64,000 bases of DNA. Source: Okamejei kenojei. Taxonomy: Eukaryota. Position numbers and translations under genes: made by a program. The notes under the pieces were generated by a model, which made no database searches, was not told the origin of the DNA, and was given only the letters and a program-made list of their open reading frames with translations. Below, one piece after another: positions 1-64,000 of the stretch. Position 1 is the first letter of the stretch. Every line of letters begins with the position of its first letter. Where the stretch lies: contig CM069136.1 in NCBI GenBank assembly GCA_035221665.1, forward strand, positions 108,562,001 through 108,626,000, written 5' to 3'.

Positions 1-1199
1 AAATGTCTTGTTACTCCTTTTGTAATAGTGCGTTCTCTTTCTCCTTTCATAAATGTGCATTCCCTGTGCAAGTAACAGCTCACTGGTAGTCTTGCACTTA
101 TCAATTGTAGAAGAGCCACTCTTCATTTGATAAAGTTGCATGCCAGTACCCAAACAGGGTCTCTCGCCAGCTAATTACATATTCTCTCATGGAAAATGTG
201 TCTCATTTATTACATTACAGAATGTGCCAGGCAGCAAAGGGGTCACCATGAGTTTAGAAAAAATTAGCCGCAATCCTTCTGTGCCCATGATATGTGTGAC
301 ATTGGAAACTTGGCCATCAGCAGGCAGTCTTCCTGTGGCTATTGCTTGGAATTGCGACTGCAACTGCAACTGCAACTGGAGGGAAGATTTAATCCCTTTT
401 TTTGTTAAACGAGGCAGGGAATTGTGAAGATGTTATGGTTGTCAGGAGAATATAATTTGTTGAGAGTGTGAGTGCAGCTTAACAGTCGGAAGCATGCTTT
501 GCACAGCAGTGGACTGCGTAGTCAAACTGGCCTCACAATGCCCACAGTAGCCCTAGTGTGACAATTTGTGGATGATTTGCTTTTAAACGTGTCCATGAAT
601 TCACAACCGCAAGACCCAAGTCACAGAATGCTCCCATCACCTGCTGGTCCAATCAGGGAAATAATTGCTGGTTGGTCTACCTGCCTTTTCGTCCACCAAC
701 TGGCTAATGGGATGTCAAGTAAAAATGAAGCTGGGGGCGAATTATGCCAGTCTTTTTATTGAGAAACTCAACTCGGGTACAATACTGAACGAGCAGTTTC
801 TCTCCCGAAGGCTGAAAATTCAAGAAAACAAGTTAAAGCACACCCTGATAACTTGTCCATGATGTGTTGTAGATATTGAAAGAAGAATTTCATTCTGGTT
901 TCAATCTATTGTTCTTTAACTGTGATGAGAAATGCTCCATAACCAGCCTGTGGTTTGGCCTAGGCTCACTGGTCCTTTTCACATTCATATTGGATTCTTC
1001 ACTTGCAGGCGTGGTAGTTGGTCAGTTGTAAAAGCAATAAAAGCATAAGGCAAGATCGCTTTGTCATTTTGTCAGTGCAGTTAGTCTGGGGACCACTGCC
1101 TCTTCAAAGGGGGATTCCTTCTTTGTAAGGCACTCACCTAAAATTAACATTGTTAACTAAATGCTAGTCACCTATTCTACAGTCTTCTTTGGGGACTGA

Positions 1200-1529
1200 A
1201 AGCCCTGTCCCACGGTACGAGTTCATTCCAAGAGCTCTCCCGTGTTAAAAAAAAATCAAACTCGTGGTAAGCACGGAGAATGGACGTAGCGGGTACGTCG
1301 GAGCTCGGGGACGTCTCTTAGCGGTTTGTTACGCTAACGGCGGGTACTCAGGAAGACTTGTTAATGGCAGGTAAGCACGGGAAGATTCGTGAAGATTTTT
1401 CAACATGCTGAAAAATGTCCGCGAGAGCCCCGAGTACCGACGATTGGCCATTACCGTAAATCTCCGAGTTCGAATCTGGGCAAACTCGGGAGATCACTTG
1501 GAATTAACTCGTACCCTGGGACAGGGCTT
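1200..1529. mobile_element. PIF/Harbinger-type MITE
   Basis: ~43-bp imperfect TIRs (AAGCCCTGTCCCACGGTACGAGTTCATTCCAAG... / ...CTTGGAATTAACTCGTACCCTGGGACAGGGCTT), flanked by TGA/TAA (3-bp TWA-type TSD with one mismatch); no coding capacity. Confidence 0.8.
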
Positions 1530-1789
1530 TAAGTTTGGTCTATTTTGGATAATGGGTCTGGCACTGGGACAACGTACTGTACTAAAGATGCTCCATGAGA
1601 GCAAGTTCTTTACTTCAGTTTATTATTATAACAATAGAGCCAAATTGGTGACTGCTGCAGAAGTCTCAGTACAACACAGAGGCCGCTTTATAAACGTTAA
1701 AGTCTATTTGAAATTGGAACAAAAAACAGTACTCAAATTTACTGTTTCTGGGCTTTCTCTCAGTTTTCTGCTCCCCAACAAATTTCAAC

Positions 1790-1985
1790 AAGTGGCGAAA
1801 AACAGCGCTCCCCCGCTTGCCCTGTTCCCCTGCCTGCACAACGGGCTGGTGAAGGAAGCGATGTCTTTATGTGTGTGTTCCACTCTGAGAGTCACCGTTC
1901 CAGTTGCCGGTTTTTCCAGGCGATGGCCAGCAACTTGACAGTCGCCGGCAGTCCGCTGAAAAATTGCCTAAGTGGGACAGGCCCA
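1790..1985. mobile_element. Right end of another Harbinger-type MITE
   Basis: Ends AAGTGGGACAGGCCCA followed by TTA, the same terminal motif as the other MITEs; left end unclear (possible degenerate end at ~1553). Confidence 0.5.
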
Positions 1986-2250
1986 TTAGGATGGCATGAA
2001 AGACACAATATAAAGGCCAGCCTTGCAGAGGAAAGCATCGCTTTGTCTAAACTGTCAGTTGAATCAAGTGGCAGTGTAATATAATCCGACATACCTAAAT
2101 TTAATTTGTCAGGTAAATCCCACTATTTTACCATCAGCAACACAGCACAGGCTTATATCATAATGTGATGTTAACACTCCTCATTAAATTATATTATCTC
2201 CTATTGCAGCCAATCCCATTGTTCTATACATCCCTCCCCCACCTTCTTTG

Positions 2251-2563
2251 AGTTTAGTTTACTTTAGTTTAGAGATACAGCGTGGAAACAGACCCTTCGG
2301 CCTACTGTGTCCACACCGACCAGTGATCCCCGCACATTAATGCGATCCTAACACACTAGGGACAATTTACATTTATACCGAGCCAATTAACCTGTATGAT
2401 GTTGGAGTGTGGGAGGAAACAAAAGATCTCGGGAAAAAACACACGCAGTCACGGGGAGAACGTGCAAACTCCATACAGACAACACCCATGGTCAGGTTTG
2501 AACCTGGGTCTCTGGCACTGCAAGCACTGCAAGGCAGCAATTCTACCGCTGTGTTACCGTGCC
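2251..2563 (-). mobile_element. tRNA-derived V-SINE (HE1-like)
   Basis: tRNA-like head with B-box-like GGTTCAAACC on minus strand, V-domain-like core (TTTCCTCCCACACTCCAA), CR1-like tail and (TAAAC)n end; many copies in window. Confidence 0.85.
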
Positions 2564-2974
2564 ATCCATTCTCTCCTACTGAAAGTCAACTCACATCCCT
2601 CACATCCGGTCTTGACGACGCTTCACAGACCCAAAACGTTGCTGGTTTCTCTTCCCGCAGGTGCCGCCGGGCATGTTGAGCTTTTCCAGCACTTTTTGCT
2701 TTTGTTTCAGATTGTTAGCATCACCGTTTATTCTATTCTAATTTACAATCTAGCAGTTCATATGCTCCAGACTCAAGTGGTGAAGAGATGCTAGAATAGT
2801 TTGTTCTGGGGTTCGTTAAAGACTTCTTAATTCTATTTTGTGACTGTTCATGGTTTCATGCAATCTTCTGAAATCAGTAAATGCTAAAATGGAAGAGTTT
2901 ACATTAGACTGATAGCTTCTCAGAAGTCCCAGTGGTGCAAATAAAAGTATTATTTTTGTACCAACCACTGCTTC

Positions 2975-3105
2975 AGTCTGAAGAAGGGACTCGACCTGAA
3001 ACATCGCCTATTCCTTCGCTCAATAGATGCTGCCTCACCCGCTGAGTTTCTCCAGCATTTTCGTCGACCTTCAATGTTTCCCGCACCTGCAGTTCTTTCT
3101 TAAAC
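2975..3105 (+). mobile_element. Penelope-like element pLTR fragment with hammerhead-like core
   Basis: CTGAAGAAGGGACTCGACCTGAAACATC followed by the AGATGCTGCC...CCAGCA tail seen in the GIY-YIG-bearing copies. Confidence 0.75.
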
Positions 3106-3256
3106 ATTGCTTCAAAATGCTTCTTTCATAATTAAGATAGATTCCTGCAGCCTCAGCTCCTGAGAAATATACTGAATATATTTTCTCAGGTGCAAATGAG
3201 CAAACTAGTATTCTTAGATCTCAGCAAGCTGGTGAAGAGCAGGACAACTTTCTTGA

Positions 3257-3533
3257 TACCATATAACCATATAACCATATAACAATTACAGCACGGAAAC
3301 AGGCCCTCTCGGCCCTTCCAGTCCGTGCCGACCATTTGTTTTCCCCTAGTCCCATCTACCTGCACTCAGACCATACCCCTCCATTCCCTTCACGTCCATA
3401 TACCTATCCACTTTACTTTTAAATGTTAAAATCGATCCTGCCTCCACCACTTCTGCTGGAAGCTGATTCCACACAGCCACCACCCTCTGAGTAAAGAAGT
3501 TCCCCCTCACGTTACCCCGAAACCTCTGTCCCT
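3257..3533 (-). mobile_element. CR1 LINE 3' fragment (family B, TTATATGG tail)
   Basis: Near-identical to the 3' end of the 57265-58752 copy; (ATAACCAT)n on plus. Confidence 0.9.
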
Positions 3534-3729
3534 ACGTCTTTTTCTCTGCTGGTATTAAAAATAATGCTTTGAATGAAGCTGCTAACAGCCACACAATCCT
3601 GGCGTCTCCGAGCTGTAGCCACATCATTAGATTGTTTTTTCACTGGTTGTACACAAGGCTTTTGTGGATTTGGCATTTTAAATGCGGGGGGGGGGGGGGT
3701 GTCACACACTAACCACCCCCACACACATG

Positions 3730-4735
3730 GGGGGGGGTAAGGCGGGGGGGGCAGAGAGGGGAGAGGGTGGCAGGGAGAGGGGAGGGGAGTGAGGGAGGGG
3801 AGTGGGGGAGGAGAGGATGGGGTGAGAGAGGAGGGGGGAAGGGGGAGAGAGAGGGGGGCGAGAATGGGGAGTGGGGGAGGGGGAGTGGGAGGAGAGGTGG
3901 AGAGGGAGAGGAGGGGGAGGGAAGGGGGAGAGAGGATGGAGTTGGGGGGGAGAGAGGGGGGAGTGGGGGAGAGAGGGGGGAGTAGTGGAAGGGAGAGGGA
4001 GGTGGAGGGGGAGGGGAGAGAGGTGAGGTGCAGGGAGAAAAGAGGGGTGAAGGGGAGGGGGGAGAGAGAGGAGGGGGAGAGAGGGGGGAGGGGGGGAAGA
4101 TAGAGGAGGTGGAGGGAAGTGGGGAGGGGGGCTGGATGGGGGGGCAGAGGAGGGGAGGGGTAAAGAGAGGAGCAGGGAGAGAGGGGGAGTGGGGGGAGGG
4201 TGGGCAAAGGGAGGTGGAGGGGGAGGGGAGGGAGAGAGAGGAGGGGAGAGAAGGGGGACAGGGGGAGGGGGGGACAGGGGAGGGGGGGGCAGGGGGGAGT
4301 GAGGGAGAGTAGGGGGAGAGGGGGGGAAAGGGAGAGGGACGGAGATGAGGGTGGAGTGGGGAGGGGTGAGGGGTGAGGTGGAGGGAGGGCAGAGGGGTGG
4401 AGGGGAGAGGGGGAGAGAGAGGAAGGGAGAGGGGAGAGAGGGGGGGAAGGGGGAGAGAGAGGAGGGGGGGGGGGAGTGGGGGTGTGGGGGAGTACGAAAT
4501 GGGAGGGGGTTGGAGGGGGGGAGGGTAGTGGGGGGAAAGAGGGGAGGTAGAGGGGGGTTGAGGGGAGGGGGAGAGTGGGGAGAGGAGGGGGGGGGCGAGG
4601 AGGAGGGGGAGAGGAGGAGGGGGAGAAGAAGGGGGAGAGGTGGATAGCAGTGGGTTGGAGGAGCAGGAAAGGAGCGGTTAGCAGCAGGGAGGGGTGGTTA
4701 GCAGCGGGAGGGAGGGGGCGGGGAGAGGGGTGACC
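3730..4735 (+). repeat. G/A-rich low-complexity tract
   Basis: ~1 kb of GGGGA/GAGA runs, almost pyrimidine-free on plus strand. Confidence 0.95.
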
Positions 4736-4868
4736 GCTCTCTGCGCGTGGAACATCATGCAGCAGGCTGTGAGGAGAAAGTTCTTGAAAAGCAAGCCAGG
4801 AAACTTGTGAGTGCTTGTGAGCACCCCTGGGCTCGGGTGACTTCGGAAGCGCTCTGAAGCTCTCGGAA

Positions 4869-5110
4869 CCCAGAGAGTTGTGAATATGTGGAATTCCCTG
4901 CCACAGAGGGCAGTGGAGGCCAAGTCACTGGATGGATTTAAGAGAGAGTTAGATAGAGGTCTTGGGGCTAGTGGAATCAAGGGGTATGGGGAGAAGGCAG
5001 GCACGGGTTATTGATTGGGGACGATCAGCCATGATCACAATGAATGGCGGTGCTGGCTCGAAGGGCCAAATGGACACCTCCTGCACCAATTTTCTATGTT
5101 TCTATGTTTC
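4869..5110 (+). mobile_element. CR1 LINE 3' fragment (TTTCTATG tail)
   Basis: QRVVN.WNSLPQ-type C-terminus, conserved 3'UTR, (TTTCTATG)n. Confidence 0.9.
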
Positions 5111-5533
5111 AATGGAAGCGCCGTTGGGATCTGCAGAATAGAGAGCAGTTGTTCGTTCTTTCTGCGTCTTTAGAAGAACCTGGGTGGGGTGTGTGGTGAT
5201 GTCACTCATGGAAAACAGTGCCCAACAGGAGCGTGTTGAAAACTGCGCAGCTGGCTGCGAGGAGCAAAGGCATTGTGATGTCATCCAGCTAGCTTCAGCA
5301 CGTTAGATTTTAAAAAGATGTCAGATTGGTGAACATTTCTAGTAAAAAAATAGGGAAATAATTAATTAAATTTACAGTTGAGGGGATTTTTGAAATCATG
5401 CCTTTAGTCTCTACCGGAATATGTAAAAAATTCACCATTTCCGCATCGGGTTTTCGAGGAGATGTGAATCAAAGAAAAGGTTCAAGCTTGAAAGCAAGCA
5501 TCCGCACAAGCGAACATCCAGAGTTTTATGTTA

Positions 5534-7059
5534 CTAGATCAAGGGGGACCCGTTGGGTCCCGTCCCCTCGGGCGGGGGGGGGCTGCAGCGTCACAAACAC
5601 AGTACCATCCCCAACACACACAGGGGGGGAGGGCAGTGAGAGGGGAGTGGGGGGAGAGAGAGGAGGTGGAGAGAGGGGGGAAGGAGGTAGAGAGGGGGGT
5701 GAGAGTTGGGGAGTGGGGGAAAGAGGGGAGTGGGGGAGAAGGTGGAAGAGGAGTGCAGGGGAGAGGGGTAGGGGAAGAGGAGGGGAGGAGGAGGGAGAGG
5801 AGGGGAGATAGAGAGGGCAGAGGGTGGGAGGGTGAGGTGGGGGGAGGGGAAAGGGGTAAGGTAGAGGGAGGGCATAGAGAGAGCAGTAGGAGAGAGTGGA
5901 TGGGGAGAGGCAAAGTTAGGGGGAGAGAGGATGGGGTGAGAGAGGGAGCGAGAGGGGGAGGGGGGAGAGTGGGGTTTGTGGTGGGGGGAGGAGAGAAGGG
6001 GAGGAGTGGGGGAGGAGGGGGAGGGAGGGTGAGGGGAATGGGAGAGAGAGGGAGAGGGAGTGGAGAGAGAGGGGAGATGGGGGAAAGAGGTGAAGGGGGA
6101 GATGGGGAGAGAGGAGGAGGGGAGATGGGGAGAGAGGGGGAGGGGGAGATGGGGTGAGAGAGTGGGGAAGGGAGGTGGCGGCAGAGGGGGAGGGGGGGGA
6201 GGGTGGGAGGAGGGGGGGAGCCAGGGGGAGGAGGGAGAGCCAGGGGGAGCGTGGGGTTTTGGGGAGGGGAGGGTGGAGGGTGAGTGGGATGGGAGAGAGA
6301 GGGGAGGGAGAGGAGAGAGGGGGGGAGATGGGGAGAGAGGGAGAGAGGGGGAGGGGGAGAGAGTGGGGAGGGGTAGTGGAGGAGAGGGGGTGAAGTGGAG
6401 TGGACAGGGGTAAAGAGGTGGGGGGGGAGGAGGAGGAAGGGGGAGAGGAGGAAGGGAGCAGGGAAGGAGAAGGGGAGGGGGAGAAGAGAAGGGGGGGTGG
6501 GGAGAGGAGAAGGGGGGAGAGAAAGAGGAGGGGTGAGAGTAGGAAGCGGGTTGGCAGTGGGGCGCACGTTAACTAATCAACATCAGCAGCCTCAATCGAG
6601 ACTCTGGGGGTAGGGGGATGGGGTCGTCCGAATGCTCCTGTAGGCGGCTCCCGGCTGCAGTCTTCAGACTTCAGGGCCAGAGTAGGAGGGGAAGTGGTCG
6701 TGGCGAAAGAGGTGGGGGGCAGGGAGTGGGGAGCATAACTGGTTGCACATTGAAAGTCTGGTCGTGAGCAGCAAAGGCATTGTGGTCGTGAGCAGCAAAG
6801 GCATTGTGACATCAGCAGCTGGCCAGTGGCAATATTTGAAAATAACAGTCAGTTTGGTGAACAATTTTAGTGAAAATACCAGGAAATAATTTACCAAATA
6901 TACAGAGGAGTGGATTGCTAAAATCGTAAGATAAATCGCTACTGAAATATGTAAAGATTTCCCCGTTTCAGCGTCTGATTTTCGAGGAGATACATTTCAA
7001 AGGCAAAATGACACACACTCACCCCCCAACACACACACACAGTTTTAATAAGTATATGA
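5534..7059 (-). mobile_element. Non-autonomous Helitron B (both termini present)
   Basis: On minus strand begins TCATATACTTATTAAAAC (7059) and ends with hairpin GGGACCC-AAC-GGGTCCC (5545-5561), 7 nt, then CTAG|T (5534-5537); A|TC and CTAG|T junctions, no TSD. Confidence 0.8.
5622..6562 (+). repeat. G/A-rich low-complexity tract inside Helitron B
   Basis: ~940 bp of G-runs separated by A/T. Confidence 0.95.
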
Positions 7060-7319
7060 TATATGATATGATGATATGATCGGATTGCCAGTTCAGAAAT
7101 TACTGGGAACATTAAAACATATGTTGTACACATTCATCGATAATCGCAGGGATATTTGCATAGGGAAATGTTTCAAAAAAGATCATACACATTTTTAAAA
7201 GGGAAAAACATAAAATATCTTCTCTGCTAAAAAACATAATGCAATTAAAGAGTTCATATTTTATATTTACTAGCAGCCACTTAGCCCATTGAGTCCTTGC
7301 CAACAATCCCATCTCTCCC

Positions 7320-7565
7320 ACCAATGTGCGCTCTGATCTATGGTCCTACCAGTTGCAGATTCTAGCACCCAGTCAGACTGCTGGCCAATTAACCTGTCAA
7401 ACTACATGTATTGGGAATTTTGCAGGGATCCAGAGCACCAAGAGTAAACCCACACGGCCATAGGGAGAACATGCAAACTCCACCCAAACAACAGCAGGAC
7501 CAGAATTGAACCTGGCTCACAGCAGCTCAATTATGCAGCAGTTACACCTGTATGCTGCTTCAGTT
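7320..7565 (-). mobile_element. Degenerate V-SINE
   Basis: CCAATTAACC...AACCCAC...GGGAGAAC..GCAAACTCC motifs. Confidence 0.65.
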
Positions 7566-7914
7566 GAATAGTATTAAACTTCCACCTTTAACATGGTAAA
7601 ATCATCTCAGGAGACACTGAATGTTATTTTTGTTAAAATGCGAACATTGGCAACCTCAAAAAATAAGGTCAGTCCTTAAGGCTTACATTAGGGTTCTGTT
7701 CCTGAGAGCTATCCATAAACCAATTTCTCTGTAAGTCAGAAACTTCAATTTTGTTACCACTCCACGATATTTCCTAAGATTCTTTCATTTCATTAAACAT
7801 TCATCTTAACTCTATCCATAATTAAACTAATGGAACATATATACTATCCAGTCATTCATGAATACCATGAAACATTTTATTATTGATATTTCTACCTTAC
7901 TTTAGTATACTTTA

Positions 7915-8052
7915 AAAAATGTATGGGAGAATGCCCATGCGGTCACGGAGAAAGTGCAAACTCTGTACAGACAGCACCATTGTCAGGATCAAACACGAGT
8001 TATCTGGCACTATAAGGCAGCAACTCTACCGCTGCACTCTGCACCACTGTGC
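7915..8052 (-). mobile_element. V-SINE 5' fragment
   Basis: GGTCACGGAGAAAGTGCAAACTCTGTACAGACAGCACC...AAGGCAGCAACTCTACCGCTG. Confidence 0.7.
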
Positions 8053-8079
8053 TTCCTTATTGAGGTATATCACAGTGGC

Positions 8080-9660
8080 GATATCACTGATAAGAGGCCC
8101 TTTGGCCCAACTTGCCCACACCGGCCAACATATCCCAGCTACACTCCACCCTCCCCCCTGCATTTGCTTTATACCCTTCCAAACCTGTCCTATTCAAGTA
8201 GAATGGATAAGGGAGAGCTGGTGGATGTGGTGTATTTGGACTTTCATAAAGCCTTTGACAAGGTCCCACACAAGAGATTAGTGTGAAAAATTAGAGCACA
8301 TGGTATTGAGGGTAAGGTATGGTCATGGATAGAGAACTGGCTGGCAGACAGGAAGCAAACAGTAGGAATTAATCGGTCCTTTTCAGAATGGCAGGCAGTG
8401 ACTAGTGGGGTGCCGCAAGGCTCGGTGCTGGGACCCCAGTTATTTACAATATATATTAACGATTTAGATGATGGAATTAAATGTGACGTCTCCAAGTTTG
8501 TGGATGACACAAAGCTGGGTGGCAGTGTGAGCTGCGATGAGGATGCTTTGAGGCTGCAGGGTGAATTGGATAGGTTGGGTGAGTGGGCAGATGCATGGCA
8601 GATGCAGTATAATGTGGATAAATGTGAGATTATCCACATTGGTGACAAGAACAGGAATGCAGGTTATTATCTGAATAGTGCCAAATTAGGAAAAGGTGAG
8701 GTGCAACGAGTCCCGGGTATGCTTGTACATCAGTCACTGAAAGTAAGCATGCAGGTACAACAGGCAGTGAAGAAAGCTAATGGCATGTTGACCTCATTGC
8801 AAGAAGATTTGAGTATAGGAGCAAGGTGGTCCTACTGCAGTTGTACAGGGCCCTGGTGAGACCACACCTGGAGTATTGTGTGCAATTTAGTTCTCCTAAT
8901 TTGAGGAAGGACATTATTGCTATTGAGGGAGTGCGGCATAGGTACACCAGGTTAATTCTCAGAATGGTGGGACTAATATATGATGAAAGAATGTGTTGAC
9001 TGGGCTTGTATTCACTGGAATTAGAGCATAAGAGGGGATCTTATAGAAATATATAACATTCTTGAAGGATTGGACAGGCTACATGCAGGAAAAATGTTAC
9101 CGATGTTTGGGGAGTCCAGAACTAGGGGTCACAGTTTAAGAATAACGGGTAGACTGAGAGATGAGGAAAAACTTCTTCACCCAGAGAGTTGTGAATCTCT
9201 GGAATTCTCTGCCACAGAAGGCAGTGGAGGCCAATTCACTGGATGTTTTCAAGAGAGAGTTAGATTTAGCAAATAGGGCTAAAGGAATCAAGGGATATGG
9301 GGGAAAAGCAGGAACAAGGTAATAATTTTAGATGATTAACCATTATCATTTTGAATGACTGTGCTGGCTGGAAGGGCCGAATGGCCTACTCCTGCACCTA
9401 TTTTCCTATGTTTCTTTGTTTTCTATCCATGTACCTGTCTAACTGTTTCATAAATGCTGTGATTGTCCCAGTCTCAATTACCTTTTCTGGCAGCTTGTTC
9501 CATACACCCACCACCCTTATGTGAAAAGGTTACCCCTCAGATTCCTACTAAATCTTTTCCCCTTCACCTTAAACCTATGTCCTCTGATCTTCGATTCACC
9601 TACTCTGGGCAAGAGACTCTGTGCATCTGCCCGATCTATTCCTCTCATGATTTTATCCAT
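8080..9660 (-). mobile_element. CR1 3' fragment (family C) split by a younger opposite-strand CR1
   Basis: 8080-8194 (...AAACCTGTCCTAT) continues at ~9426 (CCATGTACCTGTCTAAC...); minus ORF 9517-9828 has KIMRGIDR...RGHRFKVKG..RNLRGNLFT. Confidence 0.75.
8195..9425 (+). mobile_element. 5'-truncated CR1 LINE (decayed RT ORF2)
   Basis: [41 protein letters not shown] motifs with stops/frameshifts; TTTCTATG-like tail. Confidence 0.93.
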
Positions 9661-10559
9661 CTGCAAATCACCATTGCCTGAGTGAACCAATGCTTTTGTC
9701 TTCTCGAGGAGGAAGATCTCTGACTCCGATGGATGGAGATGAAAATAAAATTCTGTGGAACATTTAGCTACATGTAGAATCACTGTTAGAGGGAGTTTAG
9801 AGAGCTCAAATGTAATTGGCTTTAACAATTAATGCTAAACAATGAGGATTTAAATGCAAAGGAGTTAAATAAGACATTGATGAGATGCTTGAAATAGAAA
9901 AAACACTTGAGTATGTAAGCAAAGGTGACAAGCTCTACATTTTGCAAATTGTTTTAGCTGCGGATTTAAGAGACATAATCTTTACGTTTAACTTGTGAGC
10001 CATTCTTTATCACAATTCAGCCGAGGCAGAAAGATCAACATTTGAATGAATACACTTTTTTTGGGTATTATTTGCAATATGATGCTTTTGAGAGGTTGTT
10101 AGGAAAGAAGCAAGCTAACTGAATCTTAGAAATAATTCTGTTGACGTTTGCAGGGACTGTCTGATATAATTATCATGAATTAGTACCAAATTATTATACA
10201 CTGACAATGTTTCACCAGCGCCTGTTTCCCCTTAATAAATTTCTTAATTGTAAAGATGAAACAGAAGCTGAGGAAATGTTGTCAGTGCATAATAACTTAC
10301 CACTAATTTGTGATAATTATATTGTACGTATATAGTTCCTGTGAAATCTACTGCTGTATGCAGTAACAGTTTGAGGCGTGAAAAATGTTGTGTAAATCAT
10401 TTGTTTTCACCAGTTTTGTTCTTCACTTTGTTAAATATACAGGCCACTATCTCCCAGATGGTTTTCTGCCATTTTTACAATAACATTTAGTGTCCTTTCT
10501 CATAGCACCTTCAACAGAACAAAATCATCTCATGACATCTCTTAAGTGCATCACCAAAG

Positions 10560-10780
10560 TAAATTTAGATTTGTGTTTATAATTGTCATGTGTACCGAGA
10601 TACAGTGAAAGCCCAATCAGATGAGGAAATAGTATACTATATGTGAATACAATCGAGTCAAACTCAAGTAATACAAGTAGAGCAAAGGTACAGAGTGAAG
10701 AACATTTTAAAGCATCATGGATCAATTGGCAAAGATCAATGTCCACAATAGGATAGGCGTAAACAGTAGCTTATGTCCTA
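10560..10780 (-). mobile_element. Probable Rex1/Babar-type LINE 3'UTR fragment
   Basis: TTGTCATGTGTACCGAGATACAGTGAAAG resembles the reverse of the tails at ~27860 and ~45350. Confidence 0.45.
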
Positions 10781-10789
10781 GCTTATGTA

Positions 10790-13399
10790 ATAACAAAAAG
10801 TCAATGCTGATTAGTGATAACATACATGTAATTCCATGCAGAATAATCATCTTGTCCAGTCACAGCTAAGCAACTGGACCCACAGTGCTGCCTCAGTGTC
10901 ATGAGCATAACCCTTGGTATCGTGAGCCCAGGGCAGGGATGTTCCAATGTTAACATCCCATATCTCTGCGTACCTCCCTGGGGGGTGTCGAGTTTAAGAC
11001 CCTATCTCGAACAGAAGGTGCCCCGATAAATGGATTCTGCTCCTCGCAGCCAAAATGCTGAGAAGGCACTCCAGTATGATTGTCAACCCCATATGGAACT
11101 GAACTTAAGACGTCAGTCATCCGTGTCAACTTAGTTTGGTGTGACAATAGTAAGCCGCAGGAGCGGTCTTCCCAGTCTGCAGGTCAATGACTAGATTAAA
11201 GTACGCAGGGGATGGTTCCATGGTCACGGCTAACAAGCCATTTTGTGCCTGCAATCCATGTAAGGTTCTATCATAATACCCAACATCAGCGGGATCATGG
11301 CTGTATTGGCCAGTCAGGCACTCCGAAATGCCTGAAGCAGAAGCTGAATTAGCAAGACCCGTCTGGTAAGGTAAATGGATGGACACAATGAACATTACCC
11401 CTCAGTGTAGCGAGAAATGCATCCATCGCCACGTACCTTAAATCCTGGCGATTCCACATCCATTCTCATTTTCCTGCTGATATGCCAATGCCAGTGAAGT
11501 TAGGTAAACTATTACCGGATACTTTGACTAGATTGCACCCATGTGATTTACATATAATAGCACCAGAGTGTATCAAGTTAGACTTGAGCATGCAGGCATG
11601 CATATTCTCACAACCTTTATCCACAGAATGCACCTAATGTGAATAGGTAACTCATGCAAACCGCATCCGCCTCCGTAACTAAAGATGGTATATAGTAATA
11701 ATCCATGTTTAACATAGTATCAGTTAGTAATTAACTGACGAGTATTGATGAAGGTTAGTGGGGCAATGCTGAATACAGTTTGTCCACAATGGTGACTTTG
11801 CCAGCTGGGAATAGCCTGTGAGCTTGCTCCTTTGCACGCCGTAAAGCTCTGATGGTGCAGAAGACGCAATAGCACAGCTGACCAATATATATCAATCCCA
11901 GACAATTTATAATTTCAGTTGGTATCAACTTAAATTTACTGGATGGATAAGAATCCAATTCCTGCAGAATGGTTTGTGGCTGATACCGCTGATTAGGCAA
12001 AATACAGTGTTTTACAACATCATCCAGATAGCCCATAAAATAATATCTTAGGTGAGCCCAGTGGAAACTGTTCTCCTGTTGTTAGACAGTATAGCAGTTT
12101 TCTATTCAGAAAGTCTATACTGCATTTGCGAGTTGAACCGGTATCTTTCATAGTGATAATGAACGGCTCGCACTGCGGCCTGTCTTGGAAGCCAACTCGT
12201 CTAGCATAAACAAGTGTAAATTTACCAACTTGTAAATGGTCCACATACCTCATATATCGGAAAAGAACCAGACCCACCTCCCTTCATGGTTATAGGTGGT
12301 CTCATGGTAAGCCCAAGGCTCCTGGCGCGGGTTCTTATTCCGTCCCAATTTTGGAGAGTAGGATTGCTGGGGTATGTGGACCCAATTCCCTGAGGACCGG
12401 TTTGGCCTTGGCCTGAAAGCCTGCGCCCAGTTTTGAAGCTGCCCCCAGCTTCAGTGAAACGCTTGCTGCCGATAGAGGCGTGGGGTGTGTTGCTGTGGTC
12501 CCTTGATAAGCCGGACAGCTTTAATTCTTCATCCGGGTCTTACCTGTTTGGGCAGATTCCTGAAGACAGGATTTGGCGGCTAGACATTGCTGGCCTCACT
12601 TCGACCTACAGATTTGAAATTTAAGGCAGGTCCGATGGCGTTTTTCTGGAAACAGTTCATTTTGAAGTGTGCATAGTACCCCCACATAGCGTTGTTCACT
12701 GCTGGCCCTTTCAGGGACAATATTGCAGGTGTATGGTATTCCACACCGTGAGGTTCCTTCACACTCTGGCCTTCAGGCTTCAGAAGATCTTGATGCGACT
12801 GAATATTCTGAAACCTCACGTTTGTACTCCAGTATGTTCGTCTTCCGCGTAGGCGGTTGGACCTCCCTGCCGTTTTCCGGGTTATCCCCCGGCGGAAATC
12901 CCTCCAGGTGGGTCCTTAATCCGCGGCGCAGAATGCAGGTCCTGGGCGTGGCCTGGTTTTCCTGCAGCCGGGTTTTCCTGCAACCGGGCTCACCCCCGCG
13001 CACTTCTGCCAGCACCTCCCCTCCCGCGGTTCCCCGCAGAATCCATTCCCCGATGGTTTCCCCGACCACAGCCGGGTTCCGCATCCCTCGCGGTCCCTGG
13101 AGACGGGATTCCCCACGAAGTCTGTGGTGGGGTTCCCCCTCCAGCCGGGCATCCCCGCGATTCTCGCAGCCGGGGTAGGGGACGCAATATCTCCAGCAGG
13201 AAACTCTGTGCACAGAGCTTCCTGCAAGGAGAAAAACAGACCTCGAGTTAAGTTGAAAAACTTACCTTCAGGATTCAAGCTTACCGCTGGTGGAGCAGCG
13301 CTTCCACAGCCTGTCGATGCGCAATGCGGTAGACGATATGTCACGCATGCGTGCTGGCGGGGTCTTCACGTAGTCACTCACGTGACTCTGAAGTAAAAT
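10790..13399 (-). mobile_element. Degenerate, internally condensed DIRS1-like element (3'-truncated)
   Basis: Left end TCACGTAGTCACTCACGTGACTCTGAAGTAAAAT shared with the full element. Colinear remnants: gag (LKGPAVNNAMW; NAIGPALN), RT MGYLDD (12019-12036), YVNHMG (11536-11554), VAMDAF (11415-11432), VPDWPIQP (11298-11321), YR RYAEIWDV (10952-10975). Confidence 0.88.
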
Positions 13400-13451
13400 C
13401 TACATTAGAACTGACGCCATTTCAATAGTACTCCAAGAGCCGAACAGCACT

Positions 13452-13671
13452 TTAACCATGTAACAATTACAGCACGGAAACAGGCCCTCTCGGCCCTTCC
13501 AGTCCGTGCCAACCATTTGTTTTCCCCTAGTCCCATCTACCTGACTCAGACCATACCCCTCCATTCCCTTCACGTCCATATACCTATCCACTTTACTTTT
13601 AAATGTTAAAATCGATCCTGCCTTCCACCACTTCTGCTGGAAGCTCATTCCACACAGCAACCACCCTCTGA
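13452..13671 (-). mobile_element. CR1 family B 3' fragment
   Basis: Near-identical to 58540-58745 in reverse. Confidence 0.9.
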
Positions 13672-13859
13672 GACTTTGAAACCTAAAGGCTAAAAATTAA
13701 TGGTTTTATTTTTTTATCAAACCGTGGTACGTTATTGTCACTTTAGATAGTGCAGTGTGAATTGTTCAGCACTGATTTGAGACATTTAAAAGAATATTCA
13801 GAGGCAGGCCTTCAGAAGAGTACTGGAAAGAATGAGAGATTCTTTGATTGATTGAAAGG

Positions 13860-14125
13860 TTGAAAGAAACAGCATGGACATCGGCCCTTCACAGACTATC
13901 GATCATCCGTTCCCACTAGTTTTACGTAACCCCACTTTTGTATGCACTCCATACACACTAGGGGCAATTTACAGAGGCCAATTAGCCTATAAGCCCATGT
14001 CTTTGGGATGTGGGAGTAAACCAGAGCACCCAAAGGAACCGCATACGGTCACAGTGAGAATGTGCAAACTTCACACAAACTGCATCCAAGGTCATGATCA
14101 AATGCAGGTCTCTGGCACTGTGATG
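13860..14125 (-). mobile_element. Degenerate V-SINE
   Basis: GGGGCAATTTACAGAGGCCAATTA..TCTTTGGGATGTGGGAG..AAACC core. Confidence 0.75.
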
Positions 14126-14261
14126 CCTTATTTTTTTATACAAGGGTAAAGAACAGTTTTTGAGATTGTAGGCCCCGATCATGAGGCCCACGCCCGATAT
14201 GGATGGAGAGCTGGTAACACAGCCTATCTTCGGGAGAAAGATCAGTGGATTTTTTAAATAG

Positions 14262-14452
14262 TAGACAATAGACAATAGGTGCAGGAGTAGGCCACTTGGC
14301 CCTTTGAGCCAGCACCACCATTCAATGTGATCATGGCTGATTATCCCCAATCAGTACCCCGTTCCTGCTTTCTCCCCATATCTCCTGACTCCGCTATTTT
14401 TAAGAGCCCCATCTAGCTCTCTCTTGAAAGCATCCAGAGAACCTGCCTCCAG
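14262..14452 (-). mobile_element. CR1 3' fragment (TATTGTC tail)
   Basis: (TAGACAA)n then GGTGCAGGAGTAGGCCA...GATCATGGCTGAT 3'UTR. Confidence 0.88.
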
Positions 14453-14841
14453 ATCTCACATCTTGTGAGAGTCTCTGCATCCACTACCTTCTTGAGCCGT
14501 GTCTTCTACTTTGTAACCACCCTCCTTTTGACCTACTGATTGAATGGTGGGCGGAAGGTACAAGAAACTTGCTCCTGATTCTTATGCTTTGTATTCTTTT
14601 TCCTTCCCTACCAGCAATTAATGAGCACTTTGGAATCGTTCCCTTGCTCTTGGATAGTAGCTCCAAAATGGCCAATACCAAATCAGCAGCCTGATCTTTC
14701 TCTGTGTCCTACAATTTCGAATAAATGGCCATTGACTTCCGTCCCAAACTGAATCTTTTCCCCATTACCTCAGAGTTTTGACATTTTCACCCAGATAGGC
14801 TGAGGGATGATATGGCAGGCATTTGACTATAATTTGTGCAA

Positions 14842-15266
14842 AGTAGTAGGTCCCCCCTCCGTCATGACTGACCAAGGGTGATGTGTGGTCAGATGCAAGC
14901 CTGGGCGATGTCGTATGGAGGGCAGGCTGTTGCCCATGAAGCACGTCCCCCCTCTGCACATCGCTGATCGATCCAAAGGAACAGCAGGGCCGTTACAGTT
15001 TGGTGCCAGCACCATCGCAAGAGCTGCCAGTGAGGTTGTGGACAACGGCGAACTGCCGGAGGTGCTCCGACTCCGGAGTTTCTTGAGGTTTACTCCTGGA
15101 GCCTTTTCCATGACTGGATATGGCCACAAGGCAGTGGAGGGTTTAAATCAGCGTTTTCCCTCCGCTTGATGGACCGCCTTCCCAGGCTGACGAGCCCCAT
15201 CTGCCCGAGACTTATGGGGGCGGGAGTGTCTACCTTCCCGTGCAGGTCTATTGCCCCTGCCCACTG
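14842..15266 (-). mobile_element. Short non-coding retroelement with RTE-like 5'UTR (RTE-derived SINE-like)
   Basis: GC-rich island; minus strand carries GGGGCTCGTCAGCCTGGG...GGAGGGAAAACGCTGATTTAAACC-CTCCACTGCCTTGTGGCCATATCC, resembling RTE-clade 5'UTRs; ends in (CTA)n. Confidence 0.5.
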
Positions 15267-16300
15267 CGCACAGAAGCAAAGTAACCTGCTGTGAAATAGT
15301 CAACACAGAGCCTAGCATATAATGAACAGGTTTCCAGCTGCAATTGAATTCAACTTGTTTGCATTGTTCGAAAGATTTACGAATAATAATTGCCTGTAAG
15401 CTTAGCAGCCCACTGAGGTATTGCACTGTCTGCAATACCTCTTTTCACTAAAATATGATTACATATGAATGCACAAGTAAATCCTTTTCACTTCACATTT
15501 ATTGCTGAGGAAGATTTCATTATTCTGGTGGGCTTTCACAGCGTAACTGTGAGCAATAAGATCCACAAAATAAAAGCCACAGATGCGTTATTATTAAATA
15601 GCTCTGGGAGCCCATTTATGTAGACTTGGTTGTTTAACTGCATGTGGCTGAATGAAATCTGACAGCTGCGTAGTGAAACATTCACATATTTCAACCACAA
15701 AGGCGTCTGTGCCTTTTCAGAATGGTGTTCGCTTGCAATAAGAAGTAGGTTAGCAGCGCTGTCAAAGCTGACAACATGATCAGAGGCACTTATTGATGGT
15801 TCCTTGGTGACGTCTGACAACATCGGGAATCACGATTGCTGTTCCTTTTCCTGAAATTAGTAGAGAAATATGAACGGAATAATTGTCCATGTGTTGTTAT
15901 CTCGGTACGAATTCTCAACTCGTGATAGATGTTCTTTACCTCCGAAGAAGGGTCCCAACCTGAAATGTCGTCCGTCCATTCCCTCCACTGATGCTGAGCT
16001 CCACTAGCACTGATTTTTTTTGCCCAAGGTGTGACTTGTCTCTTGACATTTGGCACGTACTCCCATTTGGGCATGCAATTCTCACTGAACAGACAACAAA
16101 AGCAGTAATGAATCATTAATGGAATTAGTTAGCAGGTCGAGCATTCACACAGTGAAATGGGATACAAATCCGTGCTTTTTCATCTTGAAAGGCGCCCATA
16201 TGGCACACCATTTCCTTAGGAAAATAGAAGAATAGTAAGATTAAACGAGAACTTACCAGTTTGAAGCTTGATCTTTATTTTATGAGGAGTCGAGTTGAGG

Positions 16301-16340
16301 GACTACGTGAATAGAAGCCCGTACAGCCGTTGGTGCGTCA
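16301..16340 (+). repeat. DIRS right inverted terminal repeat
   Basis: GACTACGTGAATAGAAGCCCGTACAGCCGTTGGTGCGTCA is the reverse complement of 20941-20980 (one mismatch). Confidence 0.95.
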
Positions 16341-16448
16341 ATCTTCAAAGCAGCGGAGTGAATTCACAGGTAACAATGACTGAAGTATAATGGTAAGATG
16401 ATAAAACTAGAACTACCAGCTGAGATCTATGAGGGTGGGAGTGGAGGG

Positions 16449-16559
16449 CACGTAGTCCCTCAACTCGACTCCTCATAAAATAAAGATCAAACTTCAAACT
16501 GGTAAGTTCTCATTTAATCTTACTATTTTACTTCAGAGTCACGCGAGTGACTACATGAA
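16449..16559. repeat. DIRS internal complementary region (ICR)
   Basis: 16449-16527 is the inverse of 16231-16309; 16526-16559 is the inverse of 20970-21003; junction TACTATTTTACTTC mimics a circle junction. Confidence 0.93.
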
Positions 16560-16711
16560 GACTTCAAAGCACTGTGATTTCATGCCGCAGACCCAAATCC
16601 GGCGTTCACACTGCATCGATTGACTCAAAACAATCAATAATCCATCAATAATAACATTTGTTCAATGAATAACAGTTTATTTACAAACAAAATCATAACA
16701 ACCCCTCTAAC

Positions 16712-17698
16712 TCAGGGGGAAACTCTAACAGAACTCAAAACAGAATCAGCAAACACCCCCAGCCTTGAAATCGGCTTGTGATAAATCCTCTGAAAGGTCA
16801 GCTCACTGGACCATCCTGCGGCCGCGAGAATATGGTCTATTGGCACGTCCATCGCCCTTGCCGCGGAAGTTGATGCCGCCCTGGTGGAATGAGATTTGAG
16901 TTTATCAGTATCAATTCCAGCACTTGCCAGGATCTGCTTTAGCCACCTTGAAATTGTTTGCACCGACACCTTACTGTGTGGTTTTTTGTGACTAATAAAT
17001 AAAGCCGACTCTGTTCCTCTTAGAGCTTTAGTAATCTCAATGTAACGAGATAAACGTGAGACTACACACAAGCTATCATCTGCGGGGTATGCTGAAAACA
17101 CAATCTTACATCCTGTCATGCCTCTTCTATTATGTTTAAGCAAATCATAGACATAAAATATAATGGCATCTGCCGATACATGCATTACATCTAGCCGTAG
17201 CTTTTGCAACGTTTGTACACGTTGAGCTGAAACCAACGCCATAAGCATGACCACCTTCATAGTTAATTTGGCTATACATAGGGTTGTAACTGGAGCCCAT
17301 TGGCAAAGAAACATAAGAACCTCACTCACATTCCAAATCCCAGCATATCTGGGTTTAGGAGGATTAGAATTGAAAACTCCCTTCATGAATCGTGAAACTA
17401 ACGGATGTGTCCCTACTGTATGCAATTCTGAATTCATGGGTAAATAAGAAGACAGAGCACTTCTGACTGAATTGATCGCACTGTAACTTAATTTTTGGTC
17501 GAAATAAAGAGTTGACAAAAACTCCAATACATCTGTGATCCCTGCAGTGTGATATATAATATTCTGCTGTAGGCAGAATTGCTCCCACTTCCTTATATAG
17601 GTGATATATTGCTGCTGTGTACTATCCCTGCAGGCCAACGTGAGAATATCCACAGTCCGATGAGACAGTCCTCTCCCCAGGTATGGCCTCCTTAAAAT
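16712..17698 (-). CDS. DIRS tyrosine recombinase (YR)
   Basis: Open frame with SAM-like N-terminus (LSYSAINSVRSALS) and catalytic R (SAQR), K (LLKH), HSTR, AGW, Y (FQRIYHK); no ATG at the frame start, which begins just after TTAATTTTCAG. Confidence 0.93.
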   Translation of the reverse strand: MLRRPYLGRGLSHRTVDILTLACRDSTQQQYITYIRKWEQFCLQQNIIYHTAGITDVLEFLSTLYFDQKLSYSAINSVRSALSSYLPMNSELHTVGTHPLVSRFMKGVFNSNPPKPRYAGIWNVSEVLMFLCQWAPVTTLCIAKLTMKVVMLMALVSAQRVQTLQKLRLDVMHVSADAIIFYVYDLLKHNRRGMTGCKIVFSAYPADDSLCVVSRLSRYIEITKALRGTESALFISHKKPHSKVSVQTISRWLKQILASAGIDTDKLKSHSTRAASTSAARAMDVPIDHILAAAGWSSELTFQRIYHKPISRLGVFADSVLSSVRVSP

Positions 17699-18645
17699 CT
17701 GAAAATTAACAGATCAATACGATCATGTAAAGGATGTTGATCCCCAGTTACTGGATTCACCAGTAGATTTTTATTCTTGGGAATAAGCATGTGAGGCTCC
17801 CTAGCCATTTGTAATACAACAGGAAACCATGCTTGTGTAGGCCAATCTGGCACTACCAATACCCCTGAAGCGGAGTCCTCCTTGATCTTTTGCAAACATC
17901 TGCTGATGAGACAGAATGGAGGAAATACATACACAAACATTCCTCCCCAATGCAGCGAGAACGCATCCACTGCTACTGCCCCAGGATCTGGTTCCCACGA
18001 AACATATCTGGGTAACTGATGATTTAATCTAGATGCAAACAAGTCAATATCTGGCAATCCATACAGAACAATCATTTGGTTAAATACATCCTGATTTAAC
18101 ATCCATTCAATGTTGTCATTAAACTGACGTGACCTAGTGTCAGCTACAGTGTTGAATCTTCCTGGCAAATAAAGTGCTGAAAGCCAGATATTTTGGTCAA
18201 TACACCAGCTCCAAATCTGGTTAGCCAGTCTATCACAAAACTGTGACTTGACTCCACCCATGTGGTTTACATATGCCACTGCTGTGGTGCTGTCAATCTG
18301 AACCTGCACATGCAAGTCCCTCCTGGTAGAACAATAAGCTTTAAGCCCATACCAGGTTCCCAACAACTCTAAATAATTAATCCCTCTTAATTGAAGAAGG
18401 GATGTCTCATCAACATTCCATCTGCCTCCACAACTAGAAGACATATCTGTTGCACCCCACCCCAGTGCACTTACATCAGTCTGTAATATCATTGAAGGGG
18501 GTTCCACCAAAAACTTCCTAAAACGTTTTGAAACATGTACTATCCACCATTGTATGTCAGAAATTGCCCCAGCTGACAACTGCATAGGCCTATCAAAATG
18601 GCCCCTTTGTATTCTCAGTGCCTGTTTCTTTGATCGTTGTAAATT
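17692..18645 (-). CDS. DIRS pol C-terminal part: RNase H plus N6-adenine methyltransferase-like domain
   Basis: LQTDVS..GWG, INYLEL, IDSTTAVAYVNHMGG, NTVADTRSR (RNase H); IDLFAS, DAFSLHW, YVFPPF, VVPDWPTQAWFP (MT-like). Joined to RT by a 1-nt frameshift near 18643. Confidence 0.9.
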   Translation of the reverse strand, partial: NLQRSKKQALRIQRGHFDRPMQLSAGAISDIQWWIVHVSKRFRKFLVEPPSMILQTDVSALGWGATDMSSSCGGRWNVDETSLLQLRGINYLELLGTWYGLKAYCSTRRDLHVQVQIDSTTAVAYVNHMGGVKSQFCDRLANQIWSWCIDQNIWLSALYLPGRFNTVADTRSRQFNDNIEWMLNQDVFNQMIVLYGLPDIDLFASRLNHQLPRYVSWEPDPGAVAVDAFSLHWGGMFVYVFPPFCLISRCLQKIKEDSASGVLVVPDWPTQAWFPVVLQMAREPHMLIPKNKNLLVNPVTGDQHPLHDRIDLLIFRF

Positions 18646-19591
18646 GTTGATAATGTAGAGGACCATACTGCACAGCTGGAAATGCTGCAACAAACTTCCC
18701 AATTAACCTGGCTACTTGTCTAATTGAAGGCCGTTGTTCTCCAACGAGATTAACACAGTCCTCAATTGACTGATCCAATTTATCCCTGGGCAAAGTTACC
18801 AACATTTGATTTGAATTAATGGTAAATCCCAGATAATCAATAATTTGGACTGGTGATAATTTAGATTTATCTGGGTGAACAACAAATCCCAATTGTTCAA
18901 AAGTGAATTTAACAACCAAAACTGATGACTGAGCTTCAGCATGAGTCTTTCCAACAATCAAAATATCATCTAAATAGGCCATTACCACATGCCTCTGAGG
19001 TCTGAGTAATGCTAACACAGGTTTTACCAATTTAGTAAATAGTCTAGGAGCTGAAGTTAATCCATTAGGCAATGCCCTGAATTGCCACAACTGAGTCATC
19101 CAAATAAATTTCAAATATCTTCTATCATCACCATGAATAGATACTGAGTAATACGCATCCTTTAAATCAATGGTTGCCATACAACACCCTTTGGACACTA
19201 GATGTTTGGCCATGGTAAAGGTTTCCAGTTTGAAATGCCTATAACAAACAAATTTGTTCAAACTCGATAAATCCAGAATAATTCTACATCCCCCAGACTT
19301 TTTAGATCTGGGAAATATACTTGACACAAATTGTCGACTTTGATAGACAGAAGGCTCAATTACCCCTTTCTTATATAACGACTGAATCTCTGCTTGAATA
19401 AGCACATTTTCCTCATCTGAAAATATAAGTTTTCGACTAGGAGCATGTTGATTAGGTAGACTGTCCTTAGAGTAAAATTCAATTTTCACCCCTTCAATAC
19501 TGCTAAGTATGAACGAATCTGATGTCAACTGCTGCCATTGTTTGAGAAACAATTTTAACCTTCCCCCAATTTCAACAGGAACATTAGTTAA
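18640..19591 (-). CDS. DIRS pol N-terminal part: reverse transcriptase
   Basis: IGGRLKLFLKQW, RIILDLSSLN, IDLKDAYYSV, LPNGLTSAPRLFTK, AYLDD, YLGF; frame continues into RNase H across a 1-nt insertion (HYQQF to HYQQLQRSK). Confidence 0.92.
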
Positions 19592-20803
19592 TTAATTGTC
19601 TGTGAATGTTATATTCCTTACCTGCATCTGCCCTTGCAGACCTTGTTGTCCTCGACCTCTTGTAGAGAAAGGCACCTTCCCCTTCATACTGGCAGCCTGC
19701 CAGTTCCGATATTGAAGACCTGAACTGCTCGTTCCTTCTCCTGCATCCACACGAGTGCCTTTCCGATACGGATAAAACCTTTTGCCTTGCTTGCCAGCCG
19801 GCTTAATGAGGGCCATGGTTTTAACATCTTCATGACAGTCTTTTACCCTTTTTGCAAGGTTACCTCCAAACAACAGATTTTGTGGTGGTACACTGGTCGG
19901 TTTGCACAAATTCGCCAAGTTCGGATTAATCACTGGCCTAATAGCGGCCCTCCTGATATTATTAATTTCAAAAAATGCACTACAAAGGAATCCAAGTGCG
20001 TCCTGGTGTGCTTCAACCATATTGCTTGTATCAATAACTTTCACCACAGCTGTAACACCTGCTGACAACAGTTTAAGCACTTTTGGAAACTTCATCTCCT
20101 GGGCCCTAGCAGGCATACCCATCTGTGACCACATTTGGTGATTAACCACCGGTGCCTTCAGGAGATCACAATTAATAGGAGCTTCATAGTTTTTTGCCAC
20201 TTCATCCATAGCTAGCTCCTGTAACTGGTGGGAGAGCATATACTGAATTGCTTCGGCCAATTCTACATCAATCGCCTCTCCAGCCTCTCTACACTCAGCA
20301 AACTTCCCAGCAATGTTCGGAATTACCTCCAACCGAACTCCTTTACTGCTCTCCCCCAGCATAGAATCAGTTTCAGCGAACTGCACTGATGAAACATCCT
20401 CCTCACAGGCAGGATAGTCCTGCAGCCCTGAAACAGGTGCTGCTAGCACAAGCTCTCCATCGGCCTGGCTTGGGCACCACTCCTCCTCACGGAGCTGGTC
20501 CCTGTCGAGCATTCTTTGCAATAAAGTCTCGACCTGGGAGAGCCGTGAGCAAACGGACTCTCCTATGGAGGGTATAACCTCCAGGCCCGACTCAGGGTCC
20601 ACGGGCCTATCAGACTTGCCAGTGGCCTTCCGCCCTGCTGGCAAGCCTCCACTGCTCACAGGCAGTGGGTCCGCAACCACTGGCTGTGTAGCCAGCACCG
20701 GACCAGGTGTACCAGACGGGCCTCCATCAACAACACTCTCCTGGTCACTTTCCTTCCTACCTCCGGAGCGCCTCGCCGACACCTTCTTCATTTTCTGCAA
20801 CAT
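19592..20803 (-). CDS. DIRS ORF1 gag-like protein
   Basis: Long open frame at the gag position; ATG at 20803 (MLQKMKK) follows an acceptor-like TTCTCTTGTAG; P.N...L.AP.VN..MW and LLFGGNL motifs; basic C-terminus. Confidence 0.8.
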   Translation of the reverse strand: MLQKMKKVSARRSGGRKESDQESVVDGGPSGTPGPVLATQPVVADPLPVSSGGLPAGRKATGKSDRPVDPESGLEVIPSIGESVCSRLSQVETLLQRMLDRDQLREEEWCPSQADGELVLAAPVSGLQDYPACEEDVSSVQFAETDSMLGESSKGVRLEVIPNIAGKFAECREAGEAIDVELAEAIQYMLSHQLQELAMDEVAKNYEAPINCDLLKAPVVNHQMWSQMGMPARAQEMKFPKVLKLLSAGVTAVVKVIDTSNMVEAHQDALGFLCSAFFEINNIRRAAIRPVINPNLANLCKPTSVPPQNLLFGGNLAKRVKDCHEDVKTMALIKPAGKQGKRFYPYRKGTRVDAGEGTSSSGLQYRNWQAASMKGKVPFSTRGRGQQGLQGQMQVRNITFTDN

Positions 20804-20940
20804 TTCTACAAGAGAACTCCAACCGCCGCAGAAAATGAGCTCTGGAAAAAATTTAAAAAACTTACCTCCGTTTTTAAACTTACCGCTTGGAGGAGCGCTG
20901 CCGCTCCAACCGGCCGACTGCACCAATGCGTCTGACGTCA

Positions 20941-20980
20941 TGACGCACCAACGGCTGTACGGGGTTCTATTCACGTAGTC
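20941..20980 (-). repeat. DIRS left inverted terminal repeat
   Basis: Reverse complement of 16301-16340. Confidence 0.95.
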
Positions 20981-21764
20981 ACTCACGTGACTCCGAAGTA
21001 AAATTAAAGTTAATTAATGAGAACATTTTTGATGGGAATGAAAAGCAATGCAGAAGCAAAACACCTTTAATTTTATCAGAAATGTGATATGTTCCATGTG
21101 TTATATAAAATTAGTCAATCCCTAATGTGATGTTATTACATCTTCTAATCACCTGGGAATATGAGATATCAAATCTCCACAATACAGACAACCTACTGGT
21201 GTTCATTAAAGCCAGAATCATTCCTCAAATGTTTGATAACAACTCAATTTTTAAAAAGCCTGCCAAATTTGTTTCACCAAAGCTTCTTTGATCCGACCTT
21301 GTAAGATTAATTGGCTGTGTGAATTCAGATATGAGAGAGAGACTGGACTTGCATTTTATAGTCCTTTATTTATTTTCTCCTTCTGCAAGTTCTGAATATT
21401 TGTCGTTTAAGGAATTACCTGGAGCATGTGATGAGAGCAAATCTTACAGGTTTTGTATGCAAAAAACTGAAAAGTAAAAAAAAACTGAATTGTAACGACA
21501 CAGAACTGTGGAGATATGTACAGTGTATACAGTGCAACACAGGCCCAACTTGTCATTGTCAGTAGTTAATAAGCCTTCAACATCCACCTTCCTCTTTCCC
21601 ATTACCAAGTCTTTCTATATCATTGTCCCTGATTTATTTGTTCAGCTTCTCCCCAGGCCCCCATCTCAGCTCTTCACCCCATGAAGGAATGAGTTCCACA
21701 TTCTCACTGCTTTGAGTAAAGAACCACACATTGAATTTTATAGAATCGTAGTAACTGATGCTTT

Positions 21765-22063
21765 ATGTTTAGTTTAACTTAGCGATACAGTGCTTAAACA
21801 GGCCCTTCAGCCCACCGATTCCGTGCCGACACGCGATCCCCGCACATCAACACTGTCCTACACACACTAGGGACAATTTACAATTTTTACCGAAGCAATT
21901 AACCTACAAACCTATACGTCTTTGGTGTATGGGAGGAAACCGGAGCACCTGGAGAAAACCCACGCAGGTCACGGGAAGCATGTACAATTTCTGTGTAGAC
22001 AGCACCCATAGTCAGGATCGAACCTGGATCTCTGGCACTGTGCCACCCCTCTGTGCCGCCCCA
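21765..22063 (-). mobile_element. V-SINE (HE1-like)
   Basis: Full head-core-tail similar to 2251-2563. Confidence 0.88.
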
Positions 22064-22107
22064 TAAGGTGTGCATTCATTTCATTGAATATATACTGACC
22101 AATGCAT

Positions 22108-22240
22108 CAATCTGAAGAAGGGTCTCGACCCGAAATGTCACCCATTCCTTCGCTCCATAGATGCTGCCTCACCTGCTGAGTTTCTCCAGCATTTTTATCT
22201 ACCTTCAATTGTTCCAGCATCTGCAGTTCCTTCTTAAACA
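22108..22240 (+). mobile_element. Penelope pLTR fragment with hammerhead-like core
   Basis: CTGAAGAAGGGTCTCGACCCGAAATGTC plus tail. Confidence 0.8.
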
Positions 22241-22249
22241 ATACATTAG

Positions 22250-22325
22250 TTAATCTCACTTTCCATTTTACAATTAGATAATCTCACTTTCCAGCTTACA
22301 ATTAGATAATCTCACTTTCCAGCTT
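22250..22325. repeat. 28-bp tandem repeat (~2.7 copies)
   Basis: TAATCTCACTTTCCA..TTACAATTAGA repeated. Confidence 0.85.
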
Positions 22326-22789
22326 CAAGAACACATCCAGATCCATTGTAAATAAGTTTAACATGTCTGCCTTCGTCATATTCTTAGGCACTGTAGTTCA
22401 GAATCCCACCACTCCATGAGTGAGATCATTTACTTGTCAACTTTGTCCACATTCTTTGCTGATTATCTTATGTCATCACTCCCAGTACTTTCTGTCACAT
22501 TTTGTTCAACATTTTGTCCAACTCAGTTACATTTTCCCAGAGTCTCTCCTGCTCCAAAAAAATAACCCCAATCTAGATAGTATTTCCACATAATTAGAAT
22601 TAACTCGCCCTGGCAACCTTGTACTGCCCTTTTCTTCCTTTTCTACTACCACCCTATTCTTCCTGTAGAGTTGTGACTACTTTGTAATTAAGGTTCCTTG
22701 TATTAGGGAAATGTGTGTGAATATTTGTCCTGGTCCATTAACAATGACTCTACAGCCTAGAAAACACACCTATCCAACTTAGGCCAAGA

Positions 22790-23670
22790 GAGATAAGTAA
22801 GTTCAGCATGTCCCTCATGGGTCTTATTAATTTCTACAAATGCATCAAAGAAAGCATCTTATCCAAATGCATCACAGTTTAGTGTGACAAATGCTTGCCC
22901 CAAGACTGCAAGAAATTGTGGGACGTTAAGGACGCAGCCCAGTCCATCATGTAAAGCAGCATTCCTCCACTGACACCATCAATACCATACCCTGCTTTGG
23001 TAAAGCAGCCAACATTTATTTGGGGATTTTAGCTCGGCATTCAACACCATTGTGCCAGAGCTACCACACTCCAAACTCTCCCAGTTGACTGTGCGTGAAC
23101 CACTCTATCAATGGATCACCAACTTTCTGACAGGACAGGAAGCAGCATGTGAGGCTGGGAAAGAAAATCTCGTACGCACTGACCCTCAGCATAGGAGCAC
23201 CGCAAGGCTACGCACTCTCCCCTCTCTTCTACTCTCTCTACACCAACGACTGCACCACCACTGACTCCTCTGTCAAGCTTCTCCAGTTTGCGGACGACAA
23301 AACCCTTGACTGGACTGATCCAGGATGGGGAGGAATCTGCCTACAGACAGGAAGTGACATAGCTGGCGTCCTGGTGCCATCGTAACAACCTGGAGCTCAA
23401 TGCTCTTGAATTGGTTGTCGACTTTAGGAGAGCTCCCCCTCCCCTCCCCTCACACATCATTAACAACACCACAGTCACATCTGTGGAGTCATTTAAGTTC
23501 CTTGAAACCATAATCTCCAAGGACCTTAAATGAGAGGCCACTATTGACTCCACAGTCAAAAAGGCCCAACAGAGGATGTACTTCCTGTGGCATTCTGCCT
23601 TTCGTAGAGTCTGTCCTCACCATCTCCGTCATGGTCTGGTTTGGCTCAGCCACCAAACATGACATCCGAT
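22790..23670 (+). mobile_element. Rex1/Babar LINE RT fragments (two pieces)
   Basis: DFSSAFNTIVP, QWITNFLT, GAPQG..LSPLFYSLYTND, QFADD, ESVLT.S..VWFG. Confidence 0.8.
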
Positions 23671-23754
23671 CACAGGGAGAATGTACAGATTCCGTACAGA
23701 CTCTAATGGACAGCATGCATGGTCAGGATCAAACCCAGGGCTCTGGCGCTGTAA

Positions 23755-24034
23755 TGCCCCTGTCCCACTAAGGAAACCTGAACAGAAACATCTGGAGACT
23801 TTGCGCCCACCCAAGGTTTCCGTGCGGTTCCCGGAGGTTTTGGTCAGTTTCCCTAATGGTCGAAAGTGGTTTCCGTTTTAAAAATCGGTAATTTTTTTAG
23901 TCGAAGCCGGTTGCGATGCTAGTTGAAGGTGGTTGCCGGAGGACAAAAACCTCCAGGAACCGCACGGAAACCTTGGGTGGGGCGCAAAGTCTCCAGAGGT
24001 TTACCGTTCGGGTTTCCTAAGTGGGACAGGGGCA
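23755..24034. mobile_element. Harbinger-type MITE with long TIRs inserted in a V-SINE
   Basis: ~90-bp TIRs starting TGCCCCTGTCCCACT; TAA TSD (23752-54, 24035-37); removal restores the SINE sequence CTGGCGCTGTAAGGCAGCAA. Confidence 0.92.
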
Positions 24035-24314
24035 TAAGGCAGCAATTCTACCGCTGTGCCACCGTGTCACCCCTTGTTGTATATGGCTATTGGAAAGCAA
24101 TGCCGAGATTTAACAATGTGTTTTACATTGGCTACAAAACACGTAATGAAAAACAGTTTTTTTTTACTTCTAGGATGGGGAAGGGGATGAAATTACTGAG
24201 GAAATTGAGGTGTTGCGTTGCTTTCTTGGTCTGTGTTTCCTTGGATTGAGCCAGTCAGCAGCATGGTTTTCATATGCAGTAGATTTTTTTTCCTGCGATT
24301 ATTTTTGCGTGGTG

Positions 24315-25178
24315 GTGGGCCTCAGGGATTGGTGCTGGGACCATTGCCGTTGTTAGTTTTTATAACAATGATTCAGATGAGAATGTGCAAGGCATGATTA
24401 GTAATTTTGCAGATGACACTACAGTAGGTATTATTGTACGTAGTGAAGATGGTTTTTATCAAAAATTATGGCCGGGTCTTGATCAACTGGGCAAGGGGAC
24501 TGAGGAATGTTTAATGGTGTTTAATGTAGATAAGTATGAGATGTTTCATTCTGGGAAGTCACACCAGGGCAGGAAACACACAGTGAATCGTAGGCCCCAA
24601 GGGAGTGCTGTAGAGCAGAGGGACCCAGGATCACAGGTACATCATTCTACGAAAGTGGCGGCACAGGTATATAGGTAGGTATAGAAGGTTACTTGTACAT
24701 TGACCTTTATCAGTCAGGGTATCATGTATGGAAGTTGGGATGTTATGTTACAATTGTACAGCATGTTGGCGAGAAGGCCCCATTTGGAGTATTGTGTTCA
24801 GTTTCCCTCACCTTGCTATACGAAGTATGTCATTAAGCTGCAAATAGTGCACAGAAGATTTACTAGGATGGTTGCCAGAGATTGAAGCCTTGAGCTATAT
24901 GGAGAGGTTGGGCAGACTAGGGCATTATACCCAGGAGCTCAGGAAGCAGCGGTGATGTTATAGAGGTGTATAAAATGATTCAAGGGAATTGGTAGGGGAA
25001 ATGCCTTTAACCAGGTCAGTAGAATCAAGAACCAGAGGGCATAGGTTTAAGGTGAGAGGGGGAAGATTGAATAGAAGACTGAAGAGCAATATTTTCATTC
25101 AGAGGGTGGTGCATGTATGGAATGAGCTGCCAGAAGAGGCGGGTGGTATAACAGCATTTAAAAGACACTTGGACAGGT
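24315..25178 (+). mobile_element. Old CR1 LINE fragment
   Basis: FADDT, RPHLEYCVQF, RTRGHRFKVRG..QRVV.VWNELP. Confidence 0.85.
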
Positions 25179-25179
25179 A

Positions 25180-25885
25180 GGACCAGAATTAGGCCATCCG
25201 GCCCATCAAGTCTACTCCACCATTCAATCATGGTTGATCTATATCCCTCCTATCCCCATTCTCCTGCCTTTTCCCCATAACCCCTGACACCCATACTAAT
25301 CAAGAATCTCTCTATATCCACCTTAAAATATCCATTGACTTGGTCTTTGGCAATGAATTCTACAGATTCACCACCCTCTGAATAAAACAATTCCTCATCA
25401 TTTCCTTCCTAAAGGAACATCCTTTAATTCTGAGGCTATGATCTCTAGTCCTAGACTCTCTTAGTGGAAACATCCTCTCCACATCCACTCTATCCAAGCC
25501 TTTCACCATTTGGTAATTTTCAATGAGGTCCCCCACTAAACCTTCTAAACTCCAGCCCAGTGCCTGTAAACGCTCATCATTTGTTATCCTACTCATTCAT
25601 GGTATCATTCTTGTAAACCTCCTCTGGACCCCCTCCAGAGCCAGCACATCCTTCCTCAGATATGGTGCCCAAAATTGCTCACAATATTCCAAATGTGGCA
25701 TGACCAGAGCTCTATAAAGCATTACATCCCTGTTTTTGTAATTTAGCCCTCTTGCAATAAATGCTGCCAATTTGACTTCCTTACTACTGATTTGACTTGC
25801 AAATTAACCTTTTGGGAATTCTGCACTACCACTCCCAAGTCTCTTTGCAGCTCTGATGTCTGGATTATCTCCCCATTCAGAAAAT
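25180..25885 (-). mobile_element. CR1 LINE 3' fragment
   Basis: KGLDRVDVERMFP..SRTR.HSLRIKG on minus; conserved 3'UTR. Confidence 0.85.
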
Positions 25886-25983
25886 AGAAATGTATAAATA
25901 ACCCATTAGCCAGCTTTCTCGCACCTACTGCAATCAGTCTGAAGAAGCGTCCTAACCTGATACTTCTTTTGGATGGGATAGCA

Positions 25984-26292
25984 ACATAGAAACATAGAAA
26001 ATAGGTACAGGAGTAGGCCATTCGGCCCTTTGAGCCTGCACCGCCATTCAATATGATCATGGCTGATCATCCAACTCAGTATCCTGTACCTGCCTTCTCT
26101 CCATACCCCCTGATCCCTTTAGCCACAAGGGCCACATCTAACTCCCTCTTAAATATAGCCAATGAACTGGCCTCAACTTCCTTCTGTGGCAGATAATTCC
26201 AGAGACTCACCACTGTCTGTGTGAAAAATATTTTCCTCATCTCGGTCCTAAAGGAATTCCCCCTTATCCTTAGACTGTGACCCCTTGTTCTG
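25984..26292 (-). mobile_element. CR1 3' fragment (family A)
   Basis: (CATAGAAA)n tail and 3'UTR nearly identical to 56335-56720. Confidence 0.9.
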
Positions 26293-26294
26293 GA

Positions 26295-26690
26295 AATATC
26301 CTTGAGCTCCGCAGAATCAGACTAAGACTTATTGCAATTTACAAGGAGATTCACAAAATCACATCATTAAATCTCCCGTCATCCCAGAGCACCAACTGCC
26401 ATGAAACAAGACAAAATAAAGGTCCCTACATCATCAACTGGCTACATTTCAATAAACTTTGCTACCAATATTCCCTTTACCCAAGGACGATAAGGGAATG
26501 GAATATGTTATCACCCAACACATGTGCTGCTCCCGATGTCAAGTCATTTAAAAAGGGGATTGAGCAACTAGATCTCCTCACCTTGGTCAAAAAGGCACAC
26601 TTCAAATTTTAATCGCTATACTCACTCTGTCCTGCGCGAGGTACCCACTGATTAGGTGTTTGCGCAGTAATCAACCAGAACCAGAACCTG
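26295..26690 (+). mobile_element. Atypical non-LTR retrotransposon 3' end (CR1/L2/Daphne-like superfamily)
   Basis: Open C-terminal frame LELRR..RL..IYK...YSLYPRTIREWNML....PDVKSFK, short UTR and (AACCAG)n tail. Confidence 0.65.
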
Positions 26691-27439
26691 GGGAAAGATG
26701 TAATTATTTTCACACAGAGCTGGTGGATTTTTGGACCGAGTTGGCAGCAGAGGTGGTACAGGTGATAGAGGTGGTGCAATTACAGTGTTTAAAATGGTAT
26801 AGAGGGATATGGGACAAACACAGACAGTTGGTATGGACGAGTTGGGCCGAAGGGTCTATTGACATGATTTATAACTCAATTAATTTATGAAACAGTGGGG
26901 TCAGCCATCAGCTGAAGGCACTCCTCGCCTGCCTGGAAAAACTCCCAGACTGGCCCATTAGCTGGAAGCTGCAGAGATAACAAATCAGATTCTTCACACG
27001 ACATCCAGAATGTGAAGGTGGTCATGTGTTGGGTGGGGTGAGAGCTGGAGGCAGAGGTGAATCCAGAGCAAACTTGGTCCAGAAAATCTGGAGTCGGCAC
27101 ACATTTTCTGACTTAACAAAGCTGTTAGGAGAGGGAGAGAACTTCAGAGAGATTAAAGGTTAAAAAATAATTAAACTATTAAAAAAACTTTAAGACTTTA
27201 AAAGTTCTCAGTTAACTGGTCACAGATCCCTCACTACCTGTGGCATCACTGCAGAAACACTCCACTTCCAATCTGTGATCTGGTGCAGAGACATCAGTCA
27301 GATTTGCAAAGTACTGGTACCTCATCATACTTGTGCATATGCCAATAAACTTGAGCTGATTTGCCCCACGCCCAGCATAATGGGGAGTCGGAGAGCTTCC
27401 CGCTACCACATAGCCTGCTGACTAACTTTTCATTGTCAT

Positions 27440-28090
27440 CGAGTCATACAGAGATACAATATGGAAAGAGACCAATCCACCCATTGAGTCACCATTGGCC
27501 ATCAAGCACACATTTACACTTATCCTACATTAATCCTTTTTTTTTTCATTCTCCCCACATTCTCTTTAACTTCCTGCACCCATTTCCCAGATTCTATCAG
27601 CTTATATCTCACGCTGCCTCAGCAAAGCCTCAGCATAATCAAGGACCAGTCGCACGCTGGTCACTCCCTCTTCTCCCCTCTCCCATCGGGCAAATGGAAA
27701 AGAAGTGTGAAAACTCATGATTCAGGGACAGTTTCTTCCCAGCTGTTATCAGGCAACCGAACCATCCTACCACCAGCTAGAGAGCAGTCCTGAACTACCA
27801 TCTACCTCATTGGTAACCTTTGGACAATCTTTGATCGGACTGGTTAGCACGCAACAAAAGCTTTTCACCGTACCATGACAATAAACTAAACTGAATTGAA
27901 TCACAGCTGTTCATCTACATACTAGGGGTAATTTACAGATGTCATTAAACATACAGTATCACTTGGTACCTTTTTGGAAGAGGAAATCTAAGCACCCAGG
28001 AGGACACACGTGTGGACAGAGGGAGAAAGTGAAAGCACTATGCAGACCACGCCTGAGGTCATCATTGAATCCAGGTCTCTGGCTGACAGA
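27440..28090 (-). mobile_element. Degenerate V-SINE interrupted by a plus-strand Rex1/Babar 3' fragment (~27610-27900)
   Basis: SINE tail 27440-27600 and core 27915-28090; insert has IIKD.SH.GHSLFSPLPSG..RDSFFPAVIRQ and (TAAAC) tail. Confidence 0.7.
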
Positions 28091-28184
28091 ATTTTCTCAA
28101 ACTCCGCACTCACCTGATTGGAGTCCCAACAATTGCTGACCTATACAAAGGCTGGCAGTGTTGATGCATGTACACAGCAAGGAG

Positions 28185-28470
28185 GCAACACAGCTAGTGG
28201 AGCCACTGCCCAACAGAGTCATTGAGCTGGGTTCAATCCTGGAATGTCCATGTGGAGTTTGCACCTTCTCCCTCTTTCTGGTTATCTCCACATTGGTAGG
28301 TTAGTTGGGCGATGTAAGTTAGTGTGTTGGTGGGTGGTAGAAATTGGGGGTGGGGCCAGGTGGGGGGTTGACACAAATGTGTGGAGTATGAATAAAGTAG
28401 TTTTTGAGTACTATCTGGTCTGCATGGGTTTGCAGGGCCAAAGGGCGTGTTTCTACGCTATATGAATCCA
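28185..28470 (+). mobile_element. Degenerate V-SINE
   Basis: GGGTTCAATCCTG B-box-like, TGTGGAGTTTGCAC core. Confidence 0.65.
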
Positions 28471-29094
28471 TGACGCAAACCAGCTTCGGCTGGGTTGTGC
28501 CTTCAGATCTCCCTAGGGTGAAATGCATTATGGCTTTGCGACAAATCTCTTTAGAAAGCAATTTGCCAACCAGCTTTGGGGGGGAAATGAAGCCAAATAA
28601 ATAAATAATTCAGGCAGGGACTTGCAGACAGCCTCAGATCAAATGGTAGTGTATCTCCCACCTCCCTATTAGTGTATTTGTACCATCTGTACCTTACGCA
28701 ACGTTTGAAAATCCCTGGTGGTATCAGGAAAGGGCACCATCCTAGTTCAGTTTAAATATTAATTAGGCACACTCATGCATGCCCCAGTGAATCTGTACAA
28801 GGCCTTAAGGATGCTTTTCCCTCAGGAAAATTGTGTTTGTCTAGCATCACATTAAAATAAAACTGTTCCACAGTCTCCATGGAAACAAATCAAATAGATA
28901 ACAGAATATATAACATGCGTCCTTGAGAAAAGATATTTCAGAAGAAATGTGCGTGATGACATTAGTCGTTCTAGGTCCCTTTACTTATTTGTTGCTTAAT
29001 TGCATGGAGTTTAATGAATTGAAATGGCCACCTGGTCCAAACACTGAAACCTCGTTCACGGTACAGATTTTTTGCTCTTTGGAGCCTCTGTCTT

Positions 29095-29605
29095 CATAGA
29101 CATAGACATAGACATAGAAAGTAGGTGCAGGAGGAGGCCATTCGGCCCTTCGAGCCAGCACCGCCATTCATTGTGATCATGGCTGATCGTCCCCTATCAA
29201 TAACCCGAGCCTGCCTTCTCCCCATATCCCTTGACGCCACTAGCCCCTAAAGCTCTATCTAACTCTCTCTTAAATCCATCCAGTGACTTGGCCTCCACTG
29301 CCCTCTGTGGCAGGGAATTCCATAAATTCACAACTCACTGGGTGAAAACGTTTTTTTCTCACCTCAGTCTTAAATGACCTCCCCTTTATTCTAAGACTAT
29401 GGCCCCTGGTTCTGGACTCGCCCAACATTGGGAACATTTTTCCTGCATCTAGCTTGTCCAGTCCTTTTATAATTGTATAAGTTTCTATAAAATCCCCCCT
29501 CATCCTTCTAAACTCCAGTGAATACAAGCCTAGTCTTTTCAATCTTTCCTCATATGACAGTCCCGCCATCCCAGGGATCAATCTCGTGAACCTATGCTGC
29601 ACTGC
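29095..29605 (-). mobile_element. CR1 3' fragment (CTATGT tail)
   Basis: RFTRLIPGMAGLSYEERLKRLGLYSLEFRRMRGD. Confidence 0.92.
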
Positions 29606-29749
29606 ATACTGTTCTACATCAGTCTTCCCTGCATACCATTCTACATAGAGGGAAAGAAACAGCAAGGACGGATCGTCCAGTGACCCTGACGTAACCTGTC
29701 AACAAAATTATTATTTCGGACAGTTTACACAGATTTTAATTACAACTTG

Positions 29750-30085
29750 GATGACACAGTGGAGCAGCTAGTCAAACCGCTGCCTCACAGTTCCAAAGAC
29801 TCAGGTTCAATCTTGACCTCCGGTGCTGTCTGTATGGAGTCTGCACGATCGCATTGTGACCCTGCGGCGTTTCCTCCTACATTTCAAAGAGGTGTGGGTT
29901 GGTAGGTTATTTGGCCACTGTAAATTACCCCTGTTGAGCAGGTGATTAGTAGAATCTGGGGAATGGGTGGTTAGGTATTTTTTGAGAATATGGGAGAATG
30001 AAAAACATGGCTAAAGCAGATTAAGTGTAAATGGGTTCTGACTTGATGGGCTGAAGGCCCTGTTCTAGTGCTGTATCTCTCCACA
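29750..30085 (+). mobile_element. Degenerate V-SINE
   Basis: tRNA-like head, GGTTCAATCTTG, tail GGGCTGAAGGCCCTGTT..GTGCTGTATCTCT. Confidence 0.7.
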
Positions 30086-30334
30086 ATTATATGTTTTTGG
30101 ACAGTTCTATAAGAAAACTAAAATAAGTCTGACCTGGAGTTTTATTAAGGATGCAACAAACTGCACAAATAAGGGGAAAATTAATGGATGTGTATATTTG
30201 ATTATTTCAAAGGCATTTTGTACTAAAAAAAACCATTGTTCTTACATAAAGTAGGGAGTCAGAAGACAAAATTGGCAATTAAAGGGAGTGAATAGATAGA
30301 TAACTCAATCTATTGAGAGCTTAATTGAGAAGTT

Positions 30335-30880
30335 ACAAGTTCACAAGTTATAGGAGTAGAATTAGGCCATTTGGCCCATTAAGTCTACTCCGCCATTCAA
30401 TCATGGCTGATCTCTGCCTCCTAATCCCATTTTCCTGACTTCTCCCCATAACCCTTGACACCCACTCTAATCAAGAATGTGTCTATCTCTGCCTTAAAAA
30501 ATATCCGCTGATGGCCTCCATAGCCCTCTGTGACAAAGAGTTCCACAGATTAACCATCCTCTGACTAAAGAAGTTCCTCCTCACCTCCTTTCTAAAAGAG
30601 CACCCTTTAATTCTGAGGCTATGACCTCTGGTCCTAGACTCTCCCACCAGCAGAAACATCCTTTCCACATCCACTCTATCTATGCCTTTCATTATTCTGT
30701 AAGTTTCAATGACCATCCCCCCTTAAACTTCTAAACACCAGCAAGTAGAGGCCCAGTGCTGTCAAGCGCTCATCATATGCTAATCCACTCATTCCTGGAA
30801 TCATTCTTGTAGACCTCCCCTGGACCCTCTCCAGAGCCAGCACACCCTTCCTCAGATATGGGCTCCACATTTGCTCACAA
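30335..30880 (-). mobile_element. CR1 3' fragment
   Basis: IETYRIMKGIDRVDVERMF..RTRGHSLRIKG. Confidence 0.9.
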
Positions 30881-33004
30881 GTTTAATATGTTTGGGTTTT
30901 CCAATGATAAAGGGATAGGTGCGAAGATGAGCTGTGAGGAGGATACAGAGGTTGGAAAGATGAGTTAACCCAGTGTACAAAAAGATGCCAGATAGAATTT
31001 AAGGTGAAAATGTGAGGCATGCGCTCTTTGGTCAGAAGAATAGGGAAACAGATTAGTTTTGTTTACAAATGAGGTAAAGTAGAGATGTTCTACAAAACTT
31101 TGGTAAAGCCGCATTTGGAGTAGTGTGTTCAATTTTGGTCACCCTGCTCTCGTAAAGAAATCGGTAGGTATATGGAATGAGTTGCCTGGGGAAGTGGTTA
31201 AGGCAGGTACAATAATGGCATTTAAAGGACATTTTGGCAGGTACATTGATAGTAAAGATGTTGAAGTACATGAGACAAACATGGGAATATGGAACTATCT
31301 TAGTTGGAACAACTTGGTCACTGCAGAATGATTGGGTTGATGGGTCTGCTTTACGTGCTGTGTGACTCTACAACTCTTTGTTGATGTATAGAGAAGTTGG
31401 AGTACAGAGAAACTTGTCCAGGAGATGTATGAATATCAACGTCAATTGGAAAGTTCATCCCTTTTGCATGTCGGATGGAGTACAAAATTAGCGATGGCTT
31501 CGTGAGATTTTATAGAGCTTTGCTAAGACCTATTTGGAGCAGCATGAGCAATTTGGTTTCCTTCCCCACAGAAAGAGAGCCATTTCTCGGGTCTGGCAGG
31601 TATGAGTTCACGAGGTTGATTTCTGGGATTAGAGGGGCTGTTTTACCATGAAAGCTCTCTATTCATTTAACTTTAGAATAATGAGATGATGTCACTAACA
31701 TGTACAAGATTCTCACAGTGCAAACAGACAAACTGCCGGAGGAGTTCTGTGGATGAGGCAGCATCTGTGGACAAGGTTGACCTTGTGTGGCGACAATCGC
31801 TTACCACCGTAAATGCTGCCTCACTAGTTGAGTTCCGAGGCAGCTTGTTCAAAGTGCAGCATCTGTAGTCTCTTGTGTCTCTGAAGTGCTAAATAGAGTT
31901 TGAGACCAAACTCATGGATGTCAAAATGCATGGCTTTTCAAGTCCATATCCAAGTGCTATTTAAATGTGATGAGGATTTTGCCTCCGTCATCTTTCTGTA
32001 CAGTGCATTGCTGACCCCTAACATATTCTGGATCCTACTAGTTACTAAACTCTTTTCCCCCTGATTTTTGATCTCTCTACTGAGAAAACTAGGTCATTGC
32101 TATTTACTCCCTATCTCAACCACTCTCATACACATTAATTGAGTATTTCCTCAGTCTTCTTCATTCTAAAGACAAGAACCCTTTTTTCGTTATTATTACA
32201 ATTTCAAGTCCTGGTAACACACATAAATTATAATAGAAATTAAGCATCCTGTTTTACTCTCAACAGATCCCTCGTAATTTTATACACCACAAAGAAATCT
32301 CCTCTCGGTCTCTACAGTCCCAGAAAAAAATACTCCTAGTTTATCCATCTTTCCTCATGTTTATTGTTTTTCCAGTCCTGGCAATATCTTTGTAAATCTC
32401 CTCTGCATCCATGGACAATATGCGGATAGGAAGATTGTGGAGGGATATGGGCCAAATGCAGGCAAATGAGACTAGCTCATGAAATCCCCATGGTCAACAT
32501 GGACAAATTGGGCTGATGGATCTGTTTCTGTGTAGTATAAATCTATGACTCTGAGCTCTCCAGTGCATTTAATTTTCCTTTTGCAGTGCAGTGAAACCGG
32601 AACTGTATTTCAACCTGTTGTCAAGTTTGTTTATAGATTGTTGTAACATAACTTGCTCACTTTAATCTTCTATGCCTCGGACAACAGATGAAAGTCACCT
32701 GGATGACATTTCAATCACTTTATGATCTGCTCTGCTACCTTTAATGATATATGGACATAACCTCCAGTGCTCTTTGTCACTCCATACCACTCAACACATT
32801 CCCATATATAGTATATTTCCGTTTGTAACTTCCCAAGTGCAGAACCTTACACATTTCTACATTTAACTCAGTTTGCCAAGCATTTTCCAATCTCACCGCC
32901 CCTCTGTATTGCCCTGCTGTCTAAAGCTTTCCCCCTCATGTTCAATTATTCAGCCAGTTTTTGTGCTATCTGCGAATTTCTTCAATTCAGTAAGCTATTA
33001 TTTT

Positions 33005-33785
33005 TATAGACATCTTTATAGCGGACAATCAGCAATTCGGCATCCAGGCCTGGCTCCCCAGCCATTTCTGGTCTAAAATGCTAATTTTTACGGACCACTT
33101 TATAACTGATGTTGGTTATAGCGGATGGACCTACCGATATTCACCGCCAGGCTAGGCTGCCGCGACACCCACAGCCCACACTGCCACTTTGGCCGCTGCC
33201 AGGCCTGGATGCTAATTTTCACGGACCGTTTTATAACTGATTTAGGTTATAGCAGATGGATCTACCGATATTCACCGCCAGGCCAGGCCGCCAGCGCCAC
33301 CCACAGCCCACACCACCTCCCCGGCCACTTCCAGGCCAGACTGGCTGGTGCCACCGCCAGGTCACACAGCTTCCTCAGCCGCTTCCAGTCCGTGCTCGCC
33401 GCCCCCACCACCCCTTACCTGCACTCCGAGCGCCCGCGAGCCACGCCCAATGACTCCGCCGATCCTCGCCTCTACCCCAGCGCCTGCAGGCCGCAGCCGT
33501 CAACTCACCAGGATTCCAAGCCCAGTTCCAGACCGAGAGTCTGAAGAAGGGGCTCAACTCAAAACATCACCTATTCAAGATCACGAGAGATACCTGCCTG
33601 ACCTGCTGAGTTACATCAGCACTTTGTGTTTTGTAACCTGTTAACCAGCATCTGCACTTCTCTGTTTTTTCAACTTATACAATGATACTCCATTCCTCAG
33701 TAATCCCTTACTCAGTTATAGCGGACAATCGGCAATAACAAGCACCATTATCTCCCCCCAAGGTCCGTTACAACGAGTGTGTATT
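33005..33785. mobile_element. Probable Tc1/mariner (Tigger/pogo-like) non-autonomous element with internal duplication and a Penelope insert (33535-33670)
   Basis: Right end GGTCCGTTACAACGAGTGTGTATTG resembles Tigger-type TIRs; repeated TTATAGCGGAC subterminal motif; ~128-bp direct duplication 33078-33330. Confidence 0.5.
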
Positions 33786-34004
33786 GGATGCCCCTTTAAA
33801 TCATTAATACATATTACAAAAAACAAGAAACTGTGGACTGACCCACATGGATCAAATCCATGTTAAGTGTGGGCAGTGTTGTAAAATGAATAAATTTCCT
33901 CTCCAAGAACACTCTGTGCATTTCCTCTTTACAGTTCTGAGCATGCCCAGTAAATATATATAGAGTCTGAATGAATACATCACAGAGCTGGAGAAAAAGT
34001 ACAA

Positions 34005-34282
34005 ACACATTTGCTGCCTGGCAATGTCGGAGACCCGGGATCGATCCTGACTGTGCATGCTGTCTGACCAGAGTTTGTACGCTCTCCCTGTGACCACATA
34101 CGTTTTCTCCGGGTGCTCCAGTTTCCTCCCACATCCCAATGACGTGCAGGTTTGTAGGCTAATTGGCATCTGTAAACTGCCCCTGGTGTGTCGGATAGAA
34201 TTAATGATCTTTGGTCGGCACAGACTCAGTGGGCCAAAGGACCTGATTCCACTCTGTATCTCTGAACAAAACTAAACTGAAG
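34005..34282 (+). mobile_element. V-SINE
   Basis: GAGACCCGGGATCGATCCTG head, TTTCCTCCCACATCCCAA core, TAAAC tail. Confidence 0.85.
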
Positions 34283-34290
34283 TATATCAA

Positions 34291-34970
34291 GCAACACTTG
34301 TCCCTTTGCCTCCCCCCTCCACTCCTTCCGGTTCCGACAGAGGTTCACCTGCACCTCCTCCAACCTCATCTACTGCATCCGCTGCTCCAGATGCCAGATG
34401 ACCTATATCGGTGAGACCAAGCGGAGGCTTGGCGATCGTTTCGCCGAACACCTCCGCTCGGTCCGCATTAACCAACCCGACCTCCCAGTGGCTCAGCACT
34501 TCAACTCCCCCTCCCATTCCGTATCCGACCTCTCGGGCCTCCTCCACGGCCAGAGTGAGCAACACCGCAAGTTGGAGGAACAGCACCTCATATTCCGCTT
34601 GGGGAGTCTGCATCCTCTGGGCTTGAACATTGAATTTTCTCAATTCTGTTAACCCTTGCTGTCTCCTCCCCTTCCCACCTCTCCCTCAACCCTCGGGCCC
34701 TGGCATTCCCTCTCTCTCTATCTCCCTCCCCCACCCTAGTCGCACTAGCTTCTCATTTTCACACCACAAACAGCTTACAATGGCTTGTTCCCTTTATCAT
34801 CGATACTTTTTTGCATATCTTTCATTCATTGTTCTTTATCTCTCCACATCACCGTCTATACCTCTCGTTTCCCTGATCCCTGACCAGTCTGAAGAAGGGT
34901 CTCGACCCGAAACGTCGGCAATCTCCTTCGCTCCTTAGATGCTGCTGCACCCGCTGAGTTTCTCCAGCCT
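34291..34970 (+). mobile_element. 5'-truncated Penelope-like element (GIY-YIG endonuclease C-terminus + pLTR)
   Basis: SSNLIYCIRCSRCQMTYIGETKRRL..RF.EH...HFN...H...E...I..L..L.P.GLN; hammerhead core at 34889-34916. Confidence 0.92.
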
Positions 34971-36039
34971 CTTGAGTACCCTATATCAAGCAACCATTGG
35001 TTGTATGTTAGGTGGTGTTTGTTGTTTGTTGTACTTGGTGTATGTTGGAGGTTTTTGCAGGCAGAATACTTTGATCTGAGTGGGAAAATTCCGGTACTAT
35101 TGCCTGCCTGTTGTCCTTCTCTGGCATCTGGAAGCATGTACAAGTACGCAAGCCAAAATAATTTATTTGTGGTTCAGCTTCTCCTGGTTGGGTACATCTG
35201 CTTTCCCAAGGTCCAATGTTCTCCCCTTCATGCTGAAATACAAAATTAACACAGAGTCCCTTTTCACTAATCAGAGATACATCTAACCCTGAATGAACCA
35301 AATTGTTTTATATCCTTACTAACCAGGCCAGGAGTTTATTTGTGTGCTTCATGCCATGCCTCGGTTAAGTAGAAGCGTGTAACATTGCCCAGTTTGCCAA
35401 ATGGTCAAGTGATTTATTGGGTTATGGTGCTCCTTCCACATTTAGCTACTCACAGCTGAAGATTGCTAGGTTAAAGGTTACAGTTAGAGTCACCAATGTT
35501 ACCAATTAACAAACAAAGGCTGCATTTGATGAGTGCAGTATGCCCGGCAGACACTTACTTATTTATGCACTTTCACGGGATGTAGATATCTTGGACAATA
35601 CCTGCATTCATCATTCATCTCAAATTGCACGCAGATAAGAGTCAGCATGGCGATTGGTCTGGGGTTTCATGCAGACCAGATGGTGCAAGGATAGCAGATA
35701 TTCTTTTCTGGATGATATTAGTGAACCTAATAGGTTTTCATCATTCTTTGAATTCATGATTTATTTAATCACCTGAATTTAAATTTTCCAGATACCATGG
35801 TGACTTTCAAACTGGTGAAGATCAGTGGACACTGGTACAGTAATTATGCCTTCAGGTGGTTTAGTACTTGCTTGGTCGATTGCAGTGAGACACAACAGAG
35901 GTAGATAGATAGATTGATAGATAGATAAGGCAGAGATACTAACCAGTGGCAGGAAGAATGTGCAAACCCCTTACAAATAGTATTGTTGGATTTGTGAGGC
36001 AGTAGCACTAACTGCTGTGTCACCATGCCAGGCAAATGC

Positions 36040-36290
36040 TTTAGACAATAGACAATAGACAAGAGGTGCAGGAGTAGGCCATATGGCCCTTCAAGCCAGC
36101 ACCGCCATTCAATGTGATTATGGCTGATCATCCACAATCAGTACCCCGCTCCTGCCTTCTTCCCATATCCCCTGACTCTGCTATCTTCAAGAACCCTATC
36201 TAGCTCTCTCTTTCAAGTTTCCAGAGTAACGGCCTCCACCACCCACTGAGGCAGAGAATTCCGCAGACTCACAACTCTCTGTGTGAAACT
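36040..36290 (-). mobile_element. CR1 3' fragment (TATTGTC tail)
   Basis: (TAGACAA)n plus conserved 3'UTR. Confidence 0.88.
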
Positions 36291-37439
36291 TTAGATGTTC
36301 TGAAAGATTCTTTGAAAGTGTAAATAATTCTTTCTTCCCACTTTTGGTCAACAAGCTCCAGCTATGAGCCTAGTGTTGGGATTCACAGTACTCATAAAGT
36401 CTGGCATTAGTCATGATTAGTACAGGTGTCAGAGGTTGTGGCGAGGAGGCAGGAGAATGGGATCAGGAGAGATAGATCAGCCATGATTGAATGGCAGAAT
36501 ATGCTTGATAGGCCAAATGGCCTAATTCTACTCCTCTTATGACCTTATGCACAGAGCTACAACCTTCTGCATTGTGGTAGGCTGCCTTTACTACCTTTGG
36601 TTCTGTCAGCTATAATGGTTTGATGCATGCCCATGAATTGTTCACCATTACTCCTGTGCCAGTTGAGCTATCTTTACTCCTGTTTAAGCAACACCTTGAT
36701 TTTAACATCTCACAATTGCTTATGAATCCGGTCTTAACCTTGCCTCTTCTAACGTCTGTAATATCCTCCAGCATTGCACCTCCACTTCAAGCACCTTGTC
36801 TGTTCCTGATATTAATTATGTCACCAATAAAACCAGTTAGCTGCACTCATGTATGATCTAATGGGTAGGCACGTGAGTCTTTCGTAAAGAGTGATATTGG
36901 AAGGAGAGGAAGCTGTTCTCATCCCCTATCCAAGCACAAGTGTCCCTCAAGGGAAATTGTGCAAAGCATTCAATGAAAAATGTTCCTGAAATAGGATGGG
37001 AAAACTTTGGACACTTCCAAGCACTAATGCTGTTAACAATAGCACTAAAATCGCATTAACAGCAATCATGCACAAATTTGTTATTTCAAATGCTGGTGCA
37101 GTAGATTAATTAACAACACTAATTAAATTTGTACTCGTGAATCGCCACATGTGTTTTCGCCACATTCAGGTGTTATTACCAGTGTTTATTGAAATAGGCA
37201 TCCTGGAGTTCTGGCCTGGAAGAAGATGGGCAAATCCAGTGATGATTCCTGGTTCTCTTTCCATGAAATATTGCTTGTTGTATTGTGAGCGTCCAGAGAG
37301 AAAATCAATACTTTTGGAAAATCCAGAACAGGTTTTCCAAAAAAAATTACCTCCTTCCTCCAGTGAAGAGAATATTGTTGTTCTAGTTCTCCAACCAGTC
37401 TGTCTTCCTGACTACATTTTTATCTTTGTATGCATCTTG

Positions 37440-37864
37440 TCACCTTCTCCTAGCTACCATTGATCTATTCTACATTTTCCTTGAACTTCGTCCCTTTTAA
37501 TCTCTCGTCCCTTTGATCTCTGTGTCATAGTTCCGAAGTTCACAATTAGATCACCCAACAATATTGTGTAGGAGGAAACCGCAGATGCTGGTTTACACCA
37601 AAGATAGACACAAAATGCTGGACACCTAATTTTCACAACTTACCCTTCCATATCTCTGTCTCCCTCTCCCCTGACTCTCAATCTGAAGAAGGGTTTCGAC
37701 CTAAAACATCACCCATGCCTTCTATCCGGAGATCTGCCTGTCTCTCTGAGTTACTCCAGCATTTTGTGTCTATCTTTGGTATAAACCAGCATCTGTGGTT
37801 CCCTCCTACACAATATTGTTGGGTGATCTAATGGTGAACTTCGGAACTATGACACTGAGATCAA
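37440..37864 (+). mobile_element. Penelope pLTR fragment containing a 110-bp inverted duplication
   Basis: Arms 37513-37622 and 37755-37864; hammerhead-like core at 37683. Confidence 0.8.
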
Positions 37865-37986
37865 TAGGCAGAATAAAACCCTCATGCAATAACTGAGAGA
37901 TGGTATACTGAGCAGGTGAGACTCCTCTTCGGAGATTTGTTTCCGTTGATTAAGCTCATTTTAGAAGGCCACTGCACTGTACAAAC

Positions 37987-38485
37987 AGGTGAGACCAAGC
38001 GGAGGCTTGGCGATCGTTTCGCCGAACACCTCCGCTCGGTCCGCAAAAACCAACCCGACCTCCCGGTGGCTCAGCACTTCAACTCCCCCTCCCATTCCGC
38101 ATCCGACCTCTCGGTCCTGGTCCTCCTCCACGGCCAGAGTGAGCAACACCGCAAGTTGGAGGAACAGCACCTCATATTCCGCTTGGGGAGTCTGCATCCT
38201 TTGGGCTTGAACATTGAATTTTCTCAATTCTGTTAACCCTTGCTGTCTCCTCCCCTTCCCACCTCTCCCTCAGCCCTCGGGCCCTGGCATTCCCTCTATC
38301 TCCATCTTCCTCCCCCACCCTAGTCGCACTAGCTTCTCATTTTCACACCACAAACAGCTTACAATGGCTTGTTCCCTTTATCATCGATACTTTTTTGCAT
38401 ATCTTTCATTCATTGTTCTTTATCTCTCCACATCACTTTTTGTGTAACCCTCGATTCTCCAGCATCTGCAGTTCCTTCTTTAACA
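37987..38485 (+). mobile_element. Penelope-like fragment (same family as 34291), internally deleted
   Basis: GETKRRLGDRFAEHLRSV...GLNIEFSQFC; UTR near-identical to copy 1. Confidence 0.92.
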
Positions 38486-38730
38486 CTAATTTCTACCATA
38501 CGGTTTTCACTTACTGATTTTCAGATCTAAGGGGCTTAAAAATAAAGTGATGGCAAATAAATGGAACTTGAAATTAAACATAGATTTATTCCTAGAATAG
38601 GTGTTCTGAATATACAAGTTGCTGGCAGGTAGAGAGATTGTCAGGAATAGTGCAAGTACACCTGTACACACATGAGGAAGTTTGTCAAGAAACAGAGGAA
38701 CAAGGAAACGAGAGAAACATAAGGAAGAAA

Positions 38731-38820
38731 GTATAAAACAATATTGATAGTGTGAAGGGAGTATAAAACAATATTGATAGTGTGAAGGGAGTATAAAACA
38801 ATATTGATAGTGTGAAGGGA
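38731..38820. repeat. Perfect 30-bp tandem triplication
   Basis: (GTATAAAACAATATTGATAGTGTGAAGGGA)x3. Confidence 0.97.
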
Positions 38821-39519
38821 GACTTACAAAAAACGATTATAGGCACCAAAGAGATCATCACTGACATTATCCAATTTCTGAGCAATAAATTCTGCCTCGT
38901 TTTATCGTTTAATTGAATTTTGAACAACGTAATGAGTTTTGATGGTGTTGTGCCTTTATTAGGCTGCACTGTTAATTATCACACAGGGAATATGAGTGTC
39001 TTCAATGTGTGAGGACCAAATCACCAAATTCATTGTGGTCTATTATACAAAGGATGATTCCATCCCAGGTTATTTAAGTAATAACATTGTTATATGTGCC
39101 AGACATAATTACAAAGTTGACAGGTCAGATGACTAAAAATAGAATATCACAAACAGATCATTGTTAAAAGAGCAAAAATAGATTGTAAATTGATTATGAG
39201 AAATAATTTGGGTTGAAAGCCTGAGGAAGTAAGCAAGTCATTTTGAATCAGTCATAGAGGATGTTTATCCATGCATCCCATTAGCTGTGTCCCAATGGAC
39301 AGCACTAACCTCTCAAAAAGAAAACTAGATACGAAAGATAGAGAGGTTCTGAGTTCAAATCCTCCTCCAGGCATTAGACATAGAGGTCCAGTGTATTACA
39401 AAGGGAGAGTTATACTATCACTGGGCTGATTAAGGATGAAGTATTAAAATCAAAGCTATGTTTGCTACCATTATATCAAAGTGCAATGCTTATGAATGTG
39501 ACCAGAGCTCTTAAAGATG

Positions 39520-39918
39520 TACAGGCCATCCTCGAGTTACAATTGTCCAATCTCTCATAAAATCTGAATATGAACAATCTCCAACAATATTATTAATTTC
39601 AAAGGTCCGACGTACATCTGTGTTCGTTCCAACAAGCAGCAGAACTAGTTTCCTTTAGTTATTGTTCATTTCTATCACTTACGTGCTTTTTGATTTCTTT
39701 CATCGTATTACCGTGGAAACGTTATTTCCATATTGTGTGATTTTTGTGCATCTTTCTACTTATTTTTAAATTAATATTTTTTTATTGGAGGGGAAAAAAA
39801 AAATTCACAGTACATCTGATGTATAGCATTACATTTTCCTCCATTTTGTTTTTCTACTTATGAACAAATTTGACCTAGAAAATCAGAACCTGTTTGTTAC
39901 CATTGGGGTGGCATGTGT
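39520..39918. mobile_element. Old Tigger-like DNA transposon remnant
   Basis: TA-CAGGCCATCCTCGAGTTAC left end and degenerate GGGGTGGCATGTG right end. Confidence 0.4.
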
Positions 39919-40129
39919 GAGGATTTATCCAAAGGCCTTTAATAAGGTTCCTCAGAGACAAATGAAGAGGTCAAAGGGTTCAGTGTCAGGGAGAAAGTAA
40001 TGGGATGGATTATCATCCGAAGGACATAAAGCAGTGAATGTGCACAAAGACCAACTGTTGACAGTGGGGGGAGGTGGACGGTGATGTTTTATAGAATCAG
40101 TGTTGGCACTGTTGCTACATACAAATTAC

Positions 40130-40335
40130 ACCCAGTGGTGGGTGTATGGAACACGCTGCCAGAGCAGATAGTTGAGGCTGGAAGAAACAGTTGGACAGGT
40201 ACATGGATAGGACAGGTTGGAGGATTATGGACTAAGCACAGGCAGGTAGAACTAGTGTAGCTGGGACATGTTGGCCGGCGTGGGCAAGTTGGGTCGAAGG
40301 GCCTGTTTCCATACTGTATCACTATATGTCTCTCT
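40130..40335 (+). mobile_element. CR1 family C 3' fragment
   Basis: Matches the reverse of the 8080-8194 and 9426-9520 segments. Confidence 0.75.
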
Positions 40336-42404
40336 GACAAGCACAAAAATATGTCCAAAAGACATATTGAGGGGAGGGTAGATGGGTAGATGGAGCTGGT
40401 GGTCAGTCATTTGACCACAGCAAACTTCAGGAAGACATGAAGAACTTGCACAGTGGGTAGACCACAGGAATGCAACATCTGCATCTCAGAATGGAAGGAA
40501 TGTGGAACTCACTCCCACAGGGAGGAGTTGGAGTAAGTAATATGGGCACATTTGAGGAAGGAGAGGGAAGCCTGGGTGTGAGAAGAGAAAGAGGATGTCA
40601 GACTGATATATGTAGGTGAAGAAAGGCAGGATGAGGCTGGAGTAGTCGGATAAAGGTTTGTCTAGTCACAGCAGGGCCAAATGATCTGTTTCTGTTCCGT
40701 AAGCCCTCTGTAAACTTTGGGAGAATTATTTCTGGTGTTCTGGACAATATCTATTCATTGAAGAACTGCAGAACAGTGAATTCTGTTCGGTATCACACTG
40801 CTATTTTGGAAGGAGTTATCACTACGCTATTACAACAGTGACAACACTCTAAAAGCACTTTGTTGCCTATAAAATGCTTTGTGATGTCCAGAAAGAGATG
40901 TGAAGGTTGGTGTATTAGTGCATGTTTTCTGTTTACTTCTCTCTGGAGATTTGCAGCCTTTCAGAAATTCCAGATCCAGGACAAGAAAGGAATAAAAAGG
41001 AAAGGCCGGTGATGGAATGGTGAGCAAGAGAATTAAATTTCCAAAGGAAAATATTATCTTGTATTACACAGTAAAGGTTTATGACGAGCACTCTGGTCTC
41101 CAAATGACTTCCTTAAGTCTCCGCTAGGCAGCTGAAAATATGTGGGAGAATCTGAAGCAAACTGCATTAAGATGACCTGGCAGAGAGAGCTGGACTGACT
41201 TTCTAAAGCTGTTAACATTAAGCACTGCACCAATAATGGCTGGTTCTGACATAAGAACACTTCTGACCACAGTAAAAAAAAGGATTCAGTGATGTTCATT
41301 GGAGAAGGAAAACTAGCATCTTTACTCGGTCTGGCCTACTTAGCAGTAATAGATGGAAGCTACATTATTGTCGTATGTAGCTAAATACAGTAAAATGCAG
41401 TAGAATCATACTATACATAAGCACAATCATCTCATCCCTTCAGTCCAAGGGCAATAGTTGATGGCCTAACCAATGATATTGGCAGCTCTGGAATGAATTT
41501 GAAACCCTATGAACAGTGGCCTGCGAATAGATTGTTCCTTTGGCTGCCCTGCAGATCAGGGATTCGAACAAGGTTCAAGGGAAATTAGTTTAATACACGT
41601 TAATATGGGTCAATGATTAGTTGTGAATTCATAGGTACATGCAGCACCCAAAAAGGCCCTTCAGCTTACCGTTTCCATGCCAACCAAAAATACATTCTAT
41701 CTTTGTTCCACCCCCTCACCTGGCGTCAGTCTGAATAAGGGTCTCGACCCGAAACGTTGCACATTCTTTATCTCCAGAGATGCTGCCTCACCCACTGAGT
41801 TATTCCAGCATTTTGTGTCTGCCAGCCATCAAGTACCTGTTTACGTGAATCCCATTTTTTATTTCTCTCCATTTTCCCATCATGACAACTCCCCAACCCC
41901 CAGGATCCTCGAGTAGTGAATTTGTGGAATTCATTGCCACAGATGGCTGTGGAGATGCCAAGTCTTTGGATATTTGTAAAGTGGAGGTTCTTGATTAGTA
42001 AATATGTCAAAGAATCAGGTGAGAAGGCAGGAGAATGGGGTTGAGAGGGTAAGATACATCAGCCATGATTGAATGGTAGAGTAGACTTGGTGGGTAGAAT
42101 GGCCTGGTTCCGTTCCAATTACTTATGAACATAAATTCTAACACCCATCAATGCATAACACCCATAAATTCTAACACCCAGGAACGATCGACTGCAATCG
42201 ACCTACAGACCGACATGTTTTGGGATGTTGCAGGAAACCAAAACTCCTGGACTAGCCTTCATGGTCACGGGGAGTATAAAATGACTCTACAAATCCCAGC
42301 TTCTGCCAATATGAGGAATGAGCCATAATTCTTTATTATTGTTAGCAGAGTGGAAGACCTCCAGTCTGAATATCTGTGGCCAAAAACAAATTGCAATCTA
42401 CATC

Positions 42405-43566
42405 TCCCACATAAGAGATTAGCATACAAACTTAAAGCACACGATATTGGGGGTTCAGTATTGATGTGGATAGAGAACTGGCTGGCAGACAGGAAGCAAA
42501 GAGTAAGAGTAAACGGGTCCTTTTCAGAATGGCAGACAGTGACTAGTGGGGTGCCGCAAGGCTCAGTGCTGGGACCCCAGCTATTTACAATATATATTAA
42601 TGATCTGGATGAGGGAGTTGAATGTAACATCTCCAAGTTTGCGGATGACACGAAGCTGGGGGGGCAGTGTTAGGTGTGAGGAGGATGCTAGGAGGCTGCA
42701 AGGTGACTTGGATAGGTTGGGTGAGTGGGCAAATGCATGGCAGATGCAGTATAATGTGGATAAATGTGAGGTTATCCACTTTGGTGGCAAAAACAGGAGG
42801 GTAGACTATTATCTGAATGGCGGCCGATTAGGAAAAGGGGAGATGCAATGAGACCTGGGTGTCATGGTACACCAATCATTTAAAGTAGGCATGCAGGTGC
42901 AGCAGGCAGCGAAGAAAGCGAATGGTATGTTGGCATTTATAGCAAAAGGATGTGAGTACAAGAGAAGGGAGGTTCTACTTCAGTTGTACAGGGTTTTGGT
43001 GAGGCCACACCTGGAGTATTGCGTACAGTTTTGGTCTCCTAATCTGATGAAAGACATTCTTGCCATAGAGGGAGTACAGAGAAGGTTCACCAGACTGATT
43101 CCTGGGATGGCAGGACTTCCATATGAAGAAAGACTGGATAGACTCGGCTTGTACTCGCTGGAATTTAGGAGATTGAGGGGGGATCTTATAGAGATTAAAA
43201 TTCTTAATGGGTTGGACAGGCTAGATGCAGGAAGATTGTTTCTGATGTTGGGGAACTCCAGAACAAGGGGTCACAGTTTAAGGATAAGGGGGAAGTCTTT
43301 TAGGACCGAGATGAGAAAACCATTTTTTCACACAGAGAGTGATGAGTCTGTGGAATTCTCTGCCACAGAAGGTAGTTGAGGCCAGTTCATTGGCTATATT
43401 TAAGAGGGAGTTAGATGCGGCCCTTGTGGTTAAAGGGATCAGGGGGTATGGAGAGAAGGCAGGTACAGGATACTGAGTTGGATGATCAGCCATGATCATA
43501 TTGAATGGCGGTGCAGGCTCGAAGGGCCGAATGGCCTACTCCTGCACATATTTTCTATGATTCTAT
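42405..43566 (+). mobile_element. 5'-truncated CR1 LINE (family A)
   Basis: [34 protein letters not shown]; few frameshifts; TTTCTATG tail. Confidence 0.95.
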
Positions 43567-44427
43567 CTCATGAATCAATCAACTCTTCAAGAAAAAAAAT
43601 CTATATCTAATAAATTCAGTAAATAAATATACACAATCTTTGGAAAAGTATAATTATACCTTCAAAGTGTTGATTTACTTATGAGACATAGCACAACATA
43701 CCAAAATAGTTTTTAAATTACAACAGTTTTCCACCACCTTTATAAAATCTGAAGGTATACAATTGCATTACTGTTAAGTCCTAAAGAATTTGGACTGGAG
43801 ACTTGTGTACTTATTGGAGACATTGTACCTTTGTTTCAAATTCCCACTTGGCTTTTCTCAAGGTGTAAGTGGAACGAATGCAAGGTGTTTCTTTGCTATT
43901 TCGAGAGCCACTGAAGACCATAGGTGATACATTTGCTGCATGTAAGTGTCTGATCTTTAAGTCCTTTGTGATTTTTCTCTTGGATCCCATTACCCGACAC
44001 ACAGAAAGATTGGAAGATTCTGTTCCGAGAGTATACAAGGAGAAATGATATGTCAGTGAAGGTCATCAGGCTGTCAGGTTGTAGGATGAAGGGTAACTCA
44101 GAGAGGAACTCATTCTGAATCCTATTCCTGCATTTAAGCAACTTACAATGATGGATGTTGAATTATGGGCTGCAGTGCTACCGGGAAATGTTGCCTTTTA
44201 AAGATATTTTGCATTCATGACGTGCCGTGGGAAGAATTTCCAAGTCAAGTGACAGGCTTTTATAAATTACCTTGCAATGTTTCTCCGATAAATCTGATGT
44301 AGTACAGTGGGTTCTTGGACTCAGGTCCCACACTAAGCTCCGCACTAATCACCGTCTAACGGGTGAATCATTGTGCTAACCTTGCCATAAATGTGGACTG
44401 CTGGATTATTGCACAGTGCCAGTAGAT

Positions 44428-45030
44428 GATCGAGGGTTACACAAAAAGCTGGAGAAACTCAGCGGGTGCAGCAGCATCTAAGGAGCGAAGGAGATAGGCG
44501 ACGTTTCGGGTCGAGACCCTTCTTCAGACTGGTCAGGGATCAGGGAAAAGAGAGATATAGACGGTGATGTGGAGAGATAAGGAACAATGAATGAAAGATA
44601 TGCAAAAAAGTATCGATGATAAAGGGAACAAGCCATTGTAAGCTGTTTGTGGTGTGAAAATGAGAAGCTAGTGCGACTAGGGTGGGGGAGGGAGATAGAG
44701 ATAGAGGGAATGCCAGGGCCCGAGGGCTGAGGGAGAGGTGGGAGGGGGTGGAGACAGCAAGGGTTAACAGAATTGAGAAAATTCAATGTTCAAGCCCAAA
44801 GGATGCAGACTCCCCAAGCGGAATATGAGGTGCTGTTCCTCCAACTTGCGGTGTTTCTCACTCTGGCCATGGAGGAGGCCTAGGACCGAGAGGTTGGATA
44901 TGGAATGGGAGGGGGAGTTGAAGTGCTGAGCCACCGGGAGGTCGGGTTGGTTTTTGCGGACCGAGCGGAGGTGTTCGGCGAAACGATCGCCAAGCCTCCG
45001 CTTGGTCTCACCGATATAGATCATCTGGCC
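44428..45030 (-). mobile_element. Penelope-like fragment (same family as 34291)
   Basis: QMIYIGETKRRL...GLNIEFSQFC; intact hammerhead core 44500-44527. Confidence 0.92.
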
Positions 45031-45099
45031 GGTAGATGATCGGTGCAGTCTGAACTGGAACCGGCACGACAGCACCAGTCAGTATGGCAAGTCGCCCTG

Positions 45100-45365
45100 G
45101 CCTCCAGATTAAGGGACAGTTTCTTCCTAGCTGTAGTCAGGCAACTGAATCATCCTACCACAACCAGAGAGCAGTGCTGAACTACTATCTACCTCTTTGG
45201 TGACCCTCAGACTATCCTTGATTGGACTTTGCTGGATTTACCTTACACTAAACATTATTCCCTTATTATGTAGCTATACACTGTAAATACAGTAGCTCGA
45301 TTGTAAGCATGTAGTGTCCTTCCGCTGACTGGATAGCACGCAACAAAAGCTTTTAACTGTGCCTC
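45100..45365 (+). mobile_element. Rex1/Babar 3' fragment
   Basis: R.RDSFF.AVVRQLN and UTR similar to 27720-27870. Confidence 0.65.
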
Positions 45366-45862
45366 AATTCTTGCTGTTGAGGGAGTGTAGCGTAGGTTTA
45401 CAAGGTTAATTCCCGGGCTGGCGGGACTGTCATATGCTGAGAGAATGGAGCGGCTGGGCTTGTACACGCTGGACTTTAGAACGATGAGAGGGGATCTTAT
45501 TGAAACATATAAGATTATTAAAGGTTTGGACACGCTAAAGGCAGGAAACATGTTCCTGATATTGGGGGAGTCCAGAACCAGGGTCCACAGTTTAAGAATA
45601 AGAGGTAAGCTATTTAGAACGGAGACGAAGAAACACTTTTTCACACAGAGAGTTGTGAGTCTGTGGAATTCTCTGCCTCAGAGGGTAGTGGAGGCCGGTT
45701 CCCTCGATATTTTCAGGAGAGAGCTAGATATTGCTCTTAAAAATAGCGGCGTCAGGGTTATGGGGAGAAGGCAGGAACGGGGTACTGATTAGGGATGATC
45801 TGCCATGATCACATCGAAGGGCTGAATGGCCTACTTCTGCACCTATTGTCTGTTGTCTATTG
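45366..45862 (+). mobile_element. CR1 3' fragment
   Basis: ERLGLYTLDF..MRGDLIETYKI; TATTGTC tail. Confidence 0.9.
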
Positions 45863-46299
45863 CGACAGTAAACTAAACTGTAACTGTAGTCAATGCACTT
45901 TCCTTCCAAGTAAGATCTGTTGGGATGTATTTTAATCTGAAGAATTTTCCCCAAAAGCGAGATGGTGTGAAGACTGATTAATTCCCTAAATAAATTCTAA
46001 TTTGTGTTGGTATTTTTTGGATGGATTTCAGTTGACTATTTTTATTGGGTGTTATACAAGAGAATTAGAAAGGGAGTAGACAATCTGGCTCGTGCGGTTT
46101 GTGCCATCATTAATCTTGGTTTCTCCCTGACTTAGGGTGAGATACTATAGTGTCAGAGGGAGATACATCACAGACACAGGATTCAGATCCATGATCTTTC
46201 ATCCAAATTGTTTTTATTGTCTGCAGCTTGGATCAGCATGTGTTGCTAAGTTATAGAAGAAGTCAAGGCAGTCATGACATAACTCTAAAGAACATTGAC

Positions 46300-46935
46300 C
46301 TACAGAGGGATCTTGGCCATCAGTCTATAGCTTTGTGAAAATGGCAACACAGGTAGATAGGGTGGTGAGAAGACGTTCAGCACGCTGGCCTTTATTGGTT
46401 GATGCGTTGAATAGCGAAGTTGGCAAGTCATACAGCAGCTGTATAGTAGTTTAGTTAGACCACACTTGGAATATTGTGTGCCGTTCTGGTCAGTTCAGAA
46501 GGATATGGAAGCTTTGGAGAGGGAACATACGATATTTACCAGGATATTACCTGGATTAAAAATTCTAAGGTATAAGGAGAAATTGGACATTCCTGGATTG
46601 TTTTCTCAGAGTGTCAGAGAAGGAAGGGTGATCTAATATGAGTATATAAAATTATGAGAAAATTAGATGGGGTATTTAGTGAAAGTTTTTTTTTCCCCTG
46701 GGTGGAAATGTCAAAATAGTAGAGGGGATAGATTTACTGTGAGGGGGGAAATTACATTATTTTGTAACTTAATAAATTACGTTATAAATTAAGGTAAGAC
46801 ACGTTATTTGCACAGAGTGGTAGGTATCTGGAATGCACTGTCAAGAATATAAGCAGAAGCAGATATGATTCTACAGAGGCATTTAGACCGGCATATGAAC
46901 AAGCAGGGATGGAGAAATACATACCATGTACAGGG
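46300..46935 (+). mobile_element. Old CR1 fragment
   Basis: Degenerate QRDLG..H..LK...QVDRVVKK, RPHLEYCV.FWS. Confidence 0.75.
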
Positions 46936-47019
46936 AAATGGGCCTTTTCATAGCGGAAAATATCTCCAAGAAATGTCCATTGCATTGTAGCATGAGGTGA
47001 GTTGTAGACACAGGGAAGA

Positions 47020-48415
47020 ACAGGAAGGCTGATTATTATCTGAATGGTGTCTAGTTAGGAAAAGGGGAAGTACAACGAGATCTGGGTGTCCTAGTACATC
47101 AGTCACTGAAAGTAAGCATGCAGGTGCAGCAGCCAGTGAAGAAAGCTCATGGCATGTTGGCCTTCATAGCAAGAAGAGTTCAGTATAGGAGCAAAGAGGT
47201 CCTTCTGCAGTTGTACAGGGCCCTGGTGAGACCACACCTGGAGTATTGTGTGCAGTTTTGGTCTCCATATTTGAGGAAGGACATTCTTACTATTGAGGGA
47301 CTGCAGCGCAGGTTCACAAGGTTAATTCCCAGGATGGCTGGACTGTCATATTGTGAGGGATAAAGTGATTAAACCCCACTATTGTAAGGGGCTTTAAAGA
47401 GGATTCAAACCGATAGGGGCCAGGGAGAGGGTTCTGACACAGCTGTGTATAAAAGTTACCAGACCCATCCTTGAGTAAGAAGTGATAGCATTGTATAGCG
47501 GTAGAAGGGAGTGATGTAGATAGCTCCCTATCAGTAGAATGGGGTGATAGATGGGACCCTTGTCACTATAGCTTAGCTTTAGTGCTGATATAGGAGGACT
47601 GAGAGAGTTCACTTGGAGGTGAGTAAAACTAGGATAGGTCATGAACAACTGAGCATGCTTAATAAAATAAATGAATATTACAACACACCCCTGGTCAAGA
47701 AACTGCTCATTGCCATGGACATGCGATGTATGATGTGGGAGGTACTGGGGGAAGTACCTACAGGTTGTCCACCTCAGTGTCTGACTGGAGCGGGTCCAAG
47801 GAGGGGAGGTTGGATGTAGAATTGTGTGTATAAAGGGGGATGACTCTTCTGACTTCGGTGTCTCTCAACTTGGAGAGGCACCCGACTCTGCAGACTCGAA
47901 AATAAAGAATCTCTTGCTTCCAAGATTTAGTCTTTGAGTTGTGATTGTGAGCACATTGCATATCTCACAATATGTTGAAAGATTGGAGCAATTGGGCTTG
48001 TGTACTGGAATTTAGAAGGATGAGAGGGTATCTTATTGAAACACATAAGATTATTAAGGGATTGGACACGCTAGAGGCAGGAAACATGTTACTGATGTTA
48101 GGGGAGTGCAGAACCAGGGGCCACAGTTTATGAATAAGGGGTAGGCCATTTAGAATGGAGATGGGGAAAAACCTTTTCATCCAGAGAGTTGTGAATCTGT
48201 GGAATTCTCTGCCTCAGAAGGGAGTGGAAGCCGATTCTCCGGATGCTTTCAAGAGAGAGTTAGATAGAGCTCTTAAAGATAGCGGAGTCAAGGGATATGG
48301 GGAGAAGCAGGAACAGAGTAATGATTGTAGATGATGAGCCATGATCACAATGAATGGCGGTGCCGGCTCAAAGGGCCAAATGGTTTATTCCTGCACCTAT
48401 TGTCTATTGTCTATT
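47020..48415 (+). mobile_element. CR1 LINE interrupted by a solo LTR
   Basis: MQVQQ.VKKA...GLSY|VERLEQLGL is continuous once 47352-47969 and one ATAT are removed. Confidence 0.92.
47352..47969 (+). mobile_element. Solo LTR (Gypsy- or ERV-type), 618 bp
   Basis: TGTGAG...CTCACA termini, 4-bp ATAT TSD (47348-51, 47970-73), TATAAA at 47829, AATAAA at 47901. Confidence 0.9.
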
Positions 48416-48532
48416 TGAACAGCAGATGCTGGTTTATAATAAAGACTCAAAGTGCTGGAACAACTCCTCACATCAGGCAGCATCTCTGGAGAACATGGAA
48501 AGGCAGTGTTACAGGTTGAGACGTTTCTTCAG

Positions 48533-48840
48533 AATGCGGTAGAGTTGCTACCTTACACCGAATGCAGCACCGGAGACCTGGGTTCGATCCCGACTACGGG
48601 TGCTGTCTGTACGGAGTTTGTACATTCTCCCCGTGACTTGAGTGGGTTTTCTCCAAGATTTTCGGTTTCCTTCCACACTTGAAACGCATACAGGTTTGTA
48701 GATTAATTGGCTTGGTAAATGTAAAAATTGTCCCTAGTGGGGTAGGGTAGTGTTAGTGTGCGAGGGTTGCTGGTCGGCACGGACCCGGTGGGCCGAAGGG
48801 CCTGATTCCGCGCTGTATCTCTAAACGAAAGTAAACTAAA
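48533..48840 (+). mobile_element. V-SINE
   Basis: GGGTTCGATCCCG B-box, V core, TAAAC tail. Confidence 0.88.
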
Positions 48841-49629
48841 ATAGTAGGTTGAAACACCACGGTGAATTGGACGTAGGCGTGGGATTAAAGAAACTCTAAT
48901 GGTGCGGGTTATAGCCTGATTGGATGAGAGTGGTGACTAGCATAAGACAAAATTCAGCAACGAAACACACTTCATGGAACCATCCACACATCTCTGAAAT
49001 TCATTCCATAAATTGGGTTATTTTTCTGAACAAATTCCATTTCATCCACATCATAAAGACTCCTTAGTGACAATGGCAGGGTAATATCAACACAAGCTTT
49101 ATTCTTAAAAAACAACATTTTGTCATGGCAGCACTTGACAATATTCATGCCCTGTTGTTAAAAGCATTTCTGTGCAAACATATTGACTCTGGAGGTTTCC
49201 AACATGTCTTGATGCTTTGACACTTTAATACGGTTCTTGGATGCTTATTAGAGAACCAGAGTACCTACTAGAATAGGCACTGTGTTAGAATACTATCCTT
49301 TCCCAAGCCAAGTATGACACACTAGGAGAGGTTGGAGGACAGGGTGCCCATTGTGCACCCATGGGTGTGTGCAGATGTCTGTACAATCAGTTGAGCCGGG
49401 AGCCTTGTTGTTTTGCTGGGAATGCCTAGCAATAGCTTCTCCATACAGGAGAGGTGATGGGGACATGCCTCTTCGCATCTAGGTAACTCGTCGTGTGTGT
49501 GTGTGTGTATGTGTGTGTGTGCATAGTTGTGAAGCAATCTGTTTAGGTAATAGAGGTCAGTGAGTTGCCCAGATCCACAGAATGGAAGCTGTGTTAAATG
49601 TACACCCACATCTTGCCCATCATTGGATG

Positions 49630-51258
49630 CAAATTAGCCGGGAAGCGGTGTTAGGTAAATTGGATGGATTAAAGGCCGATAAATCCCCAGGGCCAGATAG
49701 GCTGCATCCCAGAGTACTTAAGGAAGTAGCCCCAGAAATAGTGGATGCATTAGTGATCATTTTTCAAAACGCTTTAGATTCTGGAGTAGTTCCTGAGGAT
49801 TGGAGGGTAGCTAATGTAACCCCACTGTTTAAAAAGGGAGGGAGAGAGAAAACGGGGAATTACAGACCAGTTAGTCTAATATCGGTAGTGGGGAAAATGC
49901 TAAAGTCAGTTATTAAAGGTGGGATAGCAGCACATTTGGAAAGCGGTGAAATAATTGGACAAAGTCAGCATGGATTTATGAAAGGTAAATCATGTCTGAC
50001 GAATCTTATAGAATTTTTCGAAAATGTAACTAGTAGAGTGGATAAGTGAGAACCTGTGGATGTGTTATATCTCGACTTTCAGAAGGCTTTCAACAAGGTC
50101 CCACATAAGAGATTAGCATACAAACTTAAAGCACACGGTATTGGGGGTTCAGTGTTGATGTGGATAGAGAACTGGCTGGCAGACAGGAAGCAAAGAGTAG
50201 GAGTAAACGGGTCATTTTCAGAATGGCAGGCAGTGACTAGTGGGGTACCGCAAGGCTCAGTGCTGGGACCCCAGCTATTTACAATATATATTAATGATCT
50301 GGATGAGGGAATTGAATGCAACATCTCCAAGTTTGCGGATGACACGAAGCTGGGGGGCAGTGTTAGCTGTGAGGAGGATGCTAGGAGGTTGCAAGGTGAC
50401 TTGGGTGAGTGGGCAAATGCATGGCAGATGCAGTATAATGTAGATAAATGTGAGGTTATCCACTTTGGCGGCAAAAACAGGAGGGTAGACTATTATCTGA
50501 ATGGTGGCCGAATAGGAAAAGGGGAGATGCAACGAGACCTGGGTGTCATGGTACACCAGTCATTGAAAGTAGGCATGCAGGTGCAGCAGGCAGTGAAGAA
50601 AGCGAATGGTATGTTGGCATTCATAGCAAAAGGATTTGAGTACAAGAGCAGGGAGGTTCTACTGCAGATGTACAGAGTCTTGGTGAGGCCACACCTGGAG
50701 TATTGCATACAGTTTTGGAAATCTGATCTGATCTGAGGAAAGACATTCTTGCCATAGAGGGAGTACAGAGAAGGTTCACCAGACTGATTCCTGGGATGGC
50801 AGGACTTCCATATGAAGAAAGACTGGATAGACTCGACTTGTACTCGCTGGAATTTAGGAGATTGAGGGGGGATCTTATAGAGACTTACAAAATTCTTAAG
50901 GGGTTGGACAGGCTAGATGCAGGAAGATTGTTCCCGATGTTGGGGAACTCCAGAACAAGGGGTCACAGTTTAAGGATAAGGAGGAAGTCTTTTAGGACCG
51001 AGATGAGAAGATCTTTTTTCACACCGAGAGTGGTGAGTCTGTTGAATTCTCTGCCACAGAAGGTAGTTGAGGCCTGTTCCTTGGCTATATTTAAGATGGA
51101 GTTAGATGTGGCCCTTGTGGCTAAAGGGATCAGGGGGTATGGAGAGAAGGCAGGTACAGGCTACTGAGTTGGATGATCAGCCATGATCATATTGAATGGC
51201 GGTGCAGGCTCGAAGGGCCGCATGGCCTACACCTGCACCTATTTTCTATGATTCTATG
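49630..51258 (+). mobile_element. 5'-truncated CR1 LINE (family A), RT region
   Basis: KSPGPD, VPEDWR.ANVTP.FKKG, NYRPVSL, QHGF, YLDF.KAF.KVPH, KFADD; one stop and one frameshift. Confidence 0.96.
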
Positions 51259-51399
51259 AAAACCACTAATATCAGTTATTTCAGTAGATTAAAAAAAAGC
51301 ATAATCGTGCAGCAGTTAGTGCTGTTGCCCTCATCCCTCCATGAAATGGGTTTTCTCCTGATCTCGAGTGTTGTCTATGCAAAGTTCAATCCGTGACGA

Positions 51400-52155
51400 C
51401 ATGTGGGGGGTTGGGCGGGGGGGGGTCGTGGGAGCAGGGGAATGTGGGGTAGGGGGGTTGTGGTGGTGGAGGGGGGAGTATGGGGGTAGGGGTTGTGGGG
51501 GTGGAGGGGTGAATGTGGGGAGGGGGTTGTGGGGGCAGGGAGGTTGTGGGATTGGAAGGGGGTATGTGTGGGAGGGGTGGAGGAGGGAATGTAGGGGGGG
51601 GTGGAGTAGGGAATGTGGGGAGGGGTGTTGTGTGGGTGGCGGAGAATGTGGGGGAGGGGTGGAGGAGGGAATGTGGGGGAGGGGTGGAGGGGGAATGTGG
51701 GGGAAGGGGTGTTGTGTGGGTGGAGTGGGGAATGTGGGGGAGAAGGGATGTGGGGGCCAGGGGGATTGTGGAGGTGTGGGGGGAAGGATTGTGGGGGCAG
51801 GGGATTATGGCGGTGTGGTGGAGGGGGGAATGTGGGGGAGGGGGGTTGTGGGGGCCGGGGGATTGTGAGGGGTTTGTGGGGGAGGCAGGTTGTGGGGGAT
51901 GGGGTTGTGGGGGAGGGTGATTGTGGGGGCAGGGGTGTGTGTGGACGGCGGGGTGTGGGGATGTGGGCAGGGGGGGCTTTTGTGGGGAAGGGGTGTGTGG
52001 TGGGTGGGGTGTGTGGGGGGAGGGGTGTGTGGGCGGGTGGTTTTCTGTGAGGGGAGAGGGGTGTATGGGCGGGGGGAGTTGTGCAGAGGAAGAGGGTGTG
52101 TGGGCGGGGGGAGTTGGTGGGGGGGAGAGAGCAGTGTGTGGGCCGGGGGGGTATG
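51400..52155 (+). repeat. G/T-rich low-complexity tract (TGTGGGGG units)
   Basis: Dense G-runs. Confidence 0.95.
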
Positions 52156-52268
52156 AGCTCGGAGAAAAGACAGGGGAAGAGCCATGGTGTCGCTGGTCGC
52201 TGGTCTTCTCCTCCACCGGGCTCAGAGTCTCCGCTTTCCATTTGGTGACATCGGCGACATCTCTGACT

Positions 52269-52678
52269 CCAGGCTGGGCTGGGTCTCCGACACTGGGCTG
52301 GGCTGGGTCTCCGACACTGGGCTGGGCTGGGTCTCCGACACTGGGCTGGGCTGGGTCTCCGACACTGGGCTGGGTCTCCGACACTGGGCTGGGCTGGGTC
52401 TCCGACACTGGGCTGGGCTGGGTCTCCGACACTGGGCTGGGCTGGGTCTCCGACACTGGGCTGGGCTGGGTCTACGACTCTGGGCTGGGCTGGGTCTGAC
52501 ACTGGGTCTCGACACTGGGCTGGGTCTTTCCGGGCTGGGCTGGGTCGGGGCTGGGTCTGGGCACTGGGGGGCTGGGTCTCCGACACTGGGCTGGGCTGGG
52601 TCTCCGACACTGGGCTGGGCTGGGTCTACGACTCTGGGCTGGGCTGGGTTTCCCAAGCTGGGCTGGGCTGGGTCGGGT
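52269..52678. repeat. Minisatellite, 24-bp unit CTGGGCTGGGCTGGGTCTCCGACA
   Basis: Roughly 17 copies, with variable numbers of CTGGG subunits. Confidence 0.95.
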
Positions 52679-55089
52679 CACCAACGCTGGGCTGCTGCTG
52701 GGGCAGGGCAGCTGCTGGGGGCGGGGCTGCTGCTTGGGGCAGAGCGGGGCAGGGCTGCTTGGGGCTGGGCTGAGCTGAGCTGCTTTGGGTTCCTCTGAAA
52801 GTCCGGTTCGAAACCTCTGCCGGCACCCTCAGCTCCAGTAAAGACACAATGGCGCAGGAAGGGGTGGACCGTCCCAGGGAGTTACAGGGGAAGACACTAA
52901 TCCACGCGGCACTGATAAGCAGGAGAATAGATCGATCTGCACACGCGGGTTTTTTAAAGATTTTTCAACCTCGCTAACTTTTAGAACATTCAACTGATCA
53001 GAACGAAACTTGGTATAGTCGCAGCACAGGAGAGCAGTGAGTGAACTGGTAGAGAATCGTAGCGCTATCGCAAGCCGTTTTTGTGCAAATAGAAAGACCG
53101 CCAAACCGGAAGATAACAAGATCAGAGTTTTACTTATGTATTGATGGATAGATATAGAGATAAGATGTTATTGGGTTACAGGGCAAATAGAGGAGGAATG
53201 GGACTGATGGGATTGCTCTGTAGCCAGCCAGACAGATTGGAGTGGCCACCCTCTCCGTTATAATCTGTACACTAAAAGACCCACAAGAACACACATGGTC
53301 ACAAATGCACACATACATGGCCATGTATGCACACGTGCACAGACATGCACACGTATGCACAATCACATACACATACAGAAACATTACCACCAATTTTTAA
53401 AGATTTAAACATATCCTGACACGTTCTGATCTTGTTCTTTGCATGAATTATGCATTTTGGGCTCTCTAACAATTTTGTCGTTTCCTTTGAGTTAGTTAGA
53501 AAATATTTGTGACTGTTCTTTCTGGGAGAACTGATTCTCACAAAGTATATTTTAAAGTAAAGTTAGATCAATTGTAATTGGTTTGCCTGTCCACCCTTTA
53601 GGTTGACAGCTGCTGTCTGATCAATGTATAGTGTTATGTGTTTGGTACTTCATTGCAGTGATCAGTGACACTGAATACTGCAAATGTTTTGGAAAGGCAC
53701 AATATATCACTGAGAAACTAATAAAACGGATTAGCTCAAGTTATTGCCGAATCTTCAAAGTGACTTTTAAAAAGGAATAATTCATAATGCTCACTAATAC
53801 CAAATCCCCAAGTTTAGCCATCAATGTGCCATTTCAAAAGGTAAATGCAGCTAAGATCTCTTAAAATGTCAATTCTTTCTCCCCATAGGAAAAATAAAAG
53901 CAAACCTACACTATGTTGCATCTAATCTCCTCCCTCAGGAGGACCCATAATGGTCCAATGAATCACTTCAGAAATGCAGTGACCTTTGCTTTGGATGGTG
54001 GACATCATTAAACAAGGGTTCTGATTCTTTGATTTTTATCTTCAAGTATGAGCCACTGCTAAAAGAATAGGGCGACTTGCATGAAAGGAGAATGGTAAAG
54101 GACCTTAAGTGGACTGGAGATTATACTATCTGATACAGGAGTGTGGAAGGTCTTGATGCATAGGGTCATAAGTAATAGGAGTAGAATTAGGCCATTCGGC
54201 CCATCAAGTCTACTCCGCCATTCAATCATGGCTAATCTATCTCTCCCTCCTAACCCCATTCTCCTGCCTTCTCCCCATAACCTCAAGGCTACAGAGCAAT
54301 CCCAACTCTAGGCTCAAAACGGGAGCATGTTGACCAACAATGGGAAGGAAGAATTACTTACACTTTAAAAAAATCTTTCTGAACATCTAAAGCATTTGCC
54401 TGGCACCGTGACACAGCAGTTAATGCTACTGCCTCACAAATCCAACAGTACAAATTTTAATGAGTTTGCCCATTTTTCCTGCCACTGCTTAGGTGCTCCA
54501 ATTTCCCCCAACATCCCATAGATGTTCTGACTGGCAGATCAATTGATTGCTCCAAGAGTCAGCAGGTGGAGAGTTGAGCGGCAGTTTAGAATAGGTTACA
54601 GGAAAAGAGTAGGGGATGGGATGGGATTACACAAAGAGATGGCATCGACTTGATGGTCTGAATGGCTTACTTCTATGTCATGAGAAATACATGATATTAA
54701 TTGTGGAAATAACTTACAAGGTATCAGCGGAGACAGTGTTCCATTGTAGCATTGAAAGTGAGCAGGATAAATATATAAAAATATATAAAATAAATAAATC
54801 AATTTAAGGGGCTATTGGTAAGAGGATGGTTGGGATGGGTAGCAATTAGGAGTGGCTGAATTGGTCTTGCATAGAGCTAGCACATCCTCGATGGACAATT
54901 GGTCTTGAAGGGCCAAGAGGCCTACTCATGCTCTTATTTTCTTGTGTGCTTATGGTATGTTATTTAAATCGCCTTACTCTGCCACTGATGCCTTAAGTTA
55001 CAGCCTTTTTACATGATCTTTGCACATTTAGTAAAGGGCTAGGGAAATCTTTTCAAATGTGAAAATTGATTAGCAGACAAGGTTGATAA

Positions 55090-55205
55090 TGAAGATAGAC
55101 AAAAAATGTTGGAGTAACTCAGCAGGTTAGGCAACATCTCTGGAGAAAAGAAATAGGTGACGTTTCGGAACAAGTCCTTTCTTCAGACTGAGCGTCAGGG
55201 GAAAG
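55090..55205 (-). mobile_element. Penelope pLTR fragment
   Basis: Reverse hammerhead-like core 55159-55186. Confidence 0.7.
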
Positions 55206-55371
55206 GGGCCGGTCTGGTTGCACTGAGGTAGGACATCTCTAAATGGGTCCTTTTGTTTTCAGCATCACTATTAAGCATATTACTGAAAATGATGGCTGGT
55301 CTCCCATGGTTAGCACTACTTTGGTAGCCACCTACAGATGAGGATAGCTTGGAGGTTTAGAAGATAACACG

Positions 55372-55692
55372 GGGGTGGCACAGTGGCAGAGCGGAAGAGT
55401 TGCTGCTTCACAGCGCCAGAGACATGGTTTTGATTCTGATTAAAAGTGCTGTCTGTACGAAATGCGTACGTCCTCCCTGCGACCATGTGGGAGGCCCTAG
55501 GGACAAATTTGGATGATCCGGCTTCCTCCCATATACCAAAGACATGCAGGATTTTAGGTTAAATGGCTCCTGTAAATTTGTCCATCGTGTGCAGGATAGA
55601 ACTAGAGTATGGGTGATCGCTGGTCGGCGTGGATTTGTGGATCCAAGGGCCTGTTTCCACGCTGCATCTCTAAAACTAAACTAAAACTGAAA
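55372..55692 (+). mobile_element. V-SINE
   Basis: GGGGTGGCACAGTGGCAGAGCGG head through (TAAAAC)n tail. Confidence 0.85.
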
Positions 55693-56334
55693 ATAGAGTC
55701 ATGGAGTTATACGGCACAGAAACAGGCCCAGTGGCTCAACTTGTCCCTGCAGACTAGGTTGCCTAGCTGAGCTAATCCTATTTGCCTGCAATTGACTCGT
55801 ATCCCTTTGGCAGAAACAGTTAGATTAGAGTCTGGAATCATAGAAACACAAAGCTGTGAAAACTTGAAGTGATTTAGAAAGAAGCAGTGGGATAATGGGG
55901 AAGGTAAACGAGTGAGAAGGAATCATGAAAGAAATGCCGAGAAAAACAATTGGAGAGATAAGAAGTGGGATGGAAAGTAAAATTGAAGATTTTGACATTA
56001 AAAAAATCTTTGACATTTTACTAGATGGATGGTTAAAGTTCTGATGATTAATTGGTTCTCTTTCTGGGCTGTTGAGGCTGATTGCTATTGCATTAACAAT
56101 GATCTTTATTAAATCAGACTTATAATGTTCAATTCTAACCTAAGCTTCTTGTTGTGAGTTTATAGTAGTTAAAATAGAAATCAAGCAAGTTGCTAAAAAT
56201 AGAAGGAAGGTCATTTGCGTAACTTGGAAGATGTCATTTAGGCGAGAATAAACTGGATTATATGTGTAAAAAGCATTGGGTAAACCACATCTGGAGCATT
56301 GCAAATTGTTTTAGTCACCACATCTGTGAAAGGA

Positions 56335-56720
56335 CATAGAAACATAGAAACATAGGAAATAGGTACAGGAGTAGGCCATTTGGCCCTTCGAGCCTGCACC
56401 GCCATTCAATATGATCATGGCTGATCATCCAACTCAGTATCCCGAACCTGCCTTCTCTCCATACCCCCTGATCCCCTTAGCTACAAGGGCCACATCGAAC
56501 TCCCTCTTAAATATAGCCAATGAACTGGCCTCAACTACCTTCTGTGGCAGATAATTCCAGAGACTCACCACTCTCTGTGTGAAAAATGTTTTCCTCATCT
56601 CGGTCCTAAAGGAATTCCCCCTTATCCTTAGACTGTGACCCCTTGTTCTGGACCTCCCCAACATCGGGAACAATCTTCCTGCATCTAGCCTGTCCAACCC
56701 CTTAAGAATTTTGTAAGTGG
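56335..56720 (-). mobile_element. CR1 family A 3' fragment
   Basis: TYKILKGLDRLDAGRLFPMLG.SRTRGHSL. Confidence 0.92.
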
Positions 56721-57260
56721 ACATATTTGTCTTCAATGAATTAAAGCATTGGTTTACCAGAATGATGTTTGGACTTCAGAGTTTAACAGAGAGAATCCAC
56801 AGGCAGGAATTGTAAACCACGGAATTTTGATTAAGTGATGATTTGGTTGAATCTTTTACAATATTAGTAGAGGACAGAGATGGAACCTATGAACCAGGAC
56901 ACGATATGAAGGTTAATGTCAGGCCATTTAAGAGTGATATACAAACAGGACAGATAGGAATCATTTAGTAGATCTGTCAGCATCTGTGTTAAAGTTCCAG
57001 GGCACATGCTCCAGCATTTGCAATTTTTATCTGGCTCACATGAGTGAAGTTGAGAAAAAATTCTACACTCAAATATGATGGAGATGTGGTGCTCTCTGCA
57101 GCAACAGATAGTAATTGGTGTGTCTGAGAATGACGTATTTTTGTTAATGAAAGTCGTCGAGGTAGAAATGCATTGTGTGATGTCAGAGATCATCCTTTAT
57201 CTCATTGAATGGTGAAACAAGCTGAAGGGACGGTATGGCCTCCTCCTAATTTTACTATTA

Positions 57261-58670
57261 TTGTCATTAGAAACGGGAATGGTGCCGGAGGATTGGCGTA
57301 CTGCGCATGTTGTTCCATTGTTTAAAAAGGGTTCAAAGAATAAACCTAGCAATTATAGACCTATTAGTTTGACGTCAGTGGTGGGCAAATTAATGGAAAG
57401 GATACTTAGAGATAATATATATAAGCATCTGGATAAACAGGGTCTGATCAGGAACAGTCAACATGGATTTGTGCCTGGAAGTTCATGTTTGACAAACCTT
57501 CTTGAATTTTTTGAAGCGGTAACTAGGGAAATTGATGAGGGTAAAGCAGTGGATGTTGTCGATATGGATTTCAGTAAGGCCTTTGACAAGGTTCCCCATG
57601 GAAGGTTGGTTAAGAAGGTTCAATCTTTGGGTGTTAATGGCGGAGTAGCAAGATGGATTCAACAGTGGCTGAATGGGAGATGTCAGAGAGTAATGGTGGA
57701 TGGCTGTTTGTCAGGTTGGAAGCCGGTGACCAGTGGGGTGCCTCAGGGATCTGTGTTGGGTCCACTGTTGTTTGTCATGTACATCAATGATCTGGATGAT
57801 GGGGTGGAAAATTGGATAAGTAAGTATGCAGATGATACTAAGATAGGTGGTGTTGTGGATAATGAAGTAGATTTTCAAAGTCTACAGAGAGATTTGGGCC
57901 ATTTGGAAAAGTGGGCTGAAAGATGGCAGATGGAGTTTAATGCTGTTAAGTGTGAAGTGCTACATCTTGGCAGGACAAATCAAAATAGGACGTACATGGT
58001 AAATGGTAGGGAATTGAGGAATGCTGTGGAACAGAGGGATCTCGGAATAACTGTGCATAGTTCCCTGAAGGTGGAATTGCATGTAGATAGGGTGGTAAAG
58101 AAAGCCTTTGGTGTGCTGGCCTTTATAAATCAGAGCATTGAATATAGGGGTAGGGAAGTAATGTTAAAATTGTACAAGGCATTGGTAAGACCAATTCTGG
58201 AGTATGGTGTACAATTTTGGTCGCCTAATTATAGGAAGGATGTCAACAAAATAGAGAGAGTACAGAGGAGATTTACTAGAATGTTGCCAGGGTTCCAGCA
58301 ACTATGTTACAGAGAAAGGTTGAACAAGTTAGGTCTTTATTCTTTGGAGCGCAGAAGGTTAAGGGGGGACTTATTAATTGAGGTCTTTAAAATGATGAAA
58401 GGGATAGACAGAGTTGACGTGATACGTTTTTTTCCATTGAGGGTAGGGAAGATTCAAACAAGAGGGCATGACATGAGAATTAAGGGACAGAAGTTTAAGG
58501 GTAACGTGAGGGGGAACTTCTTTACTCAGAGGGTGGTGGCTGTGTGGAATGAGCTTCCAGCAGAAGTGGTGGAGGCAGGATCGATTTTAACATTTAAAAG
58601 TAAAGTGGATAGGTATATGGACGTGAAGGGAATGGAGGGGTATGGTCTGAGTGCAGGTAGATGGGACTAG
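57261..58670 (+). pseudogene. CR1 ORF2 reverse-transcriptase portion (469 codons, no endonuclease, no true start)
   Basis: [49 protein letters not shown]. Confidence 0.93.
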
Positions 58671-58752
58671 GGGAAAACAAATGGTCGGCACGGACTGGAA
58701 GGGCCGAGAGGGCCTGTTTCCGTGCTGTAATTGTTATATGGTTATATGGTTA
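57265..58752 (+). mobile_element. Young 5'-truncated CR1 LINE (family B)
   Basis: Uninterrupted RT frame to the stop at 58670, then UTR and (TTATATGG)n. Confidence 0.96.
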
Positions 58753-58829
58753 TTAGTCCATTGTTTCATCATCAGCTGATTCCTGAGAACTAAAGCCTCC
58801 CTATGCTGAACTTTTCAACTTTTCTAGAT

Positions 58830-59112
58830 ACTGCGCGGAAACAGGCCCTTCTGCCTACCGAGTGCGCGCCGACCAGCGATCATACACTATCCTACACACT
58901 AGGGACATTTTACAGTTTTTACTGAAGCCAATTAACCAACAAACCTGTGTATCTTTGGAGTGTGGGAGGAAACTGGTGCACCCGGAGAATACCAACGCGG
59001 GCACAGGGAGAATGCAAAACTCCGTACGGACAGCGCCCATAGTCAGCTGACGCTGTAAGGCAGCAACTCTACCCTTGTGCCACTATGGTGCCCCTGTTGT
59101 GCCACTGTGCCA
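58830..59112 (-). mobile_element. V-SINE
   Basis: Same core as 21765-22063. Confidence 0.85.
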
Positions 59113-59339
59113 CAGCAGGAGCGCCAACTTGCAAGATGAATTAATCGGATTGATCTGCGGGATGACAGGTTTGCCATAGGAGGAGAGATTCTATTAGGCT
59201 CTATTGGTTTAGAAGAGAGTCCATCTCATAGAAATTCAGTTGGAAGAGATCTCATTGAAATTTACAAAATTCCTCTGGGCTCAATAGGTTAGATGCAGTG
59301 GTGAGGCAAGTGGTATTTGAATTGAATTGAATTAAATTA

Positions 59340-59875
59340 AATTGAAAGATACATCATGGAAACAGGCCCTTCAGCTTAATGACTCCATGCCAATCATGAG
59401 ACATTTTTCACACAGAGAGTGGTGAGTGTCTGGAATTCTCTGCCACAGAAGGTAGTTGAGGCCAGTTCGTTGGCTATATTTAAGAGGGAGTTAGATGTGG
59501 CCCTTTTGGCTAGAGGGATCAGGGGGTATGGAGACAAGGCAGGTACAGGGATACTGAGTTGGATGATCAGCCATGATCATATTGAATGGCGGTGCAGGCT
59601 CGAAGGGTCAAATGGCCTACTCCTGCACCTATTTTCTATGTTTCTATATAACCATCAATCACTTGTTCAAACTAGTCCTATGCTATCCAATTTCCGTATC
59701 CACTCCTTCAAACAATGGGCAATTTTGCAGAGATGGATTAACCTATTAACCCACATGTTTTATGGATGTGGCAGGAATTCAGAACACCTGGAGGAAGCCC
59801 ACATGGTCACAGGTAGAATGTGCAAACTCTACACAGACAGCATGTGAGGCAACAGGTCTACCAGCGGCTTCCACT
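59340..59875 (-). mobile_element. V-SINE split by a plus-strand CR1 family A 3' fragment (59398-59650)
   Basis: SINE tail 59340-59395 resumes at ~59650; insert has QRVVS.WNSLPQKVVEA and TTTCTATG tail. Confidence 0.8.
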
Positions 59876-59906
59876 GTGAGCTTTCTCATGGCTTAAACTA
59901 GGGATT

Positions 59907-59998
59907 ACTAGGGGAAAACAAATGGTCGGCATGGACTGGAAGGGCCGAGAGGGCCTGTTTCCGTGCTGTAATTGTTATATGGTTATATGGTTATATGG
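59907..59998 (+). mobile_element. CR1 family B tail-only insertion
   Basis: Near-identical to 58666-58750. Confidence 0.88.
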
Positions 59999-61204
59999 AT
60001 CATCCCTCAGGATAATAGGTAGGTCATTTAGTACTGAGACGAGGAGACATTTCTTCAACTAGAGGTGGTGAACATTGGAATTCTCCATCATCAAACGCTG
60101 TATAAGCACTGAATTCATTCGAAGCAAAGATCTATGGATTTCAGCAAAATCGTTCTGTGGTAGAAGACTAGCCCTGTTCTTGATGCATGATAGAGCAGAC
60201 TTGAAGGGCCAAATGGCCTGCCCCCACTGCTATTACATACGTTCTTATAATGTATCCTTTAATAGCCGTAAGCTCGAACATGGTTTGCCAGGTATTAAAT
60301 AGACAGCGAGTCAGTAAATCACTGACTGAATTCTAGCTATAACATAAATTTGAAATAAAACATTCCAGATGAAATTCTTTACTTAATCTTCTGAGCCCAC
60401 TGATTTTATACAGCAGACGACAAAAATAAATGTACTTTGTGCAGACGTTTGCACAGATCACTAGACAGATAGAGCATCTCCTTGTGAAGCATCATTACCT
60501 CAGTTATCTGTGTTATATGTGAATTATTGGAGACATTTCTCTCATCTCCATACTCCTAAGGTCACATAACTATTGTTTAAAATCAAATGATGCAAATTAA
60601 GGTATTAAAAACTATGATGATTAATTCCCCAATTAAGAAAAATAATCCTAAATTAATCACACTGTTCACTGCAATGTGAAACAATAGAGCACCGATGTTC
60701 TTGAGTGGCACAAGAGTAAATGCTTTGCCTTCATAATCCTTAATATTAAATACTTCCTCCATGGCTCGCCCCTTCCAATCACCCCTCCAATCCTACGATT
60801 GTGCCCTTTAACTGTGATTAATTAACAGCACCGGTCCAAACAAAAAGGATCGCTCGTTGAGGCAGACCTTTGCTGAGGCTACTTGCAGTGCACACACAGC
60901 AGACTCCTGCCTTGTGCTGTGGTGTGCAACTTTAGCCGAATGCAGCGCGATCAATTAAGAAGCCTTTTTAGGACTTGAATGTAATTGCAGTGAGGGGGAG
61001 ACAAAGGTGCTCTGCCCTGTGTGCAGTGTGACATTTGGAAAATGAGCTTTCCTCCTACACATTAACATTTCAAGTTTCTGATAGCATCAAATTAAAGTAC
61101 ACATTGTTTTGTGGTGCTTTCCGCCAAAGTTGCTGTCATTTAATAGGAAGAAAGCTAGAAGAGAATCTCAAATTTACCTGGTTGCCGTTCATTATATTAT
61201 TGTT

Positions 61205-61950
61205 ATAGAAACATAGAAAATAGGTGCAGGAGTAGGCCATTCGGCCCTTCGAGCCTGCACCGCCATTCAATATGATCATGGCTGATCATCCAACTCAGTA
61301 TCCTGTACCTGCCTTCTCTCCATACCCCCTTATCCTTTTAGCCACAAGGGCCACATCTAACTCCCTCTTAAATATAGCCAATGAACTGGCCTCAACTACC
61401 TTCTGTGGCAGAGAATTCCAGAGATTCACCTCTCTCTGCGTGAAAAATGTTTTTCTCAACTCGGTCCTAAAAGATTTCCCCCTTATCCTAAAACTGTGAC
61501 CCCTTGTCCTGGACTTTCCCAACATCGAGAAACAATCTTCCTGCATCTAGCCTGTCCAACCTCTTAAGAATTTTGTAAGTTTCTATAAGATCCCCCCTCA
61601 ATCTTCTAAATTCTAGCGAGTACAAGCCGAGTCTATCCAGTCTTTCTTCATATGAAAGTCCTGACATCCCAGGAATCAGTCTGGTGAACCTTCTCTGTAC
61701 TCCCTCTATGGCAAGAATGTCTTTCCTCAGATTTGGAGACCAAAACTGTATGCAATATTCCAGGTGTGGTCTCACCAAGACCCTGTACAACTGCAGTAGA
61801 ACCTCCATGCTCCTATACTCAAATCCTTTTGCTATGAATGCTAACATATCATTCGCTTTCTTCGCTGCCTGCTGGACCTGCATGCCTCCTTTCAATGACT
61901 GGTGTACCATGACACCCAGGTCTCGTTGCATCTCCCCTTTTCCTAATCGG
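61205..61950 (-). mobile_element. CR1 family A fragment
   Basis: MQRDLGVMVHQSL...RPHLEYCIQFWSP. Confidence 0.94.
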
Positions 61951-61984
61951 TTATGTCTGTTACTTCCTACTTTTAACTTTTTTA

Positions 61985-62190
61985 TTGTGTAAGAAGGAAA
62001 ACTGCAAATGCTGGTTTACACCAAAGATAGACACAAAATGCTGGAGTAACTCAGCGGGTCAGGCAGCATCTCTGGAGAAAAGAAATAGGAGTGGTGGAGG
62101 TATAAGGGTCTCCACCCGAAACTTCACTTATTAATTTTTTCCAGAGATGCTGCCTGAATTGCTGAGTTGCTCCAGCATTTTGTGTCTATC
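61985..62190. mobile_element. Head-to-head Penelope pLTR fragments
   Basis: ~62026-62075 is the inverse of ~62140-62190; partial hammerhead core at 62104. Confidence 0.75.
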
Positions 62191-62533
62191 CTCTGTTTGT
62201 TATTTTTAATTGGCTGGCTTTTGGGAAGAAGCCATCTTACGATGAAGGGAAGGGTTCTTCGTAAACAGATGATGATCTGTGGTTTTCATTTTCCTACTGG
62301 TCCCTCCACTAATTCTGACACTAATAAGGTTCTGTAAGGAGTTGTTTTGTTGTGATTTACTATCAGAGGCAGTTACATAGAAACATAGAAAATAGGTGCA
62401 GGGGGAGGCCATTCGGCCCTCCGAGCCAGCACCGCCATTCATTGTGATCATGGCTGATCGTCCCCTATCAATAACCCGTGCCTGCCTTCTCTCTATATCC
62501 CTTGACTCCACTAGCCGCTAAAGCTCTATCTAA

Positions 62534-63358
62534 AGGGCCTGTCCCACGAGCATGCGACCTGCATGCGCCAAGCGCGACCAAACTGGAAGCGGGGGCCGCG
62601 CGGAGGTCAAGTGATCCCCGTACAGGGCCGGTCCCACCAGCATGCGCCTGCATGCGGCGAGCATGACCAAACTGGCAGCAGGGGCCGTGCGGAGGTCGGG
62701 TGAGTGGCGCAAAGTGGCGCGAAGTTGTAGCGAAGTCCGCGGTAAGTTTGCAAGGACAGAGAGGGACACACAGAGAGGGTCACGGAGGCACACAGAGAGA
62801 GGGTCACGGAGGCACACAGATTCACGGAGGCACACGAGAGAGGGTCACGGAGGCACACAGAGAGAGGGTCACGGAGGCACACACAGGAGGCACACAGAGG
62901 AGGAGGGTCAGAGAGGGTCACGGAGGCACACAGAGGAGGGTCAGAGGCACACAGGAGAGAGGGGTCACGGAGGCACACGAGAGAGGTCACGGAGGCACAC
63001 AGGAGGGTCACGGAGGAGAGGGTCACGGAGGCACACAGAGAGAGGGTCACGGAGCACAAACAGAGAGAGGGTGAGGCACACAGAGAGGGGAAGGCACACA
63101 GAGAGAGGGTCACGGAGGCACGATGTCGAGGCGGTGCGTAATGCGTTGAGGCGGCTGCGGGCCGACAGGCCGTTGCCGTGCGGAATTTTTGAACACGGTC
63201 AGTTTTTCGGAGCCCCGCGCGATATCGGGACCAGCTCCGCACAACTCCATACGGCTCTGGCGATCGAAGTGGGACTGGCCCCGCAAGGCCGGACGGCTCA
63301 AGCACCCACATTAGATCGCGCTCACCGCATGGAGTCGCATGCTGGTGGGACAGGCCCT
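62534..63358. mobile_element. Harbinger-type MITE with duplicated left arm and internal minisatellite
   Basis: TIR AGGGCCTGTCCCAC.AGCATGCGAC; TAA TSD (62531-33, 63359-61). Confidence 0.92.
62755..63121. repeat. Minisatellite ~24-bp GAGGGTCACGGAGGCACACAGAGA
   Basis: Imperfect tandem copies. Confidence 0.93.
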
Positions 63359-63594
63359 TAACTCTCTCTTAAATCCATCCAGTAACTTGACTGCCACTGC
63401 CCACTTTGGCAGGGAATTCAATAAATTCACAACTCTCTGGGGGAAAAAGTTTTTTCTCACCTCAGTCTTAAATTACCTCCCCTTTATTCTAAGAATGTGG
63501 TCCTCTGGTTCTGGACTTGCCCCACATTGGGAACATTTTTCCTGCATCAAGCTTGTCCAGTCCTATTATAATTTTATATGTTTCTTTAAGATCC

Positions 63595-64000
63595 CATATA
63601 ACCATATAACCATATAACAATTACAGCACGGAAACAGGCCCTCTCGGCCCTTCCAGTCCGTGCCGACCATTTGTTTTCCCCTAGTCCCATCTACCTGCAC
63701 TCAGACCATACCCCTCCATTCCCTTCCCGTCCATATACCTATCCACTTTACTTTTAAATGTTAAAATCGATCCTGCCTCCACCACTTCTGCTGGAAGCTC
63801 ATTCCACACAGCCACCACCCTCTGAGTAAAGAAGTTCCCCCTCACGTTACCCCTAAACTTCTGTCCCTTAATTCTCATGTCATGCCCTCTTGTTTGAATC
63901 TTCCCTACCCTCAATGGGAAAAACATATCCACGTCAACTCTGTCTATCCCTTTCATCATTTTAAAGACCTCAATCAAGTCCCCCCTTAACCTTCTGCGCT
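63595..64000 (-). mobile_element. CR1 family B 3' fragment (runs off window)
   Basis: IEVFKMMKGIDRVDV..FFPLRVGKIQTRGHDMRIKG, near-identical to the 57265 copy. Confidence 0.94.

Follow-up and report, generated by a model that had tools for sequence, protein, structure and literature searches.

Predicted splicing around pol as a route to the tyrosine recombinase of a DIRS1-like retrotransposon from Okamejei kenojei

A DIRS1-like retrotransposon on the minus strand of the window, the whole stretch of 64,000 nucleotides of Okamejei kenojei DNA analysed here, probably makes its tyrosine recombinase (YR) from an RNA from which pol has been spliced out (19621 to 17699). Sequence comparison suggests that this pol-skipping splice is likely a real, and apparently undescribed, expression strategy within a known element family. 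The wider reading, which we hold less firmly and still favour, is that DIRS1-like elements with short overlaps keep pol as an optional intron across animals. One Gag, or Gag plus a frameshift peptide, would be completed with reverse transcriptase, RNase H and methyltransferase (RT-RH-MT) or, after splicing, with YR, and the acceptor would have moved among three positions inside the MT gene, partly via synonymous codons.

In the proposed mechanism, spliced RNA would yield a Gag-YR fusion of ~722 amino acids, and unspliced RNA would provide Gag-Pol and the genome. In most relatives gag lies in another frame; there, a -1 frameshift at a slippery site before the donor would come first, and splicing would then pick Pol or YR. 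The family of the window element would dispense with the frameshift step, leaving a choice between Gag-Pol and Gag-YR. By analogy with Gag-Pol, fusion to Gag would bring YR into the particle.

Structure of the element and position of the predicted intron

The element (16231..21004, minus strand, as for all features below) is full length at ~4.77 kb and carries ATT at both ends (21004 and 16231), in line with the NTT ends of DIRS1-like elements. Its left terminal repeat (20941..21004) pairs with the right inverted terminal repeat (ITR) through 20941-20985 and with the internal complementary region (ICR; 16449..16559) through 20970-21004; the right ITR and right extension occupy 16226..16340. 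Three inverted pairs of 84, 45 and 35 nt were found, and the ICR is complementary to both ends. Coding regions were assigned as follows: (i) gag, a frame of 403 codons that has no Pfam match and is matched at the same place by relatives in tblastn, its first 394 codons (19622..20803) being the predicted first coding exon; (ii) the RT part of pol (18593..19591; PF00078, E 1.1e-20); (iii) the RNase H-like and MT part of pol (17692..18702), where PF05869 (E 0.004) and PF12237 (E 0.005) both scored below the curated cut-off, no RNase H family of Pfam matched in pol, and blastp matched the same region of other DIRS proteins strongly; (iv) the YR frame (16712..17698, 328 codons), with matches to PF00589 (E 3.3e-9, above cut-off) and PF13495 (E 7.6e-6). 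The element has the tested features of DIRS1-like elements, the RNase H/MT region and gag being scored weakly or without a Pfam match. Its family is abundant, with 2,428 first-look candidates in the genome, where a 26-base motif has 2,255 exact matches. The database protein of highest identity to YR, from Leucoraja erinacea, reached 72% over half the length, in keeping with a cartilaginous-fish host; a database search that used the gag frame to look for Gag-YR proteins gave 2,955 candidates, none of which scored. Viral contigs yielded no relative.

Gag and pol form one frame in this family. The first-pass annotation had placed the donor at the end of gag, a placement that had to be abandoned: the stop at 19594-19592 is private to the window copy, and 27 of 30 family copies read through, with no stop in the 15 codons past the donor. 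One copy is open and stop-free for 409 codons before and 643 codons after the donor. Of three other families retrieved from the genome, two likewise have a single gag-pol frame and the third has a slippery site. A single frame of this kind leaves no clear source of free Gag. Besides the private stop, the window copy bears a second lesion of its own, an extra base near 18641 that shifts the pol frame. Internally deleted family copies exist as well, with break points that differ from the predicted splice sites.

Donor and acceptor were found where they had first been described, and they share phase 0. The predicted 5' splice site (19616..19627) reads ATG CAG|GTAAGG, with the ATG at 19627-19625 and the first intron base at 19621; it lies in phase 0 to the gag ATG at 20803, and CAG|GTAAGG matches the consensus at eight of nine positions. 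Donors were scored by a simple count of matches to the consensus MAG|GTRAGT, which, like the branch-point consensus and the slippery-heptamer rule applied here, is common background. The predicted 3' splice site (17699..17732) comprises a branch-point-like TTTAC (A at 17728), a pyrimidine-rich tract and CAG; the junction is CTGTTAATTTTCAG|ATT (TTTTCAG|ATT), and the exon would start at 17698. In the family, the region upstream of the acceptor has 9 pyrimidines in 15 positions, 50 nt free of AG and TTTAC at -30, a modest tract with a branch point picked by eye. The predicted optional intron (17699..19621; 1,923 nt) has the GT-AG ends of a U2-type spliceosomal intron, with CAG at its 3' end, and takes in RT and RNase H together with almost the whole of MT. 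As had been claimed, the YR frame lacks an ATG at its start: it opens five codons upstream of the acceptor and has no Met before residue 88. The pol frame ends two codons past the acceptor. Joining the two exons would give a protein of 722 amino acids (394+328), and this Gag-YR fusion, one of two products originally offered, fits the single gag-pol frame. In the MT frame, the CAG of the acceptor doubles as Cys-Arg (TGC AGA).

For comparison, 39 further family copies were fetched from the genome. The acceptor reads TTGCAG in 38 of 39 genomic copies and TTGCAA in one, and the donor GT is kept in 27 of the 30 copies covering the site; as the copies are 92-95% identical and were selected by similarity in the acceptor region, this within-family conservation was set aside as evidence. 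A further phase-0 CAG, ending at 17900, lies upstream at an FPPF motif (17897..17925), the acceptor position in many relatives. In 33 of 36 sequences the frame past it runs for 32 codons before a stop, and the site could provide Gag with a short tail. Two one-frame sister families lack an upstream CAG of this kind.

The joint between 17699 and 19621 was absent among 15 of 25 joints listed for four read runs of doubtful RNA origin (two probably DNA), a result that is uninformative. An exact pattern for an intron-less copy had no match in the genome, compared with 2,255 for the acceptor motif, and an all-against-all comparison of 122 fetched sequences revealed indels elsewhere and no pol-skipping joint at the predicted sites. 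Locus L094 was considered as a spliced copy and rejected, since its pol deletion retains the donor. The lack of intron-less copies counts against the proposed splice, because both ITRs and the ICR would still be present in the spliced RNA and because DIRS-1 RT can act in trans, according to the available part of PMC7192593. Either a signal inside pol that copying requires or infrequent splicing would be needed to account for it.

Acceptor and donor sites in related families

To separate splicing from the confounding effects of MT codons and TTG starts, 80 metagenome loci and 40 further loci of the genome were added to the comparison. Of 122 sequences, 116 were grouped into 47 families at 80% DNA identity; L146, L150, L155, L157, L159 and L162, in which the YR start is missing or broken, were dropped before clustering. 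A quick maximum-likelihood tree of YR was built from 44 rows, with L154 left out on account of frameshifts and L094 and L156 unlabelled.

A YAG stands at the YR start in 13 of 15 families whose YR frame is closed within 23 codons upstream, against 3 of 31 families with a longer frame, a contrast whose P values are overstated because the 13 families with this downstream acceptor form one clade (SH-aLRT 99 on the quick tree) and thus represent one evolutionary event. The two exceptions among the short-frame families appear damaged. Pyrimidines before the site average 9.3 of 15 in short-frame and 6.9 of 15 in longer-frame families. Longer-frame families show free variation at the residue following the conserved Cys; the AG is thus not forced by protein conservation.

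Longer-frame families carry instead an upstream YAG, ~70 codons before the YR start, in 29 of the 30 families scored. It lies either directly after the FPPF motif (site 1) or four codons later (site 2), and the two positions are nearly exclusive (site 1 only, 17; site 2 only, 11; both, 1; neither, 1). All these sites are in phase except in one frameshifted copy (L154). The Arg at site 2 is encoded as Y-AGR in 11 of 11 families without site 1, compared with 1 of 11 with site 1, and where site 1 reads TAG the YR frame opens exactly there. Site 1 coincides with the pyrimidine-rich stretch of the FPPF motif. On the quick tree site 2 requires four changes, of which the well-supported branches force only one. 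An AG-free zone of at least 25 nt precedes the predicted acceptors in 8 of 13, 16 of 18 and 10 of 11 families (34 of 42), compared with 17% of 1,561 background YAG. The one family with an overlapping frame, of 702 codons, has neither acceptors nor a strong phase-0 donor.

Donors were scanned in the 28 families that have the RT start in the contig. A phase-0 donor matching MAG|GTRAGT at no fewer than seven of nine positions was present 15-110 nt before the RT start (GGRL motif) in 21 of the 28, compared with 3.9% of 532 pol windows; the same scan found phase 1 in 0 of 28 and phase 2 in 7 of 28 families. The family of the window element was scored as a miss, its representative carrying a mutated donor. 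Also scored as misses were two sister families of the genome (weak AG|GTA), three metagenome families and the one long-overlap element; two of the four families of the genome have only weak donors (5/9). Val-Ser/Arg pairs in the donor stretch use AGN in 21 of 27 cases, compared with 22 of 107 in pol. Taken alone, neither the Val codon nor the codon before it showed a significant bias in that stretch. Given the AGN bias and the variable distance from donor to RT among families, a protein motif does not explain the donor.

In-frame slippery heptamers, mostly TTTTTTA or AAAAAAC, were found in 22 of 25 gag/pol overlaps. In relatives that have one, gag stops at or before the donor region. The family of the window element has no such site between gag and pol.

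Some gene models in public databases point in the same direction. Two RefSeq predictions of Amphiura filiformis (XP_072032829.1 and XP_072043497.1) join gag and a transframe peptide to YR without RT; the first part ends on a Glu aligned with the donor of their relative, locus L091, and the second starts on an Ile after the L091 acceptor. In two further models, one of Montipora and one of Argopecten (XP_068753892.1 and XP_069107779.1), entry into the YR frame appears to lie 72 codons upstream of the core, as far away as site 1; in a second Argopecten isoform it appears to lie three codons later. Other NCBI models join pol to YR (P0001-P0005, P0069). The RefSeq models are themselves predictions; the two of Amphiura match the predicted splice sites and support them.

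A second DIRS element in the window (10805..13400), decayed, had been put forward as a parallel case. It has a donor-like GAG|GTGGGT (12277) and an acceptor-like CTGCAG| (11177) at places matching the sites of the first element; its ATG is in phase 1 to the donor, and tblastn gave no gag, RT or MT match in 20 copies of its family. As the ATG is out of phase and the family decayed, we give it little weight.

With families of one clade being non-independent, the case depends on several separate features agreeing. Both sites and their phase recur in related families as well as in the copies, and the idea that an optional intron removes pol and serves the ATG-less YR stood up to the cross-family comparison and to the RefSeq models; from these we infer that the spliceosome uses the sites. 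The original restriction to one DIRS lineage proved too narrow: relatives on metagenome contigs, at ~37-50% YR identity, show the same predicted design, which by this measure extends beyond the lineage of the window element.

Alternative routes to the recombinase

Translation of YR without any splicing is unlikely and yet the strongest competitor. Ribosomes would re-initiate past the pol stop, or an internal promoter would supply the RNA, and YR would begin at a near-cognate TTG (or at ATG in relatives) that lies two or three codons ahead of the conserved part. TTG precedes CAG in 2,252 of 2,255 exact-pattern matches in the genome, and all four families of the genome have their pol stop two codons beyond the site. 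An ATG is found at -2 in 15 of 27 other families, and two of the 13 clade families have one in frame at -3; 14 database proteins start with MQ or MLQ at the site, their start codon not being visible. On the other hand, no clade family has ATG at -2 (0 of 13), although a synonymous MT change would yield one in most: the base concerned is always a pyrimidine in the clade (13 of 13 families), whereas 15 of the 27 other families have A. No ATG-bearing subfamily was apparent among the 2,255 exact-pattern matches either; an upstream in-frame ATG would have spoken against the splice, and the family has TTG there. Translation from such a start also leaves the phase-0 donors, the exclusive upstream YAG sites and the AG-free zones unexplained.

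A slightly smaller chance attaches to use of the acceptor with a different donor. Two strong donor-like sites in the leader (20860..20886; first intron bases 20883 and 20865) could produce a short YR mRNA, as for retroviral env. Leader donors match at 7-9 of nine positions in all four families of the genome and in the second element, and in two they are stronger than the internal donor. Phase argues against them: the leader ATG is in phase 2 to the first leader donor in 28 of 34 sequences tallied and in phase 1 in the window copy, while the acceptor is in phase 0. The leader of L195 has no ATG before its donor, and the GTAAGT donor pair is absent in 15 metagenome relatives with a locatable leader. 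If no start lay upstream, initiation at the first in-frame Met would drop 87 conserved residues.

The splice might also be real and its product the second one originally offered, a 330-aa MQ-YR starting at the ATG at 19627. This we regard as improbable, despite the presence of that ATG in all 30 copies covering the donor. It lies 1.2 kb inside the open gag-pol frame, behind many ATGs, and no transcript start is known nearby. MQ-YR is unsupported because the ATG is an internal codon of Gag-Pol that most relatives lack, in frame, right at the donor, and that is out of phase in the second element. A programmed -1 frameshift from pol to YR, giving one Gag-Pol-YR polyprotein as proposed for Ngaro, is the least probable of all: the YR frame is indeed -1 to pol and overlaps its end, but the scan that found heptamers in 22 of 25 gag/pol overlaps found in-frame ones in the pol/YR overlap of none of the 13 clade families and of only 4 among the 30 others, and the overlap before the conserved part is only five codons in the window element.

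Relation to known retroelements

If a Gag-YR fusion is made by splicing, this would explain how an ATG-less DIRS YR is produced and packaged. The actual recombinase would be a Gag fusion, which bears on attempts to reconstitute DIRS integration, and a very abundant repeat, with >2,200 exact motif matches in the genome, would be subject to control by host splicing. Gene models that join pol to YR would give the wrong product.

The window element shares gag, an RT-RH-MT pol, YR, ITRs, an ICR, ATT ends and the lack of a long ORF overlap with DIRS1-like elements described by Piednoel et al. 2011 (PMC3266345); in the available part of that source, half of 28 DIRS1-like elements have no long ORF overlap. 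It differs from them in its one gag-pol frame and in a YR without start codon, with predicted access by splicing. The strings 'splic', 'intron' and 'translat' do not occur in the available text of PMC3266345, nor 'splic' in that of PMC9210276, and the splicing treated in the accessible part of PMC7192593 concerns an engineered marker intron. A full-text literature search, judged by title or abstract start and lying outside the main DIRS reviews and Repbase entries, returned no description of DIRS elements that naturally splice around pol. For the mode of YR expression in DIRS, the frameshift in Ngaro is the sole proposal found; it was made by Poulter and Butler 2015, as quoted in the accessible portion of PMC13003380. 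In Ngaro, too, the end of pol shares a short overlap with the start of YR, which lies in the -1 frame, whereas the window element has splice signals and no slippery site in that overlap.

Splicing as an expression switch of retroelements is already known; its use by DIRS elements to skip pol is apparently undescribed. In the Ty1/Copia element EVD of Arabidopsis (Oberlin et al. 2017, PMC5580714, available part), a single transcript with an optional intron and conserved sites likewise sets the protein ratio. There, the splice yields a short Gag-only RNA with early termination, whereas the window element is predicted to skip all of pol and to attach the integration enzyme to Gag. Foamy virus pol (PMC7828637, available part) and retroviral env are similar in that a spliced subgenomic RNA, made via a suboptimal site, reaches the enzyme gene. 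In foamy virus the product is a separate protein without Gag; in the window element, RT and YR are predicted to be alternative C-termini of one Gag.

Donors in the leader and variants of the predicted splice

Strong GTAAGT-type donors are located just internal to the left repeat, in the leader that separates this repeat from the gag ATG, in all four DIRS families of the host genome (groups at 80% DNA identity) and in element 2, the second, decayed DIRS element. They were found at window positions 20860-20886 in the main element, at about 13262-13287 in element 2, and in the families of loci L172, L180 and L195. In three of the four host-genome families these donors occur as a pair; no such pairs were present among the 15 metagenome relatives with a located leader. 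The adjacent acceptor-like sites are less than 50 nt away, too short a distance for the leader donors to form an ordinary intron with them. Speculatively, they may bind U1 and thereby protect full-length RNA.

Upstream of the predicted recombinase acceptor (window 17801-17900) there is a phase-0 CAG followed by an ATG and 32 open codons, an arrangement retained in 33 of 36 main-family sequences. Used as acceptor, this CAG could yield Gag with a short tail. Within the clade that has a predicted YAG acceptor at the recombinase start, six families (L091, L092, L097, L101, L109 and L182) carry tandem donors 4 bases apart ahead of the reverse transcriptase (RT); the second donor is in phase 2.

Slippery heptamers in the gag/pol overlap

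Of 25 families examined for the overlap between gag and pol, 22 carry an in-frame slippery heptamer there, mostly TTTTTTA or AAAAAAC, 100-235 nt upstream of the RT start (L091-L168 and the L180 family), a sequence pattern pointing to -1 frameshifting. The heptamer is absent from three of the four host-genome families, all three of which have a single gag-pol frame.

Decayed and rearranged copies, and other repeats

A large subfamily of the main element (copies L032, L038-L041 and others; window 19669-19780 and 17490) lacks about 110 nt of late gag (window 19669-19780). Its members have frameshifts in common at the RT start and near codon 69 of the tyrosine recombinase, which suggests that the subfamily multiplied while lacking intact genes. 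The family of element 2 (window 10805-13400) comprises at least 40 copies that are 91-95% alike (including L070-L089), and its coding signal is nearly gone.

In locus L094 the bulk of pol is deleted and the RT start continues in frame into the recombinase; as the donor is still present, this is a DNA deletion. At L119 and near-identical loci, mirror-image tblastn matches show two copies of the element inverted relative to each other, reflecting either an assembly artefact or a head-to-head pair. Finally, an RT-like frame occurs several times within the window (8287-8859 and repeats D5 and D6), which we take to resemble a CR1-type LINE.
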